Assembly (NCBI GenBank): GCA_963708075.1
Contig: OY970194.1
Location: 2,464,001 to 2,528,000, forward strand
From: Sedimentisphaerales bacterium
GTDB taxonomy: Bacteria > Planctomycetota > Phycisphaerae > Sedimentisphaerales > Anaerobacaceae
DNA length: 64,000 nucleotides
Direction of reading: 5' to 3'
In this document: positions 1 to 64,000 of the stretch, piece by piece
Numbering within the stretch: the first letter of the stretch is position 1
Layout of the letters: each line of letters starts with the position of its first letter
Translations under genes and position numbers: made by a program
The notes under the pieces: model-generated
Database searches by the model: none
What the model was told of the DNA's origin: nothing
The model's input: the letters and a program-made list of their open reading frames with translations, nothing else

Positions 1-1232
1 TTGTCGAACTCGAATTGGATCCAGTTTGGCAACACGCCGGCGCTGATCCACATCTGCTTGCCGTCTATCGAGTGCTGATCGCTCGCATTCAGCCCGCCGC
101 CATTGACAGTGTTTTCCGGCCCCATGTCGGCCTGCGAGCTGGCCGCTGTAGCAGTCACGCCCTTGATCGGATAGGCAAACGGCTCGGCGGTGAAGGACCA
201 TATCTCGCCTTTGAAGACCGAGGCATCGGGCGTCGTATTGACCTCGTCGACTCGCCAGTAGTACGTCTTGCCATATTCGAGAAGATCGGCAGGCTCGAAC
301 GTGTTCGCGTCCCGGCCCGCGCCGGCCAGCACATTCAACGGACTGGCAACAGTTGCGGCGTCAACATCGTCTTTGCTGGTCCCAAGGTACACGTCATGTT
401 TCTGGCTGGGGAGTGCCGGTTTCCAGCTCAGGACAGGGTCGCGCGGGACATCCACAGCCCCGTCAGCCGGCCCCGGGTCCGAGGCGACAGGTTTTATTCC
501 AAGCAGGTACCTGATGGCATTGAGGAACATCTTCTTGCCGGCGTCATTGTAGTTGTAGGTCCCGTCGGAGACACCCGAGGTGCCGCCGCCCGAGAACAAC
601 AGTCGCTTGCCACCGGCTTTCTCGACTGAACCGGCGTAGAACTCCACTCCCGGCGCCCACTCGACAATCCAGGGCTGGCTGTTGTCCGCCCGCTTGGCGA
701 TCAACGTGCCATTACCAACGTCCGTGGTCGCTACGAAGGTGCAATTGGTCGTGAGGACGGCGACCTGGTTGTTCGCACCGAGCGACACGCCATCGAAAAT
801 AGGATGGGTGGGGAGCATCGCCTCCATCGTGGGCTGGGCAATGGCTGTGCTGCCTATGTTGATCCATTTCCAGCGAATGTTTTGGGCGATTTGGCCAACC
901 TGCAGCAGAATCGGGGTGGTAATGCCGTTCCACTGAGCAATCTCCGTGCCGTCGTCGTACTGTGCGCTGTCTGTATCGCGGCTGATGATGATGAGATCGG
1001 CCGCATTGAGGGCAGCGACTTTTGTCGCATCGAGTGTGCGGGCCTCCTTGTTACGGAAGGAAATATCGACCGTATACCCCTGTGCAATCAGCAGGTCGAT
1101 CCACGCCTGGTCGGCCGGAACGCCAGCGGCCGGCGTCTTGTTGTCCGACACCCAGACGATCGTGGCCCCGTCAGCCAGTGAGCCAACGCCAAGGGCCAAC
1201 GCCAATACCGAAAGAATCACTCTTCTGTACAT
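1..1232 (-). CDS. Secreted modular protein with discoidin (F5/8 type C)-like module, paralog of 1343-4672; 3' end outside window
   Basis: Hand translation from ATG 1232 (RBS AGAAGGAG): MYRRVILSVLALALGVGSLADG signal peptide ... YYWRVDEVN ... MGPENTVNG ... LPNWIQFEFD. Absent from the ORF track because it runs off the window. Confidence 0.85.
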   Translation of the reverse strand, partial: MYRRVILSVLALALGVGSLADGATIVWVSDNKTPAAGVPADQAWIDLLIAQGYTVDISFRNKEARTLDATKVAALNAADLIIISRDTDSAQYDDGTEIAQWNGITTPILLQVGQIAQNIRWKWINIGSTAIAQPTMEAMLPTHPIFDGVSLGANNQVAVLTTNCTFVATTDVGNGTLIAKRADNSQPWIVEWAPGVEFYAGSVEKAGGKRLLFSGGGTSGVSDGTYNYNDAGKKMFLNAIRYLLGIKPVASDPGPADGAVDVPRDPVLSWKPALPSQKHDVYLGTSKDDVDAATVASPLNVLAGAGRDANTFEPADLLEYGKTYYWRVDEVNTTPDASVFKGEIWSFTAEPFAYPIKGVTATAASSQADMGPENTVNGGGLNASDQHSIDGKQMWISAGVLPNWIQFEFD

Positions 1233-1342
1233 CTTTGTTTCTCCTTCTCAGTTCTCTGTTGAGGGTCTGCGTCACGCGAACGCAGGCCCCGGTTGATGCT
1301 CGTGCCTCGATGGCCCGTGGCGCCATGAACCGGGTCCCGGCC

Positions 1343-4300
1343 TCAGAGCGGCTTGGCCACCGGCGTGGTCTGGCCCGCGAGCCACAGGATTTCTTCTTCG
1401 GACAGCGCTTTGTTGTAGACGCGCACGTCGTCAATCAGGCCATTGAACAGCTTGTACAGGCTGCCGTCAGCGTGGTTGGTGATCGCTCCGATATAGGCAT
1501 TGTGTTGAGATGTGCCGGAGAGATTGTAGTCGGCAGCGGCAGTGCTGGTAGCTTCCAGTCGCCCGTCGATGAATATCCGCAGGACCGTGCCCTGCCTTTG
1601 ACCGGCAACGAAATGCCACTGGTCATCATTGGTCACACTCGTGGAGTCCGTCACGATTTTGGTCACATCGTCATCGCAGACCAGAGTGACCACTCCCGAG
1701 GTGGTTTCACTCATGGTCAACGCATAGCGCTTTCCACCGGTACTGTCTCCACCCTTGCCATAGATGGTTCCCTTGTTCGCATCTCCGGTACCGGTCATGG
1801 CGGTCTTGAACCAGGCCGTCACGGTCCAGTCCCCGGTGCCGAAGTCGAGGGACGGAGGATTGCCGAGGTCCACATAGCCAACCTGACTGAGCTGAAGAGC
1901 GGACCCTCCATCGGGTCTGCCGGAGTTGACCAACTGCGACTGCCTGATGGTTCCGTTCAATCCGTGGCCGGACGTGTCGTTGACGTTGCCTTCAAAGGCA
2001 TAGAGAGCCAGCAGATTCGTTTTGCCCGGATCTGTCGGTGTAATGTACTCCGCGGTCTTGGGATACAGCCGGATGTCGTCGATGTACACGATGCCTTTGG
2101 AACCGGAACCCTCGATGCCAATCGTCAACTTCGTCACGTTGCTCAGAGTGCCGCCGACGGTGGACAAATCGATGTTCCAGGGCAGCCACGCTGTTTTCGC
2201 GATGTCGCCCGTACCGCCGTTGTACGGCACCTTGGTGCTATTGATCTTCACGTACAATTGTCCGCCATTGCCGGCCGCACCCCGGATATAGAGTGAAAGG
2301 CTCTTGATCCCACCGGCGGTCCAGTTCTGAGGTGTATCGAAAGTCCGCGTGGTTTCGGAATAGGAAGGCGCGGCCGTGTTGTCATATTGCAGAGGCATGG
2401 ACTGTCTGCCGCCGTGAACAATCGTCTTCTCCATGATGTCCCCGGCCAGGGGGTCATAACCAACCGTGGCGCCGGTGCTATTGCCCGGATTGCCTTTCGG
2501 GAAGAACTCGTCTTCCGAGAAGCCCCAGCCATCGACCCAGGTCTGGAAGACCCGCTTTGGCGAGTCGTTCGTGTACCTCTCAAAATCGTCGATGACCGCG
2601 TACGGTTTCGTGGTGAGCTGCCACACCGGTCCTTCCCACGAGCCGGGCGTCGCAGCCTCGTTGACCTCGACAACCTTCCAGTAGTAAGTCGTTGCGAAAT
2701 TCAGCGATGCAACATCAAGACCGGGCTCAGTGACAGTGCCGGCGAGGGCCGTACCATCGACCACGGCCTGCTTGTCGCTGCTGAAATACACCTTGTGGGA
2801 GACGGCCCCTCGTCCCGGTAGCCAGCTCAGAGCGACCTCCAGCTCCTGATCGGTCGCGCCATCGGCCGGTTGCGGCCGTCTCGCATGGACGGGGATGTAG
2901 GAGAACCGGACCTCGCTCAAACCGCTGTAAGCCGACCCGCCCCACGTGCTGTTGATGGTCAGCTTGACGTACTTTGCGAACACGCCGCCGAAATCAACGA
3001 CGGTATCGTGAACGTAGGCAGGCGAGCCGCTCGCGCGAGTGAACGCGGGTACGCCGGTCAGCGGAGTCCACGTGTTGCCATCGGCGGAATACTCGATGGC
3101 GACATCTTTGGCTCCGAAGCCGATGATGCCCTCCAAGGTTTGGTTGGAGTTCCAGACCCATAGCTCGTGCAGCTTGTAGCCCTTGTCGAACTCGAACTGG
3201 ATCCAGTTGGGCAGCGCGCCCGCACTGAGCCACATCTGCTTGCCGTCTGTCGAGTGCGCGTCGCTCGGATCCAGGCCCGAGCCGTTGACGGTGTTCTCCG
3301 GCCCCATGCCGGTTTGCAGGCTGGAGGCCGTGGCGACGACATTCCCAATCGGCACGCCGACCGGCTCGGTCGTGAAACTCCAGACGTCGCCCTTGTAGAT
3401 CGCCGAGCTTGGCGGAGCATTCACTTCATCGATCCGCCAGTAATAGGTCGTGCCCAACTGTAGAACACCGGCGGGATCGTACGTGTTTGCATCCTGGCTC
3501 TGGCTGACCAGCACGCCCAGCGGATTACTCCTGCCGGCGGCGCTGACATCTTCGAAAACGGTGCCAAGGTACACATCGTGCTTGCCGGCGAACTGGCCCG
3601 CCTTCCAGCTAAGGACCGTCCCACTGTAGACATCGATTGCCTCGTCAGCCGGATTGGGCCCTGAAGCGAGACCCGGCTTGACAGTCGAAACCGGCTGGTG
3701 CAGTCCGGCCTTGTAGCCGAAGAAGTCCACGTCCTGTGAACCGGCAATGTCCGTCCGGCCAAGACTCATCAGGAGGTAGGCGCTCCATGTGGTCGGAGCC
3801 TGGTTCTTGTTGCCCGCGGTCACATGGAAGATCCGCGGATTCGCCACGTCGCCGTCCATCCAGATGGTGACTTTGTGGGTACCGCCTCCGGAGGTGTCTT
3901 TGACGATCTGAATCCAGAACTCGTGCCACTGCGTGGGGTCGAATCCCGTCAGGGTGTTCTCGGTCCCCCCGGCGTCGTAGGAGTCCACAGTGCCACTGAC
4001 CGCCGTGCCATTCTTCTTGTTCATCGTCAGGCCGTTTCCGGAGATGTCGCCCTCGTCGCCGTCCATAGCCAGCGAGAAACTGATGACGCCCATGCCGGAT
4101 GTTCCCTGTTTGATGCCAAACGCCCCGTAACCATCGTCGTGGATGTTGTACCCGCTGGTGACCCACGTTTGGGGTCCGCCGCCGCCATTAGCACAGAGCG
4201 GATCCAGAGGAGGCGTCGTAGGAATGCGGCCACGGAAGCTCAGGGTAACGCCGTCGTCGAGAATTGTCGTCGGCGTGGGCGTTTCGCTGGTGATATTGTG

Positions 4301-4672
4301 CAGGAAGGTCAGTTTTCGGTTGCTCGGATCGGCCCACCCGCTGTCAACGGGGTCTCCCGGATCCTGAATCCGCAAGAAGCTCGTGGCATCCTCCGCGAAG
4401 ACACCGGCGCCGCCGGGGCTGGGTTTGGTCGGCGATGCCCCCATCTGACCCGGGGCCGAGCCATCCCAAGCGTCCGATCCGCCCGTGCTGGCGTCATAGT
4501 GATGCCATTTTCCATCCAGGGCTGCGTCAAACTGCGTCGCGCACTGGTCACCCGTGTAGATGTATGCCCATCCACCGACCGGGTCTGCATAGGTGACGCC
4601 GGCTTGTGCTGTGCCTGTGATCAGGCCGACCGCCAGCACAAGAGACGCCCCCAAAATCAGTCTTCTACCCAT
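1343..4672 (-). CDS. Large secreted modular protein: unique N-terminal domain, Ig/FnIII-like YYW modules, discoidin (F5/8C) domain, C-terminal LamG-like jellyroll
   Basis: 1109 aa; signal peptide; YYWRIDEVN and YYWKVVEVN modules; WIQFEFD...VWNSNQ...GLSEVRF discoidin; WHFVAG...FNGLIDDVRVYNKALS LamG motifs. Confidence 0.85.
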   Translation of the reverse strand: MGRRLILGASLVLAVGLITGTAQAGVTYADPVGGWAYIYTGDQCATQFDAALDGKWHHYDASTGGSDAWDGSAPGQMGASPTKPSPGGAGVFAEDATSFLRIQDPGDPVDSGWADPSNRKLTFLHNITSETPTPTTILDDGVTLSFRGRIPTTPPLDPLCANGGGGPQTWVTSGYNIHDDGYGAFGIKQGTSGMGVISFSLAMDGDEGDISGNGLTMNKKNGTAVSGTVDSYDAGGTENTLTGFDPTQWHEFWIQIVKDTSGGGTHKVTIWMDGDVANPRIFHVTAGNKNQAPTTWSAYLLMSLGRTDIAGSQDVDFFGYKAGLHQPVSTVKPGLASGPNPADEAIDVYSGTVLSWKAGQFAGKHDVYLGTVFEDVSAAGRSNPLGVLVSQSQDANTYDPAGVLQLGTTYYWRIDEVNAPPSSAIYKGDVWSFTTEPVGVPIGNVVATASSLQTGMGPENTVNGSGLDPSDAHSTDGKQMWLSAGALPNWIQFEFDKGYKLHELWVWNSNQTLEGIIGFGAKDVAIEYSADGNTWTPLTGVPAFTRASGSPAYVHDTVVDFGGVFAKYVKLTINSTWGGSAYSGLSEVRFSYIPVHARRPQPADGATDQELEVALSWLPGRGAVSHKVYFSSDKQAVVDGTALAGTVTEPGLDVASLNFATTYYWKVVEVNEAATPGSWEGPVWQLTTKPYAVIDDFERYTNDSPKRVFQTWVDGWGFSEDEFFPKGNPGNSTGATVGYDPLAGDIMEKTIVHGGRQSMPLQYDNTAAPSYSETTRTFDTPQNWTAGGIKSLSLYIRGAAGNGGQLYVKINSTKVPYNGGTGDIAKTAWLPWNIDLSTVGGTLSNVTKLTIGIEGSGSKGIVYIDDIRLYPKTAEYITPTDPGKTNLLALYAFEGNVNDTSGHGLNGTIRQSQLVNSGRPDGGSALQLSQVGYVDLGNPPSLDFGTGDWTVTAWFKTAMTGTGDANKGTIYGKGGDSTGGKRYALTMSETTSGVVTLVCDDDVTKIVTDSTSVTNDDQWHFVAGQRQGTVLRIFIDGRLEATSTAAADYNLSGTSQHNAYIGAITNHADGSLYKLFNGLIDDVRVYNKALSEEEILWLAGQTTPVAKPL

Positions 4673-5231
4673 GGCAATCCTCCTTCTGGATCCAACGAGA
4701 AAACCCTATGGTCACAGTCCACCAAAGCGGACTATCTCATGCATACTTGGTTTTCGACCGCAATCCCCATGCACATCCACGCGTGCCTCCGCGATACCTC
4801 TGGAAATGTACCCTGGATGAGACAGCTCATCCGCCGATGAACACGGCCGCAGGGTTCCACTGCAGGGAATCGCTCTCGCCCCGCTGCAGACCAGGTATGG
4901 GGGGACGCATGTTATGGGTCCTGATGTCATCTCCTTCTCCGTCCGGTGTGATCTCAACAGACGTGGTGTAAACGGTACACATCCTCCATGCGCGCGTCAC
5001 AAACCCCGTTTATCGGGCCTGTTTCGCACATTCTGTGATCCCAGACCGATGAAAAATAGCTCTTTCGGCAATAAAAACCCACAGGTTCAGACGACACGTC
5101 AAGTATACCGCGCGGGAGCCATGAGGTCAACCACGGCTTGTGAAAAAAAGCTCTTATCGGACGAGACGGGAGGTGGTCGTTTTCGTGCCCGGAGGAGACA
5201 ATGAGCCCCCTTTCGGACTCGTCGTCGAGGG

Positions 5232-5891
5232 CTATTTGCCGCCGCGGAGGGGGAACGTGGCAGTGAGCCGCCGGCCGTCGGGGCACATGCAGGTGGCCTC
5301 GAGGACGTAGGTTTCATTCAGACCCGCAGGGGCATCGAGCTTGAACTCGTACGCCCGCAGGAAGTCAAGCCAATACCTGTTGTTCGTGGCGGGATGGGTC
5401 AGATCGATGTCCGGCCAGATGGCGAGCCTCTGTCCCTTGGGCTCGGCGGAACGGGGAACATACTGATATAGCTCAAAGCGTAGAACGCCCGGGGCCTTGA
5501 TCTGGCACCCAAAGGCATCCAGCAGGCCGACGTAGGCATTCAGAGTCACCGCCTGGCTGCTGCCGGTCGAGCTGGGCAGTTCCGTCAAGGGAAGGATGCA
5601 AATCCTGGCCGGGGCAAAACCGGTGGGCACGACCGGCGGCGGTGACTCGATGGGCTTTGCCTCGTCGCTACTCCCGGCCTGCTTCACCTCCGGCGCCGGC
5701 GGCTGCACGGCAGACGGGACATCCGCCTGTGACTGGCCGCAGCCGGAACACAAGAACGCAGACAGCAACAGCGCAGCTACCAAGCCCGGCCCATACATGC
5801 TTACGCAAGCGTAAGCATGACACCCGGCCTTCCGCAGCCCACATGCCGCCATCAAGTAATCCGCATTCCGCAATCTGCAATCCGCAATCAT
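5232..5891 (-). CDS. Hypothetical lipoprotein (alternative start 5798)
   Basis: Hydrophobic stretch LVAALLLSAFLCSGC ending in a lipobox-like SGC; ATG at 5891 directly follows the ribBA stop. Confidence 0.7.
   Translation of the reverse strand: MIADCRLRNADYLMAACGLRKAGCHAYACVSMYGPGLVAALLLSAFLCSGCGQSQADVPSAVQPPAPEVKQAGSSDEAKPIESPPPVVPTGFAPARICILPLTELPSSTGSSQAVTLNAYVGLLDAFGCQIKAPGVLRFELYQYVPRSAEPKGQRLAIWPDIDLTHPATNNRYWLDFLRAYEFKLDAPAGLNETYVLEATCMCPDGRRLTATFPLRGGK
5796..5825. repeat. REP-like perfect hairpin CATGCTTACGC-AA-GCGTAAGCATG plus ACACCC
   Basis: 11-bp perfect inverted repeat; minus strand begins GGGTGTCA, similar to the GGGTGGCA end of other repeats in the window. Confidence 0.6.
5858..5889. 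repeat. Heptamer tandem repeat (AATCCGC)x4.5
   Basis: AATCCGC ATTCCGC AATCTGC AATCCGC AATC. Confidence 0.8.
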
Positions 5892-7148
5892 TTACAGGTC
5901 GCCATCGAGCACGTGCCCGAGCCGCTGCTTCTTCGTGCGCAGGTAGTCAATATTGTGTTCGCACGGCTTGGCCTGCAAGGAAATCTGCTCGACAACCTTG
6001 ATGCCGTAGACCTCCAGCCGGCTGATTTTCTTCGGGTTATTGGTCAGGATGTTCACGTTTCGCAGGCCCAGGTCGCGGCAAATCTGCGCACCGATGCCAT
6101 AGTCTCGCCGGTCCGGGGCAAAGCCCAGCTTGACGTTGGCGTCCACCGTGTCGAGGCCCTGCTCCTGAAGCTTGTATGCGCGGAGCTTGTTGGATAGCCC
6201 GATGCCCCTGCCCTCCTGGCGCAGGTAGATCAGGGCCCCCTTGCCCTGCTGCTCGATCATCTTCATGGCCGTGATAAGCTGATAACCGCACTCACATCGC
6301 TGCGAATGGAACAGGTCGCCCGTCATGCACTCGGAATGAACTCGTACAAGGATTGGCTCGGGATGCTCGATAGGCACGCCTGTGGCGTCGAGATCTCCCA
6401 CGCCGCCCTTGCACAAGGCCAGATGCGGCTCCGGCGAGGTAACGCTCTCATAGGCAATCAGCTTGAACTCGCCGTAATCCGTGGGCAGATTGACGCACTC
6501 GATCCGCTTGATCTGGCGCTCCCGCTGGAGCCGATACTCCACGAGTTTCGAGATCGAAGTGATCTTCATGTCATGCTGCTTGCAGAAGGCCAGCAGTTCC
6601 GGCACGCGAGCCATGGAACCATCCTCGTTCATCACCTCGCAGATGACTGCCGCCGGCTTCAGGCCCGCCAGGCGAGCCAGGTCGATCCCCCCTTCCGTCT
6701 GGCCGGCTCGGATCAGAACCCCCCCATCCCGGGCCCGCAGAGGAAACACGTGGCCCGGGCGAGCCAGGTCCCTGGCCTTGGTGTTATCGGCGATAGCCAC
6801 CCGAATCGTGTGCGAGCGGTCTGCAGCACAGATGCCCGTGCTGATCCCCTCGGCCGCATCGATACTGACTGTAAACGCCGTTCCGAAGCGGGCCGTGTTG
6901 TCGATGGTCTGTGGGTACAGCCCCAGCGCGTCGCATCGCTCCGAGGTCATCGGCAGGCAGATCAAACCCCGGCCGAATCGCGCCATGAAGTTGACGATCT
7001 CCGGCGTAACCTTCTCCGCCGCGCAGACCAGATCCCCTTCATTTTCACGGTCTTCCGCATCCACCAGGATGATCATCTTGCCCTGCCGGAGGTCTTCCAG
7101 CACCGCCGGGATGTCGCTGAACTGCTGTGTTGTATCTTCTTTTTGCAT
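5892..7148 (-). CDS. ribBA: Bifunctional DHBP synthase / GTP cyclohydrolase II
   Basis: DRENEGDL, RPGHVFPL, RAGQTEG, VRVHSECMTGDLFHSQRCECG, RQEGRGIGL, LTNNPKK motifs. Confidence 0.97.
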   Translation of the reverse strand: MQKEDTTQQFSDIPAVLEDLRQGKMIILVDAEDRENEGDLVCAAEKVTPEIVNFMARFGRGLICLPMTSERCDALGLYPQTIDNTARFGTAFTVSIDAAEGISTGICAADRSHTIRVAIADNTKARDLARPGHVFPLRARDGGVLIRAGQTEGGIDLARLAGLKPAAVICEVMNEDGSMARVPELLAFCKQHDMKITSISKLVEYRLQRERQIKRIECVNLPTDYGEFKLIAYESVTSPEPHLALCKGGVGDLDATGVPIEHPEPILVRVHSECMTGDLFHSQRCECGYQLITAMKMIEQQGKGALIYLRQEGRGIGLSNKLRAYKLQEQGLDTVDANVKLGFAPDRRDYGIGAQICRDLGLRNVNILTNNPKKISRLEVYGIKVVEQISLQAKPCEHNIDYLRTKKQRLGHVLDGDL

Positions 7149-7348
7149 ACTGCACCTATCGCTTTGCAGAGGGTCCTGCCGGACATCCGCCTGCCAACCA
7201 CCACCTCATGATATATTGCGCGTCGCCCCCAAGCGTAACAGCGCTGCGACGGATCCACGCGGTCGGCCGCACGCTTGTTTCTGGTCCGGAACACAGAAGG
7301 CGAGGACCGGCCTACCCGAACGCGCAAATCCGCCCGCAGTCCCCTCTC

Positions 7349-8071
7349 TTATTTGCGGGCCTTGTCGGACCCAGCGGCACCGGAGTTCGCCGCGTGGGTT
7401 CGCTCAAACTGCTCAATATAGCGGCTGCCGTTGCGAATGTAAATAAGCGCGGCGAGAACCGCCGCCCCGGCGGCTGCCCACCACAGTATCTGCACGAACC
7501 AGCGGTACGGCGGAAAGACATGCGACAGCTCCGGCGCCACGAGAACCGCCGTCACCATCACAAGCTGCAGAGCGGTCGCCAGCTTGCCCGCGAACACCGG
7601 TACGACGTGAGTCTGGGATGTGATCAGGTATAAAATGATAAAACCAATTGTGATGAGTACATCCTTGCCGATGATCAGGACCACCACCGTTACCGGCAGG
7701 AGGAATCCCTCCACATAACCTCTCTCCGAGACAAGCAATAGCGAGGCCGATGTGATCAGGAGCTTGTCGGCCAAAGGATCGAGGAACGTGCCCAGCCTGG
7801 TGATTTGCTTTCGGTGCCGAGCCCAATAGCCATCCACCGCATCGCTGACCGCCATCAGCACGAAGAGCGCGATAGCGGCGTATCGCAGGAGGTTCTGGGA
7901 GGCTTGGTCAAGCTGCGGGTCATGCGTGCTGAGCATGCAATCCACGAAAGGCACGATCAGCAGGATGCGAACGAGCGTGATCCGCGTCGGCCAGCTCAGG
8001 CGGTAGGTGCTCCTGTGCCGGAACAGGTCCACCAGATAGTGCAGATCCTTCTTTTGTTCCCTGTCGTCCAT
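7349..8071 (-). CDS. CDP-alcohol phosphatidyltransferase (PgsA-like)
   Basis: DAVDGYWAR...ITRLGTFLDPLADK motif; several TM helices; start taken at MDDREQ. Confidence 0.9.
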   Translation of the reverse strand: MDDREQKKDLHYLVDLFRHRSTYRLSWPTRITLVRILLIVPFVDCMLSTHDPQLDQASQNLLRYAAIALFVLMAVSDAVDGYWARHRKQITRLGTFLDPLADKLLITSASLLLVSERGYVEGFLLPVTVVVLIIGKDVLITIGFIILYLITSQTHVVPVFAGKLATALQLVMVTAVLVAPELSHVFPPYRWFVQILWWAAAGAAVLAALIYIRNGSRYIEQFERTHAANSGAAGSDKARK

Positions 8072-8221
8072 ATCCGATCCCCGGCCGCGACACATCGTCT
8101 CCGTCATTGCATCTGCCGCAGGCGGTGCTATACTAAGGGATGTCGCCGGCACTGGCAATGGGGATTCCCCGCATGCCGCAGCCGCGACATATATGTGACA
8201 GAGATGGCGGAGCGAACGCTC

Positions 8222-9202
8222 ATGTCCTCGAAAACCCGATTGGCGCAGGCCTATTACGATCTGGCGGTGATGCTCGATGCAGGCATGCCGATCCTGCGGT
8301 CGCTCGATATCATGATTCAGGGCCGTACGGGCCAGCTCAAGCAGGTATTCTCGCGGATCCGGGAATCACTGTCGAAGGGGTCGAGCCTGGCCGAAGCGAT
8401 GGGCAAGCACCGTAACGTCTTTCCCGACATGGACCGGATGCTCATCGAGGCCGCTGAGACCGCCGGCTCGCTGAACGACTCCTTCAAAATGCTCTCCCAA
8501 TGGCACGAGTTCCTCCATCGCATCACCCGGCGTATTCGGATGGGACTGATCTATCCTCTGCTCATCTTGCACATCGGGGCGTTTGTCTACGGATTTCCCA
8601 ACTTCATTCTGGGCAAAATGACGAATTGGGCCTACCTCAGCCAGGTGCTCCAGATCCTGCTGCTGTTCTACATTCCAGCGGCTATCGTGGTTTTGCTCAT
8701 GCGCCTGCGGGATCGGGTTTCGGGAATCGCGATCCCCTTCGACTTTCTCGCCCTGAGGATCCCCATCCTCGGCACGGCGATCTACCATCTGTCCATCTGC
8801 CGCTACGCCAAGGCGTTCGGCATGCTCTACAAGGCCGGTGTACCCATCAGCGAGACGACGGAACGCGCGACCCGGGCGACGGGCAACGTCGTTGTAGCCC
8901 GGATGTTCCAGGGAGGATTCGCCAGTGTCCGCCAGGGTGGTATGGCCTGGGAAGGATTCTCCAAGCGGCTGCCACCCGAGTATCTGCAACTCTGGCAAAT
9001 TGGAGAGGAGTCCGGGGAATTGGACAAGACCGTGGACAAGATCGCCGAGATTTCCGGCGATCGCGCCGATCTATGGTTCACCCAATTCGCCTTCTGGATG
9101 CCGTGGTTTGTCTATGTGTTCATTGCCGGGATCATGGTCGTAATGATCTTCAAGTTGTTCTCCCAGGTGTACGGCCCCATCCTCAATGAGCTGCCGGTCT
9201 AG
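8222..9202 (+). CDS. Type II secretion / type IV pilus inner-membrane platform protein (GspF/PilC family)
   Basis: Two GspF-like repeats (MLDAGMPILRSL...AAETAGSL; LYKAGVPI...IGEESGELD) with TM segments. Confidence 0.88.
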   Translation: MSSKTRLAQAYYDLAVMLDAGMPILRSLDIMIQGRTGQLKQVFSRIRESLSKGSSLAEAMGKHRNVFPDMDRMLIEAAETAGSLNDSFKMLSQWHEFLHRITRRIRMGLIYPLLILHIGAFVYGFPNFILGKMTNWAYLSQVLQILLLFYIPAAIVVLLMRLRDRVSGIAIPFDFLALRIPILGTAIYHLSICRYAKAFGMLYKAGVPISETTERATRATGNVVVARMFQGGFASVRQGGMAWEGFSKRLPPEYLQLWQIGEESGELDKTVDKIAEISGDRADLWFTQFAFWMPWFVYVFIAGIMVVMIFKLFSQVYGPILNELPV

Positions 9203-9566
9203 TGATGACGACCGCGGCGCCGTCGGGCACGTTCCACAATGCGTCCAGCTTCCCTTCGATCCGCCCGACGATGTTGACGTCGGAGGCGGCGCGAATCTCA
9301 TTGCCGTCGGAGGCCGGCGTCGGCCCGAAGAAGATGCACAAGGCCGTCCCCGGCGGCCAGTAGCCGATCTCCCCCGCTTCCAGGACATCGCGGGCACCGC
9401 TTTCCAGGCCCACCCTGACCGGGATAGAGAAATAGATCTCCCCGCCCCAGCGGTTCGCCTCGCCGGTGATGGGCAGCGCGTCCTCGATGGCTCGGGCCGT
9501 CGCCGTATCGTTCAGCACCGCGTGAAACTCGACGCCGCCCGCATCGATGCATACTCGCTCTTGCAT
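9183..9566 (-). CDS. Cyclophilin-like fold protein (DUF369-like)
   Basis: ALPI...NRWGGEIYF...GEIGYWPPGTALCIFFGPTP in the C-terminal part of ORF 9183-10376. Confidence 0.85.
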   Translation of the reverse strand: MQERVCIDAGGVEFHAVLNDTATARAIEDALPITGEANRWGGEIYFSIPVRVGLESGARDVLEAGEIGYWPPGTALCIFFGPTPASDGNEIRAASDVNIVGRIEGKLDALWNVPDGAAVVITRPAAH

Positions 9567-9734
9567 TGCACAATCCTCCCATAGAGGGCGCCACTCGCCG
9601 CGACCAGGCCTGTGGCAAGCAGTGTGGACTCTCGTTAAGCCGTACAATTTGAATTCTTCCGTATTTTGTGTCGTTATGCACTTGATGTAAAGAAGGTCAT
9701 TGATACAATTCACGCGACTTAGTGAGGATGATCG

Positions 9735-10469
9735 ATGGCTGTTCTGAATGTCAATATAGATCACGTGGCAACGATCCGGCAGGCTCGGCGCACGGATGAG
9801 CCGGACCCGGCGTGGGCGGCCGTGCAGTGCGAGCTCGCCGGCGCCAACGGAATCACGGTGCACCTGCGTCAGGACCGCCGGCACATCAACGACCGGGATG
9901 TGCGAGTTCTCAAGGAGACCGTCGCCTGCAAGCTCAACCTGGAGATGTCCATGGCCGAGCCGATCGTCAAGATCGCGGAGCAGGTCCGGCCTGACCAGGT
10001 GACGCTCGTGCCGGAGAACCGGGCCGAGCTGACCACCGAGGGCGGCCTGGACTGCGCCCAGTACAAGCGAAGGCTCGTCGAGGTCGTCAAGCGGATGCAC
10101 AGACGAGGCATCCTCGTCAGTGCGTTTATCACGCCGGACATGGAGCAGATCGCCGCCTCCGCCGAGACCGGCTGCGATGCCGTCGAGCTGCACACGGGCA
10201 TGTATGCGAACGCAACCAGCGCCAGGGCCGTAAATAGGTGTTTGGCGAACCTGGAAGCCGGCCGGGATTACGCGATGGAACGCAAGCTCATCGTTCACGC
10301 CGGTCACGGCCTGACGTACCGAAATATCGCGGCCGTCGCCCGAATCCGCGGACTTTGCGAGTTCAACATCGGCCATAGCATCGTAGCCCGTGCCGTGCTC
10401 GTCGGAATCCGCCAGGCCACAGAGCAGATGATCGAATTGATCGAAAAGTATGGGGAATATCGGGATTGA
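9735..10469 (+). CDS. pdxJ: Pyridoxine 5'-phosphate synthase
   Basis: LNVNIDHVATIRQAR, GITVHLRQDRRHI, ELTTEGGLD, HAGHGLTY, NIGHSI. Confidence 0.97.
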   Translation: MAVLNVNIDHVATIRQARRTDEPDPAWAAVQCELAGANGITVHLRQDRRHINDRDVRVLKETVACKLNLEMSMAEPIVKIAEQVRPDQVTLVPENRAELTTEGGLDCAQYKRRLVEVVKRMHRRGILVSAFITPDMEQIAASAETGCDAVELHTGMYANATSARAVNRCLANLEAGRDYAMERKLIVHAGHGLTYRNIAAVARIRGLCEFNIGHSIVARAVLVGIRQATEQMIELIEKYGEYRD

Positions 10470-10478
10470 AGATTTACC

Positions 10479-10510
10479 AAATCGTAAATCTCAAATCGTA
10501 AATCATAAAT
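10479..10510. repeat. Heptamer tandem repeat (AAATCNT)x4.5 between pdxJ and dapA
   Basis: AAATCGT AAATCTC AAATCGT AAATCAT AAAT, preceded by inverted GATT/GATTT units. Confidence 0.8.
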
Positions 10511-10523
10511 GAGGAGAAGCCGG

Positions 10524-11396
10524 ATGTTCACAGGGGCCATGGTGGCACTGATCACGCCGTTTCACGATGGCGAGGTCGACTTCAAAACACTTGACGAGCT
10601 GGTCGAATTCCAACTGGAGAACAGCATCGATGCGATCGTGCCCGTAGGCACGACGGGCGAGTGCCCGACCCTCAGCCACGAGGAACACAAGCAGGTGGTC
10701 GAGCGGGTCGTCAAGAGCGTCGGCGGGGCTACGCCGGTGATTGCCGGGGCAGGCTCCAACAGCACCGCCGAAGCCATTGAGCTGGCCGCCTACGCAAAGA
10801 AGGTCGGTGCCGATGCCACGTTGCAGGTGTGCCCCTACTACAACAAGCCCACGCAGGAGGGGTTTTACCAGCACTTCAAGGCGGTTGCCGATGAGGTCGA
10901 TCTGCCGATGGTGCTGTACAATATCCCCGGCCGATGCGGGGCCGGCCTGACGCCCGAGACGGTGGCCAGACTCGCCGAGCACGACAACATCGTCGGCATT
11001 AAGGAGGCGACAGGCAGCCTCGACCAGGCCAGCGAAATCGCGATGCGCTGCGACATCACGATCATCTCCGGCGATGACTCGCTCACTCTGCCTCTGGCCT
11101 CCGTTGGCGGCAAAGGCGTCATCAGCGTCGTGGCGAACATCGTTCCCGCCGACGTCAAGGCGATGACCGACCTGATCCTTGAAGGCGATCTGATCAAAGC
11201 CCGGCAATGGCACCGTAAGCTCTTTGTCCTGAGTAAGAACATGCTCACGCTGGCGACCAACCCGATCCCGATCAAGGCCGCCATGGCAATGCTGGAGATG
11301 TGCTCAGAAGAGTTGCGTCTGCCCATGACCCCCCTGGAAGACAGCAAAAAGACCGCCCTGCGCAAGACCCTCCACGAATACGGTCTGCTGAACTGA
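10524..11396 (+). CDS. dapA: 4-hydroxy-tetrahydrodipicolinate synthase
   Basis: GTTGE, PYYNKPTQEG, LYNIPGR, GIKEATG, SGDD, NPIPIK. Confidence 0.96.
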   Translation: MFTGAMVALITPFHDGEVDFKTLDELVEFQLENSIDAIVPVGTTGECPTLSHEEHKQVVERVVKSVGGATPVIAGAGSNSTAEAIELAAYAKKVGADATLQVCPYYNKPTQEGFYQHFKAVADEVDLPMVLYNIPGRCGAGLTPETVARLAEHDNIVGIKEATGSLDQASEIAMRCDITIISGDDSLTLPLASVGGKGVISVVANIVPADVKAMTDLILEGDLIKARQWHRKLFVLSKNMLTLATNPIPIKAAMAMLEMCSEELRLPMTPLEDSKKTALRKTLHEYGLLN

Positions 11397-11539
11397 TCAT
11401 CGAGCCGGGCTTAACAGCCTACGGTGATGCGCGTTCCTGCTTCTCCTGTGGGAGTTGCTGTTTCCAGTTGTCGCCGTACTGCCATGCGTTGCGCGGCCGG
11501 AGTTCGTTTCGCCGGGTCCACGGCCGGTCCGGCTTCTGC

Positions 11540-12076
11540 TCATTCGGCCGACGACGTCCTTTGTGTCCGGTCGCACAAATCCGCGAACTGTTTCCGTGCC
11601 GCATCGAGACTACCGAGGCTGCAGTTGCCTGAGTTGCGCCATCGCCCGTCCTCGAGTTCAAACGAACGGTAGTCGAAGATGCTCTTCCACGCATGCGGCA
11701 CCTTCGCGATGACACAGGCGTGAGTACCACGAAACACGCGGACTTCCAGAATCTTGCTGTTGAGCAGTTCATCCCGGAACGCCTTGGAGACCTCCCGCTT
11801 GCCCTGGTTGGTTGGCGTGCCTTCTGCAAAACGTCGGACGCTGAGACGACGCCAGGAATCCTGATCGCCGGTCGCATTGAGCCGATTGATCGCCGCATAC
11901 ATGGCCTCGGGAGTCGACGGGTTTTCCTCTACTGGGAAGTCAGCGACCGTCCGGTTGACCTCGTAGGAGGTCACAGCATCCCTGGACCCATTCTCCTCGC
12001 GAGGCATCAGCGAGATTCCATAGGCAACCGCCCCCACAACACAGCCCACAGCCACGACCCCAGTGATTGCCTTCAT
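11540..12076 (-). CDS. Hypothetical exported or membrane-anchored protein
   Basis: RBS GGAGGAGG before MKAITGVVAVGCVVGAVAYGISL; STPEA motif shared with the C-terminus of the upstream ECF. Confidence 0.65.
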   Translation of the reverse strand: MKAITGVVAVGCVVGAVAYGISLMPREENGSRDAVTSYEVNRTVADFPVEENPSTPEAMYAAINRLNATGDQDSWRRLSVRRFAEGTPTNQGKREVSKAFRDELLNSKILEVRVFRGTHACVIAKVPHAWKSIFDYRSFELEDGRWRNSGNCSLGSLDAARKQFADLCDRTQRTSSAE

Positions 12077-12093
12077 GTTTGGCCTCCTCCCGT

Positions 12094-13500
12094 CTAAAGG
12101 CCGTCGATGAGCCAGGAGTCGCCGGATCGGCGCAGGCTGGCGTCGAGGTTGTAGGTATCGCCGGCGTGGAAGGTTTGGCCGCCTGCCGTCACCGTCACGT
12201 CCTTCTTGAAAGTAACCTGCCACGTCACCCCCATGGCGTCCCCTTCCTCTGTGGTCTCGATGATGGGCATCTCCGCATCCGGGTCGAGCGATTGAAGCCA
12301 CAACTTCATCTCATACTCGCTTCGCTGTTTGGGGTCGGCAGGATCGGCGTTCAGGATTTCCTGCATGTCCCCGAAATCCGTGCCGCCGGGCAAGAAGCAG
12401 GCCATGACGGACTCCGCATTCCCGGAGGCAATTGCTTTGGTGAAGCTGCGTACCGTCGCCTCGGGCGTGCTCAGGTCCAGACGGAAGCTGTCTTCTTTCT
12501 TGTCTGCCTCGTTCCCGCGTGGCGTCAGAGGTTGAGGATCCGCGGCCGGTGCAGCGGTCGTTGGCTGAGGCAACAGCATTTCGACGGAGTCCGACCTTCC
12601 TGTTGTCGATTGGTCCGGCGCAGGTGACTCGGCATCCCGCACCTTCGGCTGATCCGGTTGTGCCATTGTCCGGCCGGCGGTCTGCCGATTCTCCCGGCTG
12701 GTTGCTGGAGGCGAGGGCGGGGCTTGGGAAGGCCCGGAGGAGAAAGTCGTGTAAGTGATCAGCCCCGCGCCGGTCACAACGGCAGCGACGATAATGATGA
12801 CCTTGGTCTTGGCCGCAGCAACCAAGCCATAACCGAGCGAGGATGACACCGATGCAGCCGTCGCGGCTTTCGTCCCCATCAGGGCCATTTTGCCAAGCTG
12901 TTGGAGCACCGCGGCGGGAGCACTCTGGGCCGTGCTCTGCACCAGAAGCGTGGACAGAGCCCCTGCAGCGACCAGGACTCCCTGTCTCTGCAACTGCGCC
13001 CGCAGCCTTGCCAGTCCCGATTCCATTGCCCGCGAGATCGTCGGGCGAGAGACGCCCCGCTGCCGCGCGATCTCCGCCATGGGGAGCCCCTCCAGGTAAT
13101 GCCGCACGAGCAGGTCCCGGGTGTCGTCATCGAGGTGCGTCAGGGCTTCGTCCACACACGGGGACACCTCGCGCCAAGTCTGATCGTCGTTAGCCTTGTC
13201 ATCCAGGTACACCCGTTCCCGCTGCCGGCGGGCGGAATCGCTGCGAATCAGATCCACGGCCTTGCCCGTGGCGACACGATGCAGCCAGCCGGCAAGGGAG
13301 CCGCGGACCTCCCCGGCCCGTTTCATCAACTGGAAAAACGTCTCCTGCGTCGCATCGGCAGCCCTGTCCGTATCCGCCAGGATCCGCAGGCACGTACTGT
13401 AGACCAGCCCGGCGTACTGGCGAACGATCTGCGCAAACGCCTCGGTATCCCCGGTGCCGACAAACCGCTGCAACAAGGCACTCTCATTCTCAACCATCAT
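12094..13500 (-). CDS. ECF sigma factor with C-terminal TM helix and extracytoplasmic extension
   Basis: Region 2 AADATQETF...GWLHRVA; region 4 EIARQRGVSRPTISR; TM VIIIVAAVVTGAGLITY; Pro-rich linker; C-terminal domain. Confidence 0.9.
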   Translation of the reverse strand: MMVENESALLQRFVGTGDTEAFAQIVRQYAGLVYSTCLRILADTDRAADATQETFFQLMKRAGEVRGSLAGWLHRVATGKAVDLIRSDSARRQRERVYLDDKANDDQTWREVSPCVDEALTHLDDDTRDLLVRHYLEGLPMAEIARQRGVSRPTISRAMESGLARLRAQLQRQGVLVAAGALSTLLVQSTAQSAPAAVLQQLGKMALMGTKAATAASVSSSLGYGLVAAAKTKVIIIVAAVVTGAGLITYTTFSSGPSQAPPSPPATSRENRQTAGRTMAQPDQPKVRDAESPAPDQSTTGRSDSVEMLLPQPTTAAPAADPQPLTPRGNEADKKEDSFRLDLSTPEATVRSFTKAIASGNAESVMACFLPGGTDFGDMQEILNADPADPKQRSEYEMKLWLQSLDPDAEMPIIETTEEGDAMGVTWQVTFKKDVTVTAGGQTFHAGDTYNLDASLRRSGDSWLIDGL

Positions 13501-13579
13501 CGTTCTCCTGAACATAGGCTCCGTAATGGCATCACTACTGTATGTTAGTCGGAGCCGAGGCGCAAACCGTTCAAGAGAA

Positions 13580-14911
13580 TCATTGCATCTGATGCGGATC
13601 GCTACGCCTGGCGGGCTGCCAAGGGTCCCACCCCGCCGGCTGTTCGGGCTGGGAGATATCGAGGGTCTGCACGTTGGGCAGTTTCTCCTTCAGGCGTGCG
13701 ACGGCCTGCCGGCTGATCGAAACGCTCGACTGGATCTGAATCGAATCGAGCTTCTTGCACGAGGCCAGATAGGACAATCCCTGCTCGGTAATCTGGCTAT
13801 GGTAGACCTCAAGGGCGCGAAGCTTGGGCATAGTGGATAGAGGTTTCAGGCCATTGCTGGTCAGATCGGATCCGCCCTTGATGGCCAAAACCTCCAGATG
13901 CGTCAAGGAGGCCAGGGCCGTCATGCCTGCGTCGCCGCTCGAAGCATCGCCGACCCCAAGCGCCGTGAGCTTAGGCATGGCCTTGAGGTACGTGATGCTG
14001 CGATCCGTGATCTGATCCAGCCAGGGGACGCACAGACGCTCCAGGGACCCGATCCGGGACAAATGGCGCAGCCCCTCCTCGGTAGCGTGTGGCGTCTCCA
14101 GCCACATCGCTTTGAGCGAAGGCGCCGCAGCCAGATTAGCCAGCCCCCGATCGGTGAACGGGCCGGACAGACGCAGATGACGCAGCTTCGGCAGCGTGGC
14201 AAGGACCTTAAGCCCGTCATCTGTCATCATCATGGTGCCCTCCAGATGCAGGACCTCCAGGTTGCGGAGCTTGGCGATGGAGGCCAATCCGGCGTCCGTC
14301 AGCAGATCGCCGACGATCTCCATCTCGCTGACCGTCTGCAAGGTGGCGATCCCCGCCATCTCGGCATCGGTCAGCCGATAGGGCGTGCAGATGTGCTCCA
14401 ACCCGGGCAGCGACTGGAGCATCGACCAGCCCTTGCCGCTGAAGCGTGCCGTGACCGGGCAGAAATGCGTCAGTCCCGTCAGCCGGGCCACGTGTGGCAG
14501 GACTGCGTCATCCACCTGGGTCGGCTCGAGGAAGTCCAGGTCCTGCACATCGGCCGGACCCAGTGACTTGAGGCAATCGATGCACTGATATTGGGTCACG
14601 CCCCTGCCCCCCAGATGCAGAACTACGCATTTGCCGGCCGGAATACGCACCTCGCCCCGGGCCGGACCCAGATGCTGCGTCGGCACAAACACGTAGCCGG
14701 GGTGGAATTCCCTGGAGATCTCCGGGACTACGTAACTCGCATCGATCAGGGCAATCTCGCCGATGGCCTGAAATGACGGAAAGTGCAGCACCCGCTCAGC
14801 CAGGCCCGCGCCACCGCTGAAACCCCCGGCCGCCCCAGACTGCCCATCTGCCATTGCCGCCTGCGACAATGTCGCAAGCACGATCACCGATAGTTGGATT
14901 CGACGACTCAT
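13580..14911 (-). CDS. Secreted leucine-rich repeat protein
   Basis: Signal peptide MSRRIQLSVIVLATLSQAAMA; repeated TDxGLxxLxxLxxLxxL units. Confidence 0.85.
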   Translation of the reverse strand: MSRRIQLSVIVLATLSQAAMADGQSGAAGGFSGGAGLAERVLHFPSFQAIGEIALIDASYVVPEISREFHPGYVFVPTQHLGPARGEVRIPAGKCVVLHLGGRGVTQYQCIDCLKSLGPADVQDLDFLEPTQVDDAVLPHVARLTGLTHFCPVTARFSGKGWSMLQSLPGLEHICTPYRLTDAEMAGIATLQTVSEMEIVGDLLTDAGLASIAKLRNLEVLHLEGTMMMTDDGLKVLATLPKLRHLRLSGPFTDRGLANLAAAPSLKAMWLETPHATEEGLRHLSRIGSLERLCVPWLDQITDRSITYLKAMPKLTALGVGDASSGDAGMTALASLTHLEVLAIKGGSDLTSNGLKPLSTMPKLRALEVYHSQITEQGLSYLASCKKLDSIQIQSSVSISRQAVARLKEKLPNVQTLDISQPEQPAGWDPWQPARRSDPHQMQ

Positions 14912-15119
14912 CTGAGGCTCCGTGCATTTTCCGACTTCATGGAGCGTGCCCGGCAGACACATCGTCTGCCCATCAGGTGTCTCCAGCGTCGGCGCCCACT
15001 TGGCGTGTGTGCGCCAACACTTATCCATGTTGACGCTGCCGAAGTCAAGACGTTACACAGTTTTTCGGGCAGACCCGTGCTCGCTATAGTACTCCGGCTA
15101 CTCGAATCTGGTGAATGCC

Positions 15120-15137
15120 GGGTGGCAACGGCAAGCG
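15120..15137. repeat. Truncated copy of the GGGTGGCAGCG REP family
   Basis: GGGTGGCAACGGCAAGCG is 17/18 identical to the start of the copy at 22006. Confidence 0.55.
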
Positions 15138-15345
15138 GAGTCTTGCCCACTCGTCTGCTCTGCAACTGGAACGAGAGTTCCCGCAGGTTTGCCAGACCCG
15201 AGAGATCGAGGCCGGAGTTGTCTTGAATCACGTCGTCCAGGTTCAACGTCCGCAGGTTTGTCAGCTTGTTGAATGAGTTCACGCCGCTGATGGTCAGCCG
15301 GCAGTGGTTTATGCTCAGAATCTCCAGGGAGCGAAGGCCGGCCAA
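15138..15345 (-). pseudogene. Leucine-rich repeat gene fragment
   Basis: LAGLRSLEILSI...NKLTNLRTLNL...LSGLANLRELSF with no N-terminus; similarity ends at the REP fragment. Confidence 0.6.
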
Positions 15346-15482
15346 CGTTCTGCCGCCGACGGACTGGAACGCAACCTGTGCAAACGGCTGCTGCCGAACG
15401 TGCGATGGAATTCGGTCACCGAGAAGCTCCCTTGCGTGTCACGTGTCTGACCACAGCCGCGGAATCAACCCGACCTCCCCCC

Positions 15483-16701
15483 TCACTGCTCGTTGGGATC
15501 CGTGTCGTTCGAATCGTTCGGGTCGCCGGGCAGGGTCGTGGTCCGCGTGGGACCAGCCGCCATAAAGTACATGCCGCCGCCCATCGATGGTCCGGGGTCT
15601 GCCGGTGGCTGGTCCTCCTGTGAGGTGGAAGCAACCGCCATGGCGACGCCGCCCATTCCGCCGAAACCACCAGCCGGAGGGGTGGCCGTATCCGCAGCAG
15701 GCGGAGCGTCCATTGTCTGCTGAGGCACGGGCTGCTGCGGCCGGCTCTCCTGCGGACCGGCGCGGCCGCCACCCATCAGTTCGGCCCATTTCCGGGCCGC
15801 ATCGGAGGAACCGGCTGGTGGAACCGAGGTGGCCTGGGGCAACGAGAACCGGCGCTGAGACGATGGCGCGTGTCTGCGCTTTCGACGTAGCTGACCTCGT
15901 AACGACCGTACTCTGGGGGGAAGGGGACCGCGTGGCATGCTGGTAAGTTGCGACGGTACCTGCGCCGATCACCGCCACGGCGGCCACAGCCACGACCTTG
16001 GCCTTTACGCCAGCCAGCACGCCGCCGGCAACCGTCTGCATCGCCGAAGCACCCGCCGCTCCGACGGCCGCGTGCCCGCCCACCATGGCCATCTTGCCCA
16101 GTTCCGTCATCAACGCCGACGGGGCGGCTTGAACTGCGTTCTTGCCCAGCAACGTGCTTAAGATCCCGGCGGCGACGAGGACACCGCGTTTGCGAAGAAT
16201 GGCACGCAGTTGGGTGACGCCGGCATCGACACGGCGGGAGACAGTCGCCTGGGAAACGCCGCGGCTCAGAGCGACCTGCCGGGTCGTCTGGCCCTGCAGG
16301 AAATGGGCAATGAGCATCTCCCGGGTTTCGCTGTCGAGTCTGTTCAGTTCCTCATCGACGTGGTGGGACAGGTCTTTCCAATCGGTCACCTCATGGGGCT
16401 TGCCGGCCATGTATTCGGCCTCCCGGCGCCGGCGTGAAGCGTCCCGGCGCATCTGATCGATGGCCTTGTGTGTCGCCACCCGATGCAGCCAGCCGGGGAG
16501 CGATCCGGTCACGTTGTGAGCGTCCTTCGTGAGTTGCAGGAAGGTCTCCTGGGCCACATCCGACGCCCTGTCCACATCCGCAAGGATCCTCAGGGCCGCG
16601 CCGTAAACGAGTCCCGCATGGCGCCGGATAATCTCCGCGAATGCTCCGGCATCCCCAGTTCTGGTGAAACGGTTCAGTAAGACTGTCTCTGTTTCCACCA
16701 T
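15483..16701 (-). CDS. ECF sigma factor with C-terminal TM and low-complexity extension; apparent frameshift near 15838
   Basis: DVAQETFLQL...GWLHRVA and GVSQATVSRR motifs; TM VVAVAAVAVIGAG; Pro/Gly-rich tail continues in ORF 15483-15938 if one base is added to the GGGG run at 15836-15839. Confidence 0.85.
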
Positions 16702-16852
16702 GGTCGTCTCTCCTAACCAGCCCTTTCGATCACACCAACTGTGAATAAGGCGTTGGCAAACATCGAATTATTCATAAAAGTGCGTCAGATGGGCCTCGCG
16801 GCGCACGTGGATCCCGTCGGACCTGTCGCGTCCGCGGCTCAATCTTCACGCT

Positions 16853-17989
16853 TCATTGATCCTTGGGGAGCTCTTGTGCCTCTATGTAAGTCCTCAAGGT
16901 GGCCGAAACCATCTGGCTGACGGAATAGTAAGTCCTGACATGCTCCTGTGCCGTCATTGCCAGTTGGCGTGCAAAGTCATGGTGGTCAAGCAGTTGCGTC
17001 AAGGCCTGGCGAATGCTCTGCTCGTCGTTTCGCTCGAAGACTACAGCCGTCTGGTCAGGGACGATCAGGTCATCGACGCCGCCCCTGCAGGCCGCCACCG
17101 CCGTGCCCAGGCTCATGGCCTCCAGGAGAAACATGTTGAATGCCCGCAGCGGCTGTGGCTGCACGAAGATGTCTCCCGCTGCCAGGACGGACCGCCAAGG
17201 GTCCAGGACCGGGACGAGGGTGACGGCCTGGACGATGCCCAGCCGATCCAACAGCCGGCGCAGCCCGTGCTCTGCCGGCCCGCTGCCCATCAGAATCACC
17301 ATGAACTCATAGCCGTCCGCCAGCAAACCTTTGACGACCCGGAAGAAACTCTCGAAATCCGAGGCCCGGCGAAGCGGCTGAGCCAGGACGATACTCGGCA
17401 TCCGGGAGGGATCTGAAAAGCAGACACTATCCTCCTCAATGAAGGTTCCCACGTTGATCTGTCGGACTCGCCCGGCAAGCCGGGGATAAGCCTTTGTCAT
17501 GCTGGCGGCGATGGTTTGGGTCGGCGCGATGATCGCCCTGCACCGCTGCGGTGATAGCCGGACTCCAGAGAACCGTTTCGCCAGGGAATTGACCGTCTGC
17601 ACATAGGGCAGATCCAGCCGATGAGCCAACCGATTCACCAGCGATGCCTCGCCCTCGGAGAGACTATGCAGGATTGTGGGCCGGTACTTGGCCAGTTGAG
17701 CGGAGAGACGGTCGATACCGACGTATTTCATCAAAGGCAGATCAACCAGTGGATGCGAGAACACGGTCACCGGCATCGGCACAACTGATTCGAGATCGTA
17801 TCCGGGTGGGCAGATCAATATGGTCCAGATCGATTCATCCACAAGGCCCACCAACAGGTGTCTAAGGAAGGTGGATTGCTCCGCCAGCGTGCTCTCCGAC
17901 ACGATCAGGGCAGGACGAATCGATGTCCGCACGGCCGCTATATCCGTGTCTTCCTGATTCGCCCGGTATTTCACAGAATTGCGGCTCAC
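16853..17989 (-). CDS. Glycosyltransferase, GT4/GT-B family
   Basis: DIFVQP...LLEAMSLGTAVAACRGG...DLI C-terminal GT4 pattern. Confidence 0.8.
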   Translation of the reverse strand: MSRNSVKYRANQEDTDIAAVRTSIRPALIVSESTLAEQSTFLRHLLVGLVDESIWTILICPPGYDLESVVPMPVTVFSHPLVDLPLMKYVGIDRLSAQLAKYRPTILHSLSEGEASLVNRLAHRLDLPYVQTVNSLAKRFSGVRLSPQRCRAIIAPTQTIAASMTKAYPRLAGRVRQINVGTFIEEDSVCFSDPSRMPSIVLAQPLRRASDFESFFRVVKGLLADGYEFMVILMGSGPAEHGLRRLLDRLGIVQAVTLVPVLDPWRSVLAAGDIFVQPQPLRAFNMFLLEAMSLGTAVAACRGGVDDLIVPDQTAVVFERNDEQSIRQALTQLLDHHDFARQLAMTAQEHVRTYYSVSQMVSATLRTYIEAQELPKDQ

Positions 17990-18355
17990 AGAGTGTATCC
18001 AAATGCAAAGGATAACTGGGCTTACACGCCGAAATCCAAGATCATTCTATCAAACTGAAAGCCAGTCAGCCATCCCAAAAGCCCCGAAGCCCAGGGCTTA
18101 CGCATCTAAATTGGAATCGGGCTTCTTGCCCGCGAAAACGCCTATCGGACGCTCACAAGTTCGGTGGCCCGGCCGATCCGTGATCCGAGCTTTCCGCGTT
18201 TCCGCGCCAATAGTCAGCGTCGAACAATTTAGATGCGATAGCCCTGCCCCGAGGCCCTGCGCAAAGCGAGGCGTTAGGGAAATTGACAATATGTCCGTTC
18301 TCCCGTGGCGGCTACATTGGGTTCGAGCTTGTACTGGTTCTGAAGGGGTATTGGG

Positions 18356-20560
18356 GTGGGAAGGTTGATTGTAGTCGCCAATCGTCTGCCGGTCAGCATT
18401 GCCAAGCGCGGAGACGAATTCCATGTCCAGCCGAGTCCAGGCGGGTTGGCGGGCGGGCTCGCCTCGCTGCCGGGTTCGATCGAGCGGCTCTGGATGGGCT
18501 GGCCGGGCATCGACAGTGAACATCTCAAGCCCGAAGACCGGGAGTATATCCGCGGGGAGCTGGCCGGGCAGAACTGCATCCCCGTCTTTCTTTCGCAACG
18601 GCAGATCGACCAGTATTACCTGGGGTTCTGCAATGAGACGATATGGCCTCTGTTCCACTACTTCCCCGGGCGGACGGTCTTTGAGCCAGGGTTCTGGAAA
18701 TCGTATAAGCAGGTCAACCGGATCTTCTGCGATGAGTTACTGAGGGTTGCCCGGCCGGAGGACTCCGTGTGGGTCCATGACTTCCAATTGATGCTTCTGC
18801 CCCGGATGCTGCGGGAGAAGACGCCGGAGCTGGCAGTGGGCTACTTCCTGCACATTCCATGGCCGTCGTTCGAGCTGTTTCGCCTGCTTCCCTGGCGCGA
18901 GGAGATTCTCGACGGCCTCCTGGGGGCCGACCTGGTTGGATTCCACAGCTACGACTACGTACGCCATTTCCTCAGCAGCATTACGCGAATCGCCGGGCTG
19001 GAACAGACTCTGGGAGAAGTAAAGGTGCAGAGCCGTGTCGTGAAGGTCGATGCCTTTCCAATGGGGATTGACTACGACAGATATGCCAATGCCGGCCACG
19101 GTCAACAGATCCTGATGGAGGTCGATGAAATTCGACGCATGGTCGGCAATCGGCGGATCATCCTGTCCATCGACAGGCTGGATTACACGAAAGGCATCGT
19201 CGAGCGGCTGGAGGCGTTCGACCAATTCCTTTCCACGTATCCCGAGTTTCGGGGCACCGTGGTGTTGGTTGTTGTGGCCGTCCCTTCCCGCACGGGCATC
19301 CCGGACTACCAGCAACTCCGGGATCGTCTGGAGCAGCTCGTTGGCCGTATCAATGGGGAATACGGCACCATTGGTTACATGCCCGTCTGGTACCTGTATC
19401 GCAACATGCCGTTTGAGAAGCTCGCGGCCCTCTATAGTGCGGCCGACGTGGCCATGGTCACGCCGCTGCGCGACGGGATGAACCTGATCGCCAAGGAATT
19501 TGTCGCCACGAAGGCCGACGGCCTGGGAGTGTTGATCCTCAGCGAGACGACCGGAGCGGCAAGCGAGTTAGGCGAAGCCCTGATCGTGAATCCTCACGAC
19601 AAGGCGGCTATCGTGGATGCGATCAAGAGCGCGCTGGAAATGCCGCCGGCGGAGCAACAGGGACGAAACCGGACGATGCAGGAGAGACTGCAGCGCTACG
19701 ATATTTCCCGCTGGGGCGAGGACTTTCTGTCGGCGCTGGCGGCAACCAGGGCCAGGCAGCAGGAAATGGCAGTGCACAAGTTGTCCGCGGATATTCAGGA
19801 AACGCTCGGTGCCGAATACGGCCGAAGTACCCGGCGGCTGCTTCTTTTGGACTATGACGGCACGCTCGTGGGCTTTCAGCCCCGGCCGGTCGAGGCAAAG
19901 CCGGACGATGAGATCATGGGACTCCTGGAGCATCTGATCGCCGATGAAGGCAACACGGTCGCCATCATCACAGGGAGGGACAAGAAGACAATCGACCAGT
20001 GGCTGGGGCAACTCCCCGTGATCATCGTGGCCGAGCATGGCGGCTGGATTCGCGAGAAAGACGGCGCTTGGCGCAGTCCGCAGCCACCGAATGAGGGCTG
20101 GAAGCGTTCGATCCGGCCCATCCTGGAGCTGTTCTCAGATCGGACCCCAGGGACATTCGTCGAGGAGAAGGACTTCTCCCTGGTCTGGCATTACCGCCGG
20201 GCCGAGCCGGCCCTGGCCCACGTACGGACGCAGGAGTTGCGCGATACTCTCGTGAACCTGACGGAGACGATGGATGTGGGGGTCTTTGAAGGCAACAAGA
20301 TCCTCGAAATCCGGAGACTGGGAATCAGCAAGGGCCGGGCCGTGGAGCGTCTGATCGCCCAGAATGGGTGGGACTTCCTGCTGGCAGCCGGCGACGACTA
20401 CACCGATGAGGAGATGTTCGCTGTTCTGCCCGCCGACGCCTACTCCATCAAAGTAGGTATAGGCGCCTCCCGGGCCCGCTTCAATGTGGACACTGTCGGC
20501 GACATGCGATCCGTGCTGAAGAGGCTGCTGGAATGTCACGCCATCAGCTCGCCTGCGTGA
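18356..20560 (+). CDS. otsAB: Bifunctional trehalose-6-phosphate synthase/phosphatase (OtsA-OtsB fusion)
   Basis: [40 protein letters not shown], then HAD motifs LDYDGTL and GDDYTDE. Confidence 0.95.
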
Positions 20561-21857
20561 TTTGTTTGCTCAGCTCGCTCAGGAGCACCCGCATCTTGGG
20601 GTCGGAGTCCTTCTCTTCCGCGATCTTGTTGCAGGCGTGCATGACGGTGGTGTGGTCCCGCCCGCCGAGGTGGCCGCCGATCTCTTCGAGGCTGTGCCGG
20701 GTCATCTGGCGGGCGAGGTACATGCAGATCTGCCGGGGCATGGTGACGCTCTGGCTGCGGCGTTTGCTCTGCAGGTCCGTGATGCGTACGTCGAAGTGCC
20801 GCGTCACCACGTCGATAATGTCGGTGATCGTGATCCGCCGCGTCGCCAGCCGGATCTGCCCCTCCAGCGCCCGCTGCGCCAATTCCAGGGTGACCGGCTC
20901 CTTCGCGGTGGTGGCCATGGCGTAGATCGTCGTCAGGGCGCCCTCCAGCTCCCGAATGTTCGCCTGGACCTGTCGCGCGATATACTCGGCGACTTCATCG
21001 TCGAGTGGCAAGTCGCGAAGATGAGCCTTGTTCTTGACGATAGCGATTCGCGTCTCATAGCTTGGCGGATCGATGCGCGCCACCAGGCCCCAGTTGAGCC
21101 GGCTCGTCAACCTCGCCTCCAGCGATGGAATCTCCGCCGGCGGGCTGTCGGCGCTCAGGATGATCTGCTTGCCGTTATTGTACAGGGCGTTGAAGGTGTG
21201 GAAGAACTCCTCCTGGCTCTGCTCCCGCTCGCGCAGGAACTGCACGTCGTCGATCACCAGGGCGTCGGCCGTTCGAAACTGGCTGTGGAAATTGCTGATC
21301 GTCCCCTGCTCGATCGCCCGGATGAACCGGTTAACGAACTCCTCGCAACTGAGCAACTGGATCGCCGCCCCGCTGACCCGGTGGCGGACTTCGTGACACA
21401 CCGCGTGCAGCAGATGCGTCTTGCCCAGGCCGGCGCTGCCATACAGGAATAGCGGATTGTACGTCTGCCCCAGCGACTGGCTGACCGCGACGCAACTGGC
21501 GTGGGCAAGCCGATTACTCGGCCCGACAACGAAGTTCTCGAACGTGTAGTCCGGATGCAGCGAGAACCCGGACTCGATGTCACGAGGCGCCCCCCCCGGC
21601 CTCTCGCCGACGACGAACTCCACCGTGACGAGGTGTCCTGTGATCTGCTGGGCGGCGCGGGTGAACGTGGAGCGGCAGTTTTCGTCCAGGAAGTGAACGT
21701 TGGCCTCATCGGGACAGCCAATGCAGATCGAGCCGCCGTCGAAGTGCAGGACGGAGAGCTGGTCGAACCACTTGCGGGCGTTCGCCGGATCCATCGCCCG
21801 CGCGCGTTCGACGACATTGGCAAAGATAGTCTCCACTTCGTGAGCGGGCAACGCCAT
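20544..21857 (-). CDS. dnaA: Chromosomal replication initiator DnaA
   Basis: YTFENFVVGPSN, YNPLFLYGSAGLGKTHL, QEEFFHTFN, NIRELEGAL, RDHTTVMHA. Confidence 0.97.
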   Translation of the reverse strand: MALPAHEVETIFANVVERARAMDPANARKWFDQLSVLHFDGGSICIGCPDEANVHFLDENCRSTFTRAAQQITGHLVTVEFVVGERPGGAPRDIESGFSLHPDYTFENFVVGPSNRLAHASCVAVSQSLGQTYNPLFLYGSAGLGKTHLLHAVCHEVRHRVSGAAIQLLSCEEFVNRFIRAIEQGTISNFHSQFRTADALVIDDVQFLREREQSQEEFFHTFNALYNNGKQIILSADSPPAEIPSLEARLTSRLNWGLVARIDPPSYETRIAIVKNKAHLRDLPLDDEVAEYIARQVQANIRELEGALTTIYAMATTAKEPVTLELAQRALEGQIRLATRRITITDIIDVVTRHFDVRITDLQSKRRSQSVTMPRQICMYLARQMTRHSLEEIGGHLGGRDHTTVMHACNKIAEEKDSDPKMRVLLSELSKQITQAS

Positions 21858-22005
21858 ACTCCTTTTGGGATACGCAAGTCAATCGTCAGAGGAAGGAACC
21901 GTCCTTCTCTGCCGCCCCGGCCCATGCCGACAGGGCACGGACGACGCGCATATCTAACTACCAGCCCGGCCGTTGTCAACCTAATATCCGCCCTCTCCAG
22001 CGGCT

Positions 22006-22065
22006 GGGTGGCAGCGGCAAGCGCAGCCTGCGGAGCTTGCCGATGGCGAATGGGCAAACCATCGG
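22006..22065. repeat. Partial REP doublet (variant B) between dnaA and ftsY
   Basis: GGGTGGCAGCGGCAAGCGCAGCCTGCGGAGCTTGCCGATGG is the reverse complement of 45173-45213; followed by a loop and CCATCGG. Confidence 0.8.
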
Positions 22066-22220
22066 GCTCTCACGCATCCGGTGATTGCGTAGGTGTTTTC
22101 AGCCGGCGTCCTTGCAATTCTGTGAAATGCCGGTACTATCAACGGCGGATTGAGAACAACGCTCAGCGCAGCCTGCACTCGCGTACTGAGTAATACATGA
22201 TTTCTGCGTGGAAAGTGAGT

Positions 22221-23153
22221 ATGGGAATATTCTCGAAGACGACGGAGTATTTGAAGGAGCGGCTGGGCAAGACCCGGACCGCCATCAGCAATTCGCTTTC
22301 ATCGGTCCTGAGCATCGGCCGCAAGATCGATGATGAGCTGCTCGATGAGCTGGAGGAAACGTTGATCCGCGACGATATCGGCGTCGAGACTACGGAGAAA
22401 CTGACCTCAGAGCTGCGCGAGGCCTATCACAGCCGCAAGATCGCCAAGGCCGAAGAAGTCATCCCGTTCCTCAAGGAGCACATGAAGACCTACTGGCCGC
22501 ACAGCGACCGGCAGTTGCGGGTCGCCGAGACCGGGCCGACGGTGGTTCTCGTCGCCGGTGTCAACGGGACCGGCAAGACCACGAGCATCGCCAAGCTGGC
22601 CTACATCTTCAAGCGCAACGGCAAGGACGTGATCGTCGCTGCCTGTGACACGTTCCGGGCAGCCGCCGTCGAGCAGTTGACGATCTGGGCCGAGCGGATC
22701 GGCGTGCAGATCGTCAAGCATCAGGCCGGCAGCGACCCGGCCGCAGTGGCGTTCGACGCCTGCGACGCGGCCCTGGCCCGGGGCGCCGACATCCTGATCC
22801 TCGACACCGCCGGCCGGCTGCACACCAAGAAGGACCTGATGCAGCAGCTCACGAAGATCCGTGACGTGGTCGCCCGCAAGATTCCCGGCTCGCCCCACGA
22901 GGTGCTGCTCGTCCTCGATGCAACCACGGGACAGAACGCGATCTCTCAGGCCAAGCTGTTCACCGAAGCGATCAATGTCACCGGCATCTTCCTCGCCAAG
23001 CTCGACGGCACAGCCCGAGGCGGCATCGTCATCGCCATCAAGGACAAGCTCGACATCCCCGTCAAGTTCGTCGGCCTGGGCGAGAAGCCCGAGGACATCG
23101 CCGAGTTCGACCCGAACATGTTCGTCGAGGCCCTGTTCGAGGGGAATCGCTGA
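22221..23153 (+). CDS. ftsY: Signal recognition particle receptor FtsY
   Basis: GVNGTGKTT, DTFRAAA, DTAGRL, DATTGQN, KLDGTARGG. Confidence 0.97.
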   Translation: MGIFSKTTEYLKERLGKTRTAISNSLSSVLSIGRKIDDELLDELEETLIRDDIGVETTEKLTSELREAYHSRKIAKAEEVIPFLKEHMKTYWPHSDRQLRVAETGPTVVLVAGVNGTGKTTSIAKLAYIFKRNGKDVIVAACDTFRAAAVEQLTIWAERIGVQIVKHQAGSDPAAVAFDACDAALARGADILILDTAGRLHTKKDLMQQLTKIRDVVARKIPGSPHEVLLVLDATTGQNAISQAKLFTEAINVTGIFLAKLDGTARGGIVIAIKDKLDIPVKFVGLGEKPEDIAEFDPNMFVEALFEGNR

Positions 23154-23183
23154 GCAGGACCGACGGCAGAGGGAGGTAATCGT

Positions 23184-24548
23184 ATGAGAGCTGTCATCAA
23201 CAGGGTCTCTGTGCTGTGCATGGCTGTCGCGTTGACGGCATGCTGGGGGACTCGCGCGATAGCGGCTGTCGAACACAAAGAGGGTGAACACTTCAAGCCG
23301 TTCATCTGGCCGTCGCAGCCGCCGGCGGATTGCCCGTTTGAGCCTTCCAAGGACATCGTGGGCATCGCATTCCTGGGCGTCCACAGCGACTATCACTTCG
23401 CCGATACGTGGTATCCGAGTTGGGCCTCCGACGGGAATCTCTATTCGCCGTACACCGATGGGAGCGTGCCGCGGGCAGATGGCCAGCGGGACAACTCCAA
23501 TAGCGGGACAGGTCCGGACGCGGTGACGGGCCAAGCTGTCATGATCGGCGACGATCCGGTCAACCTGAAGGTGATCAGCCTCGGCCTGACGAAAGGCGAT
23601 GCCTCCCCGTACCGGGGCCGCTACCCCTGCGGCAGCCTCGTGTACAACGGCATCTGGTATTACAGCACCTACTGCCTGGCCCCGGATGGCATGGTCCACT
23701 ACGGCAAGGACGCCTTTAACTGGCCCTGGCTGGGGCCGGTCGTCGGCTTTCGCATCTCGAAGGACTTCGGCAAGACGTGGACCGACACGCCGCACACGCC
23801 CGAAAAGCCGCTCTTTGGCGAAACCGGCATGTGGGGCTATCCCGTGAAAATCGGCTCGCCCCACTTCGTCGATTTCGGCAGGAACATGGAGCACTCGCCG
23901 GATGGCAAGGCGTACCTCGTCGCCCACGGCGCCCCCGAGCCCGACCCCAAGCCCCGATTTGGCAACCTGAGTTGGATCAGCGGTGACCAAATCTACCTGC
24001 TTCGCGTCACGCCGAGCGTCGAGAACATCAATGACGCCTCCAAGTACGAGTTTTTCGCCGGCCACGATTCCGTCGGCAAGCCCGTCTGGACAAACGACTT
24101 CGCCAAAATCCAGCCGCTCATCGACTGGAACAACAACTGCGGCTGCGTCACGGCCACCTGGAACGCTCCGCTGAAGAAGTACCTCATGTGCATCACCGAC
24201 GGCTGGCCCACCTGCGCCAGGATGAACTCCTACATCCTCGAATCGGATGCACTCACCGGCCCCTGGCGGCTCGTGACCTACATGAGAGACTTCGGCGAGC
24301 AGGGCTACTTCCTGAACATCCCGACCAAGTTCATCAGCCCCGACGGCCGAACCGCTTGGCTCTGCTACTCCGGGAACTTCGCCAAAGACTGGCGAGGCGC
24401 AGCAATGCAGGAAAAGCCCCCCGGCAGCCACTACGGCCTCGTCCTCCAACAGATCAAGCTCCTCGACGAGAGGGCCCATGTGGAATATGCAAAGCAGGCA
24501 CGCTGTTACAGCAGGTTCGATGTTGTTGGGAGAATTCTCACGCCATGA
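23184..24548 (+). CDS. Secreted hypothetical protein (possible beta-propeller, DUF4185-like)
   Basis: 454 aa with signal peptide; ADTWYPSWASDG, GPWR...GEQGYF; aromatic-rich. Confidence 0.7.
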   Translation: MRAVINRVSVLCMAVALTACWGTRAIAAVEHKEGEHFKPFIWPSQPPADCPFEPSKDIVGIAFLGVHSDYHFADTWYPSWASDGNLYSPYTDGSVPRADGQRDNSNSGTGPDAVTGQAVMIGDDPVNLKVISLGLTKGDASPYRGRYPCGSLVYNGIWYYSTYCLAPDGMVHYGKDAFNWPWLGPVVGFRISKDFGKTWTDTPHTPEKPLFGETGMWGYPVKIGSPHFVDFGRNMEHSPDGKAYLVAHGAPEPDPKPRFGNLSWISGDQIYLLRVTPSVENINDASKYEFFAGHDSVGKPVWTNDFAKIQPLIDWNNNCGCVTATWNAPLKKYLMCITDGWPTCARMNSYILESDALTGPWRLVTYMRDFGEQGYFLNIPTKFISPDGRTAWLCYSGNFAKDWRGAAMQEKPPGSHYGLVLQQIKLLDERAHVEYAKQARCYSRFDVVGRILTP

Positions 24549-25477
24549 AGTTTGAGCTTGATGGCCTACCAGATTACTCGGACGAAGCGCTTCTCGCCGA
24601 GCTTCGGCGGGTCGCGGCCCTTGTCGGCAAAGACAAACTGACGGTCGCTGAATTCTCGAAACGCTCCAAGATAAATGTTGGGACCCTTCGTCGTCGATTC
24701 GGCAGTTGGCCTGGTGCGCTTGACCGGGCCGGGCTCTCCTACCTCTGCAATGTAGTCACTCCAGCAAGGAAGTCACGTACCCTTGCTCGCAAGATGACAA
24801 ATGAGCAGATCATCGAAGAAATTCGTCGCGTCGCGCAAGTCACCAGTCGCCCAAACGTGACCACCGATGATTTGCGCCAGTACGCCTCGATTGGGACAGG
24901 TGCGATTCGCAACCGGTTTGGCTCGCTCAAAGCAGCAATTCGCGCCGCTGGACTGTGTGAGACTGCCCACGGACGTAGATACACTGACGATGAATGCTTC
25001 GAGAACTTGCTGCGCGTTTGGACATACTATGGCCGTCCTCCCATGCACAGGGAGATGAAGCTACCTCCGTCGGAAGTCGGCCCCAAAGCATATATCCAGA
25101 GGTGGGGAACCTGGCGAAAGGCGTTGTATGCCTTTGTGGACCGGGCTAACCATGACACGGGAACCGATGTACAGACAGATGAGGAATCGACGGCGAGAGT
25201 GCATATCAAGACACAAGCATGTGAGCTCTCCAAGAAATCGCGGAAACCGGACTCCGAGGTACGCGAGATCAGACTTGGTTTGCGGTATCAGATCCTCAAA
25301 CGGGATCGTTTCCGCTGCGTCCTCTGCGGTCGTAGCCCAGCCACCGTCTTAGGCTTGGAACTCCATGTGGATCACATCGTTCCCATTTCGCAGGGAGGCA
25401 AGTCCGTGCCAGAAAACTTGAGATCGACATGTAGTGAATGCAACATAGGAAAAGGACCGAAGAGAGAAGGAGGCTGA
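24545..25477 (+). CDS. HNH endonuclease with three N-terminal homing-endonuclease-associated repeats
   Basis: Repeats ending RRFGSWPGAL, NRFGSLKAAI, QRWGTWRKAL; RDRFRCVLCG...LHVDHIVPISQGG...NLRSTCSECN; ATGA overlap with the upstream stop. Confidence 0.9.
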   Translation: MKFELDGLPDYSDEALLAELRRVAALVGKDKLTVAEFSKRSKINVGTLRRRFGSWPGALDRAGLSYLCNVVTPARKSRTLARKMTNEQIIEEIRRVAQVTSRPNVTTDDLRQYASIGTGAIRNRFGSLKAAIRAAGLCETAHGRRYTDDECFENLLRVWTYYGRPPMHREMKLPPSEVGPKAYIQRWGTWRKALYAFVDRANHDTGTDVQTDEESTARVHIKTQACELSKKSRKPDSEVREIRLGLRYQILKRDRFRCVLCGRSPATVLGLELHVDHIVPISQGGKSVPENLRSTCSECNIGKGPKREGG

Positions 25478-25615
25478 CAGAAGTGTCGGTCAGATCCCGC
25501 GGCGGTGCAGCGCAAAACGCGTCCGAGAGTGGGCCGATTGCGCGAGTTGGTTGCCACCCGGTCCGGTTCGTGATAGAATGTGGTAATGTGCCTACAGTCA
25601 AAGGAGAATAGGTCT

Positions 25616-25882
25616 ATGCCGACAATATCGATGTTCTACGGCATTATCATTCGGCTGTACTTCGCGCCGGGCGAACACAATCCGCCGCACTTTCACGCGT
25701 TCTACAACGAGTTCAAAGCATCGGTTGATATTCGCACGGGAGAGGTTATCGAAGGCTCCCTTCCGCCGCGACAACGCAAGCTGGTTCAAGCGTGGGCGGA
25801 ACTGCATCAAGAAGAGTTAATGGCCAATTGGAGTCTGGTGATGAATGGTGACGAACCATTCAAAATCCAGCCCCTTCAATAG
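25616..25882 (+). CDS. DUF4160 family protein (putative type II TA component)
   Basis: MPTISMFYGIII...EHNPPHFHA...WAELHQEELMANW...IQPL. Confidence 0.9.
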   Translation: MPTISMFYGIIIRLYFAPGEHNPPHFHAFYNEFKASVDIRTGEVIEGSLPPRQRKLVQAWAELHQEELMANWSLVMNGDEPFKIQPLQ

Positions 25883-25894
25883 GAGGACCTCGGA

Positions 25895-26140
25895 ATGTAT
25901 CAAGCGGTTGTGAGCGTCCATCCAAACGAAGATTTCTCGCTTACCGTCGCCTTTGAAGACGGCGTACAAGGTGTTCTTGACATGAACCCTTATCTGAATC
26001 TCGGGGTGTTCAAGAAGATCAGAGACTTCGAGCAGTTCAAGCGGGTCCGTATTGCTTTTGACACGGTTGAATGGGAATGTGGCGTGGATCTTGATCCTGA
26101 ATTCATCCGCGCCAAGTGCAAAGTGTTGGAGAAGACATAG
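25895..26140 (+). CDS. DUF2442 family protein (partner of DUF4160)
   Basis: V.SVHPNEDFSL.VAFEDG...TVEWECGVDLDPE; directly after the DUF4160 gene. Confidence 0.88.
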   Translation: MYQAVVSVHPNEDFSLTVAFEDGVQGVLDMNPYLNLGVFKKIRDFEQFKRVRIAFDTVEWECGVDLDPEFIRAKCKVLEKT

Positions 26141-26145
26141 GAGGC

Positions 26146-26289
26146 ATGGACATCACAGAGTACGAGAGATTGCCTGAGGAGGCGGAAGAACTGGAAGCTA
26201 TTCGAGCCTACGACATGGCCAAAGCGTCAGGGGAGGAAGCGATTCCATTCGAGCAAGCCGTCACCGAGATTGAGCAGAACCGAAAATGA
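26146..26289 (+). pseudogene. Short antitoxin-like ORF (47 aa), probable remnant of a RelBE/ParDE-type pair
   Basis: MDITEYERLPEEAEELEAIRAYDMAKASGEEAIPFEQAVTEIEQNRK; stop overlaps ATG of MTYTIT, a RelE-like start that then loses similarity. Confidence 0.55.
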
Positions 26290-26322
26290 CGTATACGATC
26301 ACTCAACGAGAGAGGATTTGCC

Positions 26323-27276
26323 ATGCGCACGGGAGTCTTGATCAGGCGAGTGTTGGCAATGATGCTTTGTGTATGGGCTGCTGGAAGCGATGCAATAGCG
26401 GAGCAAGAGGCTCCGGAGCCGAAGGTGGTGCCGGGGCTGCAGATTGTTCCGCAGGCATATGACCAGGCGTCATTTCAGCGGGATGGGGTGGAGATTACGC
26501 GGTACCATTTCGGGGCGGGGCTGGAGCGGCCGTTTTTGTTTCCGCTGATTGGACCTTCAGGGCGGAGTCTCACGCGGATGGGGCACCCGCGCGATCCGGA
26601 GTCACACAGCCATCACAATTCGGTGTGGCTGTCGCACGTGGACGTGGGTGGCGTGGATTTCTGGAGCGATAAGCGGCTCGGGATTGTGCGGCATAAACGC
26701 GTCGTAAAGTATGAGGATGAGGGCGAGAAGTCCTACGTCGTCGCGGAGAATGAATGGGTCGATAAGGACGGGAAGGTTCTGCTGAACGAAGCTCGGCAGG
26801 TGAGCGTCATGCTGCTGGAGGGCAAGGAATGGCTGCTCATCATCGACTCGACCTTCGCAGCCAAGGACAAGGCCGTCACGCTTGGCAAGACGCCGTTTGG
26901 CTTCATCGGCGTGCGGATGGCCAAGACCATCGGCGTCAACGACGGCGGCGGGCGAATCCGCAACTCCGAAGGCGGCGTCAACGAGAAGGAAGTCTTCTGG
27001 AAGCAGGCCCGCTGGGTGGACTACTCCGGGGCCATCGAAAACGGCAAAATCGAAGGCATCACGCTCTTCGATCATCCCGGCAACCCGAATCACCCATCGA
27101 ATTTCCACGTCCGAAACGACGGCTGGATGGGCGCCTCGTTGAACCTGGAAGGGCCGCGGGAAATCACGCCCGACAAGCCCCTGCACCTGCGCTACGGTCT
27201 CTACATTCACAGTGATATGGAATCCGCGGACGCCATCGAGGGAGTGTGGAAACGGTTCAGCAAAATGGAGGGCTAA
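26323..27276 (+). CDS. Exported protein of the PmoA-like (DUF6807) family
   Basis: Signal peptide; RPFLFPL.GPSG..LTR, HSHHNSVW, ARWVDYSG, GITLFDHPGN, FHVRNDG. Confidence 0.75.
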   Translation: MRTGVLIRRVLAMMLCVWAAGSDAIAEQEAPEPKVVPGLQIVPQAYDQASFQRDGVEITRYHFGAGLERPFLFPLIGPSGRSLTRMGHPRDPESHSHHNSVWLSHVDVGGVDFWSDKRLGIVRHKRVVKYEDEGEKSYVVAENEWVDKDGKVLLNEARQVSVMLLEGKEWLLIIDSTFAAKDKAVTLGKTPFGFIGVRMAKTIGVNDGGGRIRNSEGGVNEKEVFWKQARWVDYSGAIENGKIEGITLFDHPGNPNHPSNFHVRNDGWMGASLNLEGPREITPDKPLHLRYGLYIHSDMESADAIEGVWKRFSKMEG

Positions 27277-27295
27277 GGAAATCCCTTAATGCGGG

Positions 27296-27314
27296 TTCTC
27301 TCACGATTCTCTCA
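27296..27314 (+). promoter_or_regulatory. Direct repeat TTCTCTCA-N3-TTCTCTCA, candidate OmpR-family binding site
   Basis: 11-bp-period direct repeat about 90 bp upstream of the PepSY/two-component operon. Confidence 0.45.
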
Positions 27315-27405
27315 TCTTCACCTTGTTACCATTGGTCAGGAAAGTCGGCTTGACCACGATGGCGGGCCGCAGAACCGATGAACTCTTGCGTAAGGAGATT
27401 CAGAA

Positions 27406-27975
27406 ATGAAGCGCAGATATATGACATTGGTGATCGTGCTGGCGGGTGCAGGCATAGCTCTTTGCATCGGGGCGGTGGCTACTCAGCAACTCGGAGAGGA
27501 CGAGATAAGCGTTTCCATTGACCAGGTGCCCGCCGCTGTCAAGGCGGCCCTGCTCGCGGAGGCCCAGGGCGGCACGATCAACGAAATCGAGATGGAGACT
27601 GAGAACGGCCAAGCCGTCTACGAGGCAGACGTGGTCCTCGACGGCAAGGAAGTTGAGGTCAAAGTAGCGGCTGACGGGACCGTGCTCGGCAAGGAAGCCG
27701 ACGACGAGGATGAGGACGATGATGCAGACGACGCGGACGAGGAAGAGGATGACGAGGGGGACGTCCAGGTGTCGCTGAATGATGTGCCCGAAGCGGTGAA
27801 GGCTACGATTCTGAACGAGGCTGCCGGCGCGGAGATCAAAGAAATCGAGAAGGAAACCGAGAATGGTCAGGTCCTCTATTCCGCTGAGGTGGTCGTCGGC
27901 GGTCAGGAAACTGATATCGAAGTCGCTCCCGATGGGACGCTCCTCGGCAAAGAGGTGGAAGACGAAGACGATTGA
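27406..27975 (+). CDS. Secreted protein with two PepSY-like repeats and acidic linker
   Basis: VPAAVKAAL...EIEMETENGQAVYE and VPEAVKATI...EIEKETENGQVLYS duplicated modules. Confidence 0.85.
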   Translation: MKRRYMTLVIVLAGAGIALCIGAVATQQLGEDEISVSIDQVPAAVKAALLAEAQGGTINEIEMETENGQAVYEADVVLDGKEVEVKVAADGTVLGKEADDEDEDDDADDADEEEDDEGDVQVSLNDVPEAVKATILNEAAGAEIKEIEKETENGQVLYSAEVVVGGQETDIEVAPDGTLLGKEVEDEDD

Positions 27976-28007
27976 TCAACTCACGTTGATCCACCGCATG
28001 GTAGAAT

Positions 28008-28046
28008 ACGCAGGGTGCGCCGTGTATGGCACACCCTGCGTTTCTT
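28008..28046 (+). terminator. Stem-loop / intrinsic terminator after the PepSY gene
   Basis: ACGCAGGGTGCGCC-GTGTAT-GGCACACCCTGCGT followed by TTCTT. Confidence 0.55.
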
Positions 28047-28077
28047 ATGAAATGGACTTGTGAATAGGAGACCCATT

Positions 28078-29070
28078 ATGAGGGGTAAGTCGGCTTGGAT
28101 CCGTGTCATGTTCGTCGCTGTCGGATTGGCCTCAACGCTGATGGTCACAGGTTTGTTGTCTCAGGCCGCGACGCAGGAGAGGAAAGTCCCCGTCCAGCCG
28201 TCGGAACTGCCGGCACCGATCGAGAAAGCCATCCGCGACGCCTTCCCGAAGGGAGAGATCGCTGCAATTGAAAAAGAGGTCGAAGGAGAGAACCCGGGCC
28301 AGTATGACGTGGACATTCGTTCCGATGGAAAAGTGTACGAGGTGGAGATCTCCCCGGAAGGAAAGGTCATTGAGAGCAAGGAAAAAGGGTCCGACGAGGA
28401 GGCTTCAGCCTCGCCCGGAGATAAGAAATGGACGGATGCCTTCGGTCAGGAGAACTGTACGTTCTCTTCGGTCGGCAGCAACCGGTTCTTCATCCTGGTG
28501 CCCGGTCATCAACTCGTACTGCAAGGCCCTGGCGAGAAGGTGACCATCACCGTCACCAAAGAGACAAAGAGAATCGGCAGCGTGGAAACGAGGGTGATCG
28601 AGGAACGAGAGGAAGAGGACGGCAAACTGAAGGAGGTGTCGAGGAATTTCTTCGCCATCTGCAGAGAGCATGGCGATGTGTTCTATTTCGGCGAAGAAGT
28701 GGACGAGTACAAGGATGACAAGCTCGTCGGGCATTCCGGGGCCTGGCGAGCGGATGAGAAGGACTCGAAAGCGGGCATCATGATGCCCGGGACGGTCCTG
28801 CTCGGGGCTCGACATTACCAGGAGATCGCGCCGAACGCGATGGATCGCGCGGAGATCATGGCGGATGACGTGACGATGAAGACTCCGGCGGGCACATTCA
28901 AGGATTGCCTGAGAGTCGAAGAGACCTCCGGCATCGCTCCCGAGAAGGGCTACAAAACGTACGCTCCGGGTGTGGGGCTCATCCAGGACGAAGACCTGCT
29001 CTTGACCGGATATCGTGAGGGGAAATCGCCTCGGGACCAAAAGGCAAAACGAGGCCGCCGGGGCAAATGA
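28078..29070 (+). CDS. Secreted protein with N-terminal PepSY-like domain
   Basis: Signal peptide; LPAPIEKAIRDAFP...YEVEISPEGKVIE; C-terminal TPAGTFKDCL...KTYAPGVGLIQD. Confidence 0.8.
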   Translation: MRGKSAWIRVMFVAVGLASTLMVTGLLSQAATQERKVPVQPSELPAPIEKAIRDAFPKGEIAAIEKEVEGENPGQYDVDIRSDGKVYEVEISPEGKVIESKEKGSDEEASASPGDKKWTDAFGQENCTFSSVGSNRFFILVPGHQLVLQGPGEKVTITVTKETKRIGSVETRVIEEREEEDGKLKEVSRNFFAICREHGDVFYFGEEVDEYKDDKLVGHSGAWRADEKDSKAGIMMPGTVLLGARHYQEIAPNAMDRAEIMADDVTMKTPAGTFKDCLRVEETSGIAPEKGYKTYAPGVGLIQDEDLLLTGYREGKSPRDQKAKRGRRGK

Positions 29071-29110
29071 GGATGAGAATGCTCACTATGTGACACGATT
29101 ACGGTGTGCG

Positions 29111-29784
29111 ATGCATTTGCTCCTCATAGAAGACTATCGACCATTGCGGCAGTCCCTGACGAAGGGTCTGCATGAGGCCGGCTTTGCCGTAGACGCCACA
29201 GGCGACGGCAAGGAGGGGCTCTGGTATGCCACGGGCAACGAGTACGACGTGATTATCCTCGACCTCATGCTGCCCGGGATGGACGGCCTGGAAATCCTCA
29301 AGAGGGTTCGCGATCAGGGCCGGAAGGCCTCTGTCCTGATCCTGACCGCTAGAGACACGGTCCAGGACCGCGTCACAGGTCTGGACCTTGGGGCCGATGA
29401 TTACCTGGTCAAGCCATTCGCATTTGCGGAACTCCTGCGCGCATCCGAGCGTTGCTGCGCCGCAGTTATCAGGAGAAGAGTCCCTCTGTCGAGATCGCCG
29501 ACTTACGGATCGACCTTACCACGCAAAGAGTCTGGCGCGGCTCGGAGGAAATCCAGCTCACGCCCCGAGAGTATGCTCTTCTCGAATATCTGGCCATGCG
29601 CGCCGGCCAAACCGTCTCCCGGACGGATATCTGGGAGCATGTCTACGAGTTCAATTCGTCCGCTTCGAGCAACGTGGTGGATGTGTACGTCGGCTATCTG
29701 CGGAAGAAACTCGGGGAACGGGATAAACCCGTGCTGATTCACACCGTGCGCGGCCGCGGCTATGTGCTGGGAGCCAAATCATGA
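29111..29784 (+). CDS. OmpR-family response regulator; apparent frameshift at 29437
   Basis: LLIED, ILDLMLPGMDG, GADDYLVKPF, then LTPREYALLEYL...NVVDVYVGYLRKKL...IHTVRGRGY in the next frame; one added G gives ELLARIRALLRR. Confidence 0.92.
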
Positions 29785-31205
29785 TGCACTCCCTGCGGAC
29801 TCGACTGTTGGCCGGCATCGTCGGCGGGATGACGCTCCTGCTGACGGTCTTCAGCTTGCTTCTATATGCGATGATTGCCCGCGCGTTGGTCAACCAGTTT
29901 GACGCGTCGCTGGCGTCGATTGCCCAAATCCTGGCAGCGTCTGTCGAACACGATGAAGACCGGATCGAGATGGATCTCGCGGTGCAGCAGATGCCGGAGT
30001 TCCAGAACACCGGGCAGCCCACGTACTACGTACTCCGGCGACCTGACGGGACCATCATCGCTAAGTCCTCCCTGCTCGGAACACGCGATCTGCCCCGTTT
30101 CGAAGGCCTCGGAAAGACGCCGGCCTTCACCACGTTGAAGGACGAGGACGGCAAACCTCAGCGTGCGATGAGGCTGACTTTCGTGCCTAAGAGCACAGAC
30201 AGCAACGAAGAAGCCGCCCTTCAGGGGGCCGGCGGAGAAGCACTCACCCTCGCCGTAGCGCGCGATGCCACCGATTTGCAGAGGCAACTGTGGTCTTTGC
30301 GCTGGCTCCTGGCGGCCGCCTCTGCTGTGGTGATCGCTCTGTCCGTGCTCACCGGCACACTGGTCGTTGGGCGGGGACTTCGCCCGTTGCATCTCATCGC
30401 AGCCGAGATTGCGGCCGTCAAGACGGACGACCTGACTACTCGCATCGGGGCCGAACATGTACCTGCAGAGGCAGTCCCGATCAAGGAACGCCTCAACGAT
30501 TTGTTGTCCCGGCTGGAGGCGTCCTTCAACCGCGAGCGACAGTTCAACGCCGACGTTGCTCACGAACTCCGGACCCCATTGGCCGGGATTCGCTCCACGA
30601 TAGAGGTGACGCTGGCACGCCCGCGAGATCCGGCGGAGTACCATGCCGCCCTTTCCGATTGCCTGGAAATCACGCAAGGCATGCAATCCGTGGTCAACAA
30701 TCTGCTGATGCTCGCCCGGCTTGACGCCCGGCAAACCACATTCAAGACTGAGGAGGTCCGGCTCGCCGAACTGGTCGATGGCTGTTGGCGCCCCTTTGCC
30801 GATAGAGCGAGTGTGCGGGAGGTAGTCTTCGAGAACGGCATCCCCATCGACATGATCTGTCTATCGGATCGCGAGCACCTGTCCATGATTCTCTCGAATC
30901 TCCTGGACAACGCTGTCGAGTACACGGATGAGAGGGGACACATCTGGACCGCCGCCCGGCGAGTGGAGGACTCCATGGAAATCACCGTCTCCAACACCGG
31001 CTGCCAACTGACCGCAGAGCAGGTGCCTCGTGTATTCGACTTCTTCTGGCGAGGCGATTCGTCCCGTCAGGGCACAGGGACTCACTGCGGCCTGGGACTG
31101 GCCCTTGTCCAGAGGCTCGTCAAGGCATTGAGCGGCCACGTCATCGCCGAGCTCCAGCCAAGCGGCATCTTCACTATACAACTGACCTTCCCGATCAAGC
31201 CGTGA
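29781..31205 (+). CDS. Sensor histidine kinase (HAMP-HisKA-HATPase)
   Basis: Two TMs; FNADVAHELRTPL; NLLDNAVEY; GLGLALV. Confidence 0.95.
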   Translation: MMHSLRTRLLAGIVGGMTLLLTVFSLLLYAMIARALVNQFDASLASIAQILAASVEHDEDRIEMDLAVQQMPEFQNTGQPTYYVLRRPDGTIIAKSSLLGTRDLPRFEGLGKTPAFTTLKDEDGKPQRAMRLTFVPKSTDSNEEAALQGAGGEALTLAVARDATDLQRQLWSLRWLLAAASAVVIALSVLTGTLVVGRGLRPLHLIAAEIAAVKTDDLTTRIGAEHVPAEAVPIKERLNDLLSRLEASFNRERQFNADVAHELRTPLAGIRSTIEVTLARPRDPAEYHAALSDCLEITQGMQSVVNNLLMLARLDARQTTFKTEEVRLAELVDGCWRPFADRASVREVVFENGIPIDMICLSDREHLSMILSNLLDNAVEYTDERGHIWTAARRVEDSMEITVSNTGCQLTAEQVPRVFDFFWRGDSSRQGTGTHCGLGLALVQRLVKALSGHVIAELQPSGIFTIQLTFPIKP

Positions 31206-31233
31206 ATCCGGTGACTTTTGCCTGTCGACAGCC

Positions 31234-31282
31234 AAAAGAAAGGCCTCGCCCATGCATTGGGTCTGCTGCATGGGCGAGGCCT
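31234..31282 (-). terminator. Intrinsic terminator downstream of pfk
   Basis: 16-bp perfect stem AGGCCTCGCCCATGCA / TGCATGGGCGAGGCCT; adjacent AAAAGAA is a U-tract on the minus strand. Confidence 0.75.
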
Positions 31283-31303
31283 GTGCAAAGCCATCTGTGG
31301 GAT

Positions 31304-32515
31304 CTAGACTCTTGGATTGTTGCCGAGATATTCGGTCTGGGGCAGCTTGCCGACCAGCGGCAGAGCGTAATCCATGAATGCCTGGGTCAGGCCGTTGCCG
31401 TCGGCGTTGATGAACTCGGCGGGCATGGACTTGGTCTTCTCGGCCACGTTCTTCAACTCGGTGCGGAATAACCCGACGCCATACTTGCCATTGATGCCGG
31501 TGCGCTTCATGGCCACCGAGCCGCTGTCGTACCTCAGGGCGTACTTGACCGCCTGCCGCCCGCAGCGCCGGGCCTCGTTCACGTCCACTGTGGACTGGAT
31601 CCCCGGGAAGCTTCGCTGCAGGTAGCCGAACGTATCCGCGCGGACGCGCTTGATCTTGAGCTTGCCCTTCACTTGCGATGCCAGGAAATCGGCGAGCGCG
31701 CCGGTGCCGGAAAGCTGGACGTTGCCGTGCGCATCCCTCTCCGCAGTCTCGGCGATCTTCTCCGCCCATACCTTGCCGTCGGCATCGCACATGCCCTCGC
31801 TGACGGCGATCACGCAGCGGTTGAGCCTCTTGTAGACCGCATCGACGTCGGCGAGGAACTTGTCCATGGAGACGCCCCGCTCGGGGACGTAGACCAGGTG
31901 GGGACCATCGTCGTTTCGGATCTTGCCCAGCGTCGACGCGGCGGTCAGGAAGCCCGCGTGACGGCCCATGATCACGTCGATTTTCACGCCCGGCAGAGCG
32001 CGGTTGTCGAGGTCGTCACCCATGACCGCCATGGCGACGAACTTCGCCCCGGTGCCGTAACCCGGACAATGATCCGTCACGAGCAGATCATTATCGATGG
32101 TCTTGGGGACATGGAACGCACGGATGTCGAAGCCGGCTTCATCGGCCACCGTGTTGAGGATGTGAGCCGTGTTGGCCGAGTCATTTCCACCAATGTAGAA
32201 GAAGTAACGGATGTTGCGTCTCTGGAAGACCTCCAGGATCTTGCAGCAATACTCCTTATCCGGCTTGTCCCTGCTGCTGCCGAGTGCCGAGGAGGGGGAT
32301 GCCGCCACGGTCGCGAGTGTCTCGTCCGAGAGCTTGCCCAGATCGATGAACTGGTCCTTGACCATCCCCGCCACCGCGTGGACAGCCCCGTAGATATTCT
32401 GAATCTCAGGGTGCTTCTTCGCCTCTTCAATGACGCCGACCAACGAGGCGTTGATCACGCCGGTCGGTCCGCCCGACTGCCCTACGACCGCGTTTGCTGT
32501 TGGTGCCTTTGCCAT
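31304..32515 (-). CDS. pfkA: Phosphofructokinase, PfkA family (probably PPi-dependent)
   Basis: GQSGGPTGVIN, YIGGNDS, PKTIDNDL, MGRHAGFL, YVPE; Asp in GGND suggests PPi use. Confidence 0.92.
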   Translation of the reverse strand: MAKAPTANAVVGQSGGPTGVINASLVGVIEEAKKHPEIQNIYGAVHAVAGMVKDQFIDLGKLSDETLATVAASPSSALGSSRDKPDKEYCCKILEVFQRRNIRYFFYIGGNDSANTAHILNTVADEAGFDIRAFHVPKTIDNDLLVTDHCPGYGTGAKFVAMAVMGDDLDNRALPGVKIDVIMGRHAGFLTAASTLGKIRNDDGPHLVYVPERGVSMDKFLADVDAVYKRLNRCVIAVSEGMCDADGKVWAEKIAETAERDAHGNVQLSGTGALADFLASQVKGKLKIKRVRADTFGYLQRSFPGIQSTVDVNEARRCGRQAVKYALRYDSGSVAMKRTGINGKYGVGLFRTELKNVAEKTKSMPAEFINADGNGLTQAFMDYALPLVGKLPQTEYLGNNPRV

Positions 32516-32718
32516 TTCGAATATTCTCCAAAAAGAACGTAGATCGGCCGATGGGAAGCAATCAATCCATCAGCCCATAGCTCACATTCCCTTCGCACGC
32601 GAAGGCGTCATTATACAAACCATACCCCGATGCTCAACAGGGAATCGGAAAATTCATGCGCATGCCTTTCGCTGAAATGCGGATCGGTGTTTCCCTTGTG
32701 CAGCAAATCCGCTATCCT

Positions 32719-33669
32719 ATGGGAAAGACTCTGTGTGACAGGAGAATGAGAATGGGCATGTGCAGAAGGCGTTTGTTCGAGGCAATCTTGGGCTTGCTCT
32801 GGGTCTCGCAGGCAGCGTGGGCAACTGATTCCGCTCCGCAAAGGCAGGCGGCACTGACCTTCTTCGGCTGGTCGGATCAGCATGTGCAGGTCGATGGCAA
32901 TGGGGATCATCTGGTCCCCGCGATCGAGGCGATGAACACCCTGCCCGGCCGGGCATACCCGGAGGCTATCGGCGGCACTGTGGATAAGCCCGCCTTTGTG
33001 TTCGGCCTCGGGGACGTGACCGAGTGGCCCAGCCGTGCTGCGATCGATACCTATGAGCAACTCATCACAAAGCGGCTCAAGTTCCCCACATACGACATCG
33101 CCGGCAACCACGATATCGGCGGCCTGTCGCCGGTGGACACCGTTCTCAGTTGGATCACCAGGCGTCACGGGGCGTTGCGATACACGTTCGACAAGGGCGG
33201 CGTCCGCTTCATCGGCCTGTTCTCAGAATACGACGAGAAACTGAACAATCCCGCTCAGCCGATTTCGAAGCAGGCCCTTCAGTACCTTCGCGAGACACTC
33301 GCCAAAGTGCCTGAGGGTAAGCCGGTCGTTGTCGCTACACACCTGTGCTTCGACGCGATCACGAACCGTGACGAGCTGGTGGACGCCTTCGGCAAGGCGA
33401 ACGTCATCCTGGTCCTCGGCGGGCATTACCACAAGGCGACCGTGCACAACTTCCGCGGCGTCAACTTCGTCCAACTGCCCTCCCCCGAGCCCAAATCCGC
33501 CGGCGAGTTCACCGTGATCCGCGTCACCTCCAACCGCCTCGTCGCCATCCCCTTCAATTACAGAGAGAACCGATGGGCCTCTGAGAAGCAGAAGATCCTC
33601 GACGTGCAAATCAAAGGGCCAGCCAATTCGCCTGTCGAAAAAGAGGAGTCTGCTGCACCGGTGAAATGA
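32719..33669 (+). CDS. Exported calcineurin-like metallophosphoesterase (start uncertain)
   Basis: SDQH, GDVTE, AGNHD, TH, GGHYH motifs. Confidence 0.88.
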   Translation: MGKTLCDRRMRMGMCRRRLFEAILGLLWVSQAAWATDSAPQRQAALTFFGWSDQHVQVDGNGDHLVPAIEAMNTLPGRAYPEAIGGTVDKPAFVFGLGDVTEWPSRAAIDTYEQLITKRLKFPTYDIAGNHDIGGLSPVDTVLSWITRRHGALRYTFDKGGVRFIGLFSEYDEKLNNPAQPISKQALQYLRETLAKVPEGKPVVVATHLCFDAITNRDELVDAFGKANVILVLGGHYHKATVHNFRGVNFVQLPSPEPKSAGEFTVIRVTSNRLVAIPFNYRENRWASEKQKILDVQIKGPANSPVEKEESAAPVK

Positions 33670-33681
33670 TCTTTGTCACAC

Positions 33682-34932
33682 TCATCCCCAGGCACGCGTG
33701 ACTTCCTCGGCGATGATTTGGACGCCGGCGGCGACGACCTTGTCGTCTTGGGCGTAGTTGACGCGGATGCACTCGTGGACGTGGGGCCAGGGGTCGGAGA
33801 GGCCGGGGAAGAAATAGTGGCCGGGGACGATGAGGACGCCCCGCTGTTTCAATCGCTCGTAAAGCTGCTGGTTTGTGATCGGCAGGCCCGGAAACCACAT
33901 CCAGACGAAGAACGCCCCCTCCGGCTGGTGGACATAGTAATCCACGTCCTTGAAGCATTTGTGAATCTGTTCCAGCACCTGCTGCGCTTTGGCCTGGTAG
34001 AACGGTCGGATGATCTCGCGGCCGATGCGGAGGATCTCGCCGGAACGGACCGAGTCGCTGATGAGAGCCGGGCCTACGCCGCCCGGAGCAAGGCTCATCA
34101 CGGCGTTGACCCGCGCGACCATGTCCACGATCTCCTGGCGAGCGATGACGATCCCCGTGCGCACACTGGGCAGGCCCAGCTTGGACAGGCTCATGCAGAG
34201 GATCATGTTCTCGTTCCACAGGGGCTCGGCATCGGTGAACACGATGTTCGGGAAAGGCGTGCCGTAGGCGTTGTCCACGATCAGCGGAATGCCCTTAGCC
34301 ATCGCCAGATCGCTGAGCCTCTGCAATTCAGAGTTGCCGAGCACGTTGCCTGTGGGATTTGTCGGCCGCGAAACGCACACCACCCCGACTTCATCCGGGA
34401 TCGCCAGACTGTCGAAATCGATGTGGTACTTGAAGAGACGATCCTCCAGGTGCTCGATCCGCGGCTTGTTGGCGAGGAATAGATCAGGGGCCAGGCCCAC
34501 GTCGCAATAGCCGATGTACTCAGGCATCAGGGGGAAAAGGACCTTCTTCGTTGTCCCGTCCTCGTACCGGCCCGCGAAGAGATTGAGGAGCATGAAGAAG
34601 GCGATCTGACTGCCGTTGGTCAGGGCGATGTTCTGCGGACCGATGTCCCATCCATATTGTCGTCGCAGAAGTGTGACGAGGGCTTCAATGAACTCGACGT
34701 TGCCGCCCGGCGGGTCATAACTACCGATGACCCGCTCGAACCGGTCGCCATCGGCCAGGATTTGCGTCATGCTCCGGCGAAAATACTGCTCCACCTGCGG
34801 GATATGCGCGGGATTGCCGCCGCCGAGCATGAGGACGTCACGCCCCGCCGAGGCCGCGACGCCGAGATCGTCCATCAGTTGGCCGATCCCCGATTGCACC
34901 GCCAGTTTCCGCCCGAACTTCGATACGTCCAT
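33682..34932 (-). CDS. avtA: Valine--pyruvate aminotransferase
   Basis: LGGGNPAHIP, LTNGSQ, PEYIGY, SRPTNPTGNV, DNAYG.PFP, SLSKLGLP..RTG, VPGHYFFPG. Confidence 0.92.
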   Translation of the reverse strand: MDVSKFGRKLAVQSGIGQLMDDLGVAASAGRDVLMLGGGNPAHIPQVEQYFRRSMTQILADGDRFERVIGSYDPPGGNVEFIEALVTLLRRQYGWDIGPQNIALTNGSQIAFFMLLNLFAGRYEDGTTKKVLFPLMPEYIGYCDVGLAPDLFLANKPRIEHLEDRLFKYHIDFDSLAIPDEVGVVCVSRPTNPTGNVLGNSELQRLSDLAMAKGIPLIVDNAYGTPFPNIVFTDAEPLWNENMILCMSLSKLGLPSVRTGIVIARQEIVDMVARVNAVMSLAPGGVGPALISDSVRSGEILRIGREIIRPFYQAKAQQVLEQIHKCFKDVDYYVHQPEGAFFVWMWFPGLPITNQQLYERLKQRGVLIVPGHYFFPGLSDPWPHVHECIRVNYAQDDKVVAAGVQIIAEEVTRAWG

Positions 34933-34968
34933 CTTCTGAGCCCCATCCGAACACACCACTCAGGATCT

Positions 34969-35048
34969 GGGTGGCAGCGTCAAGCGCAGCTTGGCGATGG
35001 TTTGCCCATTCGCCATCGCCAAGGCCTTTGGCCTTGACACTGCCACCC
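34969..35048. repeat. REP doublet (REPIN-like, 80 bp) between addA and avtA
   Basis: GGGTGGCAGCGTCAAGCGCAGCTTGGCGATGG-loop-CCATCGCCAAGGCCTTTGGCCTTGACACTGCCACCC. Confidence 0.9.
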
Positions 35049-35084
35049 GGTTCAATTGTCCGTTTCTCATCATGCGCCGAGGGA

Positions 35085-38000
35085 TCACACCTGCACGGCT
35101 TGTCGAGGCACCATGAAATAGAGCCACTTCGCAAGGACATTGTCCCGCAGGATAGCGGCGGCGGCTTGGGCATATAGATTCACTTGGCCTCGATAGGTCT
35201 CCGCTCGTGCAGCGATGTCATTGCGGCCGACGCGGTCGGTTTTGAAATCAATGACGATCAGGCCCTGCGGCGTCTGCACAAGCACGTCGATCACACCCTG
35301 CACGACGATGAACTCGCCGGCCGCCCCGTCGGGTGTGCGATGAGCATACGTGAAGGGCCACTCGCGCAGGACACGGTTGGCCCTGTCAAGGACGACCGCA
35401 CCCAGGTCGCACTGAAAGAAGGCCAGGATCATCTCGGCCTTGACGCTCTCGGCCACTTCCACCGTCATGGCATGCTCGTGGACAAGCCGGCTCTTCGTCC
35501 GCTCGATCACATCCAGCGTGATTGGCTGCTTCAGGTCGAGACCGGCGATGACTGAGTGGGCCGCCGTGCCGGTCGATAGCGGATCGTACGGCTGAGTCGC
35601 CACGAGTCCCGGCGCCGCCAGGGCAATCGGCAGACGTGCGAGAGCCTGTGAGGAATCGCGCAGCGCGAATGTATCATCAGGATGCGTCAGCTTCGTCACC
35701 GAACTCTTGGCCGGCGAAGTGACCGCCCGGGCAAACGGATACCGCCAGCCCAAATGCTCCTTGAGCTCTGCAAGCAGCCTCTTTGCTTCAGCCGAAGGTT
35801 TTGGTTTGTTCTGTGCCGGTTTCGTGCCATTGGTCTTTCGGGCCCGCAGGTTCAGAACGAGATCGGAGAACGCCTTCAACTCCTCCCGGCCGTAGAGCCT
35901 GAACTCGAACAACCCATCGTCGCGGGCGCTGTCGCTCAGGTCGGTGCCGAACGCCTGGTGCAGGATGCGCTGATCGGACAAGCCGTACAGAATCCATTCG
36001 AGGCCGTTCTTGCACGCCGTCAGCAGCCAGTCGGGAATTCTCTTCTCGCCCAGCAGCAGGCCGGTGGCGAGATACTTGCCGCAATCGGTCCGCTTCTGCG
36101 ACGCCGTCAGAATCAGCCGGTCCTTGGCTCGCGTCGTGGCGACGTAAAGAATCCGCATCTCTTCCGCCAGGCCGGCCGCCTGCTTCTTCTCGCCAATCAC
36201 CTGGTGCGCCAGCGACTGCAGCTTCGTGTTCGATCGCGCGTCGACGATCTGCAGGCCCACGGCGTCATCCGTATCGACGACCATGTCCGCGTAGAGGTCC
36301 CGCCGATTGAATTCCGTCTCGAGCTCCGCGAGAAAGACGACGGGGAATTCGAGTCCCTTGCTCTTGTGCACGCTCAGGATGCGCACGGCGTTGCCCGCGG
36401 CGCTGCCGGGTTGCGCCGGCGCCCAGTCCTGCCCCGCCGCCTGGAGCCGCTCGATGAACTCGACGAACCGGGTCAGTGACGCGATTCCCGTATTGCTGGC
36501 AAAGCCTTCGAACTGGACGGCACGGTCGTGGAGTTTGAGGAGATTGGCCTTGCGGGCCTGGCCGTTGGGCAGGGCCGAGACGAACGCAATAAAGGAGCTT
36601 TCGCGATAGATTCGCCAGAGCAGGCCCGCCAGGTCGCCACGGCGGGCGAGGCTGCGCCACTGTTCCAGCGTCTTGAACGCCGTGTTCAGCTTGCCTCGCA
36701 GCGTCTCATCCGGCCCGCGATCGCGGTACCGAATGGCACAGGAATAGAAGTTCGACACATCAGGCTGGTCTTGTCCATGCAGGCGTATCCGGGCCAAATC
36801 GCTGTCGCTAATGGCGAAAAATGAGCCGCGAAGGACCGCGGCCAGCTCGATGTCCCGCTGGGGATTGTCGAGGACCTTGAGCAGGCACAGGACGTCGTTA
36901 ATCTCGGTGGCCTCGAAGTAGCCGGCGGTCGCGTCACAACTGACCGGGACGCCGTTCAACCGCAGAATCTCAACATAATCGTTCGCTTTCTTGGCCAGCG
37001 AGCGCATCAGGATAACGATGTCCCGATACTCGACGTTGCGCAGCGAGTCCGTCTCGCCGTCATGAATCTGGAACTCCGCCCGGCCCGTGTCCGCGCCGAC
37101 AATCTGCCGGATGCGCTGTGCGATCATCGCCGCCTGGCGGTGCCGCGCATGCACAAGACCGATATCTTCACCGGTTTTCGTGTCCACTTCGTCTTCACTC
37201 GCCGCTTCTGTGCCGCCGGCCTTCTCATCGAGGATGTGCAGTTCCACGAGAGGCTTGCTCCGGGTGGCAGCGTCAAGCGCAGCTTGGCGATGGTCTCCTG
37301 CGAATGCGCCATCGCCAAGGCCTTCGGCCTTGACGCTGCCACCCGTCTCAGGAGCTTGCGGCCCCTCCTGCGGCGCGGGCGCAGGCGGGCGGCCTCATCG
37401 TAGTCGATATTCGCCACGGCGGCTGTCATAATCCGGCCGAATACCTTGTTCACGAAGTCCAGAATGCCTTTGGCGGAGCGGAAGTTGTAGTTCAGGTCCA
37501 CGCGGAAGCCGCGGGCGATCTCCTTCGGATCGACGGAGGCCGGGGTCAGATGCTCGAGGAAAATGGTCGGCTCGGCCCCGCGCCAGGCGTAGATGCTCTG
37601 CTTGACGTCGCCGACGACAAAGACGTTGTCGCCTGAGCCCAGCGCGTCGAGGATCGCCTGCTGCACGGGGTTGATGTCCTGATACTCATCGACGAAGATG
37701 TACTTGTACCGCTTGCGCAGGGCCAGGGCCGTCTCGCTGGGCGCCAACTGTCCCGCAGCCGGGCTCTCGGTCAGCAACTGCAGAGCGAATCGTTCCAGAT
37801 CGGCGAAATCGAGACCGCTCAACGCGCGTTTTCGCTCCGCGTACAGCCGTGTGAATTTCTGCACCAGCTCGATCAGGACCTGCGTCTGCATGCTCGTGGA
37901 GCGACCAACGAGGTCCAGGTAGTCGGGATTGACCAGGGCCAGTCCGCTCAGACCTTTCACGGTCTTGCTCGCCCCATCAACCAGCCCACCCACTACATTG

Positions 38001-38893
38001 CCGATCGTCTCGGACAGATCTTTCGGAGAGATCTTTCGCAGCGACTGGAGTGCCTGGATGTGCTCGATACAGCCCTGCCATTTACCCGCCTTGAGTTTCG
38101 CGAGGCATCCCTTCACGGGCTCAACCCAGGCCGCCTCCATCTTGTCGCCCCAGTCCCCATCGGGGAGTTCCTGCCGGTACAGCTTCTGTGCCCAGGCCAG
38201 CCGGCAGAGGACGGCATTCAGACGGGTCTCAATGAGTCTCTTCTGCTTGCGTCCGAGCTCGGCATCCGAGGCGTTCGCCGCGGCCGCTAGCGTCCGGGCC
38301 CGCTCGCACCATGCATCGGGGACCACGACCCCTTCGAGGAAATCAGCAAGCTGGATGACGCTGGAGAGAAAGCCGTTGTTCTCGCGCAGGTCCCGGCCGC
38401 GCAGAAGCTCGTGCAGGCCCGGCGAGAGATGATTCTGCTGCCACGCCCACTCGACTGTCTCCTCGAGCATCTCCGCCTTGAGCAACATGGCCTCGTCGCT
38501 GTCGATGACCCGGAACGACGGATCGAGGGACAGCTTATGGAAGTGCTCCGTGATCATCCGTTTGCAGAACGAGTGGATCGTACTGATGTCGGCGCCCTGG
38601 AGCAGGGTGAGCTGGCGGGCCAGCCGCGAGTCGCGCGTGCGGTGAAACGCCTCGCGAAGCTGCTTGGCGATGCGGGAGCGCATCTGCTCGGCCGCCGCAT
38701 CCGTGAACGTCAGCACGAGCATGTTGAGCACGTCGGGACACACGGCGCCGTCCGAGATCAGGTTGATGCAGCGGCCCGACAAGACCGCCGTCTTACCCGT
38801 CCCAGCGGACGCGGTGACGAAGATATTGCCGCCGCGGCTCAGGATCGCCCGCGCCTGCTGGTCCGTCCACTTGATTGGCTTATCCTTGCTCAT
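35085..38893 (-). CDS. addA: Helicase-nuclease AddA, split by a frameshift between about 37250 and 37395
   Basis: ASAGTGKT, VDEYQD, VGDVKQSIY, NFRS in ORF 37124-38893; SVHKSKGLEF, RILYVATTRA, QGVID...IDFKTD in ORF 35085-37247. Confidence 0.93.
37262..37344. repeat. REP doublet (83 bp) inside the addA coding region
   Basis: Same arms as the 34969 copy, different central loop. Confidence 0.9.
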
Positions 38894-41800
38894 CCGTTCT
38901 CAAGCTTCGCAATCAAATCGTCCTTGCTGATCGGCGACAGGAAGTTGTAGTCATTGATCTGCCAGTCGAAGTGACAGACGGGCAGAAACTCACAGAACGT
39001 ACAGCCTCGCTCGCTGCCGCGATGATACGGCTTGCACTCGATCCTGCCGGAGGCGATATCGGCCGCCAGGCGAATAACGTTCTTCCGCGACCACTCCAGC
39101 AGACTTGTGAAGTGCGCAGGCCGAAGGGCGTTGCTCCGCGAGTATTGTCCGTATGGGTCGCCGTCTTTCTTAACGTAGAAACCGTAGTAGTCGCTGTATC
39201 CGGCGGCGCCGGCATCGAGATGCCCGCAATAGGCGCCGTTGATGATGCCTCGGGCCTTGCGCTGAAACTTGCGGCTCCCCTCGTCGAACTCGTCCGGTTT
39301 AGCCCTTTGAGGGGGCGTCTCGATCGGCAGGTACAGCGCCCCGGCGATATCATCCGCGTATGCTGAGCCGGCGTGGTGGACGGCGAGCATGTATATGGCA
39401 AGCTGAACATCGAGGCCATGGTACAGGCTCGACCAATCGAAGCGGGCGCCGCTCTGCGTGCGCTTGTAATCGAGGATGAGCGCTGCCTTCCTGCCGTTGA
39501 CCTCGGCGATGTCGAGCCGGTCGATTTTGCCGCTCAGGATGAGCCTGCGGCCGTCCGGCAGGGGCAACTCGAATCGGCTGAACTTGCTCGAGGCGTCCGC
39601 CGCGTGCCCGAAGGCCGCCTCAGACAGTCGGGGCCGGAAGGACCCTGCCCGGACCATCTGGGCGATGGCCAGCACGCAGTCGCGCAGGACCTCGCCGGCA
39701 CTGTAAATGACGAACGCGTTGTGCGCGGACCGCTGTACGAAATTCGAGAGAAACGAGTCCTGCTCCATGAGTTTTGCGATCTGCTCGTCCAGGAGTAGCA
39801 CGAGGCGGTCCTCCTTGACGGAGGCGAAGCTCTCCCGCTCGGCGGACAGCCGCCTCTGGAGCGAATCCAGCACGCTATGGTAAAACAGGCCCAGGTCCAG
39901 TGGATCGAGTTTGAATTCCCGCCGGGGCTTGAGGTCCAGCGTGTATCGCACGAAGTGCCTGTAGGGGCAGGTGGCAAAGGCGGCCAGCCGGGTCGCGGAA
40001 CCCCGGATTTCACTGCCGAAAAGCTCTTTCGCCACGGCCGGCTCCAGGCTCGCATGATTCTCGTAACTCAGTGCGGCGGCGACCGGCCGAATGATCGACT
40101 CTTGATCGCCGGCCAACTGCATCGCGTCCAACAGCCCCTTGAGCCGGTCCTTGTCGCAGGCAGCGGCGAGGAATGCATCCCTGCCGAGCCGGGTACAGAG
40201 CAGCTCCGTCAACTCCGCCCCGTTGCGAACATCGTCAAGCTCCAGCAGGTTATCTCCAACGAACTCCTCGTGGAGGTCGTCGAACAGCAGCTTCAGATCA
40301 TCAATGAAATGGGAATGGGCAATGGGGCCGCCCTTCTCATCGAGGCACGGAAAACTGATGCACAGAAACTCCGACGGCCTCGTGAATGCGATGTACGCGA
40401 GATATTGGCGGTCTGCGAGGAATTGGGCGGTGACAGGCGCGATATGAAACTCGGCGGTCTCGGCGGCGCAGCGGTCCTCGTCGGTCAGCACGCCGGTCGC
40501 GGGGATGGGGATGGGAAACTGCTTTTGCGTCGCGCCGAGCAGGAAAATCGCCTTGAGGCTCGGATGACGGCTTCGCTCGATGGAGCCGACGAGCACCTGG
40601 TCCAGGCTCGGCGGAATCAACGCCAGCGTCATCTGTGAGAAGGCCGAATGCAGAATCCCGAAGTAGTCCTGCGCGGTCATCTCCTCGTGGGTGAAGACCT
40701 CGGCAAGCTCGTCGAAGACATCGATGAGCGTGTCGAAGAACTGGCGATGCTCATCGGCCGTGCTCAAGTCGCCCTGCTCGCGGGCCTGCTCCACCCACTT
40801 GTTCAGCCGCTCACGAACGCGCAGACTGTCCAGCAGGTCAAAGATGCAACGAGTGAATGCTCCGGCCGTCAGGGTCTTCTGGGCATTGCCATTGAGGTGC
40901 AGAGCCGTGCGAAGCGTCAGCAGAGGCTCGATCACCTGATCGCGAATACGGTTGATCGCATCCTCGTCGAAGTCCGTATCATCGGCCGCCCGGAATCGCC
41001 ACGGCTCGCTACTGAGCCAGTCCCGGCCGTCCACGCCGAACGCGAGGCAATAGTTCTCAAGCAGGTCGATTTGGGCCGGATCGATGGCCGCAAGGTCGCT
41101 CTTGAGGTACGCGAAGACATCCGCGTGGTCAAAGCCGCCCGTGACCGCCTCCAGGGCCGTGCAGATCAGCTCCACCACCGGGTGCTGGTTGAGGGGCTTG
41201 CGCTTGTCGATGAAGAACGGGATGCCGTAACTGTCGAAGTACGCCCGCACGTACTGCTCGTAATGGTTGAGGTCCGATGCGACGACGGCGATATCGCGGT
41301 AGCGGTACCCCTTGTCGCGGACGAGCGTGAGGATCTGCCTGGCGACGAACTGGATTTCCGAGCGCAAGTTGGGCGCGGAAATCAGCCGAATCCTGCCCCC
41401 CGCCTTCGATTGGGCCGCCCCCGGGCAGAAGATACTCCCCTCGACGTGCCCAAGCGGCGGGCAAGCATCGAACCGGCGGACCTTGCTCAGAATGATCGGC
41501 TGAGTCAGGTGGATCTTGCACTCCGCTGCCCAGCGGAGCAGATCGAAATACGTCCGCTCGACCGGCTCGAACAGACCCTCCGGCGGCGGGGCAAAATAGT
41601 GGCTCGTGATCGAGCCAACGCGGGCGGGATCGACGCAAAACGCCACGTAAGCATGATCGACCGCCTTGAGCAGCTCACCCAAAATCGCCAGCTCGGCCCC
41701 GGTGAAACTGGCGAAACCGTCGATCCAGAGCCTCGCGCCCTTGACGAAATCCATGTCCGCGATCGCCCTGCACGCGGCATTCACCTGGGCCTCCGGATCG

Positions 41801-42327
41801 ATGAATTTGCCTTCCAGAAGCTGCGAGTACTCGTGGAAGATCATGGCAATATCGGCAAACTTCAGGGCCGTGAGTCGATTGCCCTCGCCCTCCTGCAACT
41901 GGCCCGCCAACTCATCCAGATCCTCCGGCACGAGCGCGTAATGGTGCAGCTCGGATACCATGCCCGCCATCTGCCGGGCAAAGCCGGGCAACAGGGCCGA
42001 TGGGCCATAGATTCGCAGCTTGTCCTTGGTATCCCGCAGGACCTTGTGGATGAGCATCTCCCGGCCGATCCGCGAGATCGCGGGCCGGGCCGTATGCCTG
42101 CCCAACAGAAGCAGTTGCAGCCGGTCAAACGAGAGGATGTGCAGCCTGTGATAGCCCCCCACCCGGGGGTCGGACAGGATCGCACGCTCCGCCTGGTACG
42201 TCGCCTGTTCCGGCACGAGGAAGAGCAGCGGCTGTTCCGACGGTTCCTGCAGCGCATCAGCAATCGAACGAACACAAAAGCTCGTCTTGCCCGTCCCGCT
42301 CCGTCCCAGAACAAACTGAACCGCCAT
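38890..42327 (-). CDS. addB: Helicase-nuclease AddB
   Basis: LGRSGTGKT, LVPEQATYQAE, TCPYRHF, GKIDRLD...LDYK, C-terminal CTFCEFLPVC Fe-S ligands. Confidence 0.93.
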   Translation of the reverse strand: MAVQFVLGRSGTGKTSFCVRSIADALQEPSEQPLLFLVPEQATYQAERAILSDPRVGGYHRLHILSFDRLQLLLLGRHTARPAISRIGREMLIHKVLRDTKDKLRIYGPSALLPGFARQMAGMVSELHHYALVPEDLDELAGQLQEGEGNRLTALKFADIAMIFHEYSQLLEGKFIDPEAQVNAACRAIADMDFVKGARLWIDGFASFTGAELAILGELLKAVDHAYVAFCVDPARVGSITSHYFAPPPEGLFEPVERTYFDLLRWAAECKIHLTQPIILSKVRRFDACPPLGHVEGSIFCPGAAQSKAGGRIRLISAPNLRSEIQFVARQILTLVRDKGYRYRDIAVVASDLNHYEQYVRAYFDSYGIPFFIDKRKPLNQHPVVELICTALEAVTGGFDHADVFAYLKSDLAAIDPAQIDLLENYCLAFGVDGRDWLSSEPWRFRAADDTDFDEDAINRIRDQVIEPLLTLRTALHLNGNAQKTLTAGAFTRCIFDLLDSLRVRERLNKWVEQAREQGDLSTADEHRQFFDTLIDVFDELAEVFTHEEMTAQDYFGILHSAFSQMTLALIPPSLDQVLVGSIERSRHPSLKAIFLLGATQKQFPIPIPATGVLTDEDRCAAETAEFHIAPVTAQFLADRQYLAYIAFTRPSEFLCISFPCLDEKGGPIAHSHFIDDLKLLFDDLHEEFVGDNLLELDDVRNGAELTELLCTRLGRDAFLAAACDKDRLKGLLDAMQLAGDQESIIRPVAAALSYENHASLEPAVAKELFGSEIRGSATRLAAFATCPYRHFVRYTLDLKPRREFKLDPLDLGLFYHSVLDSLQRRLSAERESFASVKEDRLVLLLDEQIAKLMEQDSFLSNFVQRSAHNAFVIYSAGEVLRDCVLAIAQMVRAGSFRPRLSEAAFGHAADASSKFSRFELPLPDGRRLILSGKIDRLDIAEVNGRKAALILDYKRTQSGARFDWSSLYHGLDVQLAIYMLAVHHAGSAYADDIAGALYLPIETPPQRAKPDEFDEGSRKFQRKARGIINGAYCGHLDAGAAGYSDYYGFYVKKDGDPYGQYSRSNALRPAHFTSLLEWSRKNVIRLAADIASGRIECKPYHRGSERGCTFCEFLPVCHFDWQINDYNFLSPISKDDLIAKLENG

Positions 42328-42500
42328 GCCAGCCTTCCGTGGCGCCCCTCAAACACAACGGGGCGTTTGGGGGCCCCGTGCACCTAACCAAAACGTCCGA
42401 GAACTTGTACCAGACCTCCGGCCGTCTTTCAACAGAAATGCGCAACAGTTTCTGCTGGGGGCGTACGACAAGATTGTGGCAGAGCGAGGATTAGGCTCTT

Positions 42501-42590
42501 GGGTGGCAGCGTCAAGCGGCAGCTTGGCGATGGCGTTCTTGGGATGCGCCACCACCATCGCCAAGGCCTGCGGCCTTGACGCTGCCACCC
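42501..42590. repeat. REP doublet (90 bp) upstream of addB
   Basis: GGGTGGCAGCGTCAAGCGGCAGCTTGGCGATGG...CCATCGCCAAGGCCTGCGGCCTTGACGCTGCCACCC. Confidence 0.9.
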
Positions 42591-42668
42591 GGGTCGAGTG
42601 CCACTTCTTTGTCGTACACCCTCTGCTGGGTGCATGACAGTTGCAGGGCTGACGCGGGGCATTCCGGG

Positions 42669-43586
42669 TCAGGCGACGCTGATGACGGCGAGGCTGGGGG
42701 TGGCCGGCTTGGGGGCGAGGGTCGCGACCTCGGCGAGGCGCTGAGCGTAGGCGAGGTCGGCGTCGCCGATGGTGTCGAGCACTGCTTCGTCGGCCGCTTC
42801 ATCGCGCAATCTTCGCAGGGCGGCGTCCACGAGCAGCAGCAAGGGATTGTAGAAGTACAACACCTGGACGCAATTCTGGACAAGGTGGACCCACAAATCG
42901 CATCGCTTGACGTGGGCGAGCTCGTGGAACAGCACGTCGCGCAGGTGACGAGAGCCGAGCGTGGGAGCAAGATTGCGAGGTACGACGATCACCGGGCGGA
43001 ACAGGCCGCACACGACCGGCTCAGTCCCATCCTCGGAGACTTTCAGTTGGACTCTGCCCCGGATACCCATGCGCTTGCGGCAGTAGGCGAGAATGTCCTT
43101 CATCAGAAGATTGGCCGTCGGCGAGCCTTCGATCCGCCGGCAGGCGGTCAGGGCACGATGCACCAGGATGCCGCTGACGGCAAAGACGCCGGCCAGCCAG
43201 AGCACGAACACTGCCCCCTGCCACGTCAGACTCAGTGGTCGCTCCCCTACCCCAGCCGCTGTGGTCTGGGATTGTCCGGTGATGGGCCGGGATAGGGGAG
43301 CGTTGCTGTGGCTTGCCGGCGCAGGGAATACCGGGTCTGCATAGGCAGCCGTGCCGGCTTGCCAATGGGTAGAAGGAGGATTCAGTGAGAATAACGGTAT
43401 CAACAGAAGATAAGCCAGGACCGACGCCACCAGCCAGTACCGCAGTGCCGCACGGACCCGCGTTCGCAGGAAGAACTCCACCGCCAACACAAAGGCGATC
43501 AACACCGTAGATGTCAGCAGCATCGGCAGGGCAAGTCCTACGAAGGCTTCACCCATCGTATTCACTTGTTCGATTATCCATTCCAT
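42669..43586 (-). CDS. BlaR1/MecR1-like M56 family metallopeptidase
   Basis: TM segments; P.VCGLFRP.I..P; HELAHVKRCD; FYNPL...DEAADE. Confidence 0.9.
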   Translation of the reverse strand: MEWIIEQVNTMGEAFVGLALPMLLTSTVLIAFVLAVEFFLRTRVRAALRYWLVASVLAYLLLIPLFSLNPPSTHWQAGTAAYADPVFPAPASHSNAPLSRPITGQSQTTAAGVGERPLSLTWQGAVFVLWLAGVFAVSGILVHRALTACRRIEGSPTANLLMKDILAYCRKRMGIRGRVQLKVSEDGTEPVVCGLFRPVIVVPRNLAPTLGSRHLRDVLFHELAHVKRCDLWVHLVQNCVQVLYFYNPLLLLVDAALRRLRDEAADEAVLDTIGDADLAYAQRLAEVATLAPKPATPSLAVISVA

Positions 43587-43785
43587 ATCGCGTCCTTTAC
43601 AGATTAAGACGCCCGAAACGGAAATCTATTACACGGAAAATGCGAGAATTCCGGCCCGGGCCTTATCGACAGGATGAATCGATTGGACGCGGATCGGGTT
43701 TTGTGTTTCAATATGCAGCGGCACCGGCCAGTTGAAACGTCGACCGGTTGTGATCGGTAATGATGACATCGTACGGAGACAACTT

Positions 43786-43884
43786 GTGTTAGGCCTGCTA
43801 CTGAGCCCAAGCGAAGTCGTGGTGCTCATGATCATCACGGCGGTCGTTGTGTACCTCGCCTCGCGCAAGAGTCGAACGAAGTAG
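43786..43884 (+). CDS. Putative 32-aa single-TM small protein
   Basis: GGAG then GTG start: MLGLLLSPSEVVVLMIITAVVVYLASRKSRTK; below the ORF-track cutoff. Confidence 0.4.
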   Translation: MLGLLLSPSEVVVLMIITAVVVYLASRKSRTK

Positions 43885-43913
43885 TCTTCCGCAGAAAGCG
43901 GGCCGCTGCAAGC

Positions 43914-44336
43914 CTACTGGCTCCAATCCCGTCTTGCTCTCTCGCTCTTGATGCGACTGCGTTGTCTTTTCTCCTCGAGCCGCCGCTCACGAGCGGACGT
44001 AGGGATCCTGGTCTTCCTGCGAATAGGCAGTGGCTTCAGAGCCTCCTGCAGAAGTTGCTGTAATCGCTCCACCGCCGCCTGGCGGTTGGCCTCCTGCGAG
44101 CGATGTCTCTGTGAGACGACGTGGAGAATCCCGTGTCGATCCATTCGGGTCGAGAGCTTGCTCGCGATGCGTTGCTTCTGCTCCTCGGACAAGCTCGGCG
44201 ATTGGCTCACGTCCAAGAGCACAGTGACTCGCGTGTTGAGCTTGTTGACGTTCTGCCCGCCGGGACCACCGCTCCGCGAGGTCTTGAATGTCAGCTCCTC
44301 TTCCGAGATGAACGTGTTTTCACCGATCTCAATCAT
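43914..44336 (-). CDS. arfB: Alternative ribosome rescue factor ArfB
   Basis: SRSGGPGGQNVNK, RSQEANR, basic tail RRLEEKRQRSRIKSER. Confidence 0.95.
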   Translation of the reverse strand: MIEIGENTFISEEELTFKTSRSGGPGGQNVNKLNTRVTVLLDVSQSPSLSEEQKQRIASKLSTRMDRHGILHVVSQRHRSQEANRQAAVERLQQLLQEALKPLPIRRKTRIPTSARERRLEEKRQRSRIKSERARRDWSQ

Positions 44337-44484
44337 GTCCGATCCGGGAACGCCTTTCGCCTCCATGATATCCCGTGTGCCGGCAAGCACAACCAAATAT
44401 GCACGCCCGTTCACTGCGTTCTCGGGGCGGTGCGGCCGGCCGTCGACGCCGGATTCGGGCCGCGTTGAGGGCCTTTACCGGCGA

Positions 44485-45768
44485 TCAATACGAGCGGGCC
44501 ACGTCATGGTTGTGGTATGCGACCCGCGGCCGAGCCCGCAGCACCACCCCGGCGCCCGCGGCCGGCGTTGGACGTTGGCTTTGTTTCGCACGGCCGTCCC
44601 CGTTCGTAGTGACGCCGCAAGGCGTTTGGCGGGAAGTGTCAAGTGCAGGTCCACCGCTTGACACTTGACACTTCAAACTTGAAACTCCCCCCTGAATTGG
44701 CTTTGTTTCGCACGATGGTTTGTCCTCGGCCGCCGGCCCAGCCTCACGTGACACTTCACACTTCAAACTTGAGACTTCCCCCGATTGGCTTTGTTTCGCA
44801 CGATCCGTTTCACAGGGTAGGCAGTGCCCACCTTCCACCGTCACAGATTGGCTTTGTTTCGTGCAGTCGCTTACGACAGTATGGGTGGCAGCGTCAAGCG
44901 AAGCTTGGCGATGGTCTTCCTGAGGCTCCTCGAATTGGCTTTGTTTCGCGTAATCAGTCTCGCAGGGTGGGCTGTGCCCACTTTCCACCGTCACAGATTG
45001 GCTTTGTTTCGCACAGTCGCTTACGACAGTATGGGTGGCAGCGTCAAGCGAAGCTTGGCGATGGTCTTTCTGAGGCGCCTCAAATTGGCTTTGTTTCGCA
45101 GAATCGCTCGTCCCCTCCCGGGTGGCATCGTCAAGCGCAGGCTTGCCGATGGCGTCAGGATGCAGCCCAACACCATCGGCAAGCTCCGCAGGCTGCGCTT
45201 GCCGCTGCCACCCGTCACTGCCTGACACTTGACACTTCACACTTGAAACTTCTTCCCCTGCTTTTCCCTCCCGCCGGACCTGTCGCAGTTCCTTCATCGT
45301 CCGGTACAGGCTGCTCTCGATCCGCCGCTCATGCATCGATAGCCGGTCGAGGGTCCTTGTCTCGGCGAAGTCGCGTGCGACCGCCCGCCCGAAGGCCAAC
45401 TCGGCCCTGGCCGATGGATCGCGGTTCTCACGGCAGCACTTGACCCAGCCGTCGCCACGATCCGCCTCAAGGAGATAGTCGAGGGCCTCATCCTGCATGC
45501 GTTCGGCCCGTTTGAGCCGCCACCAGAGACCGACGATGCGTTCCGCCATCGCCTCTTCCTCCGGCCCATCCGGAGCCAGCTTCCGGAGCATCCGGCTGCG
45601 GTGCAGCTCGAATTCCTGCGAATCTTCGTTCCTGAGCACGGCCTGGCGGGCCCACAGGCCATGCTTGACGGCGTTCTGCGCCACGACGGCCTTGCCCTCT
45701 GTGGTGCGGGGTCCGGTGGATTTGGCGGCGTTACGACGGTTGGCGGCGACTCGTGCCTGGCTACCCAT
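44485..45768 (-). CDS. Hypothetical protein with NRRNAAKSTGPRTTEGK...NAVKHGL N-terminal motif and repeat-derived C-terminal half
   Basis: RBS GGAGG before MGSQARVAANRRN; helical N-terminal domain of about 170 aa; C-terminus of KQSQ, VSSxKCxVS and HRQASLDAAT units. Confidence 0.75.
   Translation of the reverse strand: MGSQARVAANRRNAAKSTGPRTTEGKAVVAQNAVKHGLWARQAVLRNEDSQEFELHRSRMLRKLAPDGPEEEAMAERIVGLWWRLKRAERMQDEALDYLLEADRGDGWVKCCRENRDPSARAELAFGRAVARDFAETRTLDRLSMHERRIESSLYRTMKELRQVRREGKAGEEVSSVKCQVSGSDGWQRQAQPAELADGVGLHPDAIGKPALDDATREGTSDSAKQSQFEAPQKDHRQASLDAATHTVVSDCAKQSQSVTVESGHSPPCETDYAKQSQFEEPQEDHRQASLDAATHTVVSDCTKQSQSVTVEGGHCLPCETDRAKQSQSGEVSSLKCEVSREAGPAAEDKPSCETKPIQGGVSSLKCQVSSGGPALDTSRQTPCGVTTNGDGRAKQSQRPTPAAGAGVVLRARPRVAYHNHDVARSY
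44575..45100. repeat. Array of seven 16-bp direct repeats TTGGCTTTGTTTCGCA with 47-106 bp spacers
   Basis: Copies start at 44575, 44697, 44785, 44848, 44935, 44998 and 45085; five identical, two differ in the last 1-2 nt. Confidence 0.92.
45120..45213. repeat. REP doublet variant B (94 bp) inside ORF 44485-45768
   Basis: GGGTGGCATCGTCAAGCGCAGGCTTGCCGATGG...CCATCGGCAAGCTCCGCAGGCTGCGCTTGCCGCTGCCACCC. Confidence 0.85.
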
Positions 45769-45786
45769 GGGAAACCTCCGGAATCT

Positions 45787-45814
45787 ATGATTTTTGATGT
45801 TTGATTTTTGATTT
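45787..45814. repeat. Heptamer tandem repeat (TTGATTT)x4 just upstream of the repeat-array gene
   Basis: ATGATTT TTGATGT TTGATTT TTGATTT. Confidence 0.75.
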
Positions 45815-46187
45815 GAACATGGCCGCAGGCCTGCCGGGTGCGCCGGCGCCCGGTGAGACGTGGTCATCAGACCATATACTAAAGACGCTCCAGAGGGCGA
45901 AATGTTTCAGGAATGTTGGTTATATAGTGACATTATACGCAAGCCCTTGTGGCCCAGAGACTTACATCGCCTTATTTTTTGTGCCCAGGACAGAAGGCGG
46001 GCATGCGCCACCCTGCGACGGCGGCGACGAGTGCTCCGAGCGCACCCCTTGGCGCAGCGAATGGCGGTTCTCGTGGCGGTCGAGGGCATCAAAAGAAATG
46101 CATTCAACGCGATCAGAGCATCGCTCAGGGATTCGTCCCGAGTTTGAGTCTCTTGCCGCGGCTGGAGGACAACAACCGGCCGAGGAT

Positions 46188-46655
46188 TCAGTCTTCGTCC
46201 GGACGATAGGCGATGTCCGCGATCTCCGGCTGGGCCAGCGAGAGGTAATCCTCCATCCTCATGTGGATTGCCCGATCGTGGCTGCCCGCCTGGAAGACGA
46301 TGTGGTCGTCGCAGGTCAGGGCCTGATCCATGATGGTGCGGACATCATACAGCTTGCCAAATGGCGGCTCCGCCCCCTCCTCGCAGTCCGGGAACAGCTT
46401 GCGAGTCTCCTCTTCGCTCGCCATCGTGATCTCCTGAGTGCCGAGATAGTCTCGGAGCTTGTCGAAGACCACTTTGTGAGGCGCCGCGAGCACGCACATG
46501 ATGTAACCACGATCGGACTTGATGATCACGGGCTTTGCTACAAACTGGCCTCTCTCATGTTCCTCTGCCGCCACTATTTGGGCTGAATATGCCGGCTCAT
46601 GCTCGCTGACCGAGTAATCGGCGCGAGACTGGTCCAGATAGTCAAAGATCTTCAT
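46188..46655 (-). CDS. YbaK/ProX-family aminoacyl-tRNA deacylase
   Basis: H.PAYSAQ.VA, VAKPVIIK, FPDCEEGAEPPFG.LY, IVFQAGSH. Confidence 0.88.
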   Translation of the reverse strand: MKIFDYLDQSRADYSVSEHEPAYSAQIVAAEEHERGQFVAKPVIIKSDRGYIMCVLAAPHKVVFDKLRDYLGTQEITMASEEETRKLFPDCEEGAEPPFGKLYDVRTIMDQALTCDDHIVFQAGSHDRAIHMRMEDYLSLAQPEIADIAYRPDED

Positions 46656-47249
46656 GACTGTCTCCTTCAGGCCGAATCGGTATCCGTATTGCTGAGCCCA
46701 CATTACCCGGCGACCCAGCCGTGGGGAATCAGGATACGCCTCAATAGGCACGGGGGAATTTCCCATCATCATTCCTGTCGAGAATTTGCACAGGCGACGA
46801 TTTTTTGAGTCCGGCGACGAAATTTCCTTCGGCCCCACTTTGCAGGTTATCGGGGCTAAGTGGGGCAGACCATCGTACACAGGAGAACGCCCGCCACGTG
46901 AATCACTGTGGGCCGGGGCAGCTTGGGAAACGGGGGAAAATGGCTTCCCCGCGACAGCGATTTACCCACCCGATTGACGCGATTGCCCGTCGGCCGCGGG
47001 TCCCCAGAAAGGCTCAAGAGCCGTTGTCGCGCCTGCCGATTGGACATGTAGAACGATTAGAACGCAGCGTCAATGACATAAGGGGGTCCATTGACGAAGA
47101 CAAGCGTAGCAACTCATTGACATCTATATAGCCGATGGAACTTTCGCCCCTGGGCAGCGACTGGCGGGTATTTCAAACATATACCTAACTGGCATTGGGA
47201 ATATCCTCGCACAGGCTCCGCAGGGGCTTTTTCTTTGTTCCGATTGATT

Positions 47250-47442
47250 ATGGAAGCAGTAGACATCCTCAAACAAGCAGCGGGGATGAGGCTGGAAGAC
47301 GAGGACGGCGGAGTCGAGAACCGGCGACGGCTTCTCGTGGGGCCGCTACGGCCCGCGGACCGTCAACAAGCGTTTCGGCGAGAAACGCATCTTCGCCTAT
47401 CAGATGCGCAAATCCTTCTGGCAGCGCCTGCTGGGAAAGTGA
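47250..47442 (+). pseudogene. Internally deleted gene remnant (ends resemble an SMI1/KNR4-like protein)
   Basis: MEAVDILKQAAGMRLEDEDGG joined out of frame to TGDGFSWGRYGPRTVNKRFGEKRIFAYQMRKSFWQRLLGK-stop; family assignment from memory only. Confidence 0.45.
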
Positions 47443-47483
47443 CGCTCTCAGGCCTGATTCAAGATCGGGTAACAATCCTGGGC

Positions 47484-47564
47484 GGGTGGCAGCGTCAAGG
47501 TCGAAGGCCTTGGCGATTGGCGGATGGGCGAACCATCGCCAAGCTGCGCTTGACGCTGCCACCC
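47484..47564. repeat. REP doublet (81 bp), opposite orientation, downstream of the GH30 gene
   Basis: GGGTGGCAGCGTCAAGGTCGAAGGCCTTGGCGAT...CCATCGCCAAGCTGCGCTTGACGCTGCCACCC. Confidence 0.9.
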
Positions 47565-47625
47565 GTTGCACGTTATAGGAGTGTTACCTCGGGATGCGGG
47601 AAATCGAACCAAGCCCACTCTCATG

Positions 47626-49047
47626 TCACGGACGGATTCTGCCTGAAAACGTCACGATGCTCTGGGAGGTCATCTCAAAGGCGGCTTTGCCTTCCTTGAC
47701 AGGGACTTCCCCCACCACCGCCAGATTCTCTGAGGCAGAAGTGCGATGGGCCTCCAGCGAGACGAAGCCTTTGAGATTGCGGAAGGAAAGGTTCAGGGGC
47801 TGGTTCTGGTCGGTGGAATTCAGGGCGACGACGGTCAGCTCGCCGTTCTTCTCGTGGAGGAAGGCACCGACCTGGACAGCAGCGAAACCCGGCTCTGCGT
47901 CGATGCGCTGGGCACCGGGACGGATGAACTTCGTATAGTGCATCGCCGTGTAGGTTTTCGGCGTGTAACCGCTCATCTCCATGAGGGCGTGAACGGTTTT
48001 TCTGCCCTCGGTGATCTGCCAGGGCACGAAGGCCGAGCAGTTGCCGGCCACCAGCGCGTTGTGCAGAGCGTTGCCGACACCTTTTTGGATGGGGGCGGGC
48101 CAGTCGTGGTCGCCCGTGCCGCCCTCGGTGATCCAGAAGGGCTTGCCGGTGTCCTTGATCAGCTCCCAGAACTGGCGCGACGAATTGGCGGACATCTCCG
48201 CCTTGACCCCGTCCTCGTAGCCATGAGTGGCAAAGACGCCGAGGGCTTGCAGGGCCTTGGGATTGTCCCGCACGGCTTTCACATAGGAGCCCGTGCCGCC
48301 TTCGTAGAGATGGCTGGTCATGGTCTCGGGCCCGAAGATTTTTACGTGGCTGTAGCCCTCCGCATCGAGCGTCTCGCGGAGCATGACGACAATGGCGGCG
48401 AGGTCCTTGCCGTCCCAGACACAGCTTTCGAACGACTGGGAAAACTGCACCTCGTTGCCCGGGCTGACGGCGTAGAACGGCACGCCTTGTTTGTCGTGGA
48501 TCTTCACGTACTCCACCATCCACTTGCAGAAGTGCCGAAAGTACTTCGGGTCAACGCGGTTGTTGTTCGTGCCGTAGCCGCCGGCGCGGATGGCGCTGGA
48601 CTTTGTGTCCGTGATCGACTTGTTGACCTTCATCCAGGCGGGCGGGCTCCAGACCGTTCCGATGATCTTGGTATTCGGATCGATCTTACGGATGCCCCGG
48701 CCGAAGTCGATGAAGATCTGGGGCCGGCCGCCGTCGGCGCCCATGTTGAAATCCTCGCAGCGGATCTGAGTCCAGTCCTCCGTCGGCTTCTCGAACGTGG
48801 GACCCCACATGTTCACGCGCAGCATGCTACAACCGACGCCCTCGACGTAGATTCTCTGGAATTCCTCCGTGCGATAGAGGTCGCGGAATCGGCCGACCCA
48901 TGCGATGAGGCACGTCCCGAAACCCTCCATCGTCTGATAGCGCTTGGCCCCATCGACCACAACATCCGTCGCCGAGGCGGGAGCCGCAAGGCCTGCAATA
49001 CCTGCAATGACCAGAAATGCAGTCAGCTTCGTGGACTTGGAACGCAT
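47626..49047 (-). CDS. Secreted glycoside hydrolase family 30
   Basis: QTMEGFG, WSPPAWMK, SPGNE (acid/base), FWITE (nucleophile), KFIRPGAQRI. Confidence 0.88.
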   Translation of the reverse strand: MRSKSTKLTAFLVIAGIAGLAAPASATDVVVDGAKRYQTMEGFGTCLIAWVGRFRDLYRTEEFQRIYVEGVGCSMLRVNMWGPTFEKPTEDWTQIRCEDFNMGADGGRPQIFIDFGRGIRKIDPNTKIIGTVWSPPAWMKVNKSITDTKSSAIRAGGYGTNNNRVDPKYFRHFCKWMVEYVKIHDKQGVPFYAVSPGNEVQFSQSFESCVWDGKDLAAIVVMLRETLDAEGYSHVKIFGPETMTSHLYEGGTGSYVKAVRDNPKALQALGVFATHGYEDGVKAEMSANSSRQFWELIKDTGKPFWITEGGTGDHDWPAPIQKGVGNALHNALVAGNCSAFVPWQITEGRKTVHALMEMSGYTPKTYTAMHYTKFIRPGAQRIDAEPGFAAVQVGAFLHEKNGELTVVALNSTDQNQPLNLSFRNLKGFVSLEAHRTSASENLAVVGEVPVKEGKAAFEMTSQSIVTFSGRIRP

Positions 49048-49465
49048 AATGCTCTCCTTTCAAACGGGCCGACACCCGGCCACGGTACATCCACTCGTGT
49101 TCAGTGACTCAACGCCGGCACAATCCTACCTGAAGGCTGAGCAGTCAAGCAAGACCGGCGAGGGTGAGAAGATAGGAAAACAATCGACGGATTCGTGCGT
49201 TCTTCCCGTTTTCCATTCATGCCCTTTGTGTCCGGCCACTCTGGGGGGCACTGATCTGGCTGCTGACAGGGCTTATCCACGCACCCAGATGGGCAGCGGC
49301 TGTCAAGTTGGCGTGCGGGGTGGGGGTGAGTGCCTGAATTGGCACCCTGGCGGCAGATACGGGGGTAACGCACAGAGCAGCGGTGAAATCTGGTATTTCG
49401 CTAAGTGATGCAAGAACAGGGATTTACAGATGACGGGGGCAAATTGGACCGGTAAGATGGGCCTC

Positions 49466-49481
49466 TGGTACATTTTTTGCA
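49466..49481 (+). promoter_or_regulatory. Candidate sigma-54 (-24/-12) promoter for the groEL operon
   Basis: TGGTACATTTTTTGCA has GG-N10-GC spacing and one mismatch to TGGCAC-N5-TTGCA; 75 bp upstream of the groEL ATG. Confidence 0.55.
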
Positions 49482-49556
49482 GGTTAACCTTGCCTATGCG
49501 ATCATTCATTGAGAAAAATCGTTGATAACGCATGCACTTTAAGGAGGCACGCAATT

Positions 49557-51206
49557 ATGGCAGCGAAAGAATTGGCGTTTCAAGCGGATGCCCGAGCCAA
49601 GCTGTTAACCGGGGTGGAGAAGCTGGCGGCGGCGGTCAAAGCGACGCTCGGCCCTCGCGGGCGCAATGCCGTCATCGACAAGAGCTGGGGCGGCCCGACT
49701 GTGACCAAGGACGGCGTTACCGTCGCCGATGAGATCGAACTGAAAGACAAGGCGGAGAACCTCGGGGCAAAGCTCGTAAAGCAGGCAGCCAGCAAGACTT
49801 CCAAGGTCGCCGGCGACGGGACAACCACCGCCACCGTGCTGACCGAGGCCCTGTTCAAGGAGGCCTACAAGAACCTGACGGCGGGCGCCGACGCGATGGC
49901 GCTGAAGCGAGGCATGGACGCGGCCGCCAAGGCAGTCACCGATAAGCTCGCCTCGCTGGCAAAGCCGGTGGACATCACCAAGACCAACGATATCGTCAAC
50001 GTGGCGTCCATCTCCGCCAACAACGACCGCGAGATCGGCAAGATTATGGCCGATGCGTTCCAGCGGGTCGGGAAAGACGGCGTGATCACGGTCGAGGAGG
50101 GCAAAAGCTTCGAGACCACCGTCGAGTTCGTCGAGGGCATGCAATTCGACCGCGGGTATCTCTCGCCGCACTTCGTTACCGACCCGGACAAGATGGTCTG
50201 CGAGTTGGAAAGGCCCTTCATCCTCGTGCACGAGGAGAAAATCAGCAATATCGGCAAGCTGATCCCGCTGCTGGAGAAGACGGCCCAGGCGAAGCGGTCG
50301 CTGCTGATCATCGCCGAGGACGTCGAAAGCGAGGCGCTTGCGACGCTGGTTGTCAACAAGCTCAAGGGGATCCTGAAAGTCGCGGCCGTGAAGGCCCCCG
50401 GCTACGGCGACCGCCGAAAGGCCATGCTCCAGGACATCGCCATCCTGACCGGGGCCGAGCCCATCTTCAAGGACCTCGGAATCGAGCTCGACAAGGTCAC
50501 GATTTCGCAACTCGGCCAAGCCCGCAAAATCACCATCGACAACGACAACACGACAATCGTCGAGGGCGCAGGCAGCCAGGAAGCGATCAACGGCCGCATC
50601 AAGCAGATCAAGGACGAGATCGAAACCATCACGAGCGACTACGATCGTGAGAAGCTCCAGGAACGCCTGGCCAAGCTGACCGGCGGCGTCGCCCAGATCA
50701 ACGTCGGGGCCGCCAGCGAGGCGGAGATGAAAGAGAAGAAGGCACGAATCGAAGACGCTCTGCACGCGACCCGTGCGGCAATCGAGGAAGGCATCGTGCC
50801 GGGCGGCGGCGTGGCTTTGATTCGTTGCATGGATGTCGTCAAGTCGTTGAAGCTGCACGGCGACGAGAAGACCGGGGCCGAGATTCTGGTCAAGGCGCTG
50901 CGAACGCCCTGCTACTGGATTGCACAGAACGCCGGCGCAACGGCCAACCTCGTGGTCAATAAAGTGGCCGAGGGCACGGGCGGCTTCGGCTACAACGCGA
51001 ACACGGACACCTACGAGGACCTCGTGGCGGCCGGCGTGATCGATCCGGCGAAAGTGACTCGCATCGCCCTGCAGAACGCTGTGAGCATTGCGGGGCTGCT
51101 GCTGACCACCGACTGCCTGGTCACCGAGAAGCCCAAGCCGAAGGAACAGATGCCCGGCGGCCCGCACGGTCACGGCATGGGCGGCGAAGACATGGACATG
51201 ATGTGA
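49557..51206 (+). CDS. groEL: Chaperonin GroEL (copy 1)
   Basis: [43 protein letters not shown], Gly/Met tail. Confidence 0.98.
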
Positions 51207-52555
51207 TGCGTATGCCCAAGCAGCATATCCATAGCCGGATGTCTCCATGGCTCGTGTGGGCGTTGCTGCTCTCGGTCGCAGTGGCGATACATGCGCAGGA
51301 CGCCCCAAGCCCGGAGAAGCGGACCGAATGGTTCCGGCAGGACAAGTTCGGCCTGTTCATCCATTGGGGCATCTACTCGGTGCCCGCCGGCGAGTGGAAA
51401 GACGGCAAGAACCACGCTGAATGGATCATGCTCACGGGCAAGATTCCATCTGTGGAGTATGAGAAGTTCGCCACGCAGTTCAACCCGGTGAAGTTCAACG
51501 CTCAGGAGTGGGTCCAGCTCGCCAAAGACGCCGGCATGAAGTACGTCGTCATCACGAGCAAGCATCACGACGGCTTCTGCATGTATGACAGCAAGCTGAC
51601 GGATTACGACATCATGCAGGCGACACCGTTCGGGCGCGATCCGATGAAGGAGCTGGCCTCCGCGTGCAACCTGGCGGGGCTGAAGTTCTGCTTCTACCAC
51701 TCCGTTGTGGATTGGCATCACCCGGAATTTCCTGCGAAGTACTCCCAGCGCGGCTGGCACGGCGATCCAAACCCGAACGCCGATCTGGAGAAATACGTCG
51801 CCTATATGAAGGGACAGGTCCGCGAGCTGCTGAGCAACTACGGGCCTATCGGGATCATGTGGTTCGACGGCGGCGGCTCGTTCCGCGGCCAGCCGATGGC
51901 CGAGCTGGTCCATGCCCAGGAGATCATCGAGATGATCCGGGAGCTGCAGCCGATGTGCATCGTCAACGACCGCCTCGGGTTGCCCGCGGATTACGGCACG
52001 CCGGAGCAGCACATCCCGGGCCAGGCGCCGAAGAACCTCTTTGAAGTGTGCATGACCCTGAATGGCCACTGGGGCTACAACAAGTACGATAACGACTGGA
52101 AATCGCCTGAAACGATCATCCGCAACCTCGCCGACATCGTCGGCAAGGGCGGCAACTACCTGCTCAACGTCGGTCCGACCGCCGAAGGGACAATTCCTGA
52201 AGGCTCGGTCCGCACCCTCCGAGAGGTCGGCAAGTGGATGAGCGTCAATGGCGAGAGTATCTATGGGACGACCGCCAGTCCATTTGCGGAAACGCCCTGG
52301 GGCCGCTGCACGGCCAAGCCGGGCAAGCTGTACCTGCACGTGTTCAACTGGCCGACTGACGGCCGGCTGCTCGTGCCCGCCCTGCAAAACAAGGTGACCA
52401 AAGCGTATCTGCCGGCCGCTAAAGACCAGCCCTACCAGGTCACGCAGGGTGACGAGCAGGTCACGGTGGCCGTGCCCCAGAAAATGCCGGACCTGATCGA
52501 TACGGTGGTCGTGCTGGAAATCGAAGGCGAGCCCGATGTGACGCCGGCGCAATAG
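51206..52555 (+). CDS. Alpha-L-fucosidase, GH29 (secreted)
   Basis: KFGLFIHWGIYS, TSKHHDGF, MWFDG, NYLLNVGP; ATG overlaps the groEL stop (TGATG). Confidence 0.95.
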   Translation: MRMPKQHIHSRMSPWLVWALLLSVAVAIHAQDAPSPEKRTEWFRQDKFGLFIHWGIYSVPAGEWKDGKNHAEWIMLTGKIPSVEYEKFATQFNPVKFNAQEWVQLAKDAGMKYVVITSKHHDGFCMYDSKLTDYDIMQATPFGRDPMKELASACNLAGLKFCFYHSVVDWHHPEFPAKYSQRGWHGDPNPNADLEKYVAYMKGQVRELLSNYGPIGIMWFDGGGSFRGQPMAELVHAQEIIEMIRELQPMCIVNDRLGLPADYGTPEQHIPGQAPKNLFEVCMTLNGHWGYNKYDNDWKSPETIIRNLADIVGKGGNYLLNVGPTAEGTIPEGSVRTLREVGKWMSVNGESIYGTTASPFAETPWGRCTAKPGKLYLHVFNWPTDGRLLVPALQNKVTKAYLPAAKDQPYQVTQGDEQVTVAVPQKMPDLIDTVVVLEIEGEPDVTPAQ

Positions 52556-52585
52556 GAGAGATCGAAACACCCTGTGGAGTGGATT

Positions 52586-53980
52586 ATGAGAGAAAAGCAC
52601 GGAAGACACTGGATTGTGATTGTAGTGACGGCGCTGGCTGCGCTGTTGGCGCTGCTGGCCCTGAGCTGCAGCCGGAGCGCGCAAGCCAAACCGGCACAGA
52701 AGAAGGAGCTGACGAAGGACGAGCGGATGGCCTGGTGGCGTGACGCCCGGTTCGGGATGTTCATCCACTGGGGCCTGTACGCCGTGCCCGCCGGAACCTA
52801 CAACGGCAAACGCGTGGACGGCATCGGCGAGTGGATCATGAACAACGGCAAGATCCCCGTCAAGGAATATGAGAAGTACGCCGAGCAGTTCAACCCCATC
52901 GGGTTCAACGCGGACCAGTGGGTGCGCATGGCCAAGAACGCGGGCATGAAGTACATCGTGATCACGAGTAAGCATCACGACGGCTTCTGCCTGTGGGATT
53001 CGAAGGTCACGGATTACGACATCATGGACGCCACGCCGTTCAAGCGTGACATTCTCAAAGAGCTGTCCGCGGCCTGCAAGAAACACGGCGTAAAGCTCTG
53101 CTTCTATCACTCGATCATGGACTGGCACCATCCGGACGCCCAGGCTCCCTTCTATCCGAACTACAACGACACGAAACAGTCCAATCCGAACTTCGACCGC
53201 TATGTGGACACGTATCTCAAGCCGCAGATTGCCGAACTGCTGACCAATTACGGCCCGCTGGGCGTGATGTGGTTCGACGGCGAATGGATCAAGGACTGGA
53301 CCGAACCGAAGGGCAAGGACATGTACGCCTACATCCATGGCATACGGCCTTCGATCATCATCAACAATCGCGTGGGCAAAGGCCGCAAGGGCATGGAAGG
53401 TCTGAGCAAGAGCGATGAGTACGCCGGCGACTTCGGCACGCCGGAACAGCAGATCCCCCCGACCGGGCTTCCCGGCGTGGATTGGGAAACCTGCATGACC
53501 ATCAATGACACCTGGGGCTACAAATCATACGACGAGAACTGGAAATCGACCGAGGAGCTGATCCGCAACCTCGCCGATATCGCCAGCAAGGGCGGCAACT
53601 TCCTGCTCAACGTCGGCCCAACGCCCGAAGGCCTGTTCCCAAGGCCCATCGAGCGGCGGCTGGAAGAAATCGGCAACTGGATGGCCGTCAATAAGGAGAG
53701 CATCTACGGCACCACCGCCAGCCCGATCGGCAAGCCCGCGTGGGGCCGGTGCACCGCCAAGGGCAACAAGCTCTACCTGCACGTCTTCAACTGGCCCGCG
53801 GACGGCAAGCTCGAAGTGCCGCAGGCCGGCGCCCAGGTCACCAAGGCCTACCTGCTGGCCAACAAGAAACGTACCGGCCTGCCTGTGAGCAGCGGCCAGG
53901 ACAAGCTGATCATCTCCGTGCCGAACACGGCACCGGATTCCATCGATAGCGTGATTGTGCTCGTAATGAACAACAGATAG
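52586..53980 (+). CDS. Alpha-L-fucosidase, GH29 (lipoprotein-like signal)
   Basis: RFGMFIHWGLY, TSKHHDGF, MWFDGEW, NFLLNVGP; LALSC lipobox. Confidence 0.95.
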   Translation: MREKHGRHWIVIVVTALAALLALLALSCSRSAQAKPAQKKELTKDERMAWWRDARFGMFIHWGLYAVPAGTYNGKRVDGIGEWIMNNGKIPVKEYEKYAEQFNPIGFNADQWVRMAKNAGMKYIVITSKHHDGFCLWDSKVTDYDIMDATPFKRDILKELSAACKKHGVKLCFYHSIMDWHHPDAQAPFYPNYNDTKQSNPNFDRYVDTYLKPQIAELLTNYGPLGVMWFDGEWIKDWTEPKGKDMYAYIHGIRPSIIINNRVGKGRKGMEGLSKSDEYAGDFGTPEQQIPPTGLPGVDWETCMTINDTWGYKSYDENWKSTEELIRNLADIASKGGNFLLNVGPTPEGLFPRPIERRLEEIGNWMAVNKESIYGTTASPIGKPAWGRCTAKGNKLYLHVFNWPADGKLEVPQAGAQVTKAYLLANKKRTGLPVSSGQDKLIISVPNTAPDSIDSVIVLVMNNR

Positions 53981-54020
53981 GAGTTGTGTTCAACATTTGC
54001 TGGAGAAGGAGTACGAAAAC

Positions 54021-56019
<1,999 letters not shown>

Positions 56020-56047
56020 TGTAAGGCCTCGGCACGTGGCTCATTGC

Positions 56048-56097
56048 GTGGCACGGGTTTCCAGCCCGTGAAGACACGGCCAAGATGACCGTGCTGC
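56048..56097. repeat. REP-like inverted pair of a second family between groEL2 and dnaJ
   Basis: GTGGCACGGGTTTCCAGCCCGTG-AAGA-CACGGCCAAGATGACCGTGC; GTGG followed by a hairpin. Confidence 0.55.
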
Positions 56098-56130
56098 ATG
56101 TGATGAGCCACGTCGCCGAGATGAGCTTTT

Positions 56131-57268
56131 ATGGCCAAACGCGATTACTACGAGGTCCTGGGCGTGGAGAAAAGCGCCTCGGCCGACGAGATCAAGCGCG
56201 CCTATCGCCGTATGGCGATCAAATACCATCCGGACAAGAATCCCGGCAACAAAGAGGCCGAGGCGAAAGTTCAAGGAGTGCGCCGAGGCGTACGAAGTAC
56301 TGAGCGACCCGGATAAGCGCAAGCAGTACGATCAGTACGGCCATGAAGGGCTTCGCGGCACCGGCATGCACGACTTCTCGCGGATGAACGTCGAGGACAT
56401 CTTCAGCATGTTCGGCTTCGACGATTTCTTCGGAAGCGTCTTTGGCGGCGGAGGCGGTCGTCGCGGCGGCCGCCGGGGCGGACCCGCGCGGGGGTACGAC
56501 CTGGAAACGGGCGTCGAGCTGACGCTCAGCGAAGTAGCACACGGCACAGAAAAGACGATCGAATTCACCCGGCAGGACCGCTGTCCGGAATGTACTGGCA
56601 GCGGCGCAGCGCCGGGCAGCCAGCCGTCTCGCTGTCCACTCTGTGGCGGCAGCGGCCAGGTCGCCAAGGGCGGCGGGTTCTTTCAGATGGTTTCCACGTG
56701 CCCGCAGTGCCAGGGTACGGGGCGAGTGATTACGAACCCCTGCCCCAAGTGCAAGGGCAGCGGACGCGTGCCCAAGAAGCGCACGGTCACGATTCGCATC
56801 CCGCCCGGCGTGCACGAGGGCCAGGGCATTCGCGTCGCCGGCGAGGGCGAGCCGGGCCAGGACGGCGGACCGAACGGCGACCTGTATTGCTACGTAAGGA
56901 TCAAGCCGCACGAGTTTCTCGAACGCGACGGCAATGATTTGATCGCCGTCGTCCCGATCAGTTGCACGCAGGCGGCGCTCGGAGCGACGATTGAAGTGCC
57001 GAGCCTTGACGGGACGAAGCAGCTCAGAGTCCCGCCGGGGACGCAGTACGGCAGCATTTTCCGAATCCGCGGACAGGGACTGCCGGATGTCCGCAACGGG
57101 CGGGTCGGCGATCAGTTGGTTCAGGTCACCGTCGAGATCCCGACCAACCTCAATGAACACCAGGAGGAGTTGCTCCGGGAGTTTGCCAAGACCGAGAACA
57201 AGAACGTCTCTCCGAAATCAACGAGTTTCTTCGAAAAACTGAAACGACATTTCGGTAATCAGTCATGA
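56131..57268 (+). CDS. dnaJ: Chaperone DnaJ; apparent +1 frameshift at 56266-56268
   Basis: J domain [11 protein letters not shown] region; four CxxCxGxG motifs; removing one A gives [14 protein letters not shown]. Confidence 0.95.
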
Positions 57269-57873
57269 CTGACGACGAGACAAAAATCGAAGGTCCCCAG
57301 CAGGAACAGGACGAAGCCAAGGCTCCCGATGAGGAGTTGAACAAGCTGCGGCAGGAACTGGAGAGTATCCAGAGGGAACGGGATGAGCTGTTCGGCCGAT
57401 TGCAGCGGGTCAGCGCCGACTACGCGAATTTCCAGAAGCGGGTCCCGAAGCAGGTCAACGACTCCGTGGCCTATGAGAAGGAGAAGATCATCCGGTCGCT
57501 TCTGCCCATTCTGGACAACATGGAACATTTACTCAAGGCGCATTCGGCGGAAAGCACGAACGCCATGGTCCAGGGCGTGGAGATCATCTACGGCCACATG
57601 TTGGACATTCTCAAATCGCACGGCGTTGAGCAGATGCACGCACTGGGCGAGCCGTTTGACCCGATGCGTCATGAAGCCGTGATGGTCAGGGAAGAGCCCG
57701 GCAAGCCGGCCAATGTCGTCCTCGAGGAAATCCAGAAGGGCTACAGGACCAGCGACCGCATCGTGCGACCGACCCGCGTCGTGGTAAGCAAGGCGCCGGC
57801 CACGAAACCGTCCCAGCCGCAAAACCAGGAGCCGAAAGCGGAAACCTCCACGGAAGGGCAAGACGTGGAATAG
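57265..57873 (+). CDS. grpE: Nucleotide exchange factor GrpE
   Basis: [32 protein letters not shown]...RPTRVVV. Confidence 0.95.
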
Positions 57874-57958
57874 CGTGCAGAGTGGGCTTGTGACCTGGCC
57901 ATTTCGGCCGGTCTGAGCCGCTCCAGCCAACGCGACAGAAGCACGGAGTACAGACGAT

Positions 57959-58282
57959 ATGCCTACCTACGCTTATGCTTGTGAGCATTGTGGTCACAAG
58001 TTCGATGCGTTTCAGAGCATCACAGCCAAGCCGATGCGGAAATGTCCCGCGTGCGGCCGGAGTTCGCTCAAGCGGCTGATCGGCGCCGGAGGGGCAATCA
58101 TCTTCAAAGGCTCCGGCTTCTATTGCACCGATTACCGCAGCGAAAGCTACAAGACGGCCACCAAGAACGAAACGGGCGGCGGCACGGCCAAGACTGCCGA
58201 GAAGAAGGAAGCCAAAACGGAGACTACCTCGGCGCCCGCCACGAAATCTGAAACGCCGGCAGAAAAGAAGAAATCCGCGTAG
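57959..58282 (+). CDS. FmdB-family zinc ribbon protein
   Basis: MPTYAYACEHCG...CPACG...IIFKGSGFY.TDY. Confidence 0.92.
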   Translation: MPTYAYACEHCGHKFDAFQSITAKPMRKCPACGRSSLKRLIGAGGAIIFKGSGFYCTDYRSESYKTATKNETGGGTAKTAEKKEAKTETTSAPATKSETPAEKKKSA

Positions 58283-58309
58283 CAGGCTCGCCCTTCCGTA
58301 CCCGGGTTA

Positions 58310-59671
58310 TCAAGGCAGCATCTTCTGCGAACGTTGTCCTGATGGAGCGATCCAGTCGTATGTGGGCACGGTGCGGTGGTCCTTGAACTGGATGCCCGCG
58401 CTGTGCATCGGAGATTGTCCATCGCGGCCGGTCGGCCGAGTCGCTATCCCGGCAATGCCAAGGCTCTCCACGGAAACGACTTCGCCATCATCGGACTGCC
58501 CGTCCGAGTCGCGGTCGAACCACACGCGGAGGCCTTTCAACTCTCCGGCCGTCAGTGAACCATCGCGGTTATCATCCAGCATGTCCATCGCCCGGTAGCC
58601 GTTCGAGAAGAACAGCCACCATGTCACCGAGCCGAACAGTTCCCGGCCCGACGTAATCCGCCCATCCCTGTCGGCGTCCCAGGCAAGCAGACCGGTCGTC
58701 GGCTTGATCCAGGGCCGCTCCTCGATAACGCCATCACCGTCCAGATCGAACCTCGTCATCCTTTCCGGCATCAACAGATCGGCTAGTGACGCATGCGCTG
58801 CCGTGCTGAAGACGATCGGGGTGATCGGGCCCATCGGCAGATTGTCAAGAACAGCCAAGTTGGCCTTAATGGTGGCGATTTTCTCCTGCACCAACTGCGG
58901 AATGGAGCTCTCGGTCTCCCACAAACGGATGTAAGCATTACCCGCTTCGTAACTTACCAGGCCTCGCAGGCCCTCGACAGGACGGTACTCGCGGCCCAGG
59001 TCCTCCTTGATCGCCAACTCATACGCCAGGAGATAGGTCGCCTTCACCCCGTCCAGGAGGATGGTCCTCATCGCGGGTGGCACAGGGGCCGGCATCGTCT
59101 CCCGCAGGAACTCCAGATACTGCTCCCCCAGGCTTGCCTGCCCCAGGTAGTATAGAGCGTTGTTGGGATCGAGCGACATTGCCTTGTAGAAATTCCACTG
59201 AGCGGCGGCAGCATGGCCGATCAATTCCTCATTCGTCGGCCGCGGCGGCTGCCAATTCTCCCCCTGCAGCTTGGCCTCCACCGCCCAGACCCGATCCCAG
59301 AACTCCTGCTCCCGCTCCGCAGGCACGTCCGAGACGTCGCGGTATCCAAGCTCCTCCAACGCGATCCGCTTGGCCTCCTCCGTCCGCGCGAAATTCAGAT
59401 AATCTTCGTGCCACCAGTAGGGTACCGTGGAAGGCGGCGTGCGATTGGCGAACGTCGCCACGAGGAAGCTCTTGTTGACGAACGTCAGATAGTGAATCCG
59501 GGCAAGGGTGTAATACCCAGTGGCATCCTCGGGATGCTCCTGGACATAGGCCGTTGCGTTGTTGATCAGCCGCTCCGCCGGTACGTAGCCTGGCCTGGCA
59601 AACATGCCGATCGCCACGCTCGCCCAGACAACCGCCAGAACCGTCGCAAGACCATATCGAGTCACCCTCAT
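58310..59671 (-). CDS. Secreted protein with helical N-terminus and C-terminal Ca-binding FrpC self-processing-module-like domain
   Basis: Signal peptide; FDLDGDG, GLLAWDADRDGRITSGRELFG, LDDNRDG, VWFDRDSDG.S..GE motifs. Confidence 0.7.
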   Translation of the reverse strand: MRVTRYGLATVLAVVWASVAIGMFARPGYVPAERLINNATAYVQEHPEDATGYYTLARIHYLTFVNKSFLVATFANRTPPSTVPYWWHEDYLNFARTEEAKRIALEELGYRDVSDVPAEREQEFWDRVWAVEAKLQGENWQPPRPTNEELIGHAAAAQWNFYKAMSLDPNNALYYLGQASLGEQYLEFLRETMPAPVPPAMRTILLDGVKATYLLAYELAIKEDLGREYRPVEGLRGLVSYEAGNAYIRLWETESSIPQLVQEKIATIKANLAVLDNLPMGPITPIVFSTAAHASLADLLMPERMTRFDLDGDGVIEERPWIKPTTGLLAWDADRDGRITSGRELFGSVTWWLFFSNGYRAMDMLDDNRDGSLTAGELKGLRVWFDRDSDGQSDDGEVVSVESLGIAGIATRPTGRDGQSPMHSAGIQFKDHRTVPTYDWIAPSGQRSQKMLP

Positions 59672-59789
59672 AGTCCTTCACACTCCTGATTCATCACCCG
59701 TTTGCGTCACCGATATGCAGAGACATGCCACCCCGCCAGGAGTCATCTCTACAATGATGACTGCATCATAACATCTCGCATAGAGCAAA

Positions 59790-60269
59790 TCAAGGGGCCT
59801 CGTACCGCTGGTCGGGGTGACGTACGGTCAGCACGGCGCAGGGGGCTTTGCGCACCACTTTTTCGGCCACGCTGCCCAGCAGCATGGAGCCAAGAGCGGA
59901 GCGGCCGTGCGTGCCCAGCACGATCAGGTCGATGCCCTGCTCGCGCGCATAGCGGATGATCTCCGCGGAGGTTTTGCCCATGACAACAACCTTCTTGACT
60001 GAGTCGCGACGATCCGGCATGTGCTGTGTGACGAACTGCTCCATTTGCGCTTCGGCGGCCTCCTTGAGCTTGCCGTAATCCGGCTGGTACTCCGTCGTCA
60101 GCGGCAGCATGTAGCTGTCCTCCAGAATGAACCCTTCCGGCATGTCCACGACGTGCAGACAATGCAGCTCGGCGCCATAGCGCTGGGCGAGATCCACTGC
60201 CAGCGGAAGCGCTGCCAGGGATCGCTCCGAGAAATCCGTCGGATACAAGATCTTGTTTATCGCCGCCAT
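59790..60269 (-). CDS. Universal stress protein (UspA family)
   Basis: ILYPTDFS...DLIVLGTHGRS...LLGSVAEKVVRKAPCAVLTV. Confidence 0.95.
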   Translation of the reverse strand: MAAINKILYPTDFSERSLAALPLAVDLAQRYGAELHCLHVVDMPEGFILEDSYMLPLTTEYQPDYGKLKEAAEAQMEQFVTQHMPDRRDSVKKVVVMGKTSAEIIRYAREQGIDLIVLGTHGRSALGSMLLGSVAEKVVRKAPCAVLTVRHPDQRYEAP

Positions 60270-60532
60270 AAATCATTCTCCCACTACACACAGGCACAGG
60301 ACCACGCGTCGAAACATCGGACGATCTGTCCAAAGACGGACGCATACCCCTGAGAAGATAACATCCGCGTGGCAAGATTGCCATCTTTTGGTGTCTGCAT
60401 CTCCAACAGAGCCGACGGACACGGTTTTGCCGCTCTTGATGGAGAAAATTGCCGCAAGGCCGGGATGACATCAGGGCAGCCACGATGTAGAATAGCGACC
60501 AGACTCTTACGAACGCGAAGATGGATAGACCA

Positions 60533-61249
60533 ATGACACCACACTCAGAGCGGCAGTTTCAGGGATTCTCTCGCAAGACATTCACGTTCCTGCGGGATCT
60601 GGGGCGTAACAACGACAAGACGTGGTTCGAGGCCCATCGAGCTGCCTATGAGCAGCATGTACTGCAGCCGCTGCGGGACCTTGTGAGTGATCTGGCGGAT
60701 TTCATGCTGGGCATCGATCTATCGTTCGAGGTCGAACCAGCGGTAGGCAAGGCGATATCGCGGATATACCGCGATACGCGTTTCTCCAAGGACAAATCGC
60801 CCTTCCGCGACCATATGTGGATCGCATTCAAGCGCCCCGGCCCAGACTGGGCCCATTACACCCCGACCTATTACCTGGAGATTACGCCAACATCGTATAG
60901 CTATGGCTTGGGTTTCTACGAGGCTGCCCCCGACCTGATGACCCGGTTCCGACGCCGGATCGATGAAGATCCCGAATCGTTCCTCAAGGCCGTCGGATGG
61001 TTTGAAAAACAGGATGTGTTCACCCTCAACGGCCAGAAGTACAAGCGCCCCATCGGCCAGGACAAGCCCGACCCGATCCGCACCTGGTACCAGTACAAGA
61101 GCTTCTATCTCTCCTGCGACCGTCCCATCGACGACATCATCCTGTCCCCCAGAGTCACCAGGCAGATCATGAAGCACTTCACTCTGGCCGCCCCCCTGTA
61201 CCACTACATCCGCCGAATCGCCTCTCAAGTACTTAATGAACGATCCTGA
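60533..61249 (+). CDS. DUF2461 family protein
   Basis: FLRDLGRNNDKTWFEAHR..YE; RIYRDTRFSKDKSPF. Confidence 0.88.
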   Translation: MTPHSERQFQGFSRKTFTFLRDLGRNNDKTWFEAHRAAYEQHVLQPLRDLVSDLADFMLGIDLSFEVEPAVGKAISRIYRDTRFSKDKSPFRDHMWIAFKRPGPDWAHYTPTYYLEITPTSYSYGLGFYEAAPDLMTRFRRRIDEDPESFLKAVGWFEKQDVFTLNGQKYKRPIGQDKPDPIRTWYQYKSFYLSCDRPIDDIILSPRVTRQIMKHFTLAAPLYHYIRRIASQVLNERS

Positions 61250-61275
61250 CAGAAAGGCACGGCGGACACGGGCAG

Positions 61276-61815
61276 CTACTTGACCAGCTTGGCGATTTCT
61301 CTGAATTGGGGGTGTTTGGCGGTTTTGAGCAGCTCGAACAGGGCCATTTCGGTGCTGCTGACGTGGGCGCCTTCGGCCGCGAGGCGTGCCAGGGCCGTCT
61401 GGCGGTTCCGCTCGGTTCTGGATGAGACGGCGTCGGCGATGATCGTCACCTCCAGGCCCCCTTCCATCAGGTCCATCGCCGTCTGGTAGATGCAGACGTG
61501 GGTTTCGATGCCGCAGAGCAGGACTTGCTCCCTGGCCAGCGAGTTGAGCTCCGCGTTGAACTTCTCCTCGCCGCAGCAACTGAAGCTCGCCTTGTTGACC
61601 GGCTCGGTCCCCGTCAAAAGCCCGGCGATCTCCGGGAGGGTCGGTCCAAGGGCCTCGGGCACCTGCTGGCACCACAGAGTGGGGATTTCGAGGATCTTCG
61701 CTGCTTGGATGAGGATTTGGATGTTCTTGAAGAGGGCGTCCTTGTCGGTCATGAGCTGGGCGAGCTTGCCCTGCACGTCAACGACGACCAGGCAGCAGTT
61801 GTGGATTTCGAGCAT
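61276..61815 (-). CDS. Isochorismatase-family hydrolase
   Basis: VVDVQGKL, KASFSC, GIETHVCIYQT, DAVSSR. Confidence 0.92.
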   Translation of the reverse strand: MLEIHNCCLVVVDVQGKLAQLMTDKDALFKNIQILIQAAKILEIPTLWCQQVPEALGPTLPEIAGLLTGTEPVNKASFSCCGEEKFNAELNSLAREQVLLCGIETHVCIYQTAMDLMEGGLEVTIIADAVSSRTERNRQTALARLAAEGAHVSSTEMALFELLKTAKHPQFREIAKLVK

Positions 61816-61868
61816 TCCCTTACTCCCCTGCGAAGAAAGTCAAAAAGCGCATCCGTGCGCAACCCCGA

Positions 61869-62858
61869 TCATCGTGTGTGAAGGAGGACTATCGTCAGAC
61901 TTATGTTAGGCTCGCCTTGCGGCGGAGTGAGGGTCGTTTCTGCCTGTGTCTTGGTGATCCAGACTTTGTCATCGATGGTCACCAGGTCCCGCACGCCGGT
62001 GGCATCATCACCCACCATTGCCAGGACGTCGCGGCCGGGCGTGCTCTGAGTCATGGCGTTGATGACAGCACAATTCCGTGCAGTCTTCATGGATGACGCG
62101 GTGTCTTGGCACGCGACGATGCTCGCCGCCTGCTCCGGCGTGACGGCATCGACGGTGACCGAAGCCGCAAACTGCCCCGGCTCCTCGATCTGGAGCATCA
62201 CGCCGTCGAAGCTCTGCCAGATGCTCTGCAGGCTTGTGATCAGGCGATTCACCCCCTGCCGGCTGCTGACGAGCTTGTAGGTTCTGGCACCAGCCGCGTC
62301 GTCCGACGCCACCAGGGCCGACAGGCCGTTCTGCTCGACCGCTCGCTTGAGAACCGCGTCCGCCTGTGGGACAGTAGCCGTCCGAATCTCCAGCCGTCCG
62401 GATAAGCCGGAATCGGCAATCATGGCCGGGGCCGTGCCGGGCTGGACCAGTCTGCCGAGATCGGCCACCGGAGGCTGAACGCCTGCGTCGGGGACGGGAG
62501 CTACAATCTGGTACACCACGAAGCCGAGGACCCCGAGCAACGCGATCATGGCGGCGGCCGCCAGGAATCGGCGGGCCATCAGGTGAATCACCCCGGCTGT
62601 ACTAACACCCGAGGTCGTCTGCTCCGCCAGCAGCGTTTTTCTCTCTACAGCCAACTTGATCTGCTCGAGCAGCTCGCCAGGGGCTTCCGCCCGCGGCAGA
62701 GCGCTGACCAGTGTTCTGCAATTCTGAAGCTGTCTCAGACGCCGGCCGACCTCCGGGTCCCGAGCCACCAAACGCTGCACCTCGGTTTGCTGCCGGGCAG
62801 GGAGCTCTCCATCAACGAAGCTGCAAAGCAGTTCATCAATGTTTGGATTCGCCTTCAT
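61869..62858 (-). CDS. Membrane-bound anti-sigma factor
   Basis: ELLCSFVDGEL...EVQRLV N-terminus, single TM, overlaps the ECF gene end. Confidence 0.8.
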   Translation of the reverse strand: MKANPNIDELLCSFVDGELPARQQTEVQRLVARDPEVGRRLRQLQNCRTLVSALPRAEAPGELLEQIKLAVERKTLLAEQTTSGVSTAGVIHLMARRFLAAAAMIALLGVLGFVVYQIVAPVPDAGVQPPVADLGRLVQPGTAPAMIADSGLSGRLEIRTATVPQADAVLKRAVEQNGLSALVASDDAAGARTYKLVSSRQGVNRLITSLQSIWQSFDGVMLQIEEPGQFAASVTVDAVTPEQAASIVACQDTASSMKTARNCAVINAMTQSTPGRDVLAMVGDDATGVRDLVTIDDKVWITKTQAETTLTPPQGEPNISLTIVLLHTR

Positions 62859-63456
62859 TGACCATGGCCTCCAAAATCTCTCTTAGATTGCTCCTGGCGC
62901 GGCTGAGCCTGCTCCGAACGGTCCCGAGCTCGATATTGAGGACGTCGGCAATCTCCGTGTAATTCATGCCCTCAATATCGCGCAGGACGACAACGGCCCT
63001 TTGGGGCTCTTCGAGTTTCAACAGCGCGTCCATAGCCAGGTCGCAAAGCTCTCGGTTCTGCGCCACCATCGCCGGATCGACCGCACGGTCGTCACTCAGG
63101 ACATCCCTGAGCAACTGGTCGGCCGTCCCATCAGACTCCATATTTTCGGCATCCAGCGACCGCGTCGCCGTGCGCGCGTGCCGCTGGCAGTAGTTCAAGG
63201 TCAGATTCACAGCGATCCTGAACAGCCAGGTGTAAAAGCTGCTCCGACCCTTGAACTTCTCTATGCTCTCAATGACTTTGACAAAGGTCTCCTGGGTTAG
63301 TTCCGCAGCATCGTCCGAGTTTCCGCACATTTTGAGCACGACGTTGAAAATGCGGTTTTGGTACTTGATGATCAGCCGCTCCATGGCCATGACGTCGCCG
63401 CCTTGCGACTGCCGGACCAGAACGGAATCATCAATATTTATACTTGCTGCTCTCAA
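62836..63456 (-). CDS. ECF sigma factor, RpoE-like (start uncertain)
   Basis: DAAELTQETF, SSFYTWLFRIAVN, LRDIEGMNYTEIA, GTVRSRLSRAR. Confidence 0.93.
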   Translation of the reverse strand: MRAASINIDDSVLVRQSQGGDVMAMERLIIKYQNRIFNVVLKMCGNSDDAAELTQETFVKVIESIEKFKGRSSFYTWLFRIAVNLTLNYCQRHARTATRSLDAENMESDGTADQLLRDVLSDDRAVDPAMVAQNRELCDLAMDALLKLEEPQRAVVVLRDIEGMNYTEIADVLNIELGTVRSRLSRARSNLREILEAMVNEGESKH

Positions 63457-63853
63457 GTACACCTTTTCCCTCGCGTACGAGCCTTTCCACAAACAGACCA
63501 CCCTTGCGACCGCAAAACCGCCGGCGACGGGGGTGCAACATCATCGCAAATTCGCCCGCCCCGGTCAACCGAATTCGCCCGCAGACCGATAATCCGTGCG
63601 GGTTCCGTACACCCCGAAGCAATGCCGGACCCCATTCACAGGAGAACCATCGGCAACTTGCCCCCGCCGCCTGTACACTTGCCCGGGAAATCGTCATTCG
63701 CCCATGAACTGCATACCCACTCCGTCCATCACCTTTCATCGTATCGAGGTGGAAGAGATACCGTCACAAGAGAGAGTGAGGCCGCACGTGCAGCAAGGGA
63801 ATTGCAGGAGATGCCATGAACTTGACTTGCCCGTTTGGGCTTGATTGCAGGGG

Positions 63854-64000
<147 letters not shown>

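Follow-up and report, generated by a model that had tools for sequence, protein, structure and literature searches.

In the window, the stretch of 64,000 nucleotides analysed here, a gene for a helical protein contains an array of direct 16-bp repeats, and gene and repeat motif are linked across phyla. Gene and array form a module that has common ends, empty sites in relatives and gene-less derivatives; the units of repeat plus spacer are shuffled between arrays, the spacer cores match repeats of the host genome, and units bearing such a repeat have been multiplied preferentially. We favour, at a probability of roughly 0.4, the reading that the module is a mobile cassette without a transposase, that its protein binds the motif of the module, and that its samples of host repeats serve as handles for recombination or mobilisation; that the protein binds, that arrays recombine and what the cargo is for are proposals of this reading. 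A large unannotated protein family is thereby presented with a conserved cis motif and mobile modules, which opens the way to a direct binding assay, and within one genus the motif has expanded more than once into dozens of arrays, in which REP, heptamer and palindromic repeats of the host are gathered.

The array locus and the linkage of motif and gene

The features of the locus are given in Table 1. Seven copies of TTGGCTTTGTTTCGCA (at most three mismatches, five exact) begin at 44575, 44697, 44785, 44848, 44935, 44998 and 45085, separated by spacers of 106, 72, 47, 71, 47 and 71 nt, the number of copies and the spacer lengths being those given in a sequence-only reading of the window, and the rest of the window has no further copy at that threshold. 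The short repeats described in that reading are also present where it put them, i.e., REP arms at 44883, 45033 and 45120, REP doublets at 34969/35048, 37262/37344, 42501/42590 and 47484/47564, GGTRGGC..GCCCAC hairpins at 44816 and 44966, and a GTAG-led hairpin at 44606. The heptamers near 45787, however, which it had grouped with those of the array, are a different unit (GATTTTT type) and part of the leader of the gene. Spacers three to six are one 150-bp tandem duplication, the copies being 90% identical and each made up of a 47-nt spacer with a GGGCAC.GCCCACC REP and a 71-nt spacer with an REP arm of the GGGTGGCAGCGTCAAG family, so that the window array has only four independent spacers. The locus sits between a YbaK-type gene and arfB, and its neighbours (arfB, the YbaK/tRNA-edit gene and a BlaR1/M56 gene) include no cas, transposase or reverse transcriptase gene, as had been noted before. 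Elsewhere in the window, 49509-51206 encodes by translation what we take to be a GroEL-like chaperonin.

Table 1. Features of the gene-array locus, with positions in the window.
Feature	Position	Strand	Remark
Tail of ~150 nt after the last repeat, conserved; encodes RPRVAYH..ARSY-stop	44429..44574	-	
Gene, 427 aa: conserved helical domain of ~170 aa plus low-complexity tail encoded by the array	44485..45768	-	
Array, 7 x 16-mer (gene sense TGCGAAACAAAGCCAA) plus 6 spacers	44575..45100	-	
Spacer of 106 nt: heptamer pair plus REP arm, CTAC at the end in gene sense	44591..44696	-	
Spacer of 72 nt: AAGTTTG-type heptamers	44713..44784	-	
150-bp tandem duplication of two units	44777..45076	-	
REP doublet plus heptamers between domain and first repeat, in-frame	45119..45250	.	
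N-terminal conserved domain, all-alpha model, long helical hairpin	45250..45768	-	Mean pLDDT 76.8
Residues 3-65, STGP-x-T-x-EGK...NAxKHG module, common to phage genes upstream of large terminases	45574..45762	-	
Leader: AAAAATC-type heptamer run plus GGAGG ribosome-binding site	45775..45817	-	
Promoter-like TGAAACA-N-CGTC site	45884..45909	-	Pattern picked after viewing sequences
Palindrome of GTAAGTCCTTG-N5-CAAGGACTTAC type	45939..45965	.	

The genome, 7.5 Mb in size, has 126 exact copies of the 16-mer, or 285 if up to two mismatches are allowed. With up to three, 42 arrays account for 285 matches and 59 more stand alone; a refined scan of the arrays raises the count to 294 repeats, with 252 spacers of 16-359 nt between them. 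Paralogs of the N-terminal domain are found at nine loci (52-100% identical), and at all nine a same-strand array lies directly behind the domain. The 33 gene-less arrays, many of which retain the leader design of palindrome, promoter-like site, heptamer run and ribosome-binding site, would be derivatives without the coding domain and not an independent repeat. One paralog (G000:C1:4778158-4780453, G000 being the genome studied here) is frameshifted near codon 80 and its array is split by an opposite-strand gene of 356 codons, probably an IS; this split gives rise to one of the 33. Arrays show no replichore bias (17 leading, 25 lagging), and tRNA-linked islands were rejected as an explanation, 4 of the 42 arrays lying within 8 kb of a tRNA with 10% expected.

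Homologs are found in 21 of the 23 genomes of the same genus, with up to 23 matches each. A sample of 80 loci was drawn from GTDB genomes whose records name Planctomycetota, Acidobacteriota, Pseudomonadota, Actinomycetota and other groups. Sequence is sufficient for the comparison at 72 of them, and 63 of these 72 have the core motif in sense orientation within 1 kb downstream of the domain (at least two copies at 41), as opposed to 3 of 68 upstream and 0 of 67 in a far control. Together with the arrays behind all nine paralogs this ties the 16-mer to the gene family. Among 41 related genomes, which as kin are not independent, gene and exact motif occur together in 25, the gene alone in one and the motif alone in two, while neither was found in 13, near-complete genomes included. 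Many relatives have only one or two motifs, and a recurrent minimal form consists of a motif, a spacer of ~74 nt with a TAA-N19-TTA palindrome, and a second motif. Expanded arrays with 190-550 exact motifs arose independently in four other genomes (G005, G007, G013 and G019), following the same design with different cores. Two divergent alphaproteobacterial family members (L098, L100) have a sense motif within 1.2 kb, and five divergent members on viral contigs (L113-L117, IMG/VR) have none within that distance.

Sorted by the frame in which the first motif copy is read, 256 proteins fall into groups of 116, 100 and 13, and 27 have no copy; at 27 of 64 loci the motif lies past the stop codon. 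Antisense copies are present at 13 of 72 loci, some homologs have the motif inverted or in antisense only, and short copies stand at ~11-bp spacing in AT-rich relatives. A peptide repeat was discarded since all three frames are used, and so was a hairpin around the repeat, as the 16-mer has no covarying stem; an Rfam search gave one match at chance level (E 0.19). The use of three frames, the copies past the stop codon and in antisense, the ~11-bp spacing and the missing covarying hairpin point to a site at the DNA level, and the 16-bp motif would most likely be the protein's own DNA site. The 427-aa frame stays open across the entire array. Read-through without a stop is found at 8 of the 9 gene loci, other frames being mostly closed, an open frame runs through 9 of 32 long arrays where the null expects 2.1 on average (0 of 500 simulations), and an RPRVAYH-like C-terminal peptide ends 7 of 8 intact paralogs and 31 of 256 homologs. 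Translation through the array therefore seems to be selected in this lineage, and is not universal.

The protein and its phage-like N-terminus

The protein is predicted to be all-helical with a long hairpin, at lower pLDDT for residues 1-40. Family searches in Pfam, NCBIfam and PHROG returned nothing above cut-off, the best match in a sequence-profile search of the PDB had an E of 1.2, and Foldseek gave no match at E <= 0.001. Nothing but generic helical hairpins came out of the other fold searches (best Z 7.7, rmsd 3.6, 93 residues aligned). Profile and structure comparison of the N-terminal domain, as proposed in the sequence-only reading, has thus yielded homologs that carry the motif and a helical model with no clear fold match; a missing fold match is not evidence for a new fold. 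In the ESM Atlas the clusters are unnamed, the nearest named ones being Acidobacteriota proteins with a SEC-C metal-binding motif (0.79-0.80), a weak lead to possible fused forms of the family. A homodimer prediction (score 0.02, mark 0.42) was not counted as evidence. No catalytic motif was seen in the protein, and Pfam and fold searches found no nuclease or Nop-like domain. The family comprises 6,509 clusters at 50% identity (E <= 1e-10) or 23,548 (E <= 1e-3), part of the latter probably drawn in via the module shared with terminases.

The likeness to phage proteins is confined to the N-terminus, with hhalign values of 98.7% for residues 16-65 and 99.1% for residues 3-45, and a best E of 0.07 past residue ~65. 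Viral relatives whose match is limited to the N-terminal motif, and that were chosen by the very motif they share with the protein, often precede ORFs of ~550-630 aa; 6 of the 11 long downstream ORFs tested (one of them 464 aa long) match a PHROG large terminase, and among the upstream genes 4 score on small-terminase profiles as well as on the HGGxSTG domain. Searches with tblastn against annotated phages and plasmids gave weak matches only. Small terminases bind nucleic acid, and by analogy residues 3-65 are a putative nucleic-acid-binding module.

It is conceivable, though quite unlikely, that the module is a minimal phage satellite. SaPIs and PICIs provide the model for this: a small-terminase-derived adaptor would redirect the large terminase of a helper phage to the motifs, which would be pac-like sites, the module would be transduced with its flanks, and the repeat samples would offer homology for integration in the recipient. 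The alignment of residues 3-65 with phage proteins, some of which match TerS and are encoded immediately ahead of PHROG TerL genes, the patchy spread across phyla, the one-sided foreign islets (see below) and the ~11-bp-spaced motifs are in keeping with such a satellite. The end of the likeness at residue ~65 and the selection of the viral matches by the same motif speak against it, as do the presence of the array motif near only 2 of the 63 viral loci examined and the absence of integrases from 107 islet ORFs.

Spacers, leader and module ends

Repeat content was assessed in 229 spacers of 30-200 nt, 23 of the 252 having been dropped for length. A 14-mer that occurs at least five times outside arrays is present in 105 of them, as compared with 15% (maximum 18%) of matched intergenic windows. 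BLAST marked 92 as repeat-bearing against 27-40 in controls, array-adjacent non-coding DNA reaching ~22%, and 81 contained a de novo repeat family (control mean 25, maximum 35), i.e., an approximately threefold excess over other non-coding DNA. The claim that every spacer carries a repeat holds for the window array (6 of 6) but not for the genome, where the share is 35-46% of the 229 depending on the test. Similarly, the suggestion that spacers accumulate endogenous repeats is right as to the enrichment and wrong if fresh copies of single loci are meant. Matches to REP, heptamer or palindromic repeats of the host are confined to central cores, which lie a median of 20 nt away from each 16-mer; whole spacers align to the host genome over at least 80% of their length in 4 of 231 cases (75-89% identity), and none was found to be a clean copy of a single host locus. 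Nor is the sampling broad, in that 15 of 83 repeat families are touched by spacers and 15.3 by random intergenic windows (5-95% range 10-21), with several abundant families absent from the spacers. The spacers form 82 clusters, the largest with 39, 37, 23 and 19 of the 229 members, and 8 of the 82 clusters are mostly multi-copy. A family count at random level and so few multi-copy clusters argue that a limited set of repeat-bearing units was multiplied and shuffled. Spacer families are shared among arrays and across genomes, and spacer-spacer matches are on the same strand in 2216 cases and on opposite strands in 25. The spacers are thus inherited, shuffled and polarised units and not CRISPR-type copies of single loci.

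The spacer cores largely follow the repeat set of each host, a check that the sequence-only reading had proposed. This was assessed with six motifs, picked because they differed among spacer sets, by comparing genome-wide counts (copies within arrays included) with the number of spacers having the exact motif; for the other four genomes the sets comprised 114, 171, 178 and 121 distinct spacers, sampled from a portion of the arrays. In the order G000/G005/G007/G013/G019, five of the six families follow the host repeat set, with genomic counts of 106/1/35/4/13, 1/30/119/201/20, 35/28/248/66/62, 56/2/4/2/0 and 36/0/0/0/0 and spacer counts of 11/0/0/0/0, 0/1/5/10/0, 0/2/7/0/3, 11/0/0/0/0 and 4/0/0/0/0, respectively. 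The sixth fails (genomes 16/148/11/44/22, spacers 6/0/0/0/0), its 148 copies in G005 having no counterpart in the 114 spacers sampled there.

An unlikely explanation of these arrays is a passive collage, in which the motif is the cis site of an autoregulated gene, REPs and heptamers hop into its unconstrained tail, and slippage and gene conversion multiply the units without any function. This would account for a family richness equal to random expectation, for the evident tandem duplications, for the many relatives with one or two motifs, and for a longer multi-copy element that is inserted in a spacer REP as it is in REP elsewhere. It does not predict the threefold excess of repeat-bearing units, the independent expansions of one design with different cores in four genomes, a frame kept open across frameshifting spacers, or the retention of promoters on gene-less arrays. 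The inserted element, ~290 bp long with TGGTTGTTCTACACAT-type inverted ends and possibly a REP-targeting MITE, lies inside the REP of one spacer at G000:C1:3464847-3465763 (L370) and also within REP at G000:C1 ~4215427.

Upstream of the arrays a promoter-like site in sense orientation precedes all nine gene loci and 17 of the 33 gene-less arrays, with none in antisense and 5% in random non-coding windows, as scored with patterns that are post hoc, the first having been too strict and then loosened after viewing the sequences. The TGAAACA-N-CGTC form, presumably an ECF-type promoter, is common to 6 of the 9 gene loci and 10 of the 33 gene-less arrays. Strict polarity extends to the REP arms, which in 833 spacers read hairpin-CTAC 41 times and GTAG-hairpin 7 times, so array RNA would be complementary to the GTAG-tagged strand. 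It is possible, albeit not the reading we prefer, that the arrays are transcribed as guides or decoys, the protein binding the motif in RNA and the cores pairing with REP or heptamer DNA or RNA. The purpose would be to restrain small mobile repeats or to steer the module beside them, and gene-less arrays would be guides in trans. Put more broadly, a small-terminase-derived protein and motif-delimited units of RNA or ssDNA, with cores complementary to the small mobile repeats of the host, might constitute a programmable repeat-spacer system that targets or restrains these repeats or homes the module beside them, with arrays that update when the repeats of the host change and promoter-bearing orphans acting in trans; this we hold only tentatively. 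The centred cores and the tracking of five of six host families fit such guides as well. Less readily reconciled with them are the length range of the spacers (16-359 nt), the missing covarying repeat structure and Rfam match, the missing nuclease or Nop-like domain, the inverted or antisense-only motifs of some homologs, and spacer flanks that have no single source locus; furthermore, the polarity is explicable by descent from few founder units. The mobile cassette does not require the kept promoters, the strict polarity or the read-through at 8 of 9 loci, which fit a role of RNA or of the protein tail.

The palindrome ahead of the promoter-like site has ~280 genomic sites, mostly intergenic, where nulls give 22-36. 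It is found at most 1.1 kb upstream of 25 of the 42 arrays, inside 18 of the 42 and within 400 bp of 12 of the 50 tRNA/tmRNA genes, and a stricter form is present in 35 of 41 related genomes. Inside arrays it is the oldest spacer, kept by position and without covariation in 95 spacers, a further pointer to the DNA level. It was rejected as a private site of this protein, being present in genomes that have no such gene, and as a cassette boundary (12 within islets, ~9 expected), and would be a site for some other protein. All three core classes resemble sites for other proteins, and the arrays might then be DNA decoys or scaffolds that load, titrate or cluster host DNA-binding proteins (the palindrome binder, a RAYT or heptamer binders) and perhaps organise the nucleoid. 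The abundance of the palindrome and its position near tRNA genes and arrays agree with this, but a few dozen decoys would face hundreds of genomic copies, and 13 of the 41 related genomes, near-complete ones among them, yielded neither gene nor motif. We consider a decoy or scaffold very unlikely.

Gene and array together span ~1.5 kb and have common ends at unrelated sites; neither this mobile module nor the likeness of the N-terminus to phage small terminases had been noticed in the sequence-only reading. The left end, ~200 nt before the ATG, is common to five recent copies and the right end, ~150 nt after the last repeat, to seven loci, with unrelated flanks in both cases; in the window the ends lie near 45981 and 44429, respectively. 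No terminal inverted repeat or target duplication was seen by eye, no transposase family matched the module, and no circularly permuted copy, as expected from entry by a single crossover, was seen. The module is missing before arfB in all 20 relatives compared (two with <200 nt of upstream sequence), and in 7 of them ybaK ends ~100 nt before arfB. There is no recurrent partner gene among 492 neighbouring ORFs of the 80 loci. Upstream of the gene-less arrays, a gap of >1.3 kb devoid of typical host genes is found in 24 of 33 (background 11%); downstream, none of the 33 has a gap of >1 kb, and upstream GC is lower in 27 of 33. Twenty of these islets, taken from the largest, comprise 107 ORFs with genes for R-M, HEPN-MNT, SIR2/STAND, GIY-YIG and IS and no integrase. 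Individual islets (L374, L375, L376, L378) have an Eco57I-type methylase; a HEPN-MNT pair; an nSTAND3 NTPase; and a SIR2-like gene near a STAND NTPase with an IS between. Another (L369:324-2573), upstream of a gene-less array, has four tandem paralogous small ORFs of 126-229 aa without Pfam match.

The mobile cassette, as we picture it, would be made up of a host-type palindrome, a promoter, the gene for the helical protein with its small-terminase-like N-terminus, and one to many 16-bp motifs. The protein would oligomerise on the motifs and pair arrays, leading to recombination and gene conversion between them. Units with a captured host repeat may be retained for one of two reasons. First, the repeat would provide homology to hundreds of safe intergenic sites. 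Second, it could be a site for host enzymes acting in trans, such as RAYT-type HUH transposases (the genome has 13 Y1_Tnp matches) or a palindrome-binding protein. The cassette would thus spread by hitch-hiking on the repeat machinery of the host, and foreign defence-type genes would collect on its upstream side. The random-level family richness, the small share of spacer clusters that are mostly multi-copy, the 22% repeat content of array-adjacent non-coding DNA, the one family that fails host tracking, the end of the terminase likeness at residue ~65 and the failure to see a catalytic motif, terminal inverted repeats, target duplications or circularly permuted copies count against the cassette. 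If the repeat samples are handles for mobility, they would let the module move in the absence of a transposase and might account for the places at which small defence islets arise; if the spacers are guides, the design would be a new RNA-guided one aimed at self repeats. Either reading offers a handle on the role of REP and heptamer repeats.

Comparison with known systems

Phage small terminases have pac-site repeats in or near their own gene. The module resembles them in the STGP..EGK..NAxKHG motif, the helical hairpin and a motif repeated within its own gene. It differs in that the likeness covers ~60 residues only, with no score on NF041373 (HGGxSTG) or TerS profiles, and in being chromosomal, next to arfB and ybaK, with no terminase partner and no conserved neighbour at 80 loci. 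Unlike an integron, it has no tyrosine integrase among the 107 islet ORFs, nor is the palindrome enriched there beyond the counts given above. As to insertion sequences and MITEs, the module has defined ends and empty sites, but no terminal inverted repeat or target duplication was visible by eye and no transposase family matched. The spacer cores are heptamer repeats and REPs of the GTAG family, known from REPINs with RAYT and from BIME mosaics, and the host has the 13 Y1_Tnp matches given above. Here, however, these repeats are cargo, mostly single arms in a single polarity, while the 16-mer that delimits the units is no REP and the linked protein, without a Y1_Tnp match, is not a HUH enzyme. 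GTAG REPs are known in Planctomycetes, according to a published account (PMC3733652).

CRISPR loci have in common with these arrays a constant direct repeat, variable spacers, a leader with promoter, and orphan arrays. The spacers here are 16-359 nt long and shared as families, their cores are self-derived only, and the array lies within an ORF; no precise protospacer was found in the host genome, where only cores match, and the genome, 92.8% complete, has no match to Cas1 (PF01867). In TIGR-Tas, too, one small gene stands beside an array of 5-15 units without an acquisition enzyme at the locus (PMC12045711). TIGR arrays have alternating edge and loop repeats, or stem-loops, around two spacers of 8-12 nt, whereas there is one repeat type here with long variable spacers, no such alternation, no box C/D motifs and no fixed unit length. 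The Nop domain has no Pfam match in the protein, and a TasH chain ranked 29th in the fold search (Z 6.8, 69 residues) amid generic helical hairpins.

In the literature searched, which took in only a minority of subscription papers, no description of this gene-array system was found, which agrees with the view that a protein-plus-array locus of this kind, its motif accompanying the homologs, is apparently undescribed. The closest known layout is that of the neisserial NIME arrays of dRS3 and RS elements. According to a published account (PMC1797815), these are long and dynamic arrays of a constant short repeat with spacer families of ~50-150 bp, proposed as recombinase sites that promote exchange of neighbouring genes. 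A constant repeat and spacer families reused among arrays, here in 82 clusters, are features of both. As given there, dRS3 is a 20-bp inverted repeat (ATTCCC-N8-GGGAAT), whereas TGCGAAACAAAGCCAA is non-palindromic and direct, and the account's sections on dRS3 and RS mention no cis-linked gene, promoter or module ends and do not present RS as samples of other host repeats (PMC1797815). The gene-array system is thus apparently new in its architecture, with the mechanism set out above as a proposal.

Follow-up and report, generated by a model that had tools for sequence, protein, structure and literature searches.

In the phages P22 and P1, the pac site lies inside or beside a small-terminase gene (gene 3 and pacA, respectively). 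Plasmid iterons and the subterminal sites of transposons are made up of several direct copies of 15–20 bp, unevenly spaced beside the gene for their binder; the attC sites of integrons are the recombination sites of gene cassettes, and CRISPR arrays are recognized by repeats of about 23–50 nt, by near-constant spacers and by the presence of cas genes or of spacers that match mobile DNA. For SPP1, the pac site (pacL/pacR) overlaps the coding sequence of terS (gp1) (PMC6316719). In the neisserial intergenic mosaic elements (NIME), 20-bp dRS3 repeats separate more than 100 families of RS elements of 50–150 bp (PMC1797815). The repeat analyzed here, GCGAAACAAAGCCAAT, may be the cis-element of a one-gene cassette and likely a predicted DNA docking site for the cassette's own protein, comparable to pac, a reading that we hold tentatively, as nearly but not quite probable.

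The window, that is, the whole 64,000-nt stretch of DNA that was analyzed, holds a 1.77-kb segment (44415..46187, minus strand) between an arfB-like gene (43914-44414; RF-1 domain by Pfam match) and a ybaK-like gene (46188-46880; tRNA_edit domain, also by Pfam match). As judged by comparing genomes, the cassette is an insertion: in nine genomes of the same genus the arfB-like and ybaK-like genes adjoin with no N-domain match between them, that is, an empty site, with a spacer of about 85–100 nt in most of the genomes listed, of about 250 nt in G011 and of about 430 nt in G006. The genes that neighbor other copies of the cassette are heterogeneous. Four parts make up the insertion, namely a leader, a helical N-domain of 175 aa, the array of repeats and a C-terminal peptide that is conserved. 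The conserved leader, upstream of the gene (45769..45980, minus strand), carries TATAAT, heptads of the form (AATCAAA)n and, 7 nt ahead of the ATG, GGAGG; blastn also places it upstream of 12 gene-less arrays and of the other copies that bear the gene. Because a sigma-70 scan found no site on the minus strand (the plus strand gave a single weak one), we call this region a leader and not a promoter; we infer only that it may have a promoter role. The ORF itself (44485..45768, minus strand; stop codon at 44485-44487) codes for the N-domain, an array-encoded linker and the C-terminal peptide. Its 427 aa are counted from the conserved ATG at 45768 (the ORF listing begins it at 45867), and the Met of MGSQARVAANRRN is common to all paralogs. 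The N-domain, all-helical and about 175 aa long (45244..45768, minus strand), belongs to an uncharacterized family and is separated from the first motif by a long nested inverted repeat (45119..45214; pairs I3 and I4). Further along the array are a tandem duplication of a 150-nt unit (44777..45076), composed of an 87-nt and a 63-nt module with a hairpin in each, and two blocks of 7-nt repeats of the CACTTGA type (44652..44776, as 44652-44686 and 44742-44776), of which a third block is found at 45216-45250. A terminal module (44429..44566, minus strand) comprises the last ~27 codons (..RARPRVAYHNHDVARSY) and ~56 nt past the stop. The C-terminal peptide has the form ..RVAYHxHDxARSY here, and ..GYxPIFRRRR and ..AVRRVA in relatives.

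Seven copies of TTGGCTTTGTTTCG lie within 44575-45099, all inside one minus-strand ORF (44485-45867 as listed). A search of the 64-kb window for TTGGCTTTGTTTCGC with up to two mismatches returned seven matches, all on the plus strand, starting at 44575, 44697, 44785, 44848 (one mismatch, at the last base), 44935, 44998 and 45085, with spacings of 122, 88, 63, 87, 63 and 87 nt; 100 shuffles of the window gave an expected count of 0.14, and seven copies were reached in 0 of the 100. In gene order, on the minus strand, the copies are translated as AKQSQF (45085..45099), AKQSQS (44998..45012), AKQSQF (44935..44949), TKQSQS (44848..44862, the copy with the mismatch), AKQSQS (44785..44799), CETKPI (44697..44711, in another frame) and AKQSQR (44575..44589, with the conserved tail next to it). 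The translated frames thus bear out the initial annotation, in which six copies were read as (A/T)KQSQ and the one at 44697, spaced 122 and 88 nt from its neighbors, as CETKPI; since 122 and 88 add up to 210, KQSQ is read again past the single shifted copy. The annotation was also right that a 14-nt core is invariant while the spacers diverge, as all seven copies agree over their first 14 nt and the 150-nt tandem duplicates (44777-44926 and 44927-45076) are 90% identical; within this pair, the only difference between motif copies is the final base of the one at 44848. The interval assigned to the repeat, 44575-44800, does contain motif copies, but only three of the seven.

The sense motif, GAAACAAA(G/C)CCAA, is found 253 times in the host genome, where it forms about 46 co-oriented clusters that mostly avoid ORFs; nine arrays are inside an ORF, and the same genome has nine gene-bearing copies of the cassette. 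The motif is non-palindromic and strictly oriented. The conserved block AATTGGCTTTGTTTCGCA has sharp edges, its flanks being unconserved, and no position of the 12-nt AAACAAAGCCAA varies in more than 7 of the 253 copies (246 or more agree), a set chosen at no more than one mismatch. The arrays have, by comparison of these sequences, demonstrably multiplied in the genus, 24 genomes of which carry between 3 and 692 copies of the motif; about 31 arrays, all outside any long ORF, have lost the gene, and at least 12 of these keep the upstream leader. No second element end common to the gene-less arrays was found.

At 110 homologous loci from other genomes the motif lies downstream of one uncharacterized gene family and is co-oriented with the gene, bar two antisense copies. 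In the 80 loci that are named, no motif is upstream of the gene and two are antisense; their 45 in-ORF motifs are distributed over three frames (ETKP, 25; KQSQ, 14; RNKAN, 6), and 57 more, in 22 loci, are past the stop codon. The corresponding figures for 30 loci of the same genus are 33, 9 and 3, with 24 past the stop. The compared loci are related, so that these frame statistics overstate their independence. In AT-rich relatives the arrays are found in plainly untranslated DNA, and in alphaproteobacterial and acidobacterial loci AAAACGAAGCCAAT occurs once, close to the 3' end of the gene. The proposal of a constraint at the level of the nucleic acid, rather than of the peptide, had come with an outcome, named beforehand, that would speak against it, namely a motif kept in one frame across homologs with free synonymous variation. 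Because the motif is instead found in all frames or past the stop, on the strand of the gene and never upstream, that outcome was not seen; moreover, genome-wide the motif is mostly non-coding. Thus, the comparison strongly supports the view that the 16-base repeat is a signal at the nucleotide level and not a protein motif. A true coding repeat, in which the protein would need AKQSQ-type peptides and the nucleotide identity would reflect recent duplication only, can hardly be right: one frame does serve six of the seven window copies and 37 of the 46 copies in the nine paralogs, and multiples of 3 are over-represented among the spacings (100 of 207), but 26 of those 100 are a single 87-nt unit (74:50:57 without them), about 31 arrays lie outside long ORFs, three frames and untranslated copies among homologs set the motif apart from coding tandem repeats, and it is kept across phyla even at would-be synonymous positions.

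It had also been suggested that the peptide tail may be incidental. This holds for the residues encoded by the motif, but not for the open frame or for the conserved C-terminal peptide. Past the domain, the frame of the gene runs without a stop for a median of 117 codons, versus 31 and 36 codons for the other frames, and is the longest of the three in 63 of 95 loci; in six of seven gene-linked arrays it has no stops, versus 3–9 in the other frames. The codons of the tail differ mostly synonymously (between copies 5 and 39, four synonymous and no non-synonymous differences in 17 codons), in a comparison that covers 17 codons in seven paralogs and includes pairs with pN close to pS (5 versus 16, 12 versus 16). 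The terminal module is conserved among gene-bearing copies only, and the gene-less arrays are without it. A frame that is open beyond chance, a conserved tail and tail DNA that occurs only with the gene mean that translation through the array seems to matter.

The N-domain represents a very large family. A phmmer search matched 23,360 cluster representatives (50% identity) at E ≤ 1e-3, and in nearly all of the 150 matches listed the domain is N-terminal; 581 genome loci were confirmed. Pfam, PHROG and NCBIfam, their TerS models included, gave no match for the 189-aa N-domain or for the whole ORF; a profile search of the protein against the PDB gave a best E of 0.047, to eL34, and the ESM Atlas returned only clusters named 'hypothetical protein'. 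The AF2 model of the N-domain is all-helical, with two long hairpins (pLDDT 88), and its structural matches are generic helical hairpins or coiled coils: the best Foldseek E was 0.085, the PDB and BFVD contributing no row at E ≤ 1e-3, and the best Z in a wide VIA search was 8.5, over residues 66–189 only. A search with the N-terminal arm alone gave no rows in Foldseek and a best Z of 4.9 in VIA. No small-terminase structure is among the structural matches listed. By tblastn, homologs of the protein were found neither among 50,697 phage records nor among 72,556 plasmid records, and a narrow literature search found no published description of the gene family or of its arrays.

The N-terminal arm (residues 3–45; 45634..45762, minus strand), ANRxNAxKSTGPRTxEGK...NAxKHGL, is nearly invariant across phyla, and is homologous to proteins of viral contigs that are encoded directly upstream of terL (hhalign 99.2%, E 2.8e-19 over 43 columns; 2e-11 by BLASTP). 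The homology is confined to these 43 residues. One of seven viral arm-bearing proteins scores above the cut-off of Pfam Terminase_4 (L177, 26.1 bits versus 24.7) and another, L180, falls below it, and the gene that follows the viral arm-bearing gene matched PHROG 2 (large terminase) in four of the five cases tested. Five viral records with arm-bearing genes at the terS position, one of them a complete 40-kb genome, contain no copy of AAACRAASCCAA, so that the arm is not always paired with the motif.

The phage small terminase with its pac site (for SPP1, PMC6316719) offers a likeness, in that the recognition DNA overlaps the gene of the small oligomeric protein itself, as is predicted here, and sites placed in this way would be constrained as nucleotides in whatever frame they fall; a second likeness is the 43-residue arm shared with viral proteins at the terS position, one of which passes Terminase_4. 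There are also differences. The gene is chromosomal and solitary, with arfB-like and ybaK-like neighbors and no adjoining large terminase; none was found in the host genome with phrog_2, PF03237 and PF03354, and no terminase was found among 63 flank ORFs of 32 loci. The protein body is unrelated to Terminase_4, and since only the arm is shared and no TerS model matches, the protein is not assigned to the TerS families (Terminase_4/P27, PHROG 83) by sequence. In contrast to pac, the sites form arrays of 2–10 copies at dozens of loci, most of them without the gene, and, unlike small terminases, the family has no member in the phage and plasmid records searched.

In the pac-like reading, the arm would bind the motif, its target being DNA rather than RNA, and the helical body could form an oligomer nucleated by the multiple copies of the motif. 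The complex might then mark DNA for packaging, obstruct packaging or spread the cassette. The open frame through the array would tether the conserved C-terminal peptide, a predicted partner-docking tail, to the N-domain, by means of an array-encoded linker whose sequence would be immaterial.

Alternatively, the element may work at the RNA level. Transcripts of the arrays, driven from the leader, would present the A-rich, single-stranded GCGAAACAAAGCCAAU between hairpins as a putative binding or processing site; the ligand would be the protein of the cassette or a host factor, as with decoy RNAs that carry many sites, and translation through the array would prevent an early end of the transcript. 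Since the motif is on the sense strand of the gene (bar the two antisense copies in the 80 loci), and since 12 gene-less arrays retain the leader but not the terminal module, a role in RNA fits equally well with these observations; an open frame whatever its content would also agree with the coupling of transcription and translation. The spacers are full of hairpins, and the sense strand is the more stably folded in 25 of 33 arrays, but this asymmetry is confounded by a G-rich sense strand and is reversed in all six gene-linked arrays, so that we do not use it as evidence. No covariance model of Rfam 15 was matched at even E 0.1 (best E 0.17, far below the gathering scores), and the only identified relatives of the arm have the position and the family of DNA-packaging proteins. 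Moreover, an open sense frame is found in only 7 of 29 gene-less arrays, the rest having stops in all sense frames, and hence translation is not needed for most of them. On balance, we regard a function in RNA as unlikely, although it deserves to be taken seriously.

Recombination would account for other properties of the arrays. The motif would be the core at which short DNA modules insert, swap and duplicate, as is proposed for dRS3 in the NIME or as attC works in integron cassettes, and would be nucleotide-identical because each event copies it. In keeping with this, the arrays are mosaic (192 spacers fall into 131 families, of which 117 are singletons), a few module types are common to 7–16 arrays, 27 of the 192 spacers also occur outside arrays, and an insert of 1.3 kb divides one array. 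A single variant of the motif dominates each genome (in G000, 204 AAAGCC, 2 ACGAAGCC and 11 AAACCC; AAAGCC is absent from G003 and G014), but variants are mixed within single arrays of contig C100 in G005. No recombinase accompanies the cassette, whose neighbors are heterogeneous and whose N-domain is small and all-helical, and the single conserved motif near the 3' end of the gene in distant phyla, where arrays are absent, points to a function beyond the building of arrays. A recombination site is, for these reasons, decidedly improbable. The arrays are like the NIME (PMC1797815) in that dispersed arrays (253 copies in about 46 clusters) alternate one short repeat with many unrelated spacer families of variable length and are dynamic between relatives; however, dRS3 has terminal inverted repeats and the NIME are described as intergenic and specific to Neisseria, whereas the present motif is asymmetric, strictly oriented and tied to a multi-phylum gene family, with nine arrays inside an ORF and a frame that reads through.

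The arrays also resemble CRISPR, as a leader precedes repeats that are short and identical and spacers that are for the most part unique, but they differ in a core of about 18 nt, in a repeat-to-repeat spacing of 33–440 nt, in spacers that are sometimes shared and in arrays that are sometimes coding; blastn of one 871-nt array of about 41 against 50,697 phage records gave no phage match for its spacers, and we do not class these arrays as CRISPR. Direct motif copies, unevenly spaced beside the gene of a candidate binder, are likewise a trait of iterons and of subterminal transposon arrays, from which the cassette is distinguished by the lack of a shared second end and of any Rep or transposase fold or family in Pfam, PHROG, NCBIfam and the fold searches. 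A sigma-54 promoter reading of the motif was dropped, as by eye it is GG-N9-GC and not GG-N10-GC. The tRNA-like end suggested by GGTTCGAATCC in the terminal module of one paralog was also discarded, the other copies having no T-loop, and ARAGORN found no tRNA or tmRNA in 43500-46500.

A wider form of the pac-like reading, which is speculative and which we deem clearly unlikely as a whole, would see a minimal multi-phylum cassette in which an orphan protein with the DNA-recognition arm of a phage small terminase has its own docking sites encoded toward the 3' end of its gene. These would have spread over the chromosome as promoter-driven, gene-less arrays, through which passing phages or phage-like particles would be directed to package host DNA or would have that packaging sabotaged, while the array would double as a changing, disordered linker kept in frame for the sake of a partner-docking C-terminal peptide.

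A very large gene family that is without a name, a Pfam model or an assigned function gains a conserved partner, a nucleic-acid motif of 13–16 nt that has remained associated with it in Planctomycetota, Acidobacteriota, Proteobacteria and other phyla. The predicted pair of protein and site can be tested directly and is linked to the DNA-packaging proteins of phages. Dozens of CRISPR-looking arrays in these genomes are explained, and annotators need to recognize such loci, at which gene callers will continue to predict long repeat proteins. Finally, the cassette is a clear natural case in which the same DNA is both a cis-signal and an open reading frame; what selection maintains is the nucleotide sequence of the signal, an open frame and the distal peptide, and not the residues that the signal encodes.

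A pattern search finds the 16-base motif TTGGCTTTGTTTCGC at seven places in the window, on the plus strand every time (0.14 occurrences expected in shuffled sequence), starting at 44575, 44697, 44785, 44848, 44935, 44998 and 45085 with copy-to-copy spacings of 122, 88, 63, 87, 63 and 87 nt; the copy at 44848 departs from it in the final base. All seven are enclosed by one listed minus-strand ORF (44485-45867), lying between a ybaK-like and an arfB-like gene, in which they translate as AKQSQF, AKQSQS, AKQSQF, TKQSQS, AKQSQS, CETKPI and AKQSQR. The initial annotation had thus described the copies correctly, as six (A/T)KQSQ and one CETKPI, although its interval, 44575..44800, takes in just three of the seven. 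Runs of 7-nt repeats are also seen within the array (CACTTGA type; 45216-45250, 44742-44776 and 44652-44686) and in the leader (AATCAAA type; 45775-45815), (CCGCAAT)n being the heptad type of other arrays; these runs cannot be a coding periodicity. A phmmer search of 1.84 billion representatives with the 189-aa N-domain, the helical N-terminal part of the protein, gave 23,360 matches (E<=1e-3), and among the 150 matches listed the domain is N-terminal in nearly all and total length is mostly 200-450 aa. The tails of homologs contain AKQSQ/AKQTQ, CETKPI/CETNPI and RNKPN/NKANF/NEANS, which are one nucleotide word in three frames. Frames were checked on DNA in 80 named loci (Sedimentisphaerales, Phycisphaerae, Pirellulales, Acidobacteriota, Proteobacteria, Verrucomicrobia, Actinomycetota and Ignavibacteriales) and in 30 same-genus loci. 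In the named set, GAAACAAA[GC]CCAA (<=1 mismatch) was found 45 times within the ORF (25, 14 and 6 by frame), 57 times past the stop codon (from 22 of the 80 loci), twice in antisense and never 5' of the gene, with no match in 29 of the 80 loci; in the same-genus set the in-ORF motifs divide 33, 9 and 3, with 24 past the stop. In AT-rich Pirellulales loci the stop follows the domain directly, leaving the arrays in DNA whose frames all contain stops, and in alphaproteobacterial and acidobacterial loci AAAACGAAGCCAAT is present as a single copy, 540-780 nt from the start. Because the motif lies in three frames or past the stop across both sets, and a nearly single frame with free synonymous variation was not seen, the earlier proposal of a constraint on the nucleic acid is borne out, and we are highly confident that the constraint acts at the nucleotide level.

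The gene's frame is stop-free in six of seven gene-linked arrays, the other two sense frames having 3-9 stops. Past the domain, the median run over 95 loci is 117 codons in the gene's frame and 31 and 36 in the others, and the gene's frame is the longest in 63 of the 95, loci that are related, so that the p-value overstates their independence; the distribution of run lengths is bimodal, with a stop within 40 codons in 23 loci. Recurrent terminal peptides close the long ORFs (..RPRVAYHxHDxARSY in the window, ..GYxPIFRRRR or ..AVRRVA in relatives), and two compared loci, L123 and L131, have the identical ending ..AVRRVA with the last motif in different frames. Over 17 tail codons compared among seven paralogs, most pairs have more synonymous than non-synonymous differences (4 and 0, respectively, between the tails of copies 5 and 39), though some pairs depart from this. 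So the motif-encoded peptide is incidental, as had been suggested for the tail at large, but selection appears to maintain translation across the array as far as a conserved end.

The protein has no matches in Pfam, PHROG or NCBIfam, and from the ESM Atlas came only clusters named 'hypothetical protein'; its AF2 model (pLDDT 88) consists of helices alone and has two long hairpins, and fold searches returned generic coiled-coil matches only, and nothing with the arm (residues 3-45) alone. Across phyla the first 45 residues hardly vary (A9, N10, N13, A14, K16, S17, T18, G19, P20, T22, G25 and K26). An IMG/VR scan gave 23 loci, the majority matching residues 3-45 only, and the viral proteins align with the family profile exactly over the arm (hhalign 99.2%, E 2.8e-19; BLASTP, 2e-11). 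Pfam Terminase_4 passes for one of seven viral arm proteins, with one more below the cut-off, and the next downstream gene matches PHROG 2 (large terminase) in four of five viral loci tested; Pfam returned nothing for the directly downstream gene in six of six. By the alignment, the Terminase_4 match and the downstream PHROG 2, the arm is a module common to the ORF family and phage proteins in small-terminase position. For a terminase-like reading of the protein, the structure searches gave no support, and the arm's homology to the viral proteins lends it partial support. Past the arm, the viral terS-position proteins (L172, L176-L186) also have an invariant segment rich in cysteine, PC..(S/T)C...(Y/F)..C..V......PG..CLDK, which may be a zinc site and is missing from the cellular family. 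A packaging role is counted against by the absence of the motif from five viral records with arm-bearing terS-position genes, of the N-domain family from the phage and plasmid collections searched, and of a large terminase from the window's genome (three models); the genes flanking 32 compared loci, which are unrelated to one another, also cut against it. We tentatively favor, at a little under an even chance, a reading of protein and site together as the best supported: the basic arm, itself invariant, is likely to bind the motif, which is invariant too, multiple copies would nucleate an oligomer of the protein, and the linker encoded by the array would keep a docking peptide attached.

The 7.5-Mb genome of the window holds 253 motif copies at <=1 mismatch (reversed control, 0) in about 46 clusters, 5 single copies and 41 arrays, in which 2-10 copies follow one another at repeat-to-repeat intervals of 33-440 nt. 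Among these copies AATTGGCTTTGTTTCGCA forms a conserved block with sharp edges and hardly conserved flanks. The majority of arrays have no spanning ORF, and only 7 of 29 gene-less arrays of at least three copies have a stop-free sense frame. The motif is found in 23 of 23 other genomes of the genus (3 to 692 copies) and at background level outside it, and its leading variant varies between genomes (204 AAAGCC, 2 ACGAAGCC and 11 AAACCC in the window's own; 0 AAAGCC and 13-15 ACGAAGCC in G003 and G014). Nine loci in the window's genome match the first 215 residues of the ORF, with about 90% identity for some and about 50% for others; the start MGSQARVAANRRN (window 45768), with GGAGG ahead of it, is common to the paralogs, and an array lies directly 3' of all nine, the motif, antisense on the plus strand, being sense to the gene. 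Orientation is uniform inside each cluster, and a leader of about 200 nt from the gene's upstream side is kept at 12 gene-less arrays; the terminal module (the final ~27 codons and ~56 nt past the stop) is found exclusively at gene-bearing copies. This strict sense orientation and leader retention argue for a site acting at the RNA level, which we regard as possible, if unlikely. The spacers are mosaic: the 192 that measure at least 25 nt sort into 131 families (117 with a single member), with (CCGCAAT)n (28 copies, 16 arrays) and an 87-nt hairpin unit present in the window array (14 copies, 7 arrays) as recurrent modules, and 27 of the 192 recur away from arrays, there forming small dispersed hairpin repeats. 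This mosaicism speaks for a NIME-like recombination core, an improbable explanation in our judgment; both it and an RNA-level site are compatible with protein binding. Set beside the three frames, a true peptide repeat seems very improbable indeed. The hairpins of the 87-nt unit (core GGCAGCGTCAAGCGAAGCTTGGCGATGG) and of GTAGTGACGCCG..AAGGCGTT occur 6-19 times outside the arrays of this genome, as independent small dispersed repeats.

Since the ybaK-like and arfB-like genes are direct neighbors in nine same-genus genomes, with no such gene between them, and lie 1,773 nt apart in the window's genome, the comparison marks the window cassette (leader, gene, array and terminal module) as an insertion. 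Part of it, ~207 nt from the ybaK-like stop to the start of the conserved leader (45981-46187), resembles neither the relatives' spacer nor other cassette copies. At the otherwise empty site of G011 (L144), the ~250-nt spacer has a stretch like the long inverted repeat of window 45175-45215, which may be a cassette remnant or an independent small hairpin element; the ~430-nt spacer of G006 (L148), with inverted copies of a ~20-nt word at its ends (GTACCGCATTTC... / ...GAAATGCGGTAC), has the look of another small element with inverted repeats, distinct from that one and using the same site between the two genes. Outside the window (G000:C1:4779032-4780337), ~1.3 kb, which may be an insertion, splits the array of one gene-bearing copy, with two motifs before it and three motifs and the terminal module after. 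In three alphaproteobacterial loci (L088, L090, L106) an enolase-superfamily (MR_MLE) gene, the same each time, lies downstream of the cassette gene, which in this lineage looks to have been inherited vertically at a single site and not to be mobile.

A literature search found no description of the N-domain gene family. The pac site of SPP1 overlaps the terS coding sequence (PMC6316719), and NIME arrays share the mosaic architecture of the motif arrays (PMC1797815), but neither has the full combination found at the cassette, which is that of a stand-alone chromosomal gene family of many phyla, with sites within its own open frame that are multiplied into gene-less arrays.
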